From Ostrea edulis (lineage: Eukaryota): a stretch of 64,000 bases of DNA. The first letter of the stretch is position 1. The number at the start of each line of letters is the position of its first letter. Location: positions 62,372,001 to 62,436,000 of the forward strand of contig NC_079172.1 of the NCBI RefSeq assembly GCF_947568905.1. The letters run 5' to 3'. The position numbers and the translations under genes are program-made. Below, piece by piece: positions 1-64,000 of the stretch. The notes beneath the pieces were generated by a model. The model did no database searches. It saw nothing but the letters and a program-made list of their open reading frames with translations, and was not told the DNA's origin.

Positions 1-901
1 ATATTAATACAGATATCAATAACAATGAAACTATTTAAATTCTATAAAATACTCTTTTAACATATTTACATTTTAACCCTGGTCACTTTAGCTTCGTATT
101 GGCAATTCGCCAGGTATATTGAGACTTTAGCCAATCAAAATGCAAATTACAAAATAGTTGTATTTGATATGCTGTTATAATCGTGGACTGCATGTATATG
201 CCACAAGCCTCAAGTCATTAAATACATTTTGTATATGCCGTAAGTTGCCTATGCTAAAATGTGCAACATAGCTAAGTCTTCGATGATATGTGTTATGTTT
301 CGTAAAGTACAGTCATGTATTTACACCGCAAGCTGCAGATTATGAAATACAAGTAGGAGGGAAAATGTTAATCAAACTTTGCGCTATGTCATTGAAATCG
401 CGCAGGGGTTTAATATTTCTAGGTTCTATATCAGATTCTATATGCTTATGACAGTACGTAGTGTCTTAATATTGAGTTTATATTTATACAACTTTCATCT
501 TCTGTCAGGATTAAAGCTGTCTGGTAGAACTGACGTCTGCGTTTTTCGTTCCTCTCGCATTAATTCTTTGTTTCTATCTTTGGTATCAGTGTTTGATTTT
601 CTTGACAATGTGCATTATTTTTCTCTTTCAAAAGATCGAAATATTCATAATGTTAAAATATTCATTTGTTCTATTCAGTTTGTTTTTATTATCAGAAAAA
701 TAATTGGTGTTTTATAATCTATTTTTTGAATAGTTTTTATGCTACCTGATCTCATCACAAATCATCTTTAAAACTTAACTTGCATAAATTAATGGAGGTC
801 ATAGCCCCATCGTTCATGATAAGCTTGGATATCGTTACAGTCTAATAATTTCTCTTTATTCCTATTGCCGTGTCCAGGACAAAAAAAAAGTAGATTGAAA
901 G

Positions 902-1020
902 ATGGTTAGTTTGTACAGCGAATTAAATCAGGAATATGGTTAGTTTGTACAGCGAATTGAATCATATGCTTAGTTTGTACAGCGAATTGAATCATGTGGT
1001 TAGTTTGTACAGCGAATTGT
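902..1020. repeat. 30-bp tandem repeat, about 4 copies
   Basis: Unit ATGGTTAGTTTGTACAGCGAATTGAATCAT. Confidence 0.9.
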
Positions 1021-1069
1021 TCTATATGATTGTTTTATGTCCCGTCAACAATTTTTCATTCATACTGAA

Positions 1070-1445
1070 ATATAGGAGAAGTACCACAAATTTAGACCTA
1101 TGCTTAGCGCTCAGGGCCATAGCAGGGAGGGTTCTTTAACATGCCAAAACCTACCACAACACGGGACCTCCGTTCATACGGTCCTTTAATCCCCCCTTTA
1201 AACCTCCCGGTTACAGAGCGAACGCTCTTCAGGAGTACGATTTTTCCTCTTTTCAGAGGAAATTCTCTAATTGGCTCAATTTTCTAAAAAATGAAACACT
1301 CTTGACTTGATTTGAAGTGACAGAATATAATTTTTTTTCCAGGTAGGGTGAGGTGTTTTCCTACTTTTTTGACCAGTTTTCCTCTGATTTCTGAGGAATT
1401 CAGTCACATTCCTGGCTCTACTATTGAGCTACCGCGACCGGTCAA
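1070..1445 (-). mobile_element. Degenerate tRNA-derived SINE, head split by a 186-bp insertion
   Basis: Homologous to the SINE at 34051-34387. Head pieces lie at 1415-1445 and 1201-1228, and GCTCT is duplicated either side of 1229-1414. Confidence 0.65.
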
Positions 1446-3394
1446 TGATGACAGGTCCCCACCGAGCTGTCACTCCCATTGTCTCACGTGTAGCTTGGTG
1501 AGAAGGAGGTTGTAATGTTGTCAATGTCAGATCAGACAGATTTAAAAAAAAATAAATGCTGTTCATGGATACGCTCAATCTACAGTACCTATCCAAAAAC
1601 ATTCAACTATACATAAACATATATTTAATTATTAAAGTTTCTGCTATATAACTTTTTTGAAAATCAGGAATTCACAGTTTTCCATGTAAATATCAATTCT
1701 ACCAGGATAAAATATCTCTAAACTTATCGTTTCATTATCCAAGATGTTTAATCAATACAAGTCAGGATTTTTCCCAAGGTAAAGTAAGCTATCTAAATGT
1801 TTACAATAGTAACTTTAATAATTACTAAGAAATTTTTTGCTATGGTCAAAGTACCGAAGTTTTCACAACAGTAAAGTATAGAGAACTTGAGTGTTTTTGT
1901 TTGTGAGAAAACGCGTTTATAAAATAAAGTTTAATAACGGATTTTGTCCCCCGTCCGCAAAATCACGTCTTGATTATTTATACCTTAGGTTTTCTTACAT
2001 AAGTCAAAAACTTTCGATGAACAATGAAGAAATTACTGTACTCTCAAAATTGACGATATCTTATATTTCTTTTATAACGTGGGTGAGCCATGGTTCAATG
2101 AAATCCCGATCTGTCCATATTTGAATAAACTATTTCTGTAATCAACAGGTCGTATATTTAGATTTTCTTGTTGCTAAGAGTAATTTCCTTCACCTGACAA
2201 ACATTTAACAATTGCTGTTGCCTGAAACTGATTGAACCGATGGCTTGTCGCTGACCTGGTTGCGCAACGAGGATTGGGATCACGTGATTTAACACCGTCT
2301 CTTCTTATTTTTCTCCTCAGAGTAACTGATCGTTCGCTTTATCACGTGTTACGACACACATGTATCAACATTTCGTTCATTATAAGAAAAATGTCTGAAA
2401 GAAGAGAAAATTCATCCACGTGCTATCAGACACATTAATCAGTACATCATTAAAAATCATTACGTCATGTAAAGTTGAGATGTTTTTAAATTAAAAAAAA
2501 AAACCCACCAGTTTTGAAAATAAATGAGGGTATGAACTCCGACTGTTCACGCCGCCATACTTCATGAAAAGTTTGCTGGAGCGAGCGTTCCAATGCAGAT
2601 ACATGTAACACCCTCACGCATTTTTAAAAATGAAATTTTCTTTGTACTTTCATTTCTGTTGGAATTTCCACCCGTGAAAATAGACGTAATATATTTATCT
2701 AGAGTATTTCGTGATATGTCGCAATTCTTTATAAGCCTCAATCGTTTGATATATAGAACGATAAACGCCAAATAAATGTAACCTATAATTTGTTTATTTT
2801 ATTGCGTTTGTACGAGATAAAGAACGTATATTGTATGTAGCAGTTGGAATTAAAACACCAAAAAGACTAATCATTCTTCAGTTTCTCTTGCTACTGATTT
2901 GGAATATACAAGTACATATTTCTTCAATGGAGCTAAAACATCATTGCATTTTCACAAGTATTTGAATTTTAAAAATAATTTCCTCTAAGTCATGTTTTTC
3001 CTAATTTCCGTACACACGCGCCAGACATAAATTTTCATCATTACATAAACATCTCTGATAATCGTTTCCATAAAAAGTTCACATTATGCATAGCCATCAC
3101 ATTCCAATGAATAGAATTTGCAAGTAAATTTGAGAATTTACGAAATCTGTTCAATTTATTCTAATTTAGAAATTTGATGGAAAACATACATTCCAAATAC
3201 TGAAATTTATTAGAAGACATGCAGAATAATAGTGATTCGAGTTGAAGCCAAATGTGAGAAAGATCGAATGTCGTCGTTCAATTTACTCTTAGGATTTCCC
3301 TAGGGGTTTATTAGATAGCCTGTTCAATTAATCCAAGTTTAATTGATGTTTCTTGACAGCGATTGTGAAGAATGAAGTGCATTTAATAAAGCGA

Positions 3395-3786
3395 AACAGC
3401 CAAGGTATGTTTGAAAATCAGTCAAGCTGTGTTTGATAAACATCCAAGCCTGAAAAGCAGTCAAGCTGTCTTGATAATCAGACTAGCTGTGTTTGATAAA
3501 CAGGCAAGCTGTGCTTGATAATCAGGCAAGCTGTGTTTGATAATCAGTGAAGCTGTGTTTGATAATCAGTGAAGCTGTGTTTGATAATCAGTGAAGCTGT
3601 GTTTGATAATCAGTCAAGCTGTGTTTGATAATCAGTCAAGGTGTGTTTGATAAACAGCCAAGCTGTGTTTGATAATCAGCCAAGCTGTGTTTGATAATCA
3701 GTCAAGCTGTGTTTGATAAACAGTCAAGCTGTGTTTGATAATCAGTCAAGCTGTGTTTGATAATCAGTCAAGCTGTGTTTGATAAT
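3395..3786. repeat. 22-bp minisatellite
   Basis: Unit TAATCAGTCAAGCTGTGTTTGA. Confidence 0.95.
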
Positions 3787-3802
3787 CGTGTATGCTGGTT
3801 CT

Positions 3803-3941
3803 GATTGTTTGTTTCAAAAAAGAGAAACTCTTATTCAGTTTTTGATTCAATGTGTTTTGTTTGTTTCTTAATAAGGAAACTCTTATTCAGGTTTTGATTC
3901 AATGTGTTTTGTTTGTTTCTAAAAAGAGAAACTCTTATTCA
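3803..3941. repeat. ~52-bp tandem repeat, 2-3 copies
   Basis: GAAACTCTTATTCAG...GATTCAATGTGTTTTGTTTGTTTC is repeated. Confidence 0.8.
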
Positions 3942-6313
3942 ATTCACCGCCCTTCAAATAGCCCCAGTAATACATAATTATCGTTATCTTCACGTTTTCA
4001 TCAAGTATTTTAATTTTGATGTCTTCGAGGATAAAAAGTGAATTGTGCATCAGGGTATGTAATTTAACTCAGCAATTTATAAATAACATTTAATTAATTT
4101 TATTTCAATTGATAATTTAATTTTGTTGTAAACACTTCTTTGTTCATAAGGTTGATATTCGTACAAAGTTCACACACCAATACTTAGACCGAGTACATGT
4201 AACTCCACTTTGACCTTATCTTGGACCATAGCTCTAGATCCAGTAAATCTTCATTTCAGATCAAAACAACTTGTATTTGATCAGGACCTTTTCATCCTCA
4301 TCTTAGTTGATACATTTTCTGTTGAATTTATTTCCTGACCGCTAGAATCCTCGACTCTCATTCGTTTGATGCAGTTAAGTTGCCTTTGGGCGACAGATGT
4401 TTGAACTCGGGTAGTATGCGAATGTCGGAAGCTTTCATTTTAATTCGGTCTTTTAAGACACTCAGCGATGTTGTTTGGGGAAACAAAGAGATAGAAGTGG
4501 ACATTAAGAAATGGGTCCAGCAGATAATATCAGGACCAGGTTATAGGGAGGAATTATCTGTAGAACACCGTCCAACTCTATAATTCAATAGTATAATTAG
4601 GGTGAAGACTCGCATATACCTCAGTACTAACCTTTGGTCCTCTCACTAATTTACTATATCAAATTTAGACAAATGACCGCTAAAATTAGAAAGTTCATTC
4701 CTCCAAGTGCCAATTAAAAAAACCCACAAACATTTTAAAGGGCCCATTGCTTTTATTGGTCGTACCCCCCCCTTTTTTTTTTTTTACAACACATAGCGAT
4801 CTGCAGTGAATTACACCCTTCATTTCAAACATACCCCTACATGTACCATGGCAATTTGAAAGAATTTTTTTGATTTTAACCAATCACGCAACACCTAGAC
4901 ATTCATACCTCTGCTCAATCTTGGGGGTAAACTACAATATGTACGTTCGGGTTACGCATCCGGGGCTTTGGTACTCATCCCGATACAGCAATGCTGTTAA
5001 AAGGCAAAACAGAGACTCGATGAGGATATCTAAGATAAACATTGTAAAACTTGTAGGAGTTCGATGTGACGGGAATGAAATTTCTGGAAAGCAATATTTT
5101 ATGTTACAGTATGCTGTCAAGGAAATTTCCCCTAACGATGGTCTTTCTTGTTGCTTCACAATTGGGATGTGATGCGAGGGTTTGGACTCTCAGCTAGTTT
5201 GAGCATTGTCTTGATTAGAGTTATTCATAATAGAATGCCACATTTTAAGGAGATAAAATAAATCTTACTCTCTAAGGTTTTGGTTTGACTATTGCGTGGG
5301 TGCTATAAGACTATTTCATCGTGGAAACTTGGCGGATCTGATACATGTCTTTTTGATAAAGTCTTTTCTTTTCTCCTTTTTCTTTTTATCTCCTCCCAGT
5401 TTCCTGAGCTATACACTAATCTTTAAGATTCATGTCCAAAATCATAAATATTTACTTCAGTTGTGGGGAACACATTGTGATTAAATGTGGTCACGATGAA
5501 TATTCTTAATGGTTCCGGAAACAAAACAGACCACGGCGAATGAAAAAAAAAAGAAGACTTGATGGCAAAAAAAATATTGTAACATTTGCGATGCATTTCT
5601 GATTAGACCAGTCATCATGTTAATTACGATAAACACGACAGTTAAAGCACTAAAGTGATTTGCTTCGTTAATTCTTCATACGCTATCACTGATGTTAATT
5701 AAACACCGTACGCTTTTCTCTTCTCCTAGTACATTATTTCTGTCCAAATTCATATATTGCTGGTATGGCTAGGTAAAATATATTTTAGAGGGATTGAAAG
5801 GGGTGTACTTAATGCCTTATTTTCATGCTCTCAAATCGTTCTCTTTACTTTCAAGGATTCTATATTTTGCCACTGTAATTAAAAAATAATTATTTCACGC
5901 AAATAATTTATGCAAATGATACGATCCAACAATTCATACTTTTTAAAAGGAATTCATCTTTTTGGGGGGAAACCCTAAAAAGTACAGATGTAGGGCTGTT
6001 GTCACATTAATAGTTACAATTAAAATTACAATCTCATGTATACGTGCTAATACACGATAATAAGATTTACATAAATTATTTAAGAAATAATTAATTTATA
6101 GAAAGTGGGAAAGTGACTAAACACCATAAATGACAATTGGTGTAAAAGAAATTGGACAGATTTAAACATGCCCTTCTGTACCAGTGGTTCGGTAATACAA
6201 ATAATAATTTGTGGCATTATCTGTTAAACTTTGCTGAAGCGAGACCGGTCTCTTTGACAAAGTGCAAGCGTCAAGAGGACAATCGGGAAGAGGGAGATCA
6301 GTGGTAATTATCT

Positions 6314-6780
6314 ACTAGTTCACAACTCACTAGTACTACTCATCCAATGTACTAGTTCACAACTCACTAGAAATACTTATCAAATATACTAGTTCACAAC
6401 TCACTAGTATTACTCATCCAATGTACATTTCACAACTCACTAGTACTACTCATCCAATGTATTAGTTCACAACTCACTAGTACTACTCATCCAATGTACT
6501 AGTTCACAACTCACTAGAAATACTTATCAAATATACTAGTTCACAACTCACTAGTATTACTCATCCAATGTACATTTCACAACTCACTAGTACTACTCAT
6601 CCAATGTATTAGTTCACAACTCACTAGTACTACTCATCCAATGTATTAGTTCACAACTCACTAGAAATACTTATCAAATATACTAGTTCACAACTCACTA
6701 GTATTACTCATCCAATGTACATTTCACAACTCACTAGTACTACTCATCCAATGTACTATTTCACAACTCACTAGTACTAC
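6314..6780. repeat. 36-37-bp minisatellite with a 4-monomer (147-bp) higher-order repeat
   Basis: Unit ACTAGTTCACAACTCACTAGTACTACTCATCCAATGT; the variant monomer ...AGAAATACTTATCAAATAT recurs at 6351, 6498 and 6645. Confidence 0.92.
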
Positions 6781-7131
6781 TTGTAAATACGTTGTTGTAC
6801 GTTGTAAATACGCTGTTGTACGTTGTAAATACGTTCTTGTACGTTGTAAATGCGTTGTTGTACGTTGTAAATACGGTCTTGTACGTTGTAAATACGTTGT
6901 TGTACGTTGTAAATACGGTCTTGTACGTTGTATATTAGTTCATGTACGTTGTAAATACGGTCTTGTACGTTGTAAATACGTTGTTGTACGTTGTAAATAC
7001 GTTGTAAATACGGTCTTGTACGTTGTATATTAGTTCATGTACGTTGTAAATACGGTCTTGTACGTTGTAAATACGTTGTTGTACTTTGTAAATACGTTGT
7101 TGTACGTTGTAAATACGGTCTTGTACGTTGT
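6781..7131. repeat. 21-bp minisatellite
   Basis: Unit GTACGTTGTAAATACGTTGTT with variants. Confidence 0.95.
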
Positions 7132-7769
7132 TTTATTATACATTTATTGCCTGATAGTGAAGTAGACACACTCTATCCACATAATTATCTGATCTCTCTA
7201 GGCCACTGAAACATTTACTGTGTTTGTTTTTTTAATATTCAGTGTAAACTAAATAAGTGGAAACACCGTGTTCAGAGAGCACGTCGACCTGTCCTTGATT
7301 ACCACCAATCATTGTTGATTATTGGCTTAATAATTATAGATCAAATACCAGTAGTAGAGTTACCCAACCATGGAGCTTAGATTTGGAGTGTAATAGGTGA
7401 TTTGGTTTAGGTAAAACTCTTTAGTTTGAGATGTGAATCATGTACTACTCATTGAAAAGGATTGAAAATGATAGGGATAATTTTAGGCAAGGCATACACA
7501 TGTAGGAAGATGACACCTGTAAAGGGACACCACTTCTACAAAGGGACACAACTTCTAAAAAGGGACAAAACTTCTACAAAGGGACACAACTTCTTCTCTC
7601 TGACAAATGATCAAGCTTTTAGAGTGGACAGAAAAGAAATGATCGATTCTCTCTAAGTACTAGCATTCAAATAAAAGAAATTTAATCATGTATGGAATTC
7701 TAATTTATAAGCTAGTCTCCAAGAAATTGTAGAAATGTTTGATCGGTCGCAGTTCATGCATTTGTACTA

Positions 7770-7997
7770 TGACGTCATAGATTGAATAAAACTGTCATTC
7801 TTCCTCCGAAATAAATTATCCGTAATTCAGTATATGTCGTCGAATTTCGTCTTATCATTGCTAATCAGGTGCCAGGAAAGCGTCACTAAATGATATTTTG
7901 AATGAAAATTTCCATTATCTGCAGAAATACATACACTTCTCACATCATTATGAATATCATTTAAGTTAAATATTCAAATTAAGTGATTTATATAAAG
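7770..7997 (+). promoter_or_regulatory. Putative peroxidase core promoter: CRE palindrome TGACGTCA (7770-7777) and TATA box TATATAAA (7989-7996)
   Basis: Motifs read directly just upstream of the exon 1 ATG; function is inferred. Confidence 0.5.
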
Positions 7998-8024
7998 CTT
8001 TGACTCGTTCACAATACTAGTCAA

Positions 8025-8046
8025 ATGAAAAGGCTACTATTTATCT
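8025..8046 (+). CDS. Peroxidase exon 1 (MKRLLFI, start of signal peptide)
   Basis: ATG lies about 30 nt after TATATAAA. Strong donor GTAAGT at 8047, phase 1. Joined to exon 2 it gives the hydrophobic leader [21 protein letters not shown]. Confidence 0.65.
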
Positions 8047-11000
8047 GTAAGTATACATTGTGTTTCTATGTGTCTGTTCTTTTAAAATGTATTATTCAAA
8101 ACATTTTGCTGATATACGGTCTGGATCTAAAATAGGCCTGGACTACTAAAATACGGTCTGGATAACTAAAACACGGCATGAACTGCTAAAACACAACTCC
8201 GATATAAAACAAGAAATTACGCCCATAATCGCTAAAAACTACTAAAACCACTAAGACGACCTGGACTACCAAAAACGACCTGGACTACTAAAAACGACCT
8301 GGACTACTAAACACGACCTGGACTACTAAACAAGATCTGGACTACTAAACACGACCTGGACTACTAAACAAGATCTAGACTACTAAACACGACCTGCACT
8401 ACTAAACACGACCTGGACTACTAAACACGACCTGGACTTCTAAACACGACCTGGACTACTAAACACGACCTGGACTACTAAACACGACCTGGACTTCTAA
8501 ACACGACCTGGACTACTAAACAAGATCTAGACTACTAAACACGACCTGGACTACTAAACATGACCTGGACTACTAAACACGACCTGGACTTCTAAACACG
8601 ATCTGGACTACTAAACAAGACCTGGACTACTAAACAAGACCTGGACTACTAAACACGACCTGGACCACTAAACACGACCTGGACTACTAAACACAAATTG
8701 GACTACTAAACACGACCTGGACTACTAAACACGACCTGCACTACTAAACACGATCTGGACTACTAAACACGACCTGCACTACTAAACACGACCTGCACTA
8801 CTAAACAAGACCTGGACTACTAAACATGACCTGGACTACTAAACACAATATGGACTACTAAACACGACCTGCACTACTAAACACAACCTGGACTCTAAAA
8901 CACGACCTGGACTATTAAACACGACCTGGACTACTAAATACGACCTGGACCCTAAAACACGACCTGTACTACTAAACACGACCTGGACTACTAAACAAAA
9001 AATGGACTACTAAACACGACCTGGACTACTAAACACGACCTGCACTACTAAACACGACCTGGACTACTAAACACGACCTGGGCTACTAAAAACGACCTGG
9101 GCTACTAAATACGACATGGACTACTAAAAACGACCTGGAATACTAAACAAGACCAGTACTAATAAACACGACCTGGACTACTAAACACGACCTGTGCTAC
9201 TAAACACGACCTGGACTACTAAACACGACCTGGGCTACTAAAAACGACCTGGGCTACTAAATACGACATGGACTACTAAAAACGACCTGGAATACTAAAC
9301 AAGACCAGTACTAATAAACATGACCTGGACTACTAACACGTCCTGGACCCTAAACACGACCTGGACTACTAAACACGACCTGGGCTACTAAAACGACCTG
9401 GGCTTCTAAATATGACATGGACTACTAAAAACTACCTGGACTACTAAACACGACCTGGGCTACTAAACACGACCTGGACTACTAAAAACGACCTGGACTA
9501 CTAAACACGACCTGGGCTACTAAAAATGACCTGGGCTACTAAATATGACCTGGGCTACTAAACACGACCTGAACTACTAAAAACGACCTGGACTACTAAA
9601 CACGACCTGGGCTACTAAAAACGACCTGGACTACTAAACACGACCTGGGCTACTAAAAATGACCTGGGCTACTAAATATGACCTGGACTACTAAACACAA
9701 CCTGGACTCTAAAACACGATCTGGACTGTAAAACACCACCTGGGCTACTAAACAAGATCTGGACTACTAAACACGACCTGGACTCTAAAACACCACCTGG
9801 ACTACTAAACACGACATGGACTACTAAACACCACCTGGGCTACTAAAAACGACCTGGACTACTAAACACGACCTGGACTCTAAAACACTATCTGGGCTAC
9901 TAAACACGACCTGGGCTACTAAACACCATCCGAACAACTAAAATACGACAAGGCCCTGGGATTATGAAACATCGTAAGTTTAAGTCAAAATCTGAATGTT
10001 GCAAAACACCGCGCGGAACACTGAAACACGACCCGTAACACTAAAACACCGCGCGCAACACTGAAACACGACCCGTAACACTAAAACACCGCGCACAACA
10101 CTGAAACACGACCCATGACACTAAAACACCGCGCACAACACTGAAACACGACCCGTAACACTAAAATACCGCACGCAACACTGAAATACGACCCGTAACA
10201 CTAAAACACCGCGCGGAACACTGAAACACGACCTGTAACACTAAAACACCGCACGCAACACTGAAACACGACCCGTAACACTAAAACACCGCGCACAGCA
10301 CTGAAACACGACCCGTAACACTAAAACACCGCACGCAACACTGAAACACGACCCGTAACACTAAAACACCGCGCGCAGCACTGAAACACGACCTGTAACA
10401 CTAAAACACCGCGCACAACACTGAAACACGACCTGTAACACTAAAACACCGCGCACAACACTGAAACACGACCTGTAACACTAAAACACCGCGCACAACA
10501 CTGAAACACGACCCGTAACACTAAAACACCGCGCACAACACTGAAACACGACCTGTAACACTAAAATACCGCACGCAACACTGAAACATGACATGTGTCA
10601 CTAAAACACCGCGAGCAACACTGAAACATGACCTGTAACACTAAAACACCGCGCGCAACACTGAAACATGACTCATAACACTAAAACACCGTCTGAAACA
10701 CTAAAACTTTGACTGAACCCTAAAACACCACCTACAATTTTTTTTATCAATTTTCTGAGAATATGATGTTCATGTTCGTAACAAATGCACTGGTACAAAG
10801 ACTGAAATTTCAATTCTAATGCTTTAAGAAAATTGCGCGCTGCTTATGATTTTCTTTATCTCATTTGATTAAAATAGATTAGCGTAGTCGTAATCATATA
10901 AAAAACACATCTATTTGTAGATATTGTGAACACTATCTTATGTTAAATAATTTACAATTGTGAAGTCTATACCATAAAGCGGCAACACTATCTGTTAATG

Positions 11001-14000
11001 AGATGTTCAAATGGGACCACACGTCATAATGTTTGATATTGTTGGACAAGGGTTATCTAATGAACGAGCAGGCGTGAAGGATATGTAATTAACTCTGCTT
11101 GTCGTTCAGCATTTACACGTCAGAAGTTATTCCCCCGTGTCAGTGATATTAAATTTTCACTTAACATCACGTTTTTGTTAATAGAATATACGTATGTTGT
11201 CTAAATGTGCTTACACGGCAAAAATAATCCCACGCCAACTTCGCTTTCAATACTGCTGCCATACAATCTTGATTTTTTCACCCCCAAAACTATCTATTGC
11301 ATTGTAATGTTTCTGTGCGGCATACAACAAGCATCTCAATCCGATCCCCTTTCCCTCAGCAAAGACTGCGTACCAATCTCGATGTAATGACCATATAATT
11401 GTTATGAAAGAAATACGTATCAAAATGTAAGGGTTTATTTTTTACTTTCCGGTAAGTTTTATAAAGCTTTTGTGGCCTACCTTGTTCGGATATGATTGAT
11501 TTATCATTTCTCAACAGGCATTGTATTTTACATTCTTAAATAAAATAGTGAAGATAACGAACAGTTGCAAATCTCATAACTCCTGAAAAGAATACAAAAT
11601 TAAGAAAAGAGTAAACACGGACCCCATGTCATACCAGAAGTGGGATCAGGTGACTTAAAGTAAGCATCCCCTGTTGACCAGTCACATAGGCCGTGAGGCC
11701 TGCATCTTGATCAGGTAAACGGAGTAATTTGTAGTCAAAATAAGTATGCAAAGAACGGCCTAACAATTAGTATGAAACATATAAGACAGGCATTCGACCT
11801 AAGAACAGGTTTATTTTGCAAATTAGATTATTATAACTACTGTAGAATTTGCAAAATGCTGAATTTAAACGAAATTGTTGATATTCCTGTAACATCAACT
11901 TGTTTGTCAGTAGCCTGCCTCGATTTAAAACTTGATCGTACGCAGAACAAGCTCTGGTGTATCGAATCAATTGAGCAATATCGGTACCATATGCAGGTGA
12001 TAATGGAATATTGCCACATAAATATGGGAAGATGAGAAGCTGAAATGCAGTTTGCCGTTGACATCCATGTCCAATAGAATAATAAAATCTGAGACAAATT
12101 AGGAGTATTCTATGGTACCTTTTATTTCGAGTTCACAGAGAAACCGGGCTATATAGATTCGACATTTCAATGCAATAAGGAATTTTCGGGATGTGCTGGG
12201 ACGACCGATTATATTTGGCGTTTATACACCACGGTCATGTGATAGTAACCAATGGTAGGGCAGAGTTGACATCGATACAAATGGTATTTCGCTAGCAGAC
12301 GGTCCGTAAACATCTATGCGAAGTCCCAAGATAACTATCCAAGTCATATTTGGTGCTTTACACCTTGGAGTAAATTAGATGGAAGGGAAAAGGCGCATTT
12401 AGATGCGTATCATTGGATGCAAGGCGTGAAGTTTTACCGATATCCTCTAGATTTATTTCCCTCGCCAATTCACATTATCTAGTGTAATGCATTTTCCTAT
12501 AGAACGGTTGTAGTGATTTTTTACATTTAAAGATAGCATTTTAATGCAGGGATTTGATAACAATTGAAGTATCCCATGTTTGTTTACTTAGTTGTTATAT
12601 TGTAATCAGGAAGTGACATGCCCTACAAATTACGTTCAACGCGCGATAAAAGTCAGAGTAGATCTGTATCTCGAAAGTGCCATATTGAGTATCTTTAATA
12701 GATAAAACGTAGCCGAATCCCTTGCTAAAGACCACACAAGGTTTTTTCTTCTGATGTAGAAGCTTTCGAATAAATTCTGTCTCATAAGAATACAAAAAAG
12801 ATGTCAGTTAATAAAGGGGCACAATTCGTGCCCATGCGAATTCCAACAGATTGTTGGAAGACTTGATCAACAAAGACTACGTAGATACTATAAATGAGAC
12901 GTTCTAGCATCTTTTTTATATCAACTTCAGAGTACTTGTTCATAGAATCCAAATAGTGTTTAATAAAGTAATTAACAAAAGACCTACACGGCCGTATGTA
13001 TACATCCTTGATATAAGTGCAAATCAGACTTGTCAACACTGTACACTGAATTATTAATAGAATATTTGTTATACAGAGTTCTTCAAAATGATACTAGGAC
13101 CCAGAAGAGGAATCGTCCTGGTGATATCTTTCCATCTTTTTCTGTTCTCTGAAAGTGTAAACGTATCCGTTATAGAGGACATCTACAACGTCATCAAAAG
13201 CCAGCCCGAATACGAAAACTTAAGTGAGTTTCTTGCTTCAAAATGAAATATATTTCATAACTCTGTTGAGATAATTTCTAACAGCAGCCTTGATATCTTA
13301 CTGTGGTTTCATTAATTATAATGAGCAAAGAATATCTGGTTTTGTTAAAGAAAACGGTTTTAATGATGCATGAATCCGTTGACAACCTTTTCCCTTCTCC
13401 TTAAGGTGGATCGATCCTCATGTGACTTATAAATATTAATGGTTGAAAGTGGGAAAACTGCATTAATTTCAACTCAAAATAGTTAGATTTAATAAATAAC
13501 CAAAGAAAATGTGTATGTTTCCACATTTTTAAAGATATCAGACATACAAAAAAAGAAGCACATGTTAACATAAGAAAATCACAAAAACAGAAGCACATGT
13601 TTACATAAGAAAATCACAAAAACAGAAGCACATGTTAACATAAGAAAATCACAAAAACAGAAGCACATGTTAACATAAGAAAATCACATATTTTCGTTAT
13701 ACAGAATAATTAAGATAGATAAAAATTTGCTGAAATGACAAATCTTAATTGTCAACAGTTTAAAAAAAACCCTACTAATTCATAAATATGTATAAATTAA
13801 TTGTGAATATTGGGGAAATCATGTAAAACATACATGCAGTAGAAGAAATACCAGCATAGGAGTTATTGCCCTTGATAACATTTTAAAATTATAAATAATT
13901 GATTATCTATGGAAAATATAAACTTTTTCAGTATCAATAGCTTAACAATTTTTTTATTTTATTCAGTGAATAAAATTCCTCTGAAAGATGTATTTCTATC

Positions 14001-17000
14001 ATGCACAAAGTTTAATTCAATAAAGATTTTTGCAAAATCCAATGACATCATATGAGGATCAATCAACCTTAAGTATGAAATCTTCTTTGTTGATCATTGA
14101 ACGCCATCGTCTTTCTCATCCACGAACAGCAAAATAAGCGTGGAACTGATTCTGATAAAAACCACAATGCATACACATGTAGATGACTTAAAAGGATTAA
14201 CCTTGTTGAATACCAGATAAGTATACTTCTCAGGTGTTTTTCATTTTGTTATTCTTGTTACAGCTGTTTTTGAAGTAAAGAAATCTATCGACTTTCACGC
14301 CGAAATTCCTTTGCCAAGTACCCTCCTACACACTTTACGCCAAACGCGGCAATATGACTTCATTCATGACGTCATAGAAGAAATTGCCTACGAGTAAGTT
14401 TTTAAAAACTTCTTTTTCATAAATAGTGTCCTCATTTTGAAAAGCTTGTTTCCAAACACTTTAAGCATTATTTTAGATATTTATAGACAGTGCACAAACT
14501 CATATATTTATAGACAGCGCACAAACTCTGAGATGTTTATAGACAACGCTCAAACTCTTAGATATTTATAGACAGTGTGCAAACTCTTAGATATTTATAG
14601 ATAGCTCACATGGTCTTAAATATTTATAGACAACGCTCAAACTCTTCGATATTTATAGACAACGCTCAAACTCTTACATATTTATAGACAACGCACAAAC
14701 TCTTAGATATTTATAGACAACGCTAAAGCTCTTAGATATCTATAGACAGCGTGCAAACTCATAGATATCTATAGACAGCGTGCAAACTCTTAGATATTTA
14801 TAGATAGCGCGCAAAGTCTTAAATATTTATAGACAACACTCAAACTCTTAGATATTTATAGACAATGATCAAACTCTTACATATTTATAGACAACGCACA
14901 AACTCTTTGGTATTTATACACAACGCTAAAGCTCTTAGATATCAATAGACAGCGTGCAAACTCTTAGATAATTATAAATAGCGCGCAAACTCTTAGATAT
15001 TTATAGACAGTGTGCAAACTCTTAGATATTTATAGACAGTACACAAACTCTTAGATATTTATATAATGCGTGCAAACTATTAGATATTTATAGACAACAC
15101 GCAAAGTCTTATATATTTATAGACAGCGCGCAAACTCTTAGATACTTATAAACAGCGTACAAGTAGACAGCGCACAAACTCTTAGGTATTTATAGACAGC
15201 GTGTAAACTCTTAGATATTTATAGACAGTACACAAATAAATAACGCACAGACTCTTAGATATTTATAGACAGCGCGCAAACTCTTAGATATTTATAGACA
15301 TTACACAAACTCTTAGATGATTATAGACAGTTCACAAATAGACAGTGCACAAATTCTTAGATATTCATAGACAGCACGCAAACTCTTAGATATTTATAGA
15401 CAGTGTTCAAAGTCTTAGATATTTATAAACAGCACACAAACTCTTAGATATTTATAGACAGCGCACAAACTCTTAAATATTTATAGAATGCGTGCAAACT
15501 GTTAGATATTTATAGGCAATGCGCAAAGTCTTATATATTTATAGACAGCGTGCAAACTCTTAGATACATGTACTTATAGACAGCGTACAAATAGAATGCA
15601 CAAACTCTTAGGTATTTATAGACAGTGCGCAAACTCTTAGATATTTATGAATAGCACGCGAACTCTTAAGTACTTATAGATAACGCTCAAACTCTTAGAT
15701 ATCCATAGACAACGCTCAAACTCTTAGATATTTATAGACAGTGCACAAACTCTTAGATGATTATAGACAGCACACAAATAGACAACGCACATACTCTTAG
15801 ATATTTATAGACAGCGCGCAAACTCTTAGAAATTTATGGACAGAGCTCAAAGTCTTATATATTAATGGACAACGCTCAAACTCTGAGATATTGATAGACA
15901 GCGTGCAAACTCTTAGATATTTATATACAGCGCACAATATTTTAGATATTTATAGCCAACGCTCAAACTCTTAGATATTGATAGACAGCGTGCAAACTCT
16001 TAGATATTTATATACAGCGCACAATATTTTAGATATTTATAGACAACGCTCAAACTCTTAGATATTTATAGACAACGCACAAACTTTTAGATATTTATAG
16101 ACAGTGTGCAAACTCTTAGATATTTATAGACAGCGCGCAAACTCTTAGATATTTATAGACAACGCACAAACTTTTACATATTTATAGACAGTGTGCAAAC
16201 TGTTAGATATTTATAGACAGCGCGCAAATAGACAGTGCACAAACTCTTATAGGTGATTATAGACAGACTCTTAGATATTTATAGACAGCACACTAATAAA
16301 CAGTGCAGAAACTCTTAGGTATTTATAGACAGCGCTAACTCTTAGATATTCATAGACAATGCTCAAAGTCTTAGAAATCAATAGACAGCGAGCATACCCT
16401 TAGATATTTATAGACAGTGCACAAATAGACAGCGCACAAAGTCTTAGATATTTATAGACAGCGCGCAAACTCTTAGATCATTATAGACAGCTGACAAACA
16501 GACAGCGTACAAATTCTTAGATATTTGTAGATAGCGCGCGAACTCTTAGATGCACGTATTTATAGAAAGCGCGTGAACTCTTAGATATTTATAGAGAGTA
16601 CCAAAACGCTTAGATGATTATAGACAGCTCACAAATAGACAGTGCACAAACTCTTAGATATTTATAGACAGCGCGCAAACTATTAGGAATTTATAAACAG
16701 TGGTCAAAGTCTTAGATATTTATAGACAGCGCGCAAACTCTTAGTTATCTATAGACAGTGCGCAAACTCTTAGATATTTATAGACAGCGCGCAAACTCTT
16801 AGATATTTATAGACAGCGCGCAAACTCTTAGATATTTATAGGCAGCGCGCAAACTCTTAGATATTTATAGACAGTGGTCAAAGTCTTAGATATTTATAGA
16901 CAGCAAGCAAACTCTTAGATATTTATAAACAGCGCACAAACTCTTTGATATTTATAGACAGCTCACAAATAGACAACACACAAACTCTTAGGTATTTATA

Positions 17001-20000
17001 GACAGTGCTCAAACTCTTAGATATTTATAGACAGCGCGCAAACTCTTAGAAATTTATAAACAGTGGTCAAAGTCTTAGATATTTATAGACAGTGCTCAAA
17101 CTCTTAAATATTTATAGAATGTGTGCAAACTGTTAGATATTTATAGACAAAGCGCAAATTCTTATATATTTATAGACAGCGCGCAAAATCTTAGATACTT
17201 ATAAAGAGCCTACAAATAGAATGCATAAACTCTTAGGTATTTATAGACAGTGCGCAAACTCTTAGATGTTTATGAATAGCACGCAAACTTTTAAGTACTT
17301 ATAGATAACGCTCAAACTCTTAGATATTTATAGACAGTGCACAAACTCTTAGATGATTATAGACAGCACACAAATAGACAACGCACAGACTCTTAGATAT
17401 TTATAGACAGCGTGTAAACTCTTAGAAATTTATGGACAGAGCGCAAAGTCTTAGATATTAATGGACAACGCTCAAACTCTGAGATATTGATAGACAGTGC
17501 GCAAACTCTTAGATATTTATATACAGCGCAGAATATTTTAGGTATTTATAGACAATGCTCAAACTCTTAGATATTTATAGACAACGCACAAACTTTTAGA
17601 TATTTATAGACAGTGTGCAAACTCTTAGATATTTATAGACAGCGCGCAAACTCTTATAGGTGATTATAGACAGACTCTTAGATATTTATAGACAGCACAC
17701 TAATAAACAGTGCAGAAACTCTTAGGTATTTATAGACAGCGCTAACTCTTAGATATTCATAGACAATGCTCAAAGTCTTAGAAATCTATAGACAGCGCGC
17801 ATACCCTTAGATATTTATAGACAGTGCACAAATAGACAGCGCACAAAGTCTTAGATATTTATAGACAGCGCGCAAACTCTTAGATCATTAGAGACAGCTG
17901 ACAAATAGACAGCGTACAAACTCTTAGATATTTATAGAAAGCGCGCGAACTCTTAGATATTTATAGAGAGTACAAAAACGCTTAGATGATTATAGACAGC
18001 GCACAAACTCTTAGCTATTTATAGACAGCGCGCAAACTCTTAGAAATTTATAAACAGTGGTCAAAGTCTTAGATATTTATAGACAGCAAGCAAACTCTTC
18101 GATATTTATAGACAGCGCACAAACTCTTAGATATTTATAGACAACGCTCAAACTCTTTGATATCTATAGACAGCGCACAAATAGACAATGCACAAACTCT
18201 AAGATATTTATAAACAGTGCTCAAAGTCTCAGATATTTATAGATAGCGCACATACTCTTATATATTTATAGAATTCGTGCAAACTGTTAGATATTTATAG
18301 ACAACACGCAAAGTCTTCTATATTTATAGACAGCGCGCAAACTCTTAGATACTTATAGACAGCGTACAAATAGACAGTGCACAAACTCTTATGTATTTAT
18401 AGACAGCGCGCAAACTCTTAGATATCTATGAATAGCACGCAAACTCCTAAGTATTTATAGGCAACGCTCAAATTCTTAGATATTCAAACACAAAGCTCAA
18501 ACTCTTAGATATTTATAGACAGTGCACAAACTCTTAGATGATTATAGACAGCACAGAAATAGACAACGCACAAACTCTTAGATATTTATAGACAGTGCAC
18601 AAACTCTTAGATATTTATAGACAGTGCACAAACTCTTAGATATTTATAGACAGCGCGCAAACTCTTAGAAATTTATAAACAGTGGTCAAAGACTTAGATA
18701 TTTATAGACAGCAAGCAAACTCTTAGATATTTATAGATAACGCTCACAAATAGACAACGCACAAATTCTTAGATATTTATAGATAACGTGCAAACTCTTA
18801 GATATTTATAGACAGCGCGCAATCTCATAAATATTTATAAACAGTGCTCAAAGTCTTCGATATTCATAGACAGCGCACAAACTCTTAAATATTTATAGAA
18901 TACATGCAAACTCTTAGATATTTATAAACAATGCGCAAAGTCTTATATATTTATAGACAGCGCGCAAATTCTTAGATACTTATAGACAGCGTACAAATAG
19001 ACAACTCACAAACTCTTAGGTATTTATAGACAGTGCGCAAACTCTTAGATATTTATGAATAGCATGCTAACTCTTAAGTACTTATAGATAACGCTCAAAC
19101 TCTTAGATATCCATAGACAACGCTCATACTCTTAGATGATTATAGACAGCACACAAATAGACAGTTCACAAACTCTTAGATATTTATAGAATACATGCAA
19201 ACTGTTAGATATTCATAGATAGAGTGCAAAGTCTTAAATATTTATAGACAACGTTTAAACTCTTAGAAATTTATAGACAGAGCGCAAAGTCTTAGATATT
19301 TATGGACAACGTTCAAAATCTGAGATATTGATAGACAGCGCGCAAACTCTTAAGTATTTATAGACGGTGCTCAAAGTCTTAGATATTTATAGATAGCGCA
19401 CAAACTCTTAGATATTTATAGACAACGCTCAAACTCTTAGATATTTATAGACAGCATACAGACTCTTAGATATTTATAGACAGTACACAAAATCTTTGAT
19501 ATTTATAGACAACGCTCAAAGTCTTAGATATTTATAGACAGTACACAAACTTTCAGATGATTATAGACAGCGCACAAATAGACAGTACACACACTCTTAA
19601 ATATTAATAGACAGCGTACAAACTGTTAGATGTTTATAGGCAGCGTGCAAAGTCTTGGATATTTATAGACAGAGCTCTAACTCTTAAATATATAAAGACA
19701 TCCGCAAACTCTTAGATATATATAGACAGTGCAGAAATAGACAGCGCTCAAACTCTTAGATATTTATAGACAGCGCGCAAACTCTTAGATATCAATAGAC
19801 AGCGCACAAACTGTTAGATGTTTATAGACAGCGTGCAAAGTCCTAGATATTTGTAGACAACGCCCAAACTCTTAGATATTTACAGACAGCGCACAAAGTG
19901 TTAGGTATTTATAGACAGCGCGCAAAGTCTTAGATATTTATAGATAACGTTCAAACTCTTGGATATTTATAGACAACGCTCAAACTCTTAGATATTTATA

Positions 20001-23000
20001 GACAGCGTACAAACTCTTAGATATTTACAGACAGCGCACAAAGTGTTAGATATTTATAGACAGCGCGCAAAGTCTTAGATATTTATAGATAACGTTCAAA
20101 CTCCTGGATATTTATAGACAACGCTCAAACTCTTAGATATTTATAGACAGCGTACACACTCTTAGATATTTATAGACAGTGCACAAACTCTTAGATGATT
20201 ATAGACAACGCACAATTAGACAGTGCACAAACTCTTAGATATTTATAGACAGCGTGCAAACTCTTAGATATTTATAGACTACGCGCAATCCCATTAAGCA
20301 TTATTTTAGATATTTATAGACAAAGCACAATCTTAAATGAGATGTAGGTAACTTTCTTTTATTCATGGATCATCCTCTTGATTTCCCTGTATAAGTATAT
20401 GATGACTCTAATATTGTTAAACTTATCATGAAATCAATAATATAACGCTACAAAGCCCAAAATTAATAACGTAATTCATATTACAAAAATATAGACCCTA
20501 GTCACATCAAAGAACAAATATAGAAGATATATTAATGTTTTATTTATACTCAGTTTGACGAATTCGGATCACCTTTTTTATACTCATAAGTGTCAACGAA
20601 TTTGCATGGCCTTGTAAATCGACAAGTGCAGAGGCGCTGTAAAATCACTACTGAAAAATGAATCTAATAGAAATTACTTTGAAGAAGATAATTTCTGCAG
20701 ACGTTTGAAATAAACATAAAATTGATAGACTGACTGGAAAACTGAAATATTTTAAAGTCCAGGAACTGTTTTACGACACTGTCGTAAATGATTGAAAGGT
20801 AAAGATTTGTTTGAAAGATAGACCACACATTAGGGTTGTTTTTATATAGAAAATTTAGAGAGAGTTGATCATTCCGATGCTCATTTTTAAAACGTTTTGC
20901 AGAGAAAATACAACTTCCGCAGATCTGATTGAAAATGATGAGTTCCTAATCCCGCTACATCTAAAGTTCACAGAGACAGACTGTCAACTGGGGTTATCGC
21001 ACGGACAGTGTAGTGATGACCAATATCGTTCATTGGACGGCTCCTGCAATAACATGGTGTATCCTACCTGGGGAATGTCAGGCCAGGTGCTACGCCGATA
21101 TCTCTCTCCCGGGTACCACGATGGTCAGTCTTCAATGTCCGATGACGTAATGCATTCTGGGATAAATCCGCTCAACATGTGGCAAAGTTGTTCCCGCCAT
21201 TTCGTTAGTTCTCAGAAAAAACTATTGTACCCTCATTTAGACCAGGAAAATCAAACTTCCTATACGAATATATAAAAAATTGTATGTGTATGCTATACTA
21301 GGTAACGGGAATTAAGTTTCTTACAAGAGCTGAAAAATATCTTGGCGTTTTAAAAAAGGATTTTCACAGTAATTGGTCATTTCTATTTAGAATTTCTGAA
21401 TATTCATACAAATATTGTATCTAACGATAGCAAATTTTTTAAGTGGAAAATCAAAATAAATTTCCATAGGATATTGCTAATTGATAAAATCTCAAAGGAA
21501 ACGTTAACATATTTTTCCTTAAGAATTTGTTTTTCAAGATGAATGTATAATGTACAATTTGACAGGTTATATTCTCAGATGGCAGCTTTAATTTTCTCGA
21601 GAATTAAATGTATGACAAGGTCGAAATTGTCATTTGGATTTCGCAGTTTGATAAATTACAAATAGAACCAGGGGAATAATGAATGAAGAATTAATAAAAT
21701 GACGAAGGAAATTGTCAATTCATGTTTTCATTTCAAATATATTTACGGTCTTTTGTCAAAGCACGGCGCATTTTCATCGTCATTGGAGCAATTTTGTTAA
21801 ACCTAAAAACGAATTTAAATCCTCAACGAAAAAAAAAAAAGAAATTAAAAAAATCAGGAACAACCGTCCCTGTCGCAAAATCAAATCCCCGCAAATAAGC
21901 TGGTTTTCTGGCGAATTGAAAATTTTACCTCCACAAAAATAGGGATTTTACAGAGTTTTTTTTACCATACGAACCACATATTTTCATCTTATACATACAT
22001 TATGTATCTTGTACCTGTTGTCAGCGACTGCCTGGTATCATGAAACATACATGTAGGTGCTCAACAGAAGAAAGGGCATGGAACTATTACTTACATGTGC
22101 TTTAATTGTTTCTATTTTTAGGGGTAGAAATGGCAATCTCGCTGGACATTACAGGGGAACCACTTCCTAGCGCCAGGGAGATAAGTAATTATATACACAG
22201 AGAGGGTGACGTCATGGAAATGGACCCAGTCCTCAGCGTCATGGTGATGCAATGGGGACAGTTTTTGGAGCATGACATTTTGTCAGTTCCTGTTTACAGG
22301 GGTACGCACGCTCTGCACGTTCTACATGCTATTTATGGTAACGGATTGATATTTTAATGTTTTGCACGCGCAGATGTGACTGAGATCACAATATGACTGC
22401 ACTCGATGAAATGGATACACGTGCATTATTCTGCACGAGAAGATTATGCTGATTATAGATATAAGTTTGCAACATTGTATTTGTATTGAAGGTCCAATGC
22501 TGAATTTCTAATTCCATGAATTATGCATTTGTTTGATCTGAATATTTGCTGAAAGAAAGATAGGTAAAACATTATTAGACATTAAAATCACAGGCATCTG
22601 AAGTGTGGATAGCTTGTATAGATCTTATGCACGGAACAACCCCCCCCCCCCCTCTAGAATGAAATTATTTTATACAGAACCAAAAATGTATTCAAAATAT
22701 GTTATTTCCCCACCGATCACCCTCACGAGTCGTTCTGAATAGTCAGTTTGTACCTTCTGTAAGCTTTAGAGATGATCACTTGTGATATACTAATATATGT
22801 AAAGGTGTGTACAAATCATGTAAACAAACAGGGGGCTACCTACTTCGAGATCGATTCACGGTGTATAAACCAACTTTATCAAAGGAATTTCTGCAAATAT
22901 GTCGTCAGACTAATGCAGATCTACTTGTGTTTTTCGTCTGAACACCATGCCATCCGTTTTATTTGTCGTATTCTGCCATTTATTTCATCGTACCTGAGCT

Positions 23001-26000
23001 TTTACGCCCATTGACAACCTTAGAGGAAATTTTGACATCACTTTGAGTCTCACGTTATCTGATTGGCTCTTCAATCATCCAACCACCTCGGCATTTTTCT
23101 TAGCAATGAACAAAAATATATGAAAGAGCTTTTTAAGATTTGTCAAAGGAGCATGGTTTTAAACACGAAAATAACTAATAGGAATATCAACTCAGATTAT
23201 TTCTTTGTAAAAAGCTAGTTTTGATACATAACTTTACAGAATTAATTATTTGAAGATGATATTCAATCGAAATTATTTCAGCTGAAATGCTTATCTGAAG
23301 TACATTTTAGAAAAATGACGCAAGTGCAAGCCAATCCGATAACGCGAGACGCAAAGTGATGTCTCGACCTCCTTTAAGGCTGTCAATGGACATAAAAGCT
23401 TGGGTACGATGAGATAAATGGCAGAATACGGCAAATAAAACGGATGGCATGGATTTAGACAAAAGACATAAGTAGAACTACATTACCCTGACGAGATATT
23501 TGCAGAAATTTCTTCGATAAAGTTGGTTTATACCCTGTGAATCGGTCTCGAAGCAGGCAGCCCCCTGTCTGTTTACATGATTTGTTGCACACCTTTACAT
23601 ATACAAATATTAGTCACAGGGGCTTGTTTGTCAGATATTGAAGTTTTGTATTATTTGTTCTTGAATAATATATAAATAAAATCCACCACCCAAACCCGCT
23701 CTTTTTGTCGTTTTAAAAAAGGTATGTCATATGTACATTAAAAAAGTTCCTTTTTAATGTACATATGATATACCTTTTATAAAACGACAAAAAGAGCGGG
23801 TTTGGGTGGTGGATTTTATTTACATATTATTCAAGAACAAATAATACAAAACTTCAATATCTGACAACCGAGCCCCTGTGATGTTAGTATATCACAAGTG
23901 GTCATCTCTAAAGCTTACAGAAGGTACAAACTGACTAATCAGAACAAGTGGTCATCTCTAAAGCTTACAGAAGGTACAAACTGACTAATCAGAACGACTC
24001 GTGAGGGTGATCGGTGGGGGAGTAACATATTTTGGATACATTTTTGGTTCTGTATAAAATAATTTCATTCTGGAAAGAGGTGAGGTATGTACATTAGATA
24101 TATACAAGCCATCCATACTTCAGGTGCCTGTGATTAAGATACATAATCTATAGATATATTTCAGTTGTATTGATTGATTTTCAGACAAGAACGGTGAGAC
24201 TCTGGACTGCTGTGGAACACACAGAAACTAGTAAGCAAAACAAAAACTAAGTTCTGATGTCTATTATGGTTCTGTCAATTTCCAATACAAAGAAATGTTC
24301 GGCTGACCCAAAGTCTATGCTGAAAAGTGAAAAATCTTCAAATTGAGGTGTGGTTTTTTTAATTCACAGGGCCAATTAAGACCCTAAGTGAACCTTTCCC
24401 TTTCTTCAAAATTTCAAATTAAATACATCCCGTGGGGATCCGGGTTAGAATAGGTCCTCAGTATGCCTTGCTTGTCGTAAGAGGCGATTAAATGGGGCGG
24501 TCCTTCGGATGAGATCGCAAACACCGAGGTCCTGTGTCACAGCAGGTGTGGCACGATGAAGATCCCTCCCTGCTCAAAGGCCGTAAGCGCCGAGCATAGG
24601 CCTAAATTTTGCAGGGCTTATGAGTGAAAAATTCTCGAGCGGGACGTTAAACAATATTCAATCAATCTTCAATCAAATTAAGTACTGCCATTTTTACCCT
24701 TTCAATTAATTGCTGTCATTTTTATACTTTAAAGTGACATATCTTTTTCAGCCGTGAATGTTTCTCTATAAAAGTCCCTCAGACTGACCCGTTCTACAAG
24801 ACTGACTGTATTCCGGTCGCGCGTTCAGCACCAGGTGTTGGTCCTATGTGCTACACGAGTGAGTGCATTCTAATTCTATAATTCACACGTTAATGTATGT
24901 GGAATGTATTGCATTTTATCACAAGTGAAACGATTGTCTCAATATTTCTTAAGTAAGAACGTGTTTTATCTTTATTCGTTGAACACAATTTTTTCATGGT
25001 TTTCGTGGAGAAGTTGATGCACTAAATGATCAACGAATAAAAATCTGAAAGCGAGAGAATGCAACTTAATTGTTCGCAGATTTACGTTTCAACCAAACTA
25101 TGCTCTTTGTCACAACCTTAGACTCTGAAGCTCACAAAAAGTGTATTGTATATACTTAGTCTATTATATTCTTTTAAAAAAGGATAACATCGAAATGTAT
25201 AAATGAATACACAAAGAAATTGTCAGTAAATCAATTCATTATATTACATACATTATGTTACATGTTTTGGTTTTAATGGTACCAGTAAATCATAATTCGT
25301 TACATTACATGTTTTGGTTTTAATGGTACCAGTAAATCATAATTCGTTACATTACATCTATTGATTTTAATGGTACCTTGCACATCATTTCAGCAAAGAG
25401 AGAACAGCTGAACCAGGCTACGGCTTACATCGATGGCTCACATCTGTATGGGACAGATACGGATACACTTAAGCAATTAGTGGATCCCAGTAATGGTAAG
25501 AAAACCGAGGCTTATAACTGTGTACGTATTCCTATATCAAGAGTTCATATACCTGTACACGAGTTCATACACCTGTATACGAGTTCATACACCGGTACAT
25601 GAGTTCATACACCTGTACACGAGTTCATACACCGGTACACGAGTTCATACACCGGTACACGAGTTCATACACCTGTACACGAGTTCATACACCGGTACAC
25701 GAGTTCATACACCGGTACACGAGTTCATACACCTAAACACGAGTTCATACACCGGTATACGAGTTCATACACCTGTACACGAGTTCATACCCCAGTACAC
25801 GAATTCATTCACCGGTACACGAGTTCATACACCGGTACACGAGTTCATACACTGGTACACGAGTTCATACACCTGTACACGAGTTCATACACCTGTACAC
25901 GAGTTCATACACCTGTATACACCGGTACACGAGTTCCTTTACCCAGACACTGGCTCGCACAACTATACAGAAATTCTTCCACCTTTACGTTAGTTTTTTT

Positions 26001-29000
26001 TTACACATGTACATACACCGATACATGAGTACATACACCGGTACACGAGTTCATACACCGGTACACGAGTTCATACACCTGTACACGAGTTCATACACCT
26101 GTACACGAGTTTATACACCTAAACACGAGTTCATACACCGGTACACGAGTTCATACACTTGTACACGAGTTCATACCCCAGTACACGAATTCATTCACCG
26201 GTACACGAGTTCATACACCGGTACACGAGTTCATACACTGGTACACGAGTTCATACACCTGTACACGAGTTCATACACCTGTACACGAGTTCATACACCG
26301 GTACATGAGTTCATACACCTGTACACGAGTTTATACACCTAAACACGAGTTCATACACCGGTACACGAGTTCATACACTTGTACACGAGTTCATACCCCA
26401 GTACACGAATTCATTCATCGGTACACGAGTTCATACACCGGTACACGAGTTCATACACTGGTACACGAGTTCATACACCTGTACACGAGTTCATACACCT
26501 GTACACGAGTTCATACACCTAAACACGAGTTCATACACCGGTACACGAGTTCATACACTTGTACACGAGTTCATACCCCAGTACACGAATTCATTCATCG
26601 GTACACGAGTTCATACACCGGTACACGAGTTCATACACTGGTACACGAGTTCATACACCTGTACACGAGTTCATACACCTGTACACGAGTTCATACACCT
26701 GTATACACCGGTACACGAGTTCCTTTACCCAGACACTGGCTCGCACAACTATACAGAAATTCTTACACCTTTACGTTAGTTTTTTTTTTTTACACATGTA
26801 CATACACCGGTACATGAGTACATACACCGGTACATGAGTACATACACCGGTACATGAGTTCATACTCCTGTCCACTAGTTCGTACATCTATGGACATTTT
26901 TGTTATAAACTGGTACAGACGTTTTTTTACACCTGTAACAGGAAGGAAGAAAATGCAACGAACCAGACCGGGTTTCGAACCCGGTCCCCCTGAATCTCTA
27001 GTCAGGTACTCTACCAACTGAGCTAACTGGCCACCGGCGATCGAATCCGGCTGACCGCTACATTTTCTTCCTTCCTGTTACATTTGGTGCCGTAGACCAG
27101 CCCCTGGAACTGACAGGTGAAAATGCCTGCCAGGGGATAAAGATCCTAGGTTGATGTCTTCAAGTGTTGATACATTTTAAAAGGAGGGCGGAAAGAAGCG
27201 GTCAGTCGGGTTCGATCGCCGGTGGCCATATAGCTCAGTTGGTAGAGCACCTGACTAGAGATTCAGGGGGCCCGGGTTCGAATCCCGGTCTGGTCCGTTG
27301 CATTTTCTCCCTTCCTGTTACACACATGTGCACGAGTTCGAACACCTGTGCATGAGTTATTACATCTTTACACGAGTTTTTACATCTATATAGACGTTTT
27401 TACATTTGTGCAAGGTTCTTAAACCTATGCACGATTTTTTACAAGTGAATGTATGCAGACCACCTCGGCAGGAGCGATAATTAGGCGTTAGACATTCAGC
27501 TGTGGACTTTAAACGAGGTATCATCAGACATTTTCACACATGAAAATGAAATTTCCCAGTTGATATTTGAAACAAGTCAAATACAAAAAGATGTCTTTTA
27601 ACCTTTGCGTATTTGATTTTGCTTAGCGTTTATTTTTACAGTAGCTTGATGAACGGAATCTATGACTTTTGGTACGCATCTAATTGACAAGGATTACGCA
27701 GTGTTTAGATGAAAACATTGATATTTCTTTTTGTTTTGTTTTTAAATGAAACATAATGACGGAAAGGAGGGTAGGTTAAATGTATGAGGATAGTCCGCGT
27801 GTGTGATATTTAGAATCAGAGGAGAGGAAATGAAAATGCCCATTACTGCCGAACATCTAACATCCTCATGGAATCAGTTATCAATTCCAGGCTCCAATCA
27901 CGACCAAATTAATGTCTGAAATAAATAAATTCCATAATCCATAAATGCTGTTAATATAGCGCAAAGGGAAATAGAGAACGGATTCAGTAGATATTTTTCA
28001 AACATTTATGGTGGATTTAAAATGTTTGATGAGAAGATATAGGGGAATGCCCGTGTTGTCGGGACTGCCTTTTTTTTAACAGTTCATTGGTTCACTATGT
28101 GTAGGAGCATAATTCATAACAGCATTCCGGGTGTTTTAAAAAATCAGTTGATGCACTTTTTAAATTAATGTTCTTCGTTTAATTTGTGACGTGTGTCCAT
28201 GTTTCAGGGTATATTTTATTTACCACTGCTACCCCCGTTATGATTGCCCAATGTTTTTTGTTCTTCTTCCCTAGACTAGAAATAATTCGTACTTGACAGA
28301 TAGAGTATCATGTCTCATTGGATGGTCGTGAACGTTGCTCTGAAGTCGTTATTCAGGGTTTTGTTACTGGTTTTTTAATACTAGTTCAAGTCTACCATCC
28401 ACAGCGAACACTTCGTTCTGCGCATTCGTTATACCTTCTAAAGCCACGCGCTCGTACTACTGTCATTCTCTCACCAGAGGGCGCGTTACGCAAGCTTCAC
28501 CTACACACATGTAATGGGAGGAGCGCACGGAACTCTGGGTAGAGAATGCTAAACTGTATGGCAAAAGACGATTTGATGTTTCTTCATCAACTTTATGGAA
28601 CTGTTCCCGTTGGATCTTCGTGTCGAGGGTTCATTAGCTGTTCCTAAAAACAAACTTAACATATATCTTGCATATACTTGCATTTAATCTGTAATTGGGT
28701 GTTAAGGTATACAGCTATTTTAAAAAAATTAACAAAAACAAAAGCCCACCTCAGTTTCAGTATTGTTTTATGCCTTTTTCTATGTATTTATTGTTCTTTG
28801 CTTTAGTTTGATTTTATTGTTTTACATGTAAATCGCTTTAGAGTAATTGTCTTAATTAGATAAAGCGCTATATAATTGTATATTATTATTAATAATAATA
28901 TCTTTTTGTCTTAGTTTATATTGTGGAGATCTAATTTACAGGGAAACTGAAAGTAAACGGACAGAACATGATTCCCTCCCCTGACCCCGCCGTAGAAAAC

Positions 29001-32000
29001 TGCATTCTAGAGAAAGGTTTTGACTACTGTCAGAAATCTGGTACGTTTTCTTTATGATTATTTAATACATGCACCACTTCCAAATTAGTGAAAGCATATT
29101 GTACTGCATAGAAAAATCAACATTTGACATGGGTATTGCCAAGGGCAGCAATATCTGGTGTATTGTGAAATGTGTTCTCATTTTGTCGTTGAAATTCAAC
29201 GGCATCGTTTTACACATCGACAGTTATGTAAAAAAAAAAGTGAAGATGACGAACGGTGAATAATCTCATAATGTGCAACTTTTAATTTTCTGTTTGATAT
29301 GAACGGGTTTCTATAATGTTCACATTCCAATAGATTGACCTATGTATATGAAAACCTGACAATCAACAAAATATCCCGGATTGTTAACAAAAACCAGACT
29401 GATTCCCTTTGTTGATGTCGTGACGTACATGTACAAAGGAGAAGAACTACATTTGTTATAGATCTGTAACGTTCAAGCAATAAAATGTTTTTCTTGGTTG
29501 TTTTATCGGGTGATGAAGGCAGCTAGCACTGCAGAAAAATTCTTAACCCGCGTCGAGAGTTATGAAATTTTATTTTCTGCAATGATTGCTACTTTTATCA
29601 CCCGATAAAACAACAAAGAAAGATATAAAAAAATTTATGAATTTGTTTTTTAAAAATATAAACTAAATTTAAGTACTGAAAAATCATATCGTTACTTTTT
29701 AAAACGGAACAGCCAACTAAAACCTTAGACCTTGACAACGCTCCTTATTTGGTAATGATTACACGGACAGATGGTACTAAAATCCAACTCGAACTAGTTT
29801 GCAACAAACATGTATTCATTGTCTTTGATGAAAGCAATGACAATTTCAAAAGAAATATAAGAAAAATGATTCAGTGAATGTTTGTTTCAGTGAATGTAAA
29901 TACATGTATAATAGCTATAGACTATTAACAAGAAGAAACTACAGCTGTGCTGAAGTCCCAGGACGGAACCATTCAGTTGTAAGAGAACAATGACGCATAA
30001 TAATAAAGGCGTCTCAACTTTTTAATCATCAAATTTCAGGCATAACTAAATAAATAGACACAAATACTGAATACCAAGTCCTCATCGAGTGTTTAAATTA
30101 AGCAAGTCATTGATATTTGGCCCAGAAGAAATTAACTGAATCCACGACAGTTTGCAAAAGTGAAGTTATTTGCTCTTTGAAGATGTCAGTAACATTTGGT
30201 TCTCGTTGCACCATTTGCACGGTAATATGAGAAACTTTGTATCCTATGAAATATTTAGTGATAATGGAATCATTATCGGTGAGTCATAAACACTGTTTTG
30301 ACAGGTAAAGAACATTAGAACGATTAAAGAATTTTTGCAAATCATCTATTCAGGGAAAACCATGACCTACTAAAGTCTAAGTAAAAATCCGACACTTACT
30401 GTCTCTGTTTTCCTTGACAAATGATTATTGACCAATGCGTTCGTCCGCGTTATTCAATGTTTTACTAAATGATATACCCTTGAGATTTGTTCTACTTTCA
30501 TTACCCCCACTCATCAATAGTTTTCTATCCTATAGTCTCATAATATATTTGGAACCTGATAGTGAAAAATGGCCAGGTGTATCTTTTGGTTATACTTTCG
30601 AATCTGAACTACTTTGTACAATAAAAAAGGTGAATATAATGAACGGTTATAAATCTCATCATTACCATAAAGAACACAAAATATAGAGCATGACAAATAC
30701 GGACCCCTGGACACACCAGAGGTGGGGGTCAGGTGCATAGGAGGAGTAAGCATCCCCTGTTGACCAGTCACACCTACTGTGAGCCCTTCATCTTTCGTAC
30801 TATGAAGTAAAAATCGGTATTCAAAGAAATGCATGCCTATCAATGGGTATAAACGTTAGGCAGCCTTGGATCCAATGACAGGTTGTATTTGTAAGTTAGA
30901 TCATTATAACAACCCTAGATCTCGTAAAATGCTGACTTTAAACGAGACTGTTTAAAGTCATGTAACATCAAATTACTTGTCAGAAGCCTGCCTCGATTAA
31001 AACAATTATCCTATGCAGAATATGCTCCCGTGTACCGAATCAGTTGAGAGACATAAACACCATATGCAGGTGGTAATGGAATATTGCTGCATAAATATGG
31101 GAAGTTGACAACATAAAAGCTAAGGTTACCTCGTTCATTCATAACCATGAACATCTGTGTTCGTTATGATATATAAAGCATGAAAGGTGAAGATAACGAA
31201 CAGTGATCAATCTCATAACTCCTCTAAGAAATACAAAATAGAGAGCACATGGTTTATTGAAGTCAGTGAAATGTAGACATTCACCGATATTTTTTTAAAA
31301 GATACAAGAAGCAGAATTTCTACTAAAATAAACATCACCAACTTAAGAAAGATTTGCTAATGGGTTTTTTTTCCAGAGATCATGAATATGGTATCTATAA
31401 TATCAATGATTTTAGATTGGAAAAGTAATTAAAGATGTTTTCTCCTGCAGGTGATGACAGGGTGAATTTGAGTCCTACCCTTACTTCGATGTATACATTA
31501 TTTATCAGGGAACACAATCGACTTGTCGACCATCTACAGTGCACGAACCCGCAATGGCTTCCGGAATTTGTCTTCCAAGAGGCCAGGAAAATCATTGCGG
31601 CTCTGATCCAGCAAATAACATATACTGAATACCTTCCGGTTATTCTCGGAAAAGAAGGCATGTGGAGATATGGCTTGACTATCAACAGCGATGGTTATGA
31701 CTATTCTGCATATAACCCGAATGTTAACCCAGGAATCTCGAACAGCTTTGCTTCTGCAGCCATTAAATTCATCCACACCCAAATACCCAGTATGCTCGGC
31801 TTTTACGATAACGAAACTCGTTACGTCGATTTAGAACGAACGTTTCACAGACCATGGTATGCGCAACAACATGGCGGCAGAGGCATTGAAGAGATAATGG
31901 AATGGTTGGTTAATGATGCTCAACCGGAAACCAATAGGTCATTTTCTTTTGTTATCTTGCCATTAGAATAATCCTGAAATCCATGTTTACCACTCAATGC

Positions 32001-35000
32001 TCTTCAGTAGCAATAGCTGTAGGGGAGGTTCACCAGTCTCTCTGACAGGACACTTACGTGGTAATATATCACCGGACTACCCAACAAAATAAATATTTCC
32101 TGGTGTAACGAATATATCCTTAATCATTAGCGGGTTAGTCATGGAACCTTTGGAGTAATTAAAGTACACTTCGAAGGCGATGTCAATTTCCTAATGTTTC
32201 CGTTATCACCTAGACCATTGTTAAATGTATATAAATCATTATGTGTAGTAATTATCCAGCGGCTCCACAGTGGTGCAACACTTACTTGTTTTTACATCCG
32301 GGGGCTTCCATTAGTGCTGATTTAAAGAATCGGGCTCATAATATACTTAGAGTGTATTTAGATCAAACTAAATTCAAAATTTACCACGACTAATTTTCAG
32401 ATTTGTTTTACGGTGTATACAACATAATTTGAGGGGGAAAATCTCTACATTCATAAACACAGAAGAATTTATGTTTTGTTAAATGCTATTTATTTTTAGA
32501 ATTTGGACTATAGGAAAGTCAGAAACCTTTCCAAATATGTTGCTGGATATCAATCATCTCTTATTACTGCAGAAAAAATATCTAATTACATTCCATGCTT
32601 GAAAAAAATCGAATGCCAACTATATGAATTGTATCACTGTGGGATATGAGAGAAGTTTTTGTAGGTAAAATAAGGCAAAAAATAAATTAGTTTCCGGTCT
32701 TACTGCAAGGAAGAGGGAGTTTGCTTTAGTGGCAACGGAAATTCCCGAAGGAAAATGCATTTCATATATGGTCTCTATGTCAGATACGACCTCTATGTCA
32801 GATACAATCTCTATGTCAGATAAGGTCTCTATGTTAGATAAGGTCTCTATGTCAGATACAGTCTCTATGTCAGATAAGGTCTCTATGTCAGATACAGTCT
32901 CTATGTCAGATACAGTCTCTATGTCATACAGTCTCTATGTCAGATATGGTCTCTATGTCAGATAAGGTCTCTATGTCATATAAGGTCTTTATGTCAGATA
33001 CGATCTTTATGCTAGTGCCTCCTGATTTATGGACCAGGGGCCCGTTTTACATAACAACTTACGACAAAGTCGCAAGTTTAGATTGTATTACACAGTTATT
33101 ACTTTAAATGAATGAATTTAAACTTTTCTGATGATTAATTTCCAACATTTTCTTTAAGAAAAAGTTTGCATTTGGAGTGAATGGTCTTACAATAAACTGG
33201 AAAATTCCAGTATGTAAAGTTTGTCGTAAGTCGTAAATTATTTTGTAAAACGCGCCCCTGGATTTTAGGTTTTGATGACGTGACTGACGAACGGGATACA
33301 ACGTCTCCTACCGAGAGCGGGGAACGTTACATACCAAAGTGATATATTTATAGATTTTACGTTCCTGCTGTGAGGGACTCCTACTTGAAGTTTAATGGCA
33401 GTAGCTTAGACCTGGCGGCTGTAGATATACAGAGAGGGCGTGACCACGGACTGCTGGCCTACAATTCCTGGAGGAAGTTCTGTTCTCTACCAATCGCAGA
33501 CAAGTTCGAAAATCTGCTGGACCACGAGCCTGAAATGATACAGAAACTCAGGGACATATACAAGTAAGATAACATACACACTGTACACACTACATCGATA
33601 ACATTATTTGTGGTTATGAATTTTTTTGGATTTGGTGACATATTTTACAATATTAAATAATCATATATTGTGAGTAGTTTGAAGTTTTGGGCCCTACACA
33701 GAAATAACCGCAACACAAATCATAAAGCGTGGCTCGCTATAGCTTCATTAATTGCGGTGAAAATTTTGATTTTATTTACCATGGACTTGTGAGTTACATA
33801 AAAAACGTCGATATTAAATATTTTGTTTAAGTTTGGTGGTATATCTTTTTTTAAAAGTTAGTGAAGGGAACATATTAGCAAAGTGAACACTGGAAGCTTC
33901 CCATCGTAAAAACTTAGGTACAGGTCGTGTAGAGATCGAGAGTAAAAACTTTGATTGACTATAGAAAAATATTGATATAATAATTCATTATCAGTTTATT
34001 TTTTTGCTTGTATGTATATCACGTCTACCGTGACACACGAGCACCGTTTCGATTGTTTGATTGTTTTACGTCCTGTCGAGAATTTTTCACTCATAAGGAG
34101 ACGTCACCTGCTGTAGGTAAAGTACCACAAAGTAAGATCTATGTTTAACGCTCAGGAATGTAGGAGTGAGGGTTATTTATCAAGCCAACGCCTGTCGCAA
34201 CACAGGGCCCTCGTTTTGAAGGCCATATCCGAAAGACCCGTGATTCTCACTTCTAAATGTCAATCGTTTGACGAAGGAGTAATAACTACTTATCTCAACG
34301 TCTTAGGTTTGACATGGCACGAGCGGAGCTCTAACTCACGATCTCTCAGTTACGAAGCACACGCTCTACCACTGAGTTACCGCGGCCGATCTCCTCCGTT
34401 TCTAAGGTTATATTTAGCAAAGGAACGTCACTATCTATGATGTACGTTTAAGTTTTGATGCGAACCTTCCAGTTGCGAAGCGAGCGCCCAAACCACTAGG
34501 CTTCTCAACAAATTTGACAGGGAACTGATTTACGGAGTTACGCCCCGTATTCAAATACAGAAAATTCTCAAGTTTACGGAAATTGCATTGATCTCCATGA
34601 AATTAAAATGATTCTGTGGTGTGGGATTTAATGATTTTTGATAGTTACACGTGTTTTGTTGTGGCAAGCCAAATAGGTTACTACTACGCCTTATAACGTT
34701 TACCTGCCCTGCATGTATGTACTGTGTTTAGTTTCAGAAGTCAGTTAATTAATTATGTCATATATAAACTGACTCTGAAATAATAAACAAAATTGCGTTT
34801 ATCAATTTCAACAGTTTTAGTTCCGCTGCTTTAGTTTTTCTCGTATTAATCAACGAATTCAATGATCTGAAGCTTGTCATTTTTCTATCGGGAATGGTAA
34901 CCTTAATTTCTGAAATAATGACGAACCATTTCAGATCACCAGTTGACATAGATCTTCTGACCGGGGCGTTAACAGAGCGGAAGAAAGCTGGAACAGAGGT

Positions 35001-38000
35001 CGGGCCTACCTTTGCATGCATCATTGGTCTACAGTTTAGCGAACTTAAAAAGGGAGACCGATTCTGGTTTGAAAATCCGGATCCAAGAACAGGATTCACG
35101 ATCAGTAAGACAATTATTCTTAGAAGAAAATATTGATAACGATTACACTCGTCAAGCCAGTCTCATGCAATTTTATGAATACGACTCACTGTGATTTTTG
35201 TGGTAAATTTCAGAACGTGCAAGCACAGTTTATCGTTGCTTCTTATTGAATACACAATGTTGTGTTGGTTAACATTGCATACATATATGATGCTTTGTTA
35301 ATTGGTTAACTTTGTTGATGATTTTGATCTGGGTCATATGAACATCTGAGTAGTTTGTACCGGTGTGATAATTAGCAATCATTGATAACAATCATTAATT
35401 AACAATTAATATACTTTACAGAACAACTGAGTGCAATTCGTCGAATGTCCTTGGCTAAAATAATATGTAGTAATTTGAACATCGAAAGAATTCAACAGCG
35501 AGTGATGTTTCTTCCATCGGAGTGAGTAACATTGATATATAATGCATTTTTAGCTCACCTGAGCCAAACATCCAAGTGAGCTTTTCTGACCAAAAAGTGC
35601 TCGTTATCTGTCGTTGTTGTCAGCGTCCTTTTTCATCATAAACTTTTCAGAACTTCATCCTCCTCTCCAGAACCAATCTGCGAATTTCAAACTTGCCACA
35701 GAGTACCCTTGGGGGAAGGGAATACACGTTTGTTCAAATGAAGGGTCATCCCCTTTCCAAGAGGAAATAATTAAGAAAGGCAAAATATAGGATGGGGTAA
35801 CTAAAAATCTTCGATTCTCAAAACACTGCGCCAGAAAAGGTGAAACGTATGAGAAAGCTTCCTAACATAGTCAAGATTCGTGTTCTTCCCAGAGGAAGAA
35901 TGGGGCTACAATAAGAGATCAAAGTTTTACTCTAGGATTGAATATATAAATTAAACTTTCATTAGAATGTTTGCGATTCGGTTTTTATATTAATTTCTCC
36001 ATGAGGAAAATAATTTGTAAATAGAAATAATCATTTGTGAACAGCTGCAGGTCCGCGGAGTAATTTACACGCATGTCGGCCGTCAGCACAAATTAACAGC
36101 AATTGCAGTTTTCTCTGATTTATTGCATGATACTCAGTTTAGGACATGTGTATATTAAAACTCAGTTTAGGACATATGTATATTAAAAGAACAGTTTTGA
36201 AAAACAGAACTGCCTATCTGACTCGAATTTGGGGCTGAAGAAACGCCTGCCGCCTGTTGATTGACAGTTTCAAAGTGTGGGTGCCTGATGCAGAGCCACC
36301 CTTTTTGCGGACAAACACAAGGGAAGAGACCCATTCAGATTTTGATGGCACTATAACTCCATTATCTATTGAGTTTTTCAAATATGCTTCTTCTTCTTTT
36401 TCGAAACCTAATAGAGTTCGTTTTAGTTTAGCACGGACTGGCTAAGCATCCCCAGTATTCATTCACCTTGTGAGTGATTCTCTTGAAAAGGCATATATCC
36501 ATGTCATTTCTCGCGAAAACGACCTGAAATTCGAGAAACAATTCTTGGACTTTATCCGCTTTGGTCTTGGGTAGGTTTTCAACAGATCTCCTTCAGTTTA
36601 CAAGTCTAACAAATAATCAAATAGTTCTGTAAGTGTTTTACTACTCTGAATATTATTTTGAATCTCCAGGTGGTCTTCGATTACTTCGTCAATTGGTGTT
36701 ACAGTTTTGCAACAAGATAGGCACATCCTCAAACTCTTGGTTTGTGATGGAGTAAGGGGAAAGTAAACCCTATACTGTAGAAGCATTTAAATTCGTGGGG
36801 CCAATTTTCGTGGATTGTTGAATTTTTACGGGTTCATGGGGACGTAATTTCGTGGGTTTATATATTTGTAATAAAGATAACTCTGGAATGTCTTTATTCG
36901 TTAAGGATGTAAATTCGTGAGTGAGGGATACCCACGAATTCCACGAAAATTGAGCCATCACGAAATATAATGATTCCACAGTGTACTCTGTGAAGATTGT
37001 ACCATGGCTCCTCCCTCCACAGTAGCATCTAATTTGCCAGCTACGCGTACTGCAGTATGGGGTGGAGTTCTCAAGGGTTTTTTTCTGTAGCAAGACTCTA
37101 GCCACACTGATAGCTTTTTTTGTCAGCTCTGAGTACCTATGCTTTAATTCTTATTCCTTGAATATTGATGCTTTGATCAGCAAGGCTAATAAGTGCCTTA
37201 TTAGTAGAAAGGAAATCGAGGCCAATTATGATTTGTCTGCTACTATAACAGGCCATTCGAAGAGAACTCCTTTAATTTCGAGAACTGTATCATGGGAATA
37301 ATGAGCTTTTATCAAACTATTCTCGCCGACCTTTAGGGTCACCTCTTTGCCAATATTTAATGGTGGTTTCAGTGAAATGGCAAGCCTCTTATTCATGACT
37401 AAAATCTGTGCTGCTGTGTCGACAATGGCCTTACAGAGTCTCATATCAAATGTTGGTCTATGCATTAGATTGGGATGACGATGATCTTGTCCTTTTCCGT
37501 TGTTTACAGTCTAATGCAAAGCGACCCATTTCCTCACAATTATAGCAGGAACTTCCTCTAGCTGGGGAAGGTGATTTTGCTTGACCTATGGTTCTCTGAG
37601 GAGATCTTTGTCTGCTTGAGAGTGAGTTCATAAACTTATCAATGTTGAAATTTACTGCTTCCAGACCCAACTTTAAAGTTTCGACATCTGCTGTTAGCTT
37701 ATCCACTCGAGTTTGAGGGTGGATTGTGCGAGAATAAATTCTGATTCTTCCTCGCTGTCACTGTGTCATTGAACCGAACTTTCATGACTTCAGGCATACG
37801 GGCTCCTAAAATAAGTCTTTGGTAGTTAATAGCTGCCTTAACATGCTGTAGGGCAATTTCTAAGGTTGTTGGATCTTTGCCCATGTCTGTTAATGTTGCC
37901 CATTTGAATGATATCTGTGATTATTGTATCTATGACACTTTCAGGTACAAGTTCGGCAAGCTCCTCAACCGACTAGTTCTCCTATTTCATATTTTGAAGC

Positions 38001-41000
38001 TTTCTTCGAACAGTAAGAGGCAAATCCTCTTGCCCAAATTTTGCCTTAAATTTCTTGCATAGGTCCTTTTAGTTATTTTGGACTAGTTTGGCACATGTGC
38101 AATAGAATTTTATTGCTTTGTCTCATAAGGATTCAATTAGTCTTTCAAGGCGCTGTTCATCAGTCCATCTATATTGGTCTGCAATTCTTTCAAACTGGAC
38201 TTTGAATGGGCATCACTCAGTGCATCCGTGAAATATAGCCATCTTAGGTGGTCCATCATTGTGGGAGCCATTTGGGCTAGAATATTTCAAGCCACTATTG
38301 GTTCCACCTTTCGAGTTAAATTTTGTAGCTGAAGTATGTGTTACACTGCTTGTGGGGCCAGACTTAGTCAAGCTACTGTTAGCAGAAACACTTCTAGTTA
38401 GTTCAGCACTGGCCACCAGTCCCGAATCAAAAGTATCTGACTTCAGACCTCTTTGAATGTCTACTTTGGATGAACTGTCTCTTCCATAAATGCCTTGCAG
38501 TGCTAGTTTATCAAAACACTCCCCTTTTACAAATAAGTCCGATTTGCTCTCCGTCGGCTTGCTTTCCATATGTTCTATCATGTAAGCCATCCTCTTCATT
38601 TCCGAATCATAATTTCTTTGCATTGCTTTATAGTGTTCATGGATTTCTTTTATCTTGATTGTAAATCTTTCGACACATTGTCTAATGCGATACTTTGTTC
38701 CTCATCTTTTATCTCTTTTATTGAATCAATCAGTGTAAGCGAAATTTCGAAGGAAATCTTTTCTTCTGTTAGCAATTTTTGTAGAGTTGCAGTAGTGTTT
38801 TGAAGGTTTTCCTCCACATCTTTGAGAGCGATATAACCCTTTTTGTCCCCAAGTTTAAGAATGGCGACAGCTCGTTGAGCGCCGATTCCCTCAAGGATCA
38901 AGAGATTGTCCATGGATGCCGTAATTTAAAGGTTTGTCATATTTGGAAATATGTTGGCAACCTAGAGTGAGTTTAACTCTTCTTCTGATACGTGAATCTC
39001 CAAGATGTCATCCTTTGACATTTTAAAACAATTACAATTAATATCGTCTGTAAATCTTTTTGTCCAAATAAGTGCTAAATGTGTGTCTGCATGTTTACCA
39101 TCATATAATGCAACGAATATATAGGAAACACGCACTCTAGGGGAACCAACTTTCTTTTTGTTTGTATCCTTGCGACGGCGTTTAAGGTCACAATTGAATG
39201 GTAGAATTGGCGTTGATTTCCTTGATTGCAGAATTTAGCTCTTCAATTTGTCTACAGATTTCTGTGTCGTGCACTTTAAATTGGCTGGGTCAGCATGACT
39301 TTTCGATGTACATGTATTATACATTAAGTGCGGAATAACAAGGCAATTCAATAAATGTAACCTTACAGTTGGGATAGTGGCCTACAATGTTCACCAGTCT
39401 ACGATATTGGGACAAAATGAATTCAATAAATACAGTATCATCCCAAGATCTAACGCTTGTGAAGTGGCCTGCTTTTACAGAGATATCACAAGTACCCAGC
39501 CATACATAGAACAAATATTTTCTATTGCAATTTGTCTTCAAAGTTTTTTTCTAAGTACAGTAATCAATAGCTGGGGCTCTACGCCAGCCTGGTTCACACC
39601 AATATTCAACAAATCTAAATCTATCCATTTTATCGCAAAACCTTTGCTATCAGACAATAGAACTGGTGTACAGTGAAGACTGGAAGATGTTTTTTCTCCT
39701 TAAGAAGTTACAGTATCTATCTTTGGTTTTGACAATGCCATTAAAAAAAGATGAGACTTTGCAAAATTTGGACGCTTTGTCAGGAGGCCAACGTAAAAAT
39801 GAGTAAAATTGTTTACAAATTATTATTAAGTAGTTAATTAATAGCCAAAACACTAAGAAAAAAGCGAGACTAAGGATTTTTTTTATTATGGTGGGGATTG
39901 CGTACCAACAAACGAAAACACGCCAAAATGACAAACCTCAAAATGATTAAACTATTGCCAAAAATTTAAATTTGAGAATTAAAGATTTTTTTTTTTTTTT
40001 TTTTTTTATTTTTTTTTTTTTTTTAGAAAAAACGTTTATTGTTGATTTTCAATGTTTTCTATGATGAAAATACTAATGACCCAAGAACTAGGGAAAAACA
40101 TGAAACTTTCATTCTGGCAGAGTTACTGAATATCCAAGTTATATGGATAAGTATTTCCTTCTGACACCAATGTTGTGCTGGTCAATTACTTCGGACTGCA
40201 GGAATTCAGTCTGGGGTCCGGTACATGATGTTCTCTGAAGCGAGGATCAACACTGAGGAGGCATCAGCTTAATTCGTGCCGCTACAGTATTTTCAGAATT
40301 TACTTCTCTCAGTTTTTTTCTCATTTCTTCAATCAGATTTCTTTTATCTAGGTCATCTGTATCAGAGAAAGGATCCGCCATCCCACTATCAAAAATTTCT
40401 ACGTCAATTTCTTCCAAATATCCAAGTTCTCAGGATTTTCCTTCCATTTTTAATTTTTCTGTAAAATTTCTATAACTCAGCAAGTCCATTTAGCAGACGT
40501 TTGTGTCATTTTTCAATTTAGAGTTATTGCCCTTTCCTTATTTTTACAGTAATGAACATTTGATGTTATTTGTACTATTTTGTTAATAGTGTGAGTAATT
40601 CAGTTGAAATTTGATAGTAAATGTAAGATTTTTCCAAAACTTGATGTTAAAAAGTTGTATGAGAAAATGCTCGAAAAACAAATAATTCGGTTTTTTATGT
40701 GTATATTTTGATAACAGTACATATACCATAGGGTTACCATGTGAGGTGTGATGTAAACATTGAACAATTGCAACTGTACACGAGTATCTCTTAAAACATA
40801 TCAAAATTAACTTCATTGGAGAATGAATAGAAAAAGTATTCAATATGTTTCTATAGGAAAAGTATCATCAATGGAGATATAGCTGACTTGCATAGTATAC
40901 TGTATGGGAAAAACAATCTTATAAATCCTCTTCTCAAGAACTGCAAGACTATGATTAGTCGTATCAATATGCATATATTTCAGGATGTGTGGATTCATTC

Positions 41001-41322
41001 GTTTTGACTTTATGGACCCTGGGTTTAGGGTGGGGCTAGAATTAGGAATAAAGTTTTACAGTATACATGAATATAGAACAAAGTAATTTCCTCCAGAACA
41101 GTGACACCATTTTAGATATATTGATATTGAAGAATCCCTATGTTGTATGTATTCAATTCGGTTCAGCCATGACCCCCGGGGGGTAGGGTGTGGTCATGAC
41201 ATCGATTCAGAATTCATAATGAGAATAAAGAGGGGAAAATCTTTTAAAATTTAAACAGCAAGACCAAGGTGACTTATGTGAGTGTTGTGGCCCATGGGCC
41301 TCTTGTTAAGAATTTTAATATA

Positions 41323-41383
<61 letters not shown>

Positions 41384-41798
41384 AATTATTATCTACCAGA
41401 CCGATATGTACTTGTATTATCAAATAGATGACAATATCTAGTATCTATTGAATTTTTAAAAATGAATTTATCAATGTACAAGGTCAAATTACAAAATAAA
41501 AATTCTTACTCTTGACACAGATTTAAGCATGCTTGTCAAATTTCGAAGAAAGGTTGGACGATATGTTCATGAACAATTAAAATTGCTAGAATATATCGGT
41601 TCTTTTCATACTCAAATAATTCGAAGAATGAAGCAAAATACAAGCATAAGAGCAGTATTTTTGTAACGCTATTACTAATTATTTATATATGGATTATCAT
41701 TACACAGAGAATTCCATCCCCGAGTTGATTGCAGTGAGATTCCAGACCTAGACTTCAGTGCTTGGCAAGAGGATCCCTCTGTCGCAACGAGCTGTTAA
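8025..41798 (+). CDS. Secreted animal heme peroxidase (chorion peroxidase/peroxinectin-like), 13 exons, 664 aa
   Basis: Exons: 8025-8046, 14234-14393, 20903-21123, 22122-22301, 24185-24230, 24752-24858, 25394-25495, 28942-29040, 31451-31937, 33354-33563, 34935-35104, 35422-35521, 41708-41798. All introns are GT..AG with matching phases; the total of 1995 nt ends in TAA. Family motifs: [81 protein letters not shown]. Exons 1-2 are less certain than exons 3-13. Confidence 0.9.
8255..9940. repeat. 19-bp satellite in intron 1
   Basis: Unit ACGACCTGGACTACTAAAC; degenerate copies extend back to about 8110. Confidence 0.97.
10003..10720. repeat. 40-bp satellite (dimer of two 20-bp subunits)
   Basis: Unit CTGAAACACGACCCGTAACA-CTAAAACACCGCGCACAACA. 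Confidence 0.97.
11548..13000 (-). mobile_element. Penelope-like element fragment (RT plus terminal repeat), interrupted by about 0.5 kb of unrelated DNA
   Basis: Contains [30 protein letters not shown] and [12 protein letters not shown]; terminal repeat GTGAAGATAACGAACAG...AGCATCCCCTGTTGACC at 11548-11700. Confidence 0.8.
13548..13689. repeat. 35-bp tandem repeat, about 4 copies
   Basis: Unit CATGTTAACATAAGAAAATCACAAAAACAGAAGCA. Confidence 0.9.
14234..14393 (+). CDS. Peroxidase exon 2
   Basis: Acceptor cttctcag, donor GTAAGT at 14394. Open frame [52 protein letters not shown]; phase 1 to 2 fits both neighbours. Confidence 0.7.
14472..20325. repeat. ~5.9-kb 29-bp satellite filling intron 2
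   Basis: Unit AAACTCTTAGATATTTATAGACAGCGCGC, with recurrent short AAATAGACAGTGCAC half-units. Confidence 0.98.
20903..21123 (+). CDS. Peroxidase exon 3
   Basis: Encodes [34 protein letters not shown]; acceptor ttttgcag, donor GTCAGT. Confidence 0.9.
22122..22301 (+). CDS. Peroxidase exon 4 (distal Gln/His motif)
   Basis: Encodes LPSAREIS...[13 protein letters not shown]; acceptor attttag, donor GTACGC. Confidence 0.93.
22589..24132. mobile_element. Foldback element with long inverted arms (CACAGG...CCTGTG) in intron 4
   Basis: 22589-~23030 is the reverse complement of ~23365-23613 plus 23881-24132. The element is flanked by AT on both sides. Confidence 0.8.
23615..23880. mobile_element. 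Near-perfect palindromic MITE nested in the right arm of the foldback element
   Basis: CACAGGGGCTTG...AAAAAG-ttc-CTTTTT...GAGCCCCTGTG, arms about 130 bp. It is absent from the homologous left arm. Confidence 0.88.
24185..24230 (+). CDS. Peroxidase exon 5 (46 bp)
   Basis: Encodes [15 protein letters not shown]; acceptor tttcag, donor GTAAGC; phase-compatible. Confidence 0.85.
24427..24667 (+). mobile_element. 5'-truncated SINE body with V/Meta-like central domain and AATC-type tail
   Basis: Contains GGTCCTTCGGATGAGATCGCAAACACCGAGGTCC and ends CAATATTCAATCAATC; 3' part shared with 34051-34387. Confidence 0.65.
24752..24858 (+). CDS. Peroxidase exon 6
   Basis: Encodes [26 protein letters not shown]; donor GTGAGT. 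Confidence 0.9.
25244..25378. repeat. ~53-bp tandem duplication just upstream of exon 7
   Basis: TTACATGTTTTGGTTTTAATGGTACCAGTAAATCATAATTCGTTACA occurs about 2.5 times. Confidence 0.75.
25394..25495 (+). CDS. Peroxidase exon 7 (Ca-binding loop)
   Basis: Encodes [18 protein letters not shown]; donor GTAAGA. Confidence 0.93.
25545..26862. repeat. 20-bp satellite in intron 7 with two copies of a non-satellite island
   Basis: Unit GAGTTCATACACCTGTACAC; island at about 25936-26020 and 26722-26815; degenerate copies continue to about 27440. Confidence 0.96.
26934..27322 (+). mobile_element. TRIM with tRNA-like LTRs (Helenus/TRIMp3 type); 5' LTR inverted
   Basis: PBS TTTGGTGCCGT at 27083, PPT AAAAGGAGGGCGGAA at 27179-27193. 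3' LTR at 27195-27322 has A-box TAGCTCAGTTGG and B-box GGTTCGAATCC. An inverted LTR copy lies at 26934-27062. Flanks are CACC/CACA. Confidence 0.8.
28375..28898 (+). mobile_element. Degenerate L2-type LINE 3' end
   Basis: [11 protein letters not shown] and FKK..KAHL remnants, then the 3' signature TGTAAATCGCTTTAGAG...TAAAGCGCTATATAA and a TATTATTATT tail. Confidence 0.55.
28942..29040 (+). CDS. Peroxidase exon 8
   Basis: Encodes [33 protein letters not shown]; acceptor tttacag, donor GTACGT. Confidence 0.88.
29491..29620. mobile_element. Imperfect hairpin (MITE-like)
   Basis: TTCTTGGTTGTTTTATCGGGTGAT pairs with ATCACCCGATAAAACAACAAAGAA. Confidence 0.6.
30625..31250 (-). mobile_element. Penelope-like element 3' fragment flanked by terminal repeats
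   Basis: RT C-terminal coding remnant ([17 protein letters not shown]) at about 30830-31110; terminal repeats at 30625-30790 and 31180-31250. Confidence 0.75.
31451..31937 (+). CDS. Peroxidase exon 9 (distal Arg, proximal His)
   Basis: Encodes [24 protein letters not shown]...[14 protein letters not shown]...[16 protein letters not shown]. Confidence 0.95.
32770..33010. repeat. 18-bp minisatellite
   Basis: Unit TCTCTATGTCAGATACAG. Confidence 0.93.
33038..33257. mobile_element. PIF/Harbinger-type MITE with CWG target site
   Basis: TIRs GGGCCCGTTTTACATAA and TTTTGTAAAACGCGCCC; flanked by CAG and CTG. Confidence 0.7.
33354..33563 (+). CDS. Peroxidase exon 10
   Basis: Encodes [26 protein letters not shown]; donor GTAAGA. 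Confidence 0.95.
34051..34387 (-). mobile_element. Full-length tRNA-derived SINE
   Basis: Minus-strand head GGCCGCGGTAACTCAGTGGTAGAGCG (A-box), degenerate B-box GAGTTAGAGCTCC, central domain, and (CAAT/CAAA)n tail. Confidence 0.85.
34935..35104 (+). CDS. Peroxidase exon 11
   Basis: Encodes [12 protein letters not shown]...[26 protein letters not shown]. Confidence 0.95.
35422..35521 (+). CDS. Peroxidase exon 12
   Basis: Encodes [29 protein letters not shown]; donor GTGAGT. Confidence 0.92.
35546..35950 (+). mobile_element. Degenerate HINE (Helentron-associated) 5' part
   Basis: TTTTTAGCTCACCTGAG...CAAGTGAGCT start and Cg170-like monomer remnants, as at 49657. Confidence 0.7.
36280..38913 (-). 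mobile_element. Decayed Ty3/Gypsy-like gag-protease-RT (start) region
   Basis: Gag: [32 protein letters not shown] and knuckle [14 protein letters not shown]. Protease: AIVDTAAQ at about 37420. Pol start: [22 protein letters not shown] at about 36300-36360. Many stops and frameshifts; LTRs not found. Confidence 0.85.
36773..36985. mobile_element. MITE (TACTGT...ACAGTG, TA-flanked) inserted in the Gypsy pol region
   Basis: Terminal similarity TACTGTAGAAGCATTTAAATTCGTG versus CACGAAATATAATGATTCCACAGTG. Confidence 0.65.
38962..39800 (-). pseudogene. Decayed SGNH/GDSL-hydrolase-like ORF immediately upstream of gag
   Basis: Block [11 protein letters not shown] (39646-39654), block II WCEPG, block [11 protein letters not shown] (39485-39502), block V LYDGKH (39091-39102). 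It carries frameshifts and stops 49 bp before the gag ATG. Confidence 0.7.
39986..40500 (-). pseudogene. Poly(A)-tailed retrocopy-like fragment of an unidentified transcript
   Basis: A ~38-nt A-tail (39986-40024) sits 10 nt after AATAAA (40035-40040). The 80-codon frame at 40489-40247 has one internal TGA. Confidence 0.55.
40910..41310 (+). mobile_element. Degenerate HINE 3' part
   Basis: Cg170-like remnants ending CAAGGTGACTTATGTGAG...GGCCCATGGGCCTCTTGTT. Confidence 0.7.
41325..41378. repeat. (AT)n microsatellite
   Basis: Read directly. Confidence 0.97.
41708..41798 (+). CDS. Peroxidase exon 13 (terminal)
   Basis: Encodes [29 protein letters not shown] then TAA, matching the family C-terminal CxxIPxxDLxxW pattern. 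Confidence 0.9.
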
Positions 41799-41924
41799 AA
41801 GAGTTCATCAGAGTTCTGTTATTCGAGTCTGAGAAAGCCATCAACAGAATATCATACTAAATGTATTACTAATGAATCGACAAAATCATTCCAGGGTCAC
41901 AGTAGACGCTTCTTGAAACTTATA

Positions 41925-42235
41925 AGTTACTGAGTTTGACGTCACAGTGCACGCTTTGAACTGTAAATTACAGAATTTGACGTCACAGTGCACGCTTTGA
42001 ACTATAAAGTACAGAATTTGACGTCACAGTGCACGCTTTGAACTATGAATTACAGAATTTGACGTTAAATTATTGAGTTTGATGTCAAAGTGCACGATTT
42101 GAACCTATAAATTACTGAGATTGACGTAACAGTGGATGCTATGAACTATAAATTACTGAATTTGACGTTACAGTGCACGCTATGAACTACAAGTACTGAG
42201 TTTGACGTCACAACAGACGCTTTAAACCTATACCT
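41925..42235. repeat. ~41-bp tandem repeat containing TGACGTCA, downstream of the stop codon
   Basis: Unit AATTTGACGTCACAGTGCACGCTTTGAACTATAAATTACAG, about 8 copies. Confidence 0.9.
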
Positions 42236-42918
42236 TACTGAGTATTACGGTAGTCAGTTCGTTATTTGATTAGGTGAACTGCAGCAGGCCGAGTGTGAAA
42301 TTAACTAATATGTTTGAAAGCACCTTTTTTCCCAAGTAAACACACAATGGACCGTAGCATTGTTGACCGAATGAAATGACACGTCGGTTATTGTGACGTA
42401 TTTTGATAGCCTTCAAATTCAGCAAAGCTATCATTGTCATCCTGAATTCTATTGTGTATGTGGATATCATCAAAGAATTGAACATAGCAAACATGGCCAT
42501 CAACAATCAAAAGTTGCTTCATGTAAATATCTCAGCATAAGTAAAGATTATCTAAAACATTGTATTCTTCCTAACGTTATGAAAGCTTATGAAAACCAGA
42601 AAATGCACGTACGCCATATTCAGTCGTGTTCAAAGGCTGCGGATACAATGTAGAGCACCTCATAATGCTTATATTTCTCAAACAGAATTAAGGTGAAACC
42701 TAAGATATGCATAAGAAGCAGTTAGAATATTAGTATTTTCATGACTGTTTTCTTCATCTTTTTTGTAGAAATTGTATATAAGTAGATGCTTTCTTTTTAT
42801 GTTATTGTTTAATTAGTTAATGTATGTTTTGTATTTTTATACTACGTAATAAATATAAGTCAACCTCCCACTGAAACATGTTTTTGAGCGAGTCTTTTTA
42901 TCAGAGTTTGTTTTCATA

Positions 42919-43467
42919 TGAAAAGGTGAAGATGAACGTTGATCAATTTCAAACTCCAATAAAGAATACAAAATTAAGAGTAGCGAAAATACGGAACTCT
43001 GGATCGATCAGAGATGGGACCAGTTGCCTAAGAGGAGTAAGCATGCCCAGTCAACTGGTCACACCCGCCGTGATCCTTAGATCTTGATAAGATGAACGGA
43101 GTGATCTGTAGCTAAAATCAGTGTGCAAAGAACAGTCTAACGATTGGTATGAAACACGTCAGACAGCATATGACCCAATGACAGGTTGTATTGGTAAAAT
43201 AAATTGTTATAACGGCCATAGAATTTGGGAAATACCTAGCTATCATTTTGTTGGTCATGTTTAATTGGCAGATGATCGTTACATGTAGCACCAAGCAGGA
43301 TGGATTTGTAGATAATAGCCAGAATGAAAGGTGAAGATAACGAACAGTGATCAATCTCATAACTCTTACAACCAATACAAAATAGATAGTTGGGCCAACA
43401 CGGACCCCTGGACACATTAGAGGTGGGATCAGGTGCCTAGGAGGAGTAAGCATCCCCTGTTGACCGA
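42919..43467 (-). mobile_element. Penelope-like 3' fragment between two terminal repeats
   Basis: Terminal repeats at 42919-43080 and 43325-43467, with an RT C-terminal remnant between them. Confidence 0.75.
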
Positions 43468-43523
43468 TATAGTGTCTCGTTTCTGCAGACTGCGTTTAAC
43501 TGCCGCCTAAGATTATTTTTCCC

Positions 43524-43685
43524 TACGATCCTTAGCTTTCCAGCTACATGAATAAGCAACTTCTAACTAATTACCATATTATCAATACGATCCTTAGCTT
43601 TCCAGCTACATGAATAAGCAACTTCTAACTAATTACCATGTTATCAATACGATCCTTAGCTTTCCAGCTACATGAATAAGCAACG
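43524..43685. repeat. 62-bp tandem repeat, about 2.6 copies
   Basis: TACGATCCTTAGCTTTCCAGCTACATGAATAAGCAAC occurs at 43524, 43586 and 43648. Confidence 0.9.
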
Positions 43686-44014
43686 AGTTTTCGAAATGCT
43701 TTAAGACAAAGGTATAGTAATGCTTGTAAATATTCAATTTGAATATCAATGGTCGGCATGCCAGAGTTTCTTCTTAACATGAAGGAACATACGAAGATTA
43801 ACATTATCAGTAAAATCAATTGTTGCTTCATCATTAATATTCGAGTGTTGTATGCTCTCTATTTCACTGAAAGGCTTTCAAGCGTTAGTTCTCCCTTAAC
43901 GTATAGATCTACGAAAATTAGCTGTTCCTTTTATGGTAACTTTGGAATAGTACTCTTTCATCAAATTACCAAGACCAAATTTGAACCTTTGGATTGATGC
44001 ATTTACATTATTGG

Positions 44015-44797
44015 GTGTGACCGGTCTAAAGGGGATGCTTACTACTTCTATGCACATATTCACACCTCTGAGTGTCCCGGGATCCGTAAAATCTTAATCT
44101 TAATTTTGTGTTCTTCATGGGATATATGAGATTGATCAGTGTTCTTTTTCTTCACATTTCATTCCTTATGACAAGACAAATGCTTTGATATATACTATAG
44201 AATATTGACTAATTATATATTTTGAAATGAAAATTGGTATATGACTCAGGTCAAAGTGACACAGATTTACTACACTGATTATAACTCAGTATATTATAAT
44301 TAGTATGCTGTAGTCTATCACAATTCTTTAAAATGATATACCATGCAGCCACATGGCTCTAACAGGATGGTATGGCTTATCTAATGAAGGAAGATTTAAC
44401 AAATTTCTAAAAACAAGCAGGAAGATGATGCCTGAGACATAAATACATACATAGCATGTTAAAATAGTTTCTGAAAGTGAGTAAATTGTATTCGTCTCCT
44501 TACATTTTCAGTCATTGCCCAAAGTTAACGTCACTTTTATCATTCGTGTTGAAAAACATTAAGTTTTTCCGTAGAAGCAAGCTGGAGAAACTCTTCTTAT
44601 AATATGAAATGTTGTTATTGTTTTCATATAGGTAAATACATACACGTAGGCGTGACCAGTCTACAGAGGATGTTTAATCCTCCTAGGCATCTGATTCCAT
44701 CTCTGGTATATCCATGGGTACGTGTTTGTCCTACTCTCTATTTTGTATGCTTTCTAGGAGTTATGAGATTGATCACTGTTCGATATCGTCACATTTC
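44015..44797 (+). mobile_element. Two solo Penelope-like terminal repeats in opposite orientation (44015-44165 and 44645-44797)
   Basis: GGGTGTGACCGGTC...GGGGATGCTTACT...GAGATTGATCA homology to the other copies. Confidence 0.7.
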
Positions 44798-45349
44798 AGT
44801 GAGAGAGAAATATAGAAAAAAAGGTTTTCGAAAGTGACCACACAAGTAAAACGTAAGCGCTTTAATTCTGATCGTCATAAGTTTGACATGTGAAAACAAG
44901 TGACGTAGAATCGTGGCAAATTCCAATCGGATCACGTGCTCGTCCTTTTCCATAACTGCTAAGAAGATTCGGAAGTGGATCAGCGCAAAGATTTCATAAA
45001 ATAGATGAATTTATTCGCCATGAGCGCGTATGTGTATGAGGTTAAATGGCTAGAGAATCGAATCCCTGTATACACATATTTAGTTTTTGGTATCATTAAC
45101 GTCTTAGTCACTCTAATAATAAACATATATTAGTGGAAATTGATAGTGGTAGAATACCTTAGATATGTATGGTATCTAAGATGTATTTGTTTTAGCCCCT
45201 GTTTCATATTGTAACATACATCTGTGACGTCATGGTTACATTTGCATACAGAGTACACATAGAAACCGCCTCTGATGGCGTCGATCTACGTACAAGATTT
45301 ATGTGCGGTTACGGAAATAGCCGAGTATTTGCGATTGATGCAGAACAAG

Positions 45350-46295
45350 CTTTTGCGTATCGAATCAGTTGAGAGACATAAGCACCGAGTGCAGGTGATA
45401 GTGGAATATTGCTAAATAGAATACAAATCGAGATGTTAGTTTGTCGTTAACATCTATATTCAATAAAATATCAAAATACGAAGCAGATGTGGAAGACTCT
45501 GTGGTGTCTTTTATTTTGAGTTCAACATCTGAATGAAAACTATTATTGTTAATAGATAAAACGTAGTCGATATATGTAAATCTCGAGTTGAAGGTCACTG
45601 CAAAATACGTTTTCTTCTTTCGAATAAATTCTGTATCATAAAAATATAAAAACAGGTCAGCTAATGAAGGTTCACAATTCGTACCCATGGGAATTCCAAC
45701 AGACTACTGGAAGATCTGATCACCAAAGACTACGAAGATATTGTCAATGAGGAACTCCAGCATCTTTTTAATATTAACTTCAAAGTACTTGTGCGTAGAA
45801 TTAGAGTGGTATTTTACAAAGAAGTTTTTGCAAGACTGATCACTAAATAAGAATATTTTCTTTTTCTATTTTTGTTGAAGAAGCAACTATCTATGATGTC
45901 AAAAAGTCTAGTCTTAAATTTATATTGAGGGATGGTCTTGTAAAGTGTTGAATAGTCATGTATTGATGTTGTTGATTTGAGAAAAATTTTGTTCACACAA
46001 TTCCTCCTTTAAAATATCATCGAAATACTTAACTGATTTACGACACGAATAATGGCATTTGTTGAATTTTCGGGACGATCCCTTCCTAAGTATAACGAGG
46101 TTAATTGTAGATGTAAAATACAGCAAAACACCCCTTCCCCCGCACAATATCTACACTAAATCAGCAAATGAAAAGCGAAGATAACGAACAGTGATCAATC
46201 TCCTAACCTCTATCAGCAATATAAATAGAGAGTTGGGAAAACGCGGACCCTTGGATATACCAGAGGTGGGATCAGGTGCCTAGGAGGAGTAAGAA
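45350..46295 (-). mobile_element. Penelope-like RT fragment with upstream terminal repeat
   Basis: DYSTLYKTIPQ, SVGIPMGTNCEPSLADLFLY, and YIDYVLSINN (degenerate YIDD). Confidence 0.82.
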
Positions 46296-46387
46296 GTAAT
46301 CTGTTGTAAACCTTGCAAATCGATATCATTGTTATATCTTCACCTTTCACCTATTGCATGCAGAGTACCCAGTTAGTGATGTAACTA

Positions 46388-47520
46388 TACTAGCGGAAAG
46401 AAGAAATGCAAGTTTATTTTCGATAGTTATGATCTTACATGATTCATTGATGATTAGTTCATTGTTTGGGTTTCTCGATTATTTTATCATTACTAAATAC
46501 TATTTGATGATTTTTATCATAGACGGTATTTGCGTGAATAGCGTTAAAACGAGGGTACCTAACACCATTTCCTGTTCCGGATCAGTAGCGTGTATACTCA
46601 CCCCTGACTCCGCTGCTCTTACTCTCCTTAACGGACACATCGCATGTCTCTAAACTTTTAAATTTTTCCAGCAAAATTAATCCATTTCCTGCCTAAAACT
46701 ACTTTACATGTTGTTTTAAACGAAACGGTTTATGTAGTTTTCGAGTTTGAAAGCGATGGAATTCAAATCTTGTGATATGCATACATACTTCGATATCTTA
46801 CGCGCCATCATTTGTGACGTACCACGTTACTACCCAACTAATCAACTAGACTTTTTGAAATTGGGGCTTAGATTTAAGTCCGTATTGCGGTTAATTATCG
46901 TAATATTTCGGCGAACGAACTATGAGAATTATTTACTATAAGCATAAGGAAGACAAAATGCAGATAAGTTTGTATACTTTGAAAACATGAGATGTGTCCT
47001 TTAACATTGATCCCATCAAGGGGGTTATTGTACTTTGAGGGATATTATTCAATTTCTGAATAAGGGCCTGTGTGAGTTAAAGACCCAATTTTAAGTTAAC
47101 ACCCCCAAATCATAAGCTGCCTGTCAATCAAACATTTAACAATAGATCTCAGGTGGAGTGACATCTGCAGACACTGTGGTCTGGAGCTACCCCCAGAGAG
47201 GTTTTGATAACAATAACAGCCAGTATCTACAGGCATTCTTTAGATCTTGAGGAAGCCCAGTATACCTGAGTTTTGATAGCATTGACCTGTCCAGAGCTGC
47301 TATTTTCTCGTAATTCAATTGTTTTTAAAATAAACCCTGAACAATGCAATTTCAATATAATTGTAATTTTCCCCCTCTATATACATGTATTATAAATTAC
47401 ACAATTAGAAATCAAACAATAATTTGCACAATAATTTCTAAAACTTGTAACTTATTGAAATGATTTATGTCATCAATTTATGACACCTCTATATTTATAT
47501 TCATTGAGTCAATGACACAT

Positions 47521-47583
<63 letters not shown>

Positions 47584-48566
47584 TGAATGTAGAATGTGTG
47601 TCAGCTACCCTTAGGAATACAACCATTATTCAAACACTATGACCACAGAAACTCTACAGAGGTCCCTGAGACAGGTCCTGTGTATATCAAAACTATAAAA
47701 AAGCACGGACAGGTAGATTTCTACCATGTTCTGTCTGGATCACCTCTGTCTCTGTGTATTTCTTTGAGTGCCATGGGATATAGCAATTAACACCTTGGTA
47801 GACCCTGGCCACTCCATGTAAATAACATGTTTAGATTAGGCTCCGCCTACATTTTCACCAACCGTAGGGTCATGAGATGGGTCTTTAAGCGACATTATAT
47901 GGGACGTGGACGCGCTTCCTAACCTTCCTGTGCACCACAGCTGGGACGTCGTGGCCTTAAATGGAACTCCCGCAGCCAATCCCTAGTCATTCTTAGACAC
48001 ACTGGTAGACCATAATTGCCACAACTTGGCGTGCCGTCTCTGTCTGAAATCGGTTAGGGAGGTGCGAGAGACGTATGTCTCTATCTTGCTATCGCGACGT
48101 AACGCGCGGGCGTCTGCTCTTTGGGACGGTCACCAAATCTCCCTGTGGCTCTGAGACACCCAACTAAACAGGATATTGTTGTCTCGTGTACACCATATTG
48201 CTGGGCTCCATGGAGTTGCAAATGTCCTAGTATTGTCAGAGTAATGGCCCTACCCCTTCATTCAATCGCGGCATTTCGCTCTACAATCGCTTCGTAAAGA
48301 AATATCGTGTAGCTGATTTCTACTGTTCCAATGTTCGATTTGTAATGATTTACCAGCACATTTGGCGCAGAAGAGCCCTGGATGCATGCTTTCTTGAAAA
48401 ATCTGCTAAAAGCATCGAGTGTTGTCAGGGTCAGCTAAATTTTAATTGATGAACATATTTAGAATGCACGGAGGTAACTCAGTGTCAAATATAATTAAAG
48501 TTATATTACCAAAAAACAAAAAATCAACAACAAAAAACCGACATTGCGTTTCTTTTTCCGCTAGTG
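46388..48566 (-). mobile_element. Tc1/mariner DNA transposon, transposase decayed and internally replaced
   Basis: TIRs TACTAGCGGAAAGAAGAAATGCAA and TTGCGTTTCTTTTTCCGCTAGTG with TA on both sides. N-terminus MPRLNE..RGRAI..GVHETTIS..GDRP..QDRDIRLSH starts at 48274; C-terminal GEYTRY* at about 46590-46615. Confidence 0.8.
47520..47583. repeat. Compound (AC)n(AG)n(G)n microsatellite
   Basis: Read directly. Confidence 0.95.
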
Positions 48567-49319
48567 TATATATAATCACTCACCATAAGCTGTCGAGCGG
48601 TTTAGTTGTGTGGTATCTAAGATGTTGATCTCCAGAGGTCTGGTCTGTGACAAGTATACACCTGACTTCCCCAAGTTATTGATCTGCGGATTAGGTTATC
48701 GGGAATTTCGAGCCCGATCTTAATAATATCGACTATAACTACATTCCTCCCCATTTTATTTGAAAGTAGTGTGACCAATATTTGTTCAACTGATATGCGG
48801 ATTACGCACTGAAACTACTTATCACACTCCATATTTAGATTTCCATAACTGTAAACAATCAGACAACCCGACTGTAGACAGCGAGTCTTAAAGGTGTTGA
48901 TACATGTACCCCATCATCTCTAAACAAAACGTCCTCATCATTTTATGTGGAATACAGTTGTTTTACCTAGAAAGTATCTGGGCGCACTTGTTTCAGAAAT
49001 CCGGGCGACGACCCGGTTCACATTTATCACATGACATAATGACCCGGTTAGTCTCGCTGACACAAGTGAGAATTCAACCGGAAGATGGCTGCCATTATTG
49101 GTAGTGTAGCTGCGATGAATGATTTCCTCGCAAGTTACGAGGAAGACGATGACCTAGACGACATTTTTTGCCATTTCAGGAGCATGACTTGTGTAATGTA
49201 TGTTAGATCAGCAAATGTACTTATTACTTTTCTGGCTACCCCTGTACTGTTATATACACAAAGTATATTTTGTAATGTTATTAAAATACACACATTTGCA
49301 TGCGGTTTTGAAATTCAGT

Positions 49320-49331
49320 CCCCCCTCCCCC

Positions 49332-49362
<31 letters not shown>
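49320..49362. repeat. Poly(C) tract
   Basis: Read directly. Confidence 0.95.
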
Positions 49363-49656
49363 ATCGGCCAGAGTCGGTTGGGAAGTCATCAGATTGGGGG
49401 TGGGGTGGTGCACAGCCGAAAAAAGGCTTACAGCCATTAAAATTTGTTACCGAAGGGGCAAACTATATTAGTTGTTTTCTATTGTATTGGCCAAATTATT
49501 GCGTGGGCATTCCGGTTCATCTTTCATGATTTCTACAAGTACAGGTTGACACCATTTATAAAAGAACTTTAAACCCAAACATAGTGAATATTTGAAGAAA
49601 CTTCGACAATGTTTTTTAAAAAAGTATATGCATGTATACACAGACCTATTTTATTT

Positions 49657-49764
49657 CTTTTAGCTCACCTGAACCGAAGGTTCAAGTGAGCTATTCTGAT
49701 CACATTTTGTCCGGCGTCCGTCTGTCTGTCTGTCCGTCTGTCTGTAAACTTTTCACATTTTCGA

Positions 49765-49798
<34 letters not shown>

Positions 49799-51051
49799 TA
49801 ACTTGGCCAAAAGTATCCTTGGGTGAAGGGCTTTCAAGTTTGTTCAAATGAAGGGCCATGTCCCTTTCAAAGGGGAGATAATCACAAAAATGCAAAAATA
49901 GGGTGGGGTCATTTAAAAATCTTCTTCTCAAGAACCACTGGGCCCGAAGAGCTGAAATTTACCTGAAAGCTTCCTGACATATTGCAGATTCACGTTTGTT
50001 CAAATCATGGCCCCCGGTGGTAGGATGGGGCCACAAGGGGGGATCAAAGTTTTACATACAAATATATAGGGAAAAACTTTAAAAATCTTCTTCTCAAGAA
50101 CCACTAAGCCAGAAAAGCTGAGATTTACATGAAAGCTTCCTGACATAATGCAGATTCAAGTTTGTTCAAATCATGGGCCCCTCGGGTTGGATGGGGCCAC
50201 AATAGGGGATCAAAGTTTTACATACAAATATATAGGAAAAATCTTTAAAAATCTTCTCAAGAACCACTGAGCCAGAAAAGCTGAGATTTACATGAAAGCT
50301 TCCTGACATAGTGCAGATTCAAGTTTGTTCAAATCATGGCCCCCGAGGATAAGATGGGGCCCCAAGTGGAGGGGGGGGTCAAAGTTTTACACACAAATAT
50401 ATAGGGAAAAACTTTAAAAATCTTCTTCTCAAGAACCACTAAGCCAGAAAAGCTGAGATTTACATGAAAGCTTCCTGACATATTGCAGATTCAAGTTTGT
50501 TCAAATCATGGGCCCCGGGGGTTGGATGGGGCCACAATAGGGGATCAAAGTTTTACATACAAATATATAGGAAAAATCTTCTTCTCAAGAACCACTGAGC
50601 CAGAAAAGCTGATTTTTACATGAAAACTTTCTGACATAGTGCAGATTCAAGTTTGTTCAAATCATGGGCTCCGGGGGTAGGATGGGGCACAAGGGGGATC
50701 AAAGTTTTACATACAAATATATAGTTAAAATCTTTTTCTCAATAACCACTGAGTCAGAAAAGCTGATATTTACAAGAAAACTTTCTGACATAGTGCAGAT
50801 TCAAGTTTGTTCAAATCATGGTTCCCGGGGGGTAGGATGGGGCCACAAGTGGGGGGGGGGGGTCAAAGTTTTACATACAAATATAGAAAAAAGCTTTAAA
50901 AGAACCATTGGGCCAAAGAAGTTGACATTTACATGAAAGCTTTCTGACATAGTGTAGATTCAAGGTTGCAAAGGGTAGTTTGGGCCATAATAGGGACCAA
51001 GGTTTTACATGCAAATATATATGGAAAGTCTTCAGATATGGGCCAAGGTGA

Positions 51052-51086
<35 letters not shown>
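49657..51086 (+). mobile_element. Complete HINE (non-autonomous Helentron) carrying a ~166-bp Cg170-like satellite array
   Basis: SubTIRs AGCTCACCTGA (49662) and TCAGGTGAGC (51053), GTCT/GTCC microsatellite, about 7 monomers (period 166 between 49917 and 50083), and 3' palindrome GGCCCATGGGCC. Confidence 0.9.
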
Positions 51087-51091
<5 letters not shown>

Positions 51092-51099
51092 TCATCTAC

Positions 51100-51339
51100 A
51101 TGTACATACGGAAGTAGCTGCAGATCTGTAGCGTTATGGTTTTATATTCTTGTCTTTGACCATATGTTATGGTCAAAGACAAGAATATAAAACCATAACG
51201 TTACAGATCTGCAGCTAATACGGAAGCATATTAGAGCCGCAGCATTATCTATTTTTAGTTTGTTATAACAAATTATTAATCCGTTATAACAAACTAAAAA
51301 AGATCCTGCTGCGGCCCTAATGTGCCTCCGTATGTACAT
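51100..51339. mobile_element. Hairpin MITE containing a second hairpin MITE (51115-51217) with a 9-bp TSD
   Basis: Inner arms are 50 bp with one mismatch and a TGT loop, flanked by ATACGGAAG twice. The outer arms become palindromic once the inner element is removed. Confidence 0.88.
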
Positions 51340-52629
51340 CTTTACAGACTTTGTGTCAAGGACAGTTGAGCCATGGGTCACCATACCCGGACAATATTAA
51401 TAATTGTGTAAAGAATTTTGTTAATTTACATGTACCATTAAACTGAAGTTCACATTCCTCAAAATTCTTGAGTAAGAGGTTAATAAAACTTCTGGTATAA
51501 TAAGCACATCATCGGGTATATATCCTTACAAGTTCTTTTGGATTTTTTATTAAACATAATATCCTTTTTTTTTCAATGCAAGAGATGACCGCATTAAGTG
51601 CAAGAGGTACTATGAGACAACAATCAGAAACTACCTGCCCGACTCTTTTAAACGTTTTTTCAAGATAAACAGAGAAACTCTTGAACTTTTGTGTAGAAAT
51701 CTTGCTCTTCATCCAACACGTACTGTTTCTGGTGGAAGACCCTCAATTCCATTAGAGAAAAAACTTCTAATGACTGTAAGGTATCTGGCTTCTCAAGAAA
51801 CTATTTGTGAACTAAGTGACCGCTTTGGTGTAAGTGAACATTGTTTACTTAAGAGCAAAAAGCATGTTATAAGGACTGTGATTGATACCTTTTTCAACAA
51901 CTGCATAAAATGGCCAAATGTAGCAGATTTTCCCAACATTACAAGGGAATTTGATGACATGGGAGCATATAATGTTCCTAGTGTGATTAGAGCCATTGAT
52001 GGTTGCCATATACCAATTGAAGCACCATCACAGAATGCCAATTCATGTTACAATAGGCAGAAGTTTCACTCGATAATACTTTAGGCAGTTTGTAAACATG
52101 ACTTACAGTTTACAGATATTAATGTTGGCTGGCCCGGGAGGGTACATGATACCAAAGTACTCAAAAATTCTACTCTCTGGGAATCTGGATTTGAAAAATG
52201 TGCACATGGACAGTACAATATTTTAGGAGATACAGCGTATCCTATGAAGTAGTGGCTCCTTACGCCTTACAGAGATACTGGCCATTTGAACCACCAACAA
52301 TTGCGCTACAACTTGCAGTTGTCCTCAAAAAGACAAGTTATTGAGCGTGCATTTGCATTATTAAAAAGGCTCTTTAGAAGATTAAAGTATCTCAACATCA
52401 AAAGTGAAATGAATATGTGTAAAACTGTAGTTTGTACTTGCATACTTCACACATACAGCATGACAGGTTGGATGACATTATAAATGAGGATTCTGATGAT
52501 GAAGATGGTCAAGGACATGTAAATGTTTATCCATGGCTTCAGAATGATGCCCAGGGAGCACTTAAAAGACTACAAATTACAAACAGAATGTAGATAATGT
52601 ACCTTGTGTAAAAGACCATGTTCTTTCTG

Positions 52630-52633
<4 letters not shown>

Positions 52634-52676
<43 letters not shown>
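52634..52676. repeat. (AT)n microsatellite
   Basis: Read directly. Confidence 0.97.
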
Positions 52677-52682
<6 letters not shown>

Positions 52683-54899
52683 CATCTCTAAATGCTTCAA
52701 CAGGTCTATGTATCTATTTTCTTAAATATTAGAACAAATGCATTAGCAATAAACATGTTTCTATCATTTATTGTATTCATCAACAAAAACAAAAATATTC
52801 ATCAACAGAAATTTTTTTTTTTATCAACATAAACAAAAGTAGTCATCAACATAAGAAAAAAATAACTGATTCCATATCATCCTGATAATTATGGTTATCA
52901 TAAAGATTTATTTTGTAAGGTTCATGCATGTATATGTATGCAATTGCCTCTCATCAGGTAACAAATGTAACAGGGTTTCTGTCGAATTAAACAACAAAGT
53001 CCTGTATGGGTTCTTAGATGTCGATCACCTCCATTTTATTGCCAGAATCTAAGCTTTAGATATACATGTATATGTATGTGTATGACACTCTGAAACATAT
53101 CAAACAAATAATTATATTTACAATCATATACATCAAAGTATTACTTATTTACACAAATTACTTCTTTGAAATATATGTTACCATATGATATTATAAAAGC
53201 TTAAAAACACTGATACTATATATTTATGATTTTCTATAATGACTATACAGACATTATTCATTATAATCATAGAATATATCATGAACACCATCATACCATT
53301 CTATGGGAATAAGTGATGTGGCAATAATCCCTCATTTAACAAAAATGTCCATGGAAATTGACTGTAAATTATGAAGTTTACATAAATAAACTTGCATCAT
53401 AAAAATATCAAGCATGTATTTAAAAATACAGTATACCAAATCTGTGAAACACATAAATTTAACTTATTTCAAGCTAACTGATTTATGCCTCACAAAATAT
53501 CTTTCTCACTGTGCAAGTGCTATGGAATTAAATCTACCAAATTATTACGTTTACTGCAAATTATAAATAATATTAAAGTTAGAAAATAAGCTTACCTTGT
53601 TAAAGAAATGATCAGTCAACAGTCAAATATCTGTCATATATTTTCACCAACTTCTCTATAAACCAACTAGACAAAGAATGACTGAACACCACCAAGAACG
53701 TTTGGAGGGAAAAAGAACTGACCAATAAAACACCAGCTAACAACACTAAAACCAATAGGAACTTCGAACACTTTCAAACCTATTTACAAAAGTTTAATTA
53801 TAATGACCTAAGGCAAAATTCAATAAATCAGAACAGGTACTGCCTGTTCTACTTGGATGAGCATAAAACACATCTCAATGTAGTGGTTATTCAGATAATG
53901 TTTAATTTGAAATCTATATACAAATTTGTGTAGATTTATTAATTTAAATCAATTAATAAACACTATTACACAAATACAAAATTTTCCATGGATCAAAATA
54001 ATGACCTACTAGCAGGGCTGCAGTCATAATGATTACTATCACTTAAAATTATTACAAATGGAGTCTGCTTTCCTAGTTTCATTATAAGTGTAAAAATCCA
54101 CCTTGATTAAAAAGATGAGGTAAACCCATTTGTGTTAAATGTGTCATGACCATATGCAGTTACACTTTGAAATAAGATGTTGTCATTCAGAATACTGTTT
54201 AAAAAAGTATTGCTAATTGTAACTGGAACCATTACAGATATTCCCTAAATGTAATTTTTATGTTTTACATACTGTTACCTATTTTTCAAAGCAAAACACA
54301 AATATAACCGTATTAGTATGAGGCAATCAGATTTATCTGATACAATGTGTATTGACTTAGGTTCTCAATAATATTCTTTTATTGTGACTCGCAATACATA
54401 TTTATGCATTAAATCTTAAATAATTTCCCTGAAAAAAGAGAAATAATGGCAATTTAAGTATTACGCCAAACTAATTCAGCACACCTACATGCATTCTTTT
54501 TTATTATTACCATAATGAAGGAATGCATTATCCTTTGCTATTCTAAATTTCATCCTGTTTTTTTTAAAGAGAAATTGTTAAAGGCATTTAAAGTTTCAGC
54601 CAATCACATTTGCAAGTTTTAATTCACAAGAAAAAAAAATTAAAGTTTGTTTCATTCACTCATTTCAGGCATACATATGTAAGGGGAGAACATTTTTTAT
54701 AAAAAAAAAAAAAAGAAATAAGTTGTATCAGATGGGATTCGAACCGGGTGCCGAGAGAAGGTCGCGTGTGATGGACGATAGGCATTTTTTTTTTTTTTTT
54801 TTTTTTTTAATCTTTTATTGATCAACATACAATTTACACAGTCATCACAATGAATATCACAGTTTCAGATTTGGTTTAACATTTTACAATAAAACCATG

Positions 54900-57800
54900 T
54901 TAAAAGATAAACAGTAATATCCCATCTGTTTCTTTCAATAACGGATTGTTCCTCAAAAACTTTTCAAAAAACATCTTTCTGTTGTTTTTCTCAATACACA
55001 AATAATGGTAATTGTAATAAATATAATGTCTAAGCAAATATTTGCAAAAACTTGTCAAATGTATTCTTTTGTTAGTTTGCAACAATAGTTGTCTCCTTCT
55101 GTAAATTGTGAATCTACATAATGACAGAAAAAAATTAACAAAAAATGTGTTAACATTTTTCATAACATTTGGAAAAGCAGTCATAAATATTTCATCAAAA
55201 TCTAAAACATTGTATACACTATTTTCACAATCTTTCAACAATGTTTCCAAATGATATATAATAAACTCGCTTTTGAAATCTTGTATTTCTGTGCAATATA
55301 CAAACATATGTATTAAATCTTCACGTTCTACCGAACAAAGTGGACATTTGTTTGAATCTGTTTTACCAATTTTAAACAATTTTTCATACGTAAAAATTGC
55401 ATTGTGAAAAATTTTAAAATCAAGCTCCACAACATCAGGAGGTTTTCCACTTTCTTTAAGTACAATCCATCTATTGTCAAGCATCTTTATATCTTTTGTT
55501 TTAAATTTCTCTGACCAATATTGGTTTGACTTTGGAGGATTAAACACTTTTTGAATCAACAATTTGTAAAATATTTTTACAGTGCATGAAGAAAAATCAT
55601 ACTTTGTATTTTCGACACAAAGTGAAAAAATTGGTAAACATGCTTCTTTTTTATAAACATTGTGCTGAATAACATTTTCCCATTCTTTTGGAATAATCGA
55701 TAATAATGTTGAGTAATCATTTTTGATGCGTTTTGCACTAATTTCAGTATCACATTCATGTATCATTTCTACAATAAAAGATGCAGGTAAAAATCCAGGT
55801 ATCACTTCATATGAAATGTCTCTGATATGTGTGATCCCCGCTTTTATGAAATGTTTCCACAATAGTGTCTTGTTTTGATTGACAATTTTGGGATTAAAAA
55901 ACAAACAGTAATTAAACACATCATTTGTACTTTCATTGTACTCAATATTATCCTTCACAGCATACCAAGCACTAAACATTTCTGTATAGAACAAAGGTAA
56001 ACATTGTAAATCTTTTTTGTTCAACTGTAGTAAAAACATTTCCACTCCTCCTTTCAAATCACATATTCTTGATAAAAAATAGCGAAGAAAATATTTCCAT
56101 GCAAGATGTTTTCTTGTGCAAAGATACTTAGCTAAAAATTTTAATCGAAAAGAAAGTATTTTCAAATAAATATCATCCATTTTTAAACCTCCATTTTCTT
56201 TTTCTCCGACAATTGTCTTATATGACACTAAATGTGTACCATAACTCCAAAGAAAATTAATACATTCTTTCTGAATCGAATCTCTAGCCCAAAATGGAAT
56301 AGAAATTACAGACAAAGAATACCATAATTTAGACATAAGTAATGTATTAATAACATTAACTCTTCCTTGTATTGTCAACAATCTTTGTCTCCACATATTA
56401 AGAACTTGCTTGATATTTTGAACTTTGCTTCTCCAGTTCAGATTTTCACATTCCAATTTGTTTTTACCAAAATAAACTCCAAGAACTTTCATGACATTTG
56501 TTTCTGTTATATTGAGAAGTTTTTTATCATCTAGTAACAATTTTCCTGTCCCTATACACATAACTTCAGATTTTTGTACATTGATTCTGGCACCAGACGC
56601 TCTTCCATATAATTCAAAAACATTCAGTATTTCAAAAATAGACTTTTTATCACATACTGAGATCGTTGTATCATCTGCATGTTGAAAAACTAATGCTGTT
56701 TTATCACACATAGGAATATCTATTCCTCTAATAAATTTGTTACATTTAATTGCACAATTCAAAGGTTCTGAACATAACACATATAACAAAGCAGATATTG
56801 GACAACCTTGTCTAACAGAGTTTCGAACTGGAAAATATTTTGTCAAATGACCATTGTTTTTAACACTGCTATAGATATCTGTATAAAATATTTTAACCCA
56901 TTTTCTAAAATAATCTCCAAAACCATATACTTGTAACACATCTAATAAATATTCATGACTAACTCTATCAAACGCCTTTTCTTGGTCAATTTTTACGATA
57001 TAGCCTTCCATTTGATCCATTTCAACCATTTCTATGATATCTCTTATGCTTACTAAAGTATCTGCAATATCTCTTCCAACAATACAACATGTTTGATCAT
57101 TAGAAATAACATTTGGTAACACCTGTTTGAGTCTATTTGACATTATTCTTGCTATTATTTTGTAGTCAACATTTAAAAGACTAATTGGTCTCCAGTTTTT
57201 TAACAACCTCTTATCACCTTTCTTCTTGTATAATAACGTTATGTTACCCATCTTCATAGAATGTGACAATGTTTCTTGCTTTTCTATTTCTAAAAATAAT
57301 TTGTACAATATAGTTTTCAAATGAGGTAAAAACTTCCTATAAAATTCAACAGTCAATCCATCAGGACCAGGACTCTTATTCCTGGCCATTTCTTTCACAG
57401 CTTGTTCTATTTCATTAACATCAATGTACTTATCACACAATTCTGCATCATTCACATCAAGCTTTGTATTAACTAATGATAACAACTGGTTTTTACTATC
57501 ACAATCAATAGTTACACATGAATACAATTTGGAATAAAAATCATATTGCAGATTTAAAATAGAATCTGCATTTTCCATAACTTCTCCACTCTCATCCACT
57601 AATTCTTTAATAGTATTTGATTCTTGTCTACTCTTTTCTAAATTCAAGAAAAATTTCGTACACTTATCCGATTCATTGGCCCACTTTGCTTTAGATCTTA
57701 GTATAGCACCTCTACATTTTTCATTTTCAAATTCACTAAGATCTGTTTTCAACTTTTCATAATTTTCAATATTAATACTGTCGCCATCAGCAATTCTTTC

Positions 57801-58793
57801 TGACAATCTTTGTAAACTATTTTGAATTCTGTAATACTCCCTGTTTCTTTCTCTTGCTCTATTCTGACTATAACTTTGTGACAATTTTTTGATTTTGTAC
57901 TTTAGATTATCCCACCATACCAAAATTGATTGCTCAAATAATATGCACTGTTTTTCGTTTTCAATTACTTCTTGAACTTTGTTTACATAATATTCGTCAT
58001 TCAAAAGTAAATTGTTATGTATCCAAACACCTGGACCTCTTTCAGACACATCTGTATTGAAATTCATAACAATCATCGAGTGATCACTCATTGTCGTTTC
58101 CACGTAAAAAATATTTCTAACATAAACACATAGAATTTTTGTGATCAAGATAAAATCAATTCTACTTTATACAAGCAAATTTTCTCTAATAACTTTTCTT
58201 GAAAAAATCTTTTTCCTTTCATTTCTTTTTCTCCAAACATCAACCACATTGTGTTCATTCATCATATCTGTCAACGCTTTGTAACTCTGGTCATACTTGT
58301 GTGCAGTTTTTCCACACCTATCTATGTCTGCAAGAGTATTATTAAAATCTCCCATAATAATTAAACTTGTAGAATGTGGCATTATTTCCATAATATTATT
58401 AAAAAACAATACCCTTTCCTTTATATCATTTGGCGCATATACATTTATTATGTCATAATTGTTATCATTTTCTTTGTATTTGATATGTAAATACCTCCCA
58501 TCAAACCCTTTTACCTTTTCTATGTTTGTTTTGATATTATTCTTAACTAAAAATGCTACACCTTTGGAGGACATATTTGTACTATCATAATATATAACAC
58601 CATTCCATAAGTGTTTATAATTGTCAATAAAATTGTCTTTCCAATGGGTTTCCTGTAAAGCTACAATGTCATATTTTCTATCATCAAATAAGCTAAATAC
58701 CATTTTCATTTTATCAACGTCACACAAACCGTTACAATTCCACGAGGTTATAAAAACCATTGTAAAAATGAAAAAGTTAATGATGCTTTCCAT
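54900..58793 (-). pseudogene. LINE ORF2p (APE endonuclease, RT, CCHC) with a single in-frame TAA at 58167-58169
   Basis: SWNCNG, LQETH, MGDFN and SDH (APE); KSPGPDG, WRPISLLN, DQEKAFD, RQGCP and HADD (RT); CPLC...HMFVYC. The two track ORFs share one frame. Confidence 0.92.
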
Positions 58794-58794
58794 T

Positions 58795-59892
58795 TTATTT
58801 GTTCTTCTTTACTTTGCTCTTATTTTTCACTTTACTTCTCCTCTTCTTGGCATTTTTCACGGTCACTTCTGTATCAAGTTCCGATTCTACGGTTGAAGAC
58901 TCTTCACAATCGCACATTTCGGTATCTGTAATATCCGGTGGTTCGTTTTCAGTTGTTGTTTCTTCCTTTTCTTTGTTATCACCATTTTCATTCTGATCAC
59001 TGGTCCCTGTTTCATCTGTGTCTTTTTTCACTACACCTTGTTCATCTTCTTTGGCCTGTTTTATCGGCTCACCGATTTCCTGGTCCCCTTCTGGTGCCTC
59101 CGCGTCTCCGTCGCTGTGTACATCATTGTCGTCCCCGTTATTCACCTCACATGCATCTATTTCACCTTCACTCATTTCGTTGTCTCCGTGGTCACTCACC
59201 CGGCACGAACATCTGTGTTCCCATTCCTCACACTGTTTACATCTGGTAGATTTACATGCTTTTGCATAGTGTCCCTGTTTCTTGCATTTAAAACAGGTGA
59301 ATTCTGGACATGCCCTGAAAAGATGTTCACTCGAATAGCACAACGAACACACTTTTAATTGACCATTATGGATACACCTGTAGTACTCTTTTTGGAATTT
59401 TATTGTGTAGGGAAACGAGGTCATGTTGTCTGGTAGTCTGACTTTTGCATAACGCGTGCCGTCCGCTATTGTCGTACCTGGATAGTATCTTCTGTTGATC
59501 GGTGATAAAAGTTCAACTCCCATAGATCTTAATGTCATCTCAATTTCATTGTCATCGATATAAGCAGGCAGGTGCATGAAACTAACCACAATCGAGCTAG
59601 GTACTACTTCATGACATTCGAAAGTGTTGTTGCCTATTTTTATCCCTTCTAAGAGGTACTGTAGGGGGGCTTTCCCATCTAATGTTATTTCGTACAAATT
59701 CCCTGATTTTGGTACACATGCCAGTAGACTACCAACTCCACAGTTGTCATGGATGAATTCGATAATTTTCTCAGGTTTAACAGAAGAATTATCTTTAACA
59801 TTCACAAATAGAGTATTTTCTCGACAATATTTTCTGTCAGCAAACAAATTCTTGGATCCGCCAAAATGGCGGCCGCCTGACGTGGCAGCCAT
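58795..59892 (-). CDS. LINE ORF1p (RRM-like region, CCHC zinc knuckles, acidic/basic tail), 365 aa
   Basis: Knuckles CSLCYSSEHLFRAC and CFKCKKQGHYAKAC; first ATG at 59892. Confidence 0.9.
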   Translation of the reverse strand: MAATSGGRHFGGSKNLFADRKYCRENTLFVNVKDNSSVKPEKIIEFIHDNCGVGSLLACVPKSGNLYEITLDGKAPLQYLLEGIKIGNNTFECHEVVPSSIVVSFMHLPAYIDDNEIEMTLRSMGVELLSPINRRYYPGTTIADGTRYAKVRLPDNMTSFPYTIKFQKEYYRCIHNGQLKVCSLCYSSEHLFRACPEFTCFKCKKQGHYAKACKSTRCKQCEEWEHRCSCRVSDHGDNEMSEGEIDACEVNNGDDNDVHSDGDAEAPEGDQEIGEPIKQAKEDEQGVVKKDTDETGTSDQNENGDNKEKEETTTENEPPDITDTEMCDCEESSTVESELDTEVTVKNAKKRRSKVKNKSKVKKNK

Positions 59893-61121
59893 CCACACTC
59901 GTGTTCGTATCACTATTCACACTGTCTTATTTCAGCACAATATACACAAAACAAGCAAAATAAACAAAAGTATATACATTAAGTCTTCCTATGGAAGACA
60001 CAATCAAGTGGTTCACTATACACAGTAAACACAATCAGTTGTATTCGAACAGTCAAAATACACCGTGCTCACCTTGCCATTAGCAAACCGGAAGTGGTGG
60101 ACGATAGGCATTACCCTCTGCGCCATTGAGACTCTGCAACTACGTAGATATTTTTGGTATTCTGTGTGTCTGATTATTATTGTAAAATTAATTATAATTG
60201 ACTTTGAAGAGTATTATATTCTATTAATTTTGGGTAAAAGTATCTCTTGTTGAGTTAAAATAATTTCGTGTAATATTTTTCACACTTATGAAGACGGTCA
60301 GTGATTGGTCAGTGTGTGTAATAATAGAACCTGCTATTGGCGGTATTTTTGCACGAGATACAGAACAACAAAGACGTGTCTGATGTTGTGTAAGTTTTTG
60401 GTGATATATTTGTCATTTTCAAGTACACAATAATTTGTCAGTGAATATTTTGAGTGCATAGATTCACTATATCGTGTGCAAGGTATTGTAAGAGATTCTT
60501 TGCTAAACAATGCTGTTAGGAAGCAGAATTCAATATTTAGCATTTGCTTTAATCAGACATATAGAATTGAGAACTAGTTTGTAGCTTAATGTTTTCTATT
60601 TATACTTAATGGGAGAATATAATTGAGTTTTACATACATGTACTTCGGTGACACAACGGTGTTTGAGTTATATGTGTGTTTCAGTATATTTACAGTGTTT
60701 ATTTTATTAATAGGTCTAAATGTAGGTGATTAGTGTATTACGTTGACCTTGACCTGTCGTGGTGGCCATTTTTTTGGGCCGGATATTGCGTGCCTTGTTT
60801 AGGTTTGTGAACTTTGCGTATTTGCAATTGCTATTTGTTCATGTTGCTAATTATGCATGTTTATAATACATGTACTACATATGAATCCTTGCAAAGGAAA
60901 TATGTTTGTATATATGATTGAGGTCAAGCAAATCTTGTACATTGGTTAAGTCACTAGAACAAATTATAATGTGTTTTTATTTATTTATATTTATAGGAGC
61001 ACTGTCATTGATTCATCATTGATTGATCACATTACACTACAACTGTGAATAAAAGGTGAAAAGAACTTGTGTGTTACACATACATCTCCTGATCTATCAT
61101 TCCTGAAGTGGAAAACCTTAA

Positions 61122-61260
61122 TAACAAGAGGACCACAGGCCTTATCGGTCACCTGAGTACTAGTGAAAAAGTATCACTACTCCAAAGGGCCATGAAATCT
61201 AGAAAAATTATTCTGTTCTGAATATCTAAGCTAAATTCTAAAGTTCAGCAATAGTATAAA
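61122..61260 (-). mobile_element. HINE 3' end remnant
   Basis: AACAAGAGGACCACAGGCC...TCACCTGAG, the reverse of the HINE 3' terminus. Confidence 0.55.
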
Positions 61261-62380
61261 AGAAGATATATTCTTAAAACTTCAATGTCCCAAAAAGTGC
61301 ATACGCTAATGAAAGGCTTTAAATAATCAAGATTATTTGATACATATCAAATAGTCCACAATGAATTAAGATTGGCTAATACAGTTCGTACCGTTTACGA
61401 AATAAACCTGGTTCGAACTATCTTGCCTCTTACAATTCCGCCTAACGGGGAACGAGTTAACTTTTCATTCTGCTCAAAGGTAGCAGGGGACAGTTTCGCA
61501 CTATCTTTTTCAAAAAATGGAAATACCCCAAATCTGAAGTGATATTACATGTGTAAAAATGTATACAATAATATTAGGATGCATGTCAAATGTAGCTGAG
61601 TGCTTAATAAAAATGTTGATATACAACATGTAGGTGTCACCATGATTCCTAGCATATAGATGGGTGCAAATACGAAACTAAGACACGTGGTCAGTTGCTG
61701 AAGAAATTCCGGTGAAAACATGCAGGGTCCAACAAAAGGTCTGTAGCTGTGAGGGAAGGTGGATGGCCCCATATGAGAAGGGCAGATAGGGTTCTTGATT
61801 GTGCACAGTGTCTAAATCCCCATGTTTGGTACTGTGATGGTGTGGGGGTGGTGGATTAGCCCAAATGAGAGAAAATCAAAGCAAAAAAGGGGAACCTGCT
61901 CAGAGCATGTTTTGTGCATCAGCACCAGTATTTATAGATTACATGTAATGTAGGGTAATAATTTATTAACTACACTAATATGAAATACAAGTATTGACAT
62001 AAAAGGGAAATATGATTTTTCATTAGTCTGTCACAATCTGACTTTGGTGTATACCCCCTATCCACATGTTTTAAAACCAAAGAAACTGTCCCCTGCCACC
62101 AAACCTTAGATTCAACACATATTGTGAAAAATGATTTTCTTAATGACAATCCATTGCCATCGAGCTAATTTATTAACATCGTGCAATCGTATACGCAGCC
62201 AAACAATCCTTTACCAGTGCAGCAACAGGATGAAACCAAAAAAAAAAAAGGGGGGGGGGGAGGGACAGATAGAAGCAATACCGATCGATTGGTTTTTGTT
62301 TTGTTTTGTCCATGGTGAAGATAACGAACTGTGACCTATCTAATTCCTATAAGCAATACAGTAAAACATATCTTCCAACA

Positions 62381-63006
62381 ATGGAATCGTCACCACTGTC
62401 GGCGATGGGTTGCCTAACTTTGGCCTGAGTTCGGCGTTTTCTCGGCCGCTTAGCGGTGAGCCTCAGCCTCAGCGATGTTTATCATGCCACCGCCCCGCCT
62501 GCTGTGACTCGGACCCACGGTTTAATTTGAAGGCCTGTTACAACTGCGATGGATGATGTGGACCTTTCTATCCTGAATCCCCACGGGACTTGAGTCCGAG
62601 ACTAGGAGGGCAAGGCAGTGAAGCATGGCAACGTTATGGTCACCACCACCCCTTATAAAGGCAGGAGGTACCCATTCAGCCGGTAATGGAGGTTTAATCC
62701 CAGGCGAACGCTACTCTCCTTTCTCAAGGTCAACCTGAATAGAATCGTCACCACTGTCGGCGATGGGTTTCCAAATTTTGGCCTGTGCTTGGCCGCTTTG
62801 CGGGGAGCGATTTTTATCGTGCCACCACACACGGACCTTTCTAATCCGGATCTCCACGGGACTGGAGCTCGAGACAAGGACGGGATACCAACCAGGCAGT
62901 GAAGCACGACAACGCTGGTCCTCTCCTGAAGGCAGGAGGTACCTATTCAGGCGGCGATAGTCGTCTAATCCCTGACGAAGGCTACCATCCCTTCTCAAGG
63001 TCAACA
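62381..63006 (-). mobile_element. Two head-to-tail diverged SINE-like monomers (62381-62740 and 62741-63006)
   Basis: Both begin GAATCGTCACCACTGTCGGCGATGGGTT and end CTCAAGGTCAAC; homologous in reverse to 24427-24667. Confidence 0.65.
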
Positions 63007-64000
63007 TGGTGAGTCGCTGCATTTATTTGATATTCCTTAATATTCACTTAGTTCAAATTCTACCGGCTGTCGTAAAGCACACCCACAACATAGCCCGTAG
63101 GGCGATACCATACTCAGACTTAGTTTCTGTATGTATCTTCTGGCAGCCGCCATATGTAAATTCATATCCTGGTCATGTCCTACACCACCTAATATATCTA
63201 GCATCGCCTGTGCTCTATTATTATGTATCCCAATGGCAAACCTATGGCACAATTTTGATTGTATCTATTTGGCCAAAATGCCATTCATGATTCAAGGTAC
63301 TTGGTTAACGTAGGTTTCATGACCTTTCAATAGGCATGGCTAGCGAGTCGGTCAAGCAAAGGGCACCAGCTAGTCAGATCATGCTACCAATTCCAAGGAT
63401 TGCTTACTCTTAATTCGTCCCATTCTGTAATCAGTTCATTATGTCGCGTTACTTTGTATTTATTCATTTACATGTAATACACGGGTGAACCTGGGTAACG
63501 TTCAGGTATACCTGATTGTGCCAAAATGACGGCACTGCATAGACCAGGGGCTCGGACCTCAACCTGCCCCGAGGTTCAATTTGCAATGTGGCCAACCACT
63601 GCATTATCTTGTTAGGTTTACTTGCTAGGCAGTATTAGGCCCAAGTTTCAGGGTAGGCATTGCTATTCACGGCCACAGGGGTTCACGGGTTTTACTACAG
63701 CACGATCACAATTTTAGGTACCAAGGACCTCACCGGTCAATTTATGCAGAGTTATTAACTTCATAGTACTTAACTATTATTAACATCCCTATGCAATTAC
63801 GTGGTATTCTTGCTATTTCAGCAGTTTGCCTCTTTTTAATTTATGTAGTTTACAGATGATTCCGACAACGTACGTGACGTGGAGCGCTATATGCTATTTC
63901 GTACACATGTTTCAGGTTTGTGCTAGAACCAGCATCACAGAGTACGAGTCGCAGTATTTTCTCACCTTGTCATTCTTTGGATATTTAATAGCACTTTCCA

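What the first reader, a model, noticed from the sequence alone, without database searches (positions are those of the whole stretch)
36280..39800. Gypsy-like retroelement apparently carrying an SGNH-hydrolase (esterase/lipase-fold) ORF upstream of gag
Seen: on the minus strand, a decayed frame has all four SGNH blocks in order (LLSDSKG, WCEPG, WLGTCD, DGKH). It ends 49 bp before a gag ATG that leads into a CCHC knuckle, a DTAA protease and the RT start. The decay looks similar across the SGNH and gag-pol parts. Established: SGNH esterase domains occur in ORF1 of some non-LTR elements (CR1/L2-related clades), where a lipid or membrane role was proposed; they are not a standard part of Ty3/Gypsy elements. 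Inference: an LTR lineage with a 5' accessory hydrolase gene, with block III Asn replaced by Cys.
Basis: partly seen in the sequence, partly recalled or inferred. Interest (0 to 1): 0.72.

Follow-up and report, generated by a model that had tools for sequence, protein, structure and literature searches.

The report
Gypsy retrotransposon with 5' SGNH-hydrolase gene
The window holds a dead, half-lost copy of a bivalve Ty3/Gypsy retrotransposon that carries a real esterase-fold (SGNH) gene in front of gag; the same gene sits in the same place, intact and under selection, in several other bivalve Gypsy lineages, a layout I did not find described in the papers I could search.

Summary
On the minus strand lie a 5' LTR (about 40304-40171), a leader, and a decayed 780-bp ORF (39741-38962, with 4 stops and 2 frameshifts). 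After these come gag (HhH motif, capsid, zinc knuckle), a DTAA protease and the first residues of RT. Homology to three fuller copies ends at 36291, and no more pol is in the window.

A profile built from intact homologues hits four stop-free pieces of the ORF colinearly (best E 2e-17); nothing else in the 64-kb window reaches E 3. An intact homologue from a second Gypsy family of the same genome folds with pLDDT 92.8. It matches only SGNH/GDSL hydrolases (Z 15-18).

Ser, Gly, Asp and His are conserved. Block III reads G-T-C in all 23 aligned members, so the oxyanion Asn is a Cys family-wide.

Of 13 other homologue contexts, 10 show the order ORF, gag, then protease or RT-RH-IN where the contig reaches; paired LTRs 99.0-99.9% identical were confirmed in four of them. 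dN/dS is 0.1. Three contexts are non-LTR elements carrying the same family as a 5' ORF.

SGNH genes are already known in CR1/L2 ORF1, in Ngaro, and in bdelloid Vesta as ORF3. This is therefore a new variant of a known kind. Other first-stage notes of this scan report SGNH-upstream-of-gag elements elsewhere in this genome.

The parts
40171..40304 (-). 5' LTR, about 134 bp, ending in CA. Its first ~13 nt are degenerate in this copy. No 3' LTR is present.
   Evidence: Matches both 137-bp LTRs of the C4, C8 and C1 copies: blastn 40291-40171 at 88%. The C4 LTR pair is 97.8% identical, has TG..CA ends, a 4-bp ACAT target duplication, and a GGGGAGGAG polypurine tract before the 3' LTR.
39742..40170 (-). 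Leader. A TGG-starting primer-binding-like site lies 2 nt after the LTR; there is an A-rich run around 40012-39985.
   Evidence: Aligns to the leaders of C4 and C8 down to 39878.
39250..39877 (-). 628-bp stretch unique in the genome. It holds the ORF's ATG and SGNH blocks I-III, and is deleted in the C4 and C8 copies.
   Evidence: A DNA search of the own genome finds only itself. C4 and C8 join 39878 directly to 39249 at an AAAT microhomology, without GT..AG ends.
38962..39741 (-). Decayed SGNH-hydrolase-family ORF (about 259 codons, 4 in-frame stops, 2 frameshifts). Block I is at 39660-39640, II at 39601-39587, III (GTCD) at 39502-39485, V (DGKH) at 39102-39091.
   Evidence: Colinear profile hits with E from 2e-17 to 0.085, motif coordinates, and fold of an intact homologue.
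37461..38937 (-). gag, with several stops and frameshifts. It has a helix-hairpin-helix N-terminus, a capsid region (38437-37934) and a zinc knuckle at 37547-37506 (CCRC in this copy).
   Evidence: tblastn of C4 gag pieces gives 67-82% identity. The C4 pieces hit Retrotrans_gag 7e-8, zf-CCHC 5e-8 and HHH_3 1e-7.
37043..37585 (-). Aspartic protease region; active-site motif DTAA at 37420-37409.
   Evidence: Pfam gag-asp_proteas E 0.0016 on the window piece. The same DTAA is present in C4 and C8. tblastn.
36772..36982 (-). Secondary insertion of a 211-bp MITE/SINE-like repeat into the element.
   Evidence: Absent from C4, C8 and C1. More than 40 genomic copies at 90-94% identity.
36291..36771 (-). 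PR-RT linker and the first residues of reverse transcriptase (ending VRKKGGS). The element is truncated at 36291.
   Evidence: Homology to C4, C8 and C1 stops at 36291 in all three. No further pol is found anywhere in the window.

Best explanation
Shown:
- The region is an old copy of a Ty3/Gypsy (Metaviridae-type) LTR retrotransposon, truncated at its 3' end.
- It encodes, between the leader and gag, a stand-alone protein of about 240-260 residues from the SGNH/GDSL hydrolase fold family.
- The ORF is an ancestral, integral part of the element. In this family the window copy alone keeps it whole. Two sister copies share one 628-bp internal deletion of it, and each of them has its own LTR pair, so a form lacking most of the ORF could still be mobilised.
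- The same 5' ORF, gag, pol(PR-RT-RH-IN) layout occurs intact in at least two further deep Gypsy lineages of bivalve-type assemblies. The same protein subfamily heads CR1-like non-LTR elements of bivalves.
- The protein evolves under purifying selection.

Inferred (about 0.6):
- The protein is an active Ser-His-Asp acyl-esterase whose oxyanion hole uses Cys, or a neighbouring residue, in place of the canonical Asn.
- By analogy with the esterase of ZfL2-1 ORF1p, it acts on lipids or membranes during particle assembly or trafficking.

Inferred (weaker): the leader is 0.8-1.3 kb long and full of AUGs, and gag lies behind a 240-codon ORF. The two ORFs are therefore probably expressed from different RNAs (splicing) or by internal initiation.
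For: Identity of the element:
- The LTR matches both LTRs of full copies.
- C4 pieces hit Retrotrans_gag, zf-CCHC, RVT_1, RT_RNaseH(_2), Integrase_H2C2, rve and Integrase_p58_C, in that order.

Identity of the ORF:
- Colinear profile hits.
- AF2 model with pLDDT 92.8.
- 62 Foldseek hits at E<=1e-3, and every match listed is an SGNH/GDSL-fold entry.
- VIA Z 15-18, including PAF-AH 1wab at Z 15.3.
- 3 of 23 members reach PF00657, best E 7e-6.
- S29, G55 and G86-T87-C88 are invariant; D214 and H217 are conserved in at least 90%.

Integral to the element:
- The ORF's C-terminal remnant is at the same place in C4 and C8.
- The profile alignment is continuous across the deletion breakpoint.
- Divergence is a uniform 86-88% across the shared blocks.

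Recurrence:
- F2 family in the own genome: 516-bp LTRs 99% identical, 238-aa ORF, PNMA-like gag, 1287-aa pol.
- L057/L058: LTRs 99.8-99.9% identical.
- L059, L060, L062, L068, L069, L065, L066 and L061.

Selection: dN/dS is 0.105 at dS 0.54 between L006 and L065.

Non-LTR kin: own-genome F3, L063, and Mytilus coruscus L067.
Against: - Catalysis is untested, and the canonical oxyanion Asn is missing in every member.
- In the F2 lineage block I reads STS or SNS instead of SDS.
- The deletion derivatives C4 and C8 were still mobilised, so the ORF is not needed in cis.
- No RNA run is on record for the species, so neither expression nor splicing could be tested.
- Pfam and PDB sequence searches are silent on the window pieces and on most members. 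The family assignment therefore rests on the fold and on a minority of Pfam hits.
- The window copy itself is a relic and can have no function now.
Confidence: 0.62

Rival explanations
1. The ORF is an integral element gene but is not an enzyme. The SGNH fold serves as an RNA-binding or scaffolding module, as the OSK domain of Oskar does, or as an ORF1p-like chaperone.
For: The oxyanion Asn is replaced by Cys in all members. Block I is degenerate (SDS, STS, SNS, ATS). The Oskar OSK domain 5cd9 matches the model at Z 14.3. In non-LTR elements the homologous position is the RNA-packaging ORF1.
Against: Ser29 is invariant, and Asp214 and His217 are at least 90% conserved, under dN/dS 0.1. OSK has lost the triad. 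LTR elements already have gag/NC for RNA binding.
Confidence: 0.22
2. The ORF is selfish or neutral cargo. It is a passenger module that hops between retroelements and contributes nothing to their replication.
For: Copies of the window family that lack two thirds of the ORF were still mobilised. The same subfamily is found in unrelated element classes.
Against: Strong purifying selection. The ORF keeps the same position and length, and has a conserved N-terminus, in lineages whose RTs are only 32-43% identical. All three ORFs are intact in young copies.
Confidence: 0.1
3. The ORF is a chance neighbour. A fragment of an esterase-bearing non-LTR element, or of a host gene, landed in the leader of this one copy.
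For: The 628 bp holding blocks I-III is unique in the genome and absent from the sister copies. The nearest own-genome hit to the block III piece lies in a non-LTR context.
Against: The last third of the ORF lies outside the 628 bp and is present in C4 and C8. One stop-free piece and the profile alignment cross the junction. The junction looks like a microhomology deletion. Ten of 13 other homologue contexts repeat the same layout.
Confidence: 0.03

Closest known systems
Esterase domain of ORF1p in CR1/L2-type non-LTR retrotransposons (Kapitonov & Jurka 2003; ZfL2-1 esterase, PDB 4c1b, Schneider et al. 2013, PMC3905857)
   Same: Both have the SGNH fold, are retroelement-borne and lie upstream of the polymerase gene. 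Both keep a Ser/Asp/His triad, and PAF-AH is a structural neighbour of both. A bivalve non-LTR clade (own-genome F3, L063, Mytilus L067) carries the very same subfamily; the F3 locus scores E 5e-56 against the profile.
   Different: Here the host element is a Ty3/Gypsy LTR element that already has gag. The protein is a separate ORF without a coiled coil or PHD. Block III has Cys, whereas ZfL2-1 has N195. The profile does not reach 4c1b by sequence.
GDSL esterase/lipase ORF3 of bdelloid rotifer Vesta LTR retrotransposons and Athena/Terminon elements (Rodriguez, Kenefick & Arkhipova 2017, PMC5408684)
   Same: An SGNH/GDSL accessory ORF in LTR retrotransposons, shared with another retroelement class in the same host group. 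There are no TM or coiled-coil segments.
   Different: In Vesta the ORF lies 3' of pol, in the env position, and the invariant S-G-N-H residues are intact. The bdelloid ORFs did not cluster with non-LTR esterases. Here the ORF is 5' of gag, the Asn is a Cys, and it does cluster with a non-LTR clade. The host phylum also differs.
Hydro-SGNH ORF of Ngaro tyrosine-recombinase retrotransposons (Goodwin & Poulter 2004, as summarised in PMC9210276)
   Same: An extra SGNH-hydrolase ORF of unproven function in a gag-bearing retroelement.
   Different: Ngaro elements use a tyrosine recombinase and split direct repeats, and their ORF lies after YR. The elements opened here have rve integrase and plain LTRs.
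PAF acetylhydrolase Ib alpha and bacterial GDSL acylhydrolases / sialate O-acetylesterases (1wab, 4iyj, 4hf7, 7pzg)
   Same: They are the best structural matches: Z 15-17, rmsd 2.8-3.1 A over 174-184 residues.
   Different: Sequence identity is only 12-18%. They are cellular enzymes with the canonical Asn.

Membership tests
SGNH/GDSL hydrolase superfamily | Three-layer alpha/beta/alpha SGNH fold | tested here: met
   The AF2 model of an intact homologue has pLDDT 92.8. All matches listed by Foldseek and VIA are SGNH/GDSL-fold entries, with Z up to 18. The window copy is tied to that homologue by profile hits.
SGNH/GDSL hydrolase superfamily | Block I nucleophile Ser (GDS-type motif) | tested here: met
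   S29 is invariant in 23 sequences. The motif is SDS, STS, SNS or ATS rather than GDS. The window reads LLSDSKG.
SGNH/GDSL hydrolase superfamily | Block II Gly | tested here: met
   G55 is invariant. The window reads WCEPGW.
SGNH/GDSL hydrolase superfamily | Block III GxND with the oxyanion Asn | tested here: not met
   All 23 aligned members and the window read G-T-C in block III (GTCD in 22 of 23; GTCN in one). One non-LTR relative reads GACN. The equivalence of position rests on motif order and the secondary structure of the model, not on inspected coordinates.
SGNH/GDSL hydrolase superfamily | Block V DxxH (acid and base of the triad) | tested here: met
   D214 and H217 are at least 90% conserved. 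The window reads DGKH; C4 reads DGIH.
SGNH/GDSL hydrolase superfamily | Esterase or acyltransferase activity | not testable with these tools
   Needs recombinant protein and substrate assays.
Ty3/Gypsy (Metaviridae) LTR retrotransposon | Paired LTRs with TG..CA ends, a target duplication, a PBS and a PPT | tested here: met
   Met in the sister copies C4 and C8. The window copy keeps only the 5' LTR.
Ty3/Gypsy (Metaviridae) LTR retrotransposon | gag with capsid and a CCHC knuckle | tested here: met
   Retrotrans_gag 7e-8 and zf-CCHC 5e-8 on C4 pieces. The window pieces are 67-82% identical to them.
Ty3/Gypsy (Metaviridae) LTR retrotransposon | pol order PR-RT-RNaseH-integrase | tested here: met
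   Met in C4, F2 and the L057-L060 elements. In the window only PR and the first RT residues remain.
Ngaro / DIRS tyrosine-recombinase retrotransposon | Tyrosine recombinase instead of integrase; split direct repeats | tested here: not met
   rve and Integrase_H2C2 are present, no YR hit was found, and the LTRs are plain.

The most novel reading that the evidence does not exclude
The SGNH ORF is a portable 5' cassette. It has been exchanged between CR1-like non-LTR elements and several deep Ty3/Gypsy lineages of bivalves. It is catalytically active with a Cys-modified oxyanion hole. It is expressed by the reverse of retroviral logic: the accessory gene from the unspliced RNA, and gag-pol from a spliced RNA or by internal initiation. 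This gives the elements a lipid- or membrane-dependent step in particle assembly or cell-to-cell spread.
Probability: 0.15. Interest if true: 0.8.

Novelty: new variant of a known kind. Interest (0 to 1): 0.55.

Why it matters
SGNH esterases have now been recruited by non-LTR elements, Ngaro, Penelope-like Athena, rotifer LTR elements and, as shown here, bivalve Ty3/Gypsy elements. Such repeated recruitment points to a general, still unknown, lipid- or ester-dependent step in retrotransposition.

The bivalve case adds three things:
- A 5' position ahead of gag. This raises the question of how gag is translated behind a 240-codon ORF and a leader of about 1 kb full of AUGs.
- One protein subfamily shared by LTR and non-LTR elements of the same hosts, which is direct evidence of module exchange or a common pool.
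- An invariant Asn-to-Cys change that can be tested biochemically.

Young, fully open copies exist, with LTRs 99.0-99.9% identical, so the protein can be studied.

Tried and rejected
- Pfam on the ten window pieces found no SGNH hit; only weak zf-CCHC and protease hits appeared.
- Pfam on the intact F2 ORF found nothing.
- PDB sequence searches were uninformative with the single protein, with the profile and with P0030. The link needed a fold search.
- Is the 628-bp gap in C4 and C8 an intron, that is, a retrotransposed spliced RNA? Rejected: the ends are not GT..AG, and the junction shows AAAT microhomology.
- Is the own-genome F3 locus an LTR fragment interrupted by a LINE? No gag or pol of any SGNH-bearing Gypsy lineage lies within 16 kb. 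Mytilus L067 and L063 show the same order of SGNH ORF then Cys-rich ORF, followed in L067 by APE and RT. I therefore take F3 as a non-LTR context.
- Is the rest of pol elsewhere in the window? None was found.
- Rfam on 36000-40400 found nothing.
- RNA evidence gave no verdict on expression or splicing. No run is on record as RNA. Only contigs could be laid. Two small libraries of unknown kind cover the leader end, the ORF and the gag start of an F2 copy, without any joint.
- Does RT versus SGNH identity show horizontal exchange? L060 versus group A is 34-35% in RT but 38-40% in SGNH. This is suggestive only, because saturation of a constrained enzyme core could give the same result.
I did not try another route.
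- I did not use the large representative search. After the word search and the fold search the protein was no longer open.


Full report
**What is in the window.**

- LLSDSKG at 39660-39640
- WCEPG at 39601-39587
- WLGTCD at 39502-39485
- DGKH at 39102-39091

The frame begins at an ATG at 39741 and ends at TAG 38964-38962. Four in-frame stops (39702, 39553, 39319, 39292) and two frameshifts break it.

Downstream lie, in order:
- a gag frame, whose ATG at 38913 is 48 nt after the stop;
- a zinc knuckle at 37547-37506, which reads CCRC in this copy;
- a DTAA protease motif at 37420-37409;
- the first RT residues, ending at 36291.

Pfam says almost nothing about these pieces. The case therefore had to be made through relatives.

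**The element and its sister copies.**

A DNA search of the window's own genome (895 Mb) found three fuller copies of the same family, on C4, C8 and C1. They are 78-88% identical to the window copy.

Window 40291-40171 matches twice in each of them, about 5-7 kb apart. These are 137-bp LTRs, 97.8% (C4) and 97.1% (C8) identical within a pair. They have TG..CA ends, a 4-bp ACAT target duplication in C4, and a polypurine tract.

Pieces of the C4 copy hit Retrotrans_gag, zf-CCHC, RVT_1, RT_RNaseH_2, RT_RNaseH, Integrase_H2C2, rve and Integrase_p58_C, in that order. This is the Ty3/Gypsy order.

Homology between the window and all three copies stops at 36291, and no further pol is anywhere in the 64 kb. 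The window copy is therefore truncated in early RT and has no 3' LTR. It also carries a secondary 211-bp MITE/SINE-like insertion (36982-36772) that has more than 40 genomic copies.

**Is the ORF part of the element?**

C4 and C8 lack window 39877-39250. This 628-bp stretch is unique in the genome and holds the ATG and blocks I-III. At first sight that favours a chance insertion. Three observations reverse the reading.
- The last third of the ORF lies outside the 628 bp. C4 and C8 keep it in frame at the same place, including YDGIH.
- One stop-free window piece (39289-39191) and its alignment to the family profile run straight across the breakpoint.
- The junction in C4 and C8 is a plain deletion at an AAAT microhomology, with no GT..AG ends and no terminal repeats.

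C4 and C8 share the same breakpoints, yet sit at different loci, each with its own LTR pair. A deleted derivative was therefore still mobilised, which means the ORF is not needed in cis.

Identity of the window to C4 is 86-88% in every shared block, from the ORF's 3' end to RT.

**What the ORF is.**

A protein search of the own genome with the block III piece found open homologues at about 30% identity. In seven loci of a second family (F2), a 238-aa ORF lies about 310 bp upstream of a PNMA-like gag. In the two copies opened further it sits inside LTRs: a 516-bp pair 99% identical on C2, and a pair 98.5-100% identical in two blocks on C3. The C3 copy has a 1287-aa pol with RVT_1, RNase H, Integrase_H2C2 and rve.

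The word search returned 32 homologues. Their names, where given, come from Crassostrea gigas and Saccostrea cucullata, and one hit carries PF00657.

In the alignment of 23 sequences:
- S29, G55 and G86-T87-C88 plus T91 are invariant;
- D214 and H217 are at least 90% conserved;
- three members reach Lipase_GDSL, best E 7e-6.

The AlphaFold2 model of the intact F2 protein has mean pLDDT 92.8 and pTM 0.89. Foldseek gives 62 PDB matches at E<=1e-3, and every match listed is an SGNH/GDSL-fold entry. VIA-align gives Z 15-18 at rmsd 2.5-3.0 A over 175-185 residues. The matches include PAF-AH Ib alpha (1wab, Z 15.3) and, lower down, the non-catalytic OSK domain of Oskar (Z 14.3).

The profile built from these homologues was searched against every stop-free six-frame piece of the window. 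It hits only the four ORF pieces, and colinearly (E 0.085, 2e-17, 2e-3 and 1.5e-7); the next best piece has E 3.2.

I did not repair or join the window's frames. The fold rests on a natural intact relative.

**How often the layout recurs.**

Counting the own-genome F2 family and the F3 locus once each, I checked 13 other homologue contexts.

Ten show the ORF followed within 50-370 bp by a gag, and then by a protease or pol where the contig reaches that far:
- the F2 family of the own genome;
- P0008: four of five places show gag and pol after the ORF, and L057 and L058 have 1.1-kb LTRs 99.8-99.9% identical;
- P0010 (L059);
- P0029 (L060: 247-aa ORF, 456-aa Retrotrans_gag ORF, 1579-aa pol);
- P0022 (L062);
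- P0012 (L068);
- P0074 (L069);
- P0001 (L065) and P0005 (L066), short contigs with an F2-type gag start after the ORF;
- the decayed L061, whose downstream ORF is a group-A gag N-terminus.

Three contexts are non-LTR elements.
- Own-genome F3: the ORF is followed by a 2A-like NPGP plus PHD ORF, an APE and RT remnants.
- L063: the ORF is followed by a Cys-rich ORF.
- Mytilus coruscus L067: the ORF is followed by a homologue of that Cys-rich ORF, then Exo_endo_phos_2 (8e-8) and RVT_1 (4e-22).

One member of the P0008 cluster is filed under a lucinid-clam symbiont MAG, presumably from host DNA. The ESM Atlas neighbours are mostly Mollusca, with one Annelida cluster.

**Relations among the carriers.**

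RT identity is 73-82% within group A (F2, L058, L059, L062). It is 42-43% between the window family and group A, and 32-35% for L060 against everything else. Gags of these three groups are not detectably alike.

The SGNH tree has four deep lineages:
- the window copy, on a long branch;
- L060 with P0027;
- the non-LTR clade (F3, L063, P0030);
- group A.

SGNH identity between L060 and group A (38-40%) exceeds their RT identity. Within group A, in contrast, the SGNH protein diverges much faster than RT (41-59% against 73-82%). This pattern, and the non-LTR clade sitting among the LTR-borne ones, suggests exchange of the module or several captures from one pool. I hold this as suggestive only, because a constrained enzyme core saturates.

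**Selection and likely function.**

Between the F2 ORF and its homologue on L065 (88% amino-acid identity), dS is 0.54, dN is 0.057 and dN/dS is 0.105. For this pair the ORF is better conserved than the gag N-terminus next to it (75%). The protein is therefore used.

The nucleophile Ser and the Asp-His pair are kept, and only the oxyanion Asn is replaced, invariably, by Cys. My best reading (about 0.6) is an active acyl-esterase with an altered oxyanion hole. By analogy with ZfL2-1 ORF1p (PMC3905857), it would act on lipids or membranes. A non-catalytic, OSK-like role is the main rival (about 0.2).

**Expression.**

Leaders of intact copies are 0.8-1.3 kb long and hold 14-24 AUGs, the number expected by chance. 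The 244-365-nt spacers before gag also contain AUGs. Several of them end in a pyrimidine tract plus AG a few to about 70 nt before the gag ATG.

Scanning from the cap is therefore implausible for either ORF. Splicing or internal initiation is inferred, not shown. No RNA run was on record, and the contigs that could be laid show no joint.

**Comparison with what is known.**

SGNH or GDSL genes are already described in three settings:
- ORF1 of CR1/L2/RTEX non-LTR elements (Kapitonov & Jurka 2003; structure 4c1b, PMC3905857);
- an ORF after YR in Ngaro elements (Goodwin & Poulter 2004, via PMC9210276);
- ORF3, 3' of pol, in bdelloid Vesta LTR elements and in Athena elements (PMC5408684).

In the bdelloid case the canonical residues are intact, and the ORFs did not group with non-LTR esterases.

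Six full-text searches found no description of an SGNH ORF 5' of gag in mollusc Ty3/Gypsy elements. The mollusc LTR survey (PMC6238403) and two recent Gypsy papers do not mention one. Repbase and Dfam could not be searched.

I therefore rate this a new variant of a known kind.

Other first-stage notes of this scan report "SGNH upstream of gag" elements elsewhere in this genome and call them Ngaro-like. The copies I opened have integrase, not a tyrosine recombinase.

**Verdict.**

The window copy itself is a relic; the interest lies in the lineage.

Noticed in passing
window 36772-36982: A 211-bp MITE/SINE-like repeat is inserted into the element. It has TGTGGAA..TTCTACA ends and internal CACGAA motifs, more than 40 genomic copies at 90-94% identity, and no Rfam match.
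   Followed up: partly
window 33370-33567 and 34894-35136 (+): Two exons of an animal haem peroxidase gene (PF03098, E 1e-17 and 4e-19, profile positions 387-502 of 530). The retroelement relic lies 1.15 kb downstream on the opposite strand, either in the last intron or in the 3' flank.
   Followed up: partly
window 38653-38925 (-); L040:8295-8624: The gag of this Gypsy family starts with a helix-hairpin-helix motif. HHH_3 scores E 1e-7, above Pfam's cut-off, in the C4 copy and is weak in the window copy. This is an unusual nucleic-acid-binding module at a gag N-terminus.
   Followed up: partly
L053:9202-9969 and downstream (own genome C9:41335171-41335881); L067; L063: Non-LTR retrotransposons of bivalves carry the same SGNH subfamily as a separate 5' ORF. 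It lies ahead of a Cys-rich/PHD ORF1 (with a 2A-like NPGP in the own-genome copy) and an APE-RT ORF2. That makes a three-ORF layout, rather than the fused PHD-esterase ORF1 of CR1.
   Followed up: partly
protein cluster of P0008 (member P0033, NCBI MCG7868370.1): A protein filed as 'Candidatus Thiodiazotropha taylori' MAG belongs to the 90% cluster of a Gypsy-borne SGNH ORF. It is most likely host clam DNA binned into the symbiont MAG.
   Followed up: no
own genome C2:19376796 / C2:19441030; C8:46120002 / C8:46709312; C10:45727231 / C10:45836236: Three pairs of F2-type hits with identical scores lie 65-590 kb apart on one chromosome. The C2 pair is near-identical over about 3.2 kb (one amino-acid difference in the gag ORF). 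These are either segmental duplications or assembly duplicates.
   Followed up: no
L058:7732-10063, L059, L060, L062, L049 (F2): Intact elements have leaders of 0.8-1.3 kb with 14-24 AUGs. Several have a pyrimidine tract plus AG a few to about 70 nt before the gag ATG. These are candidate splice acceptors, not tested.
   Followed up: partly
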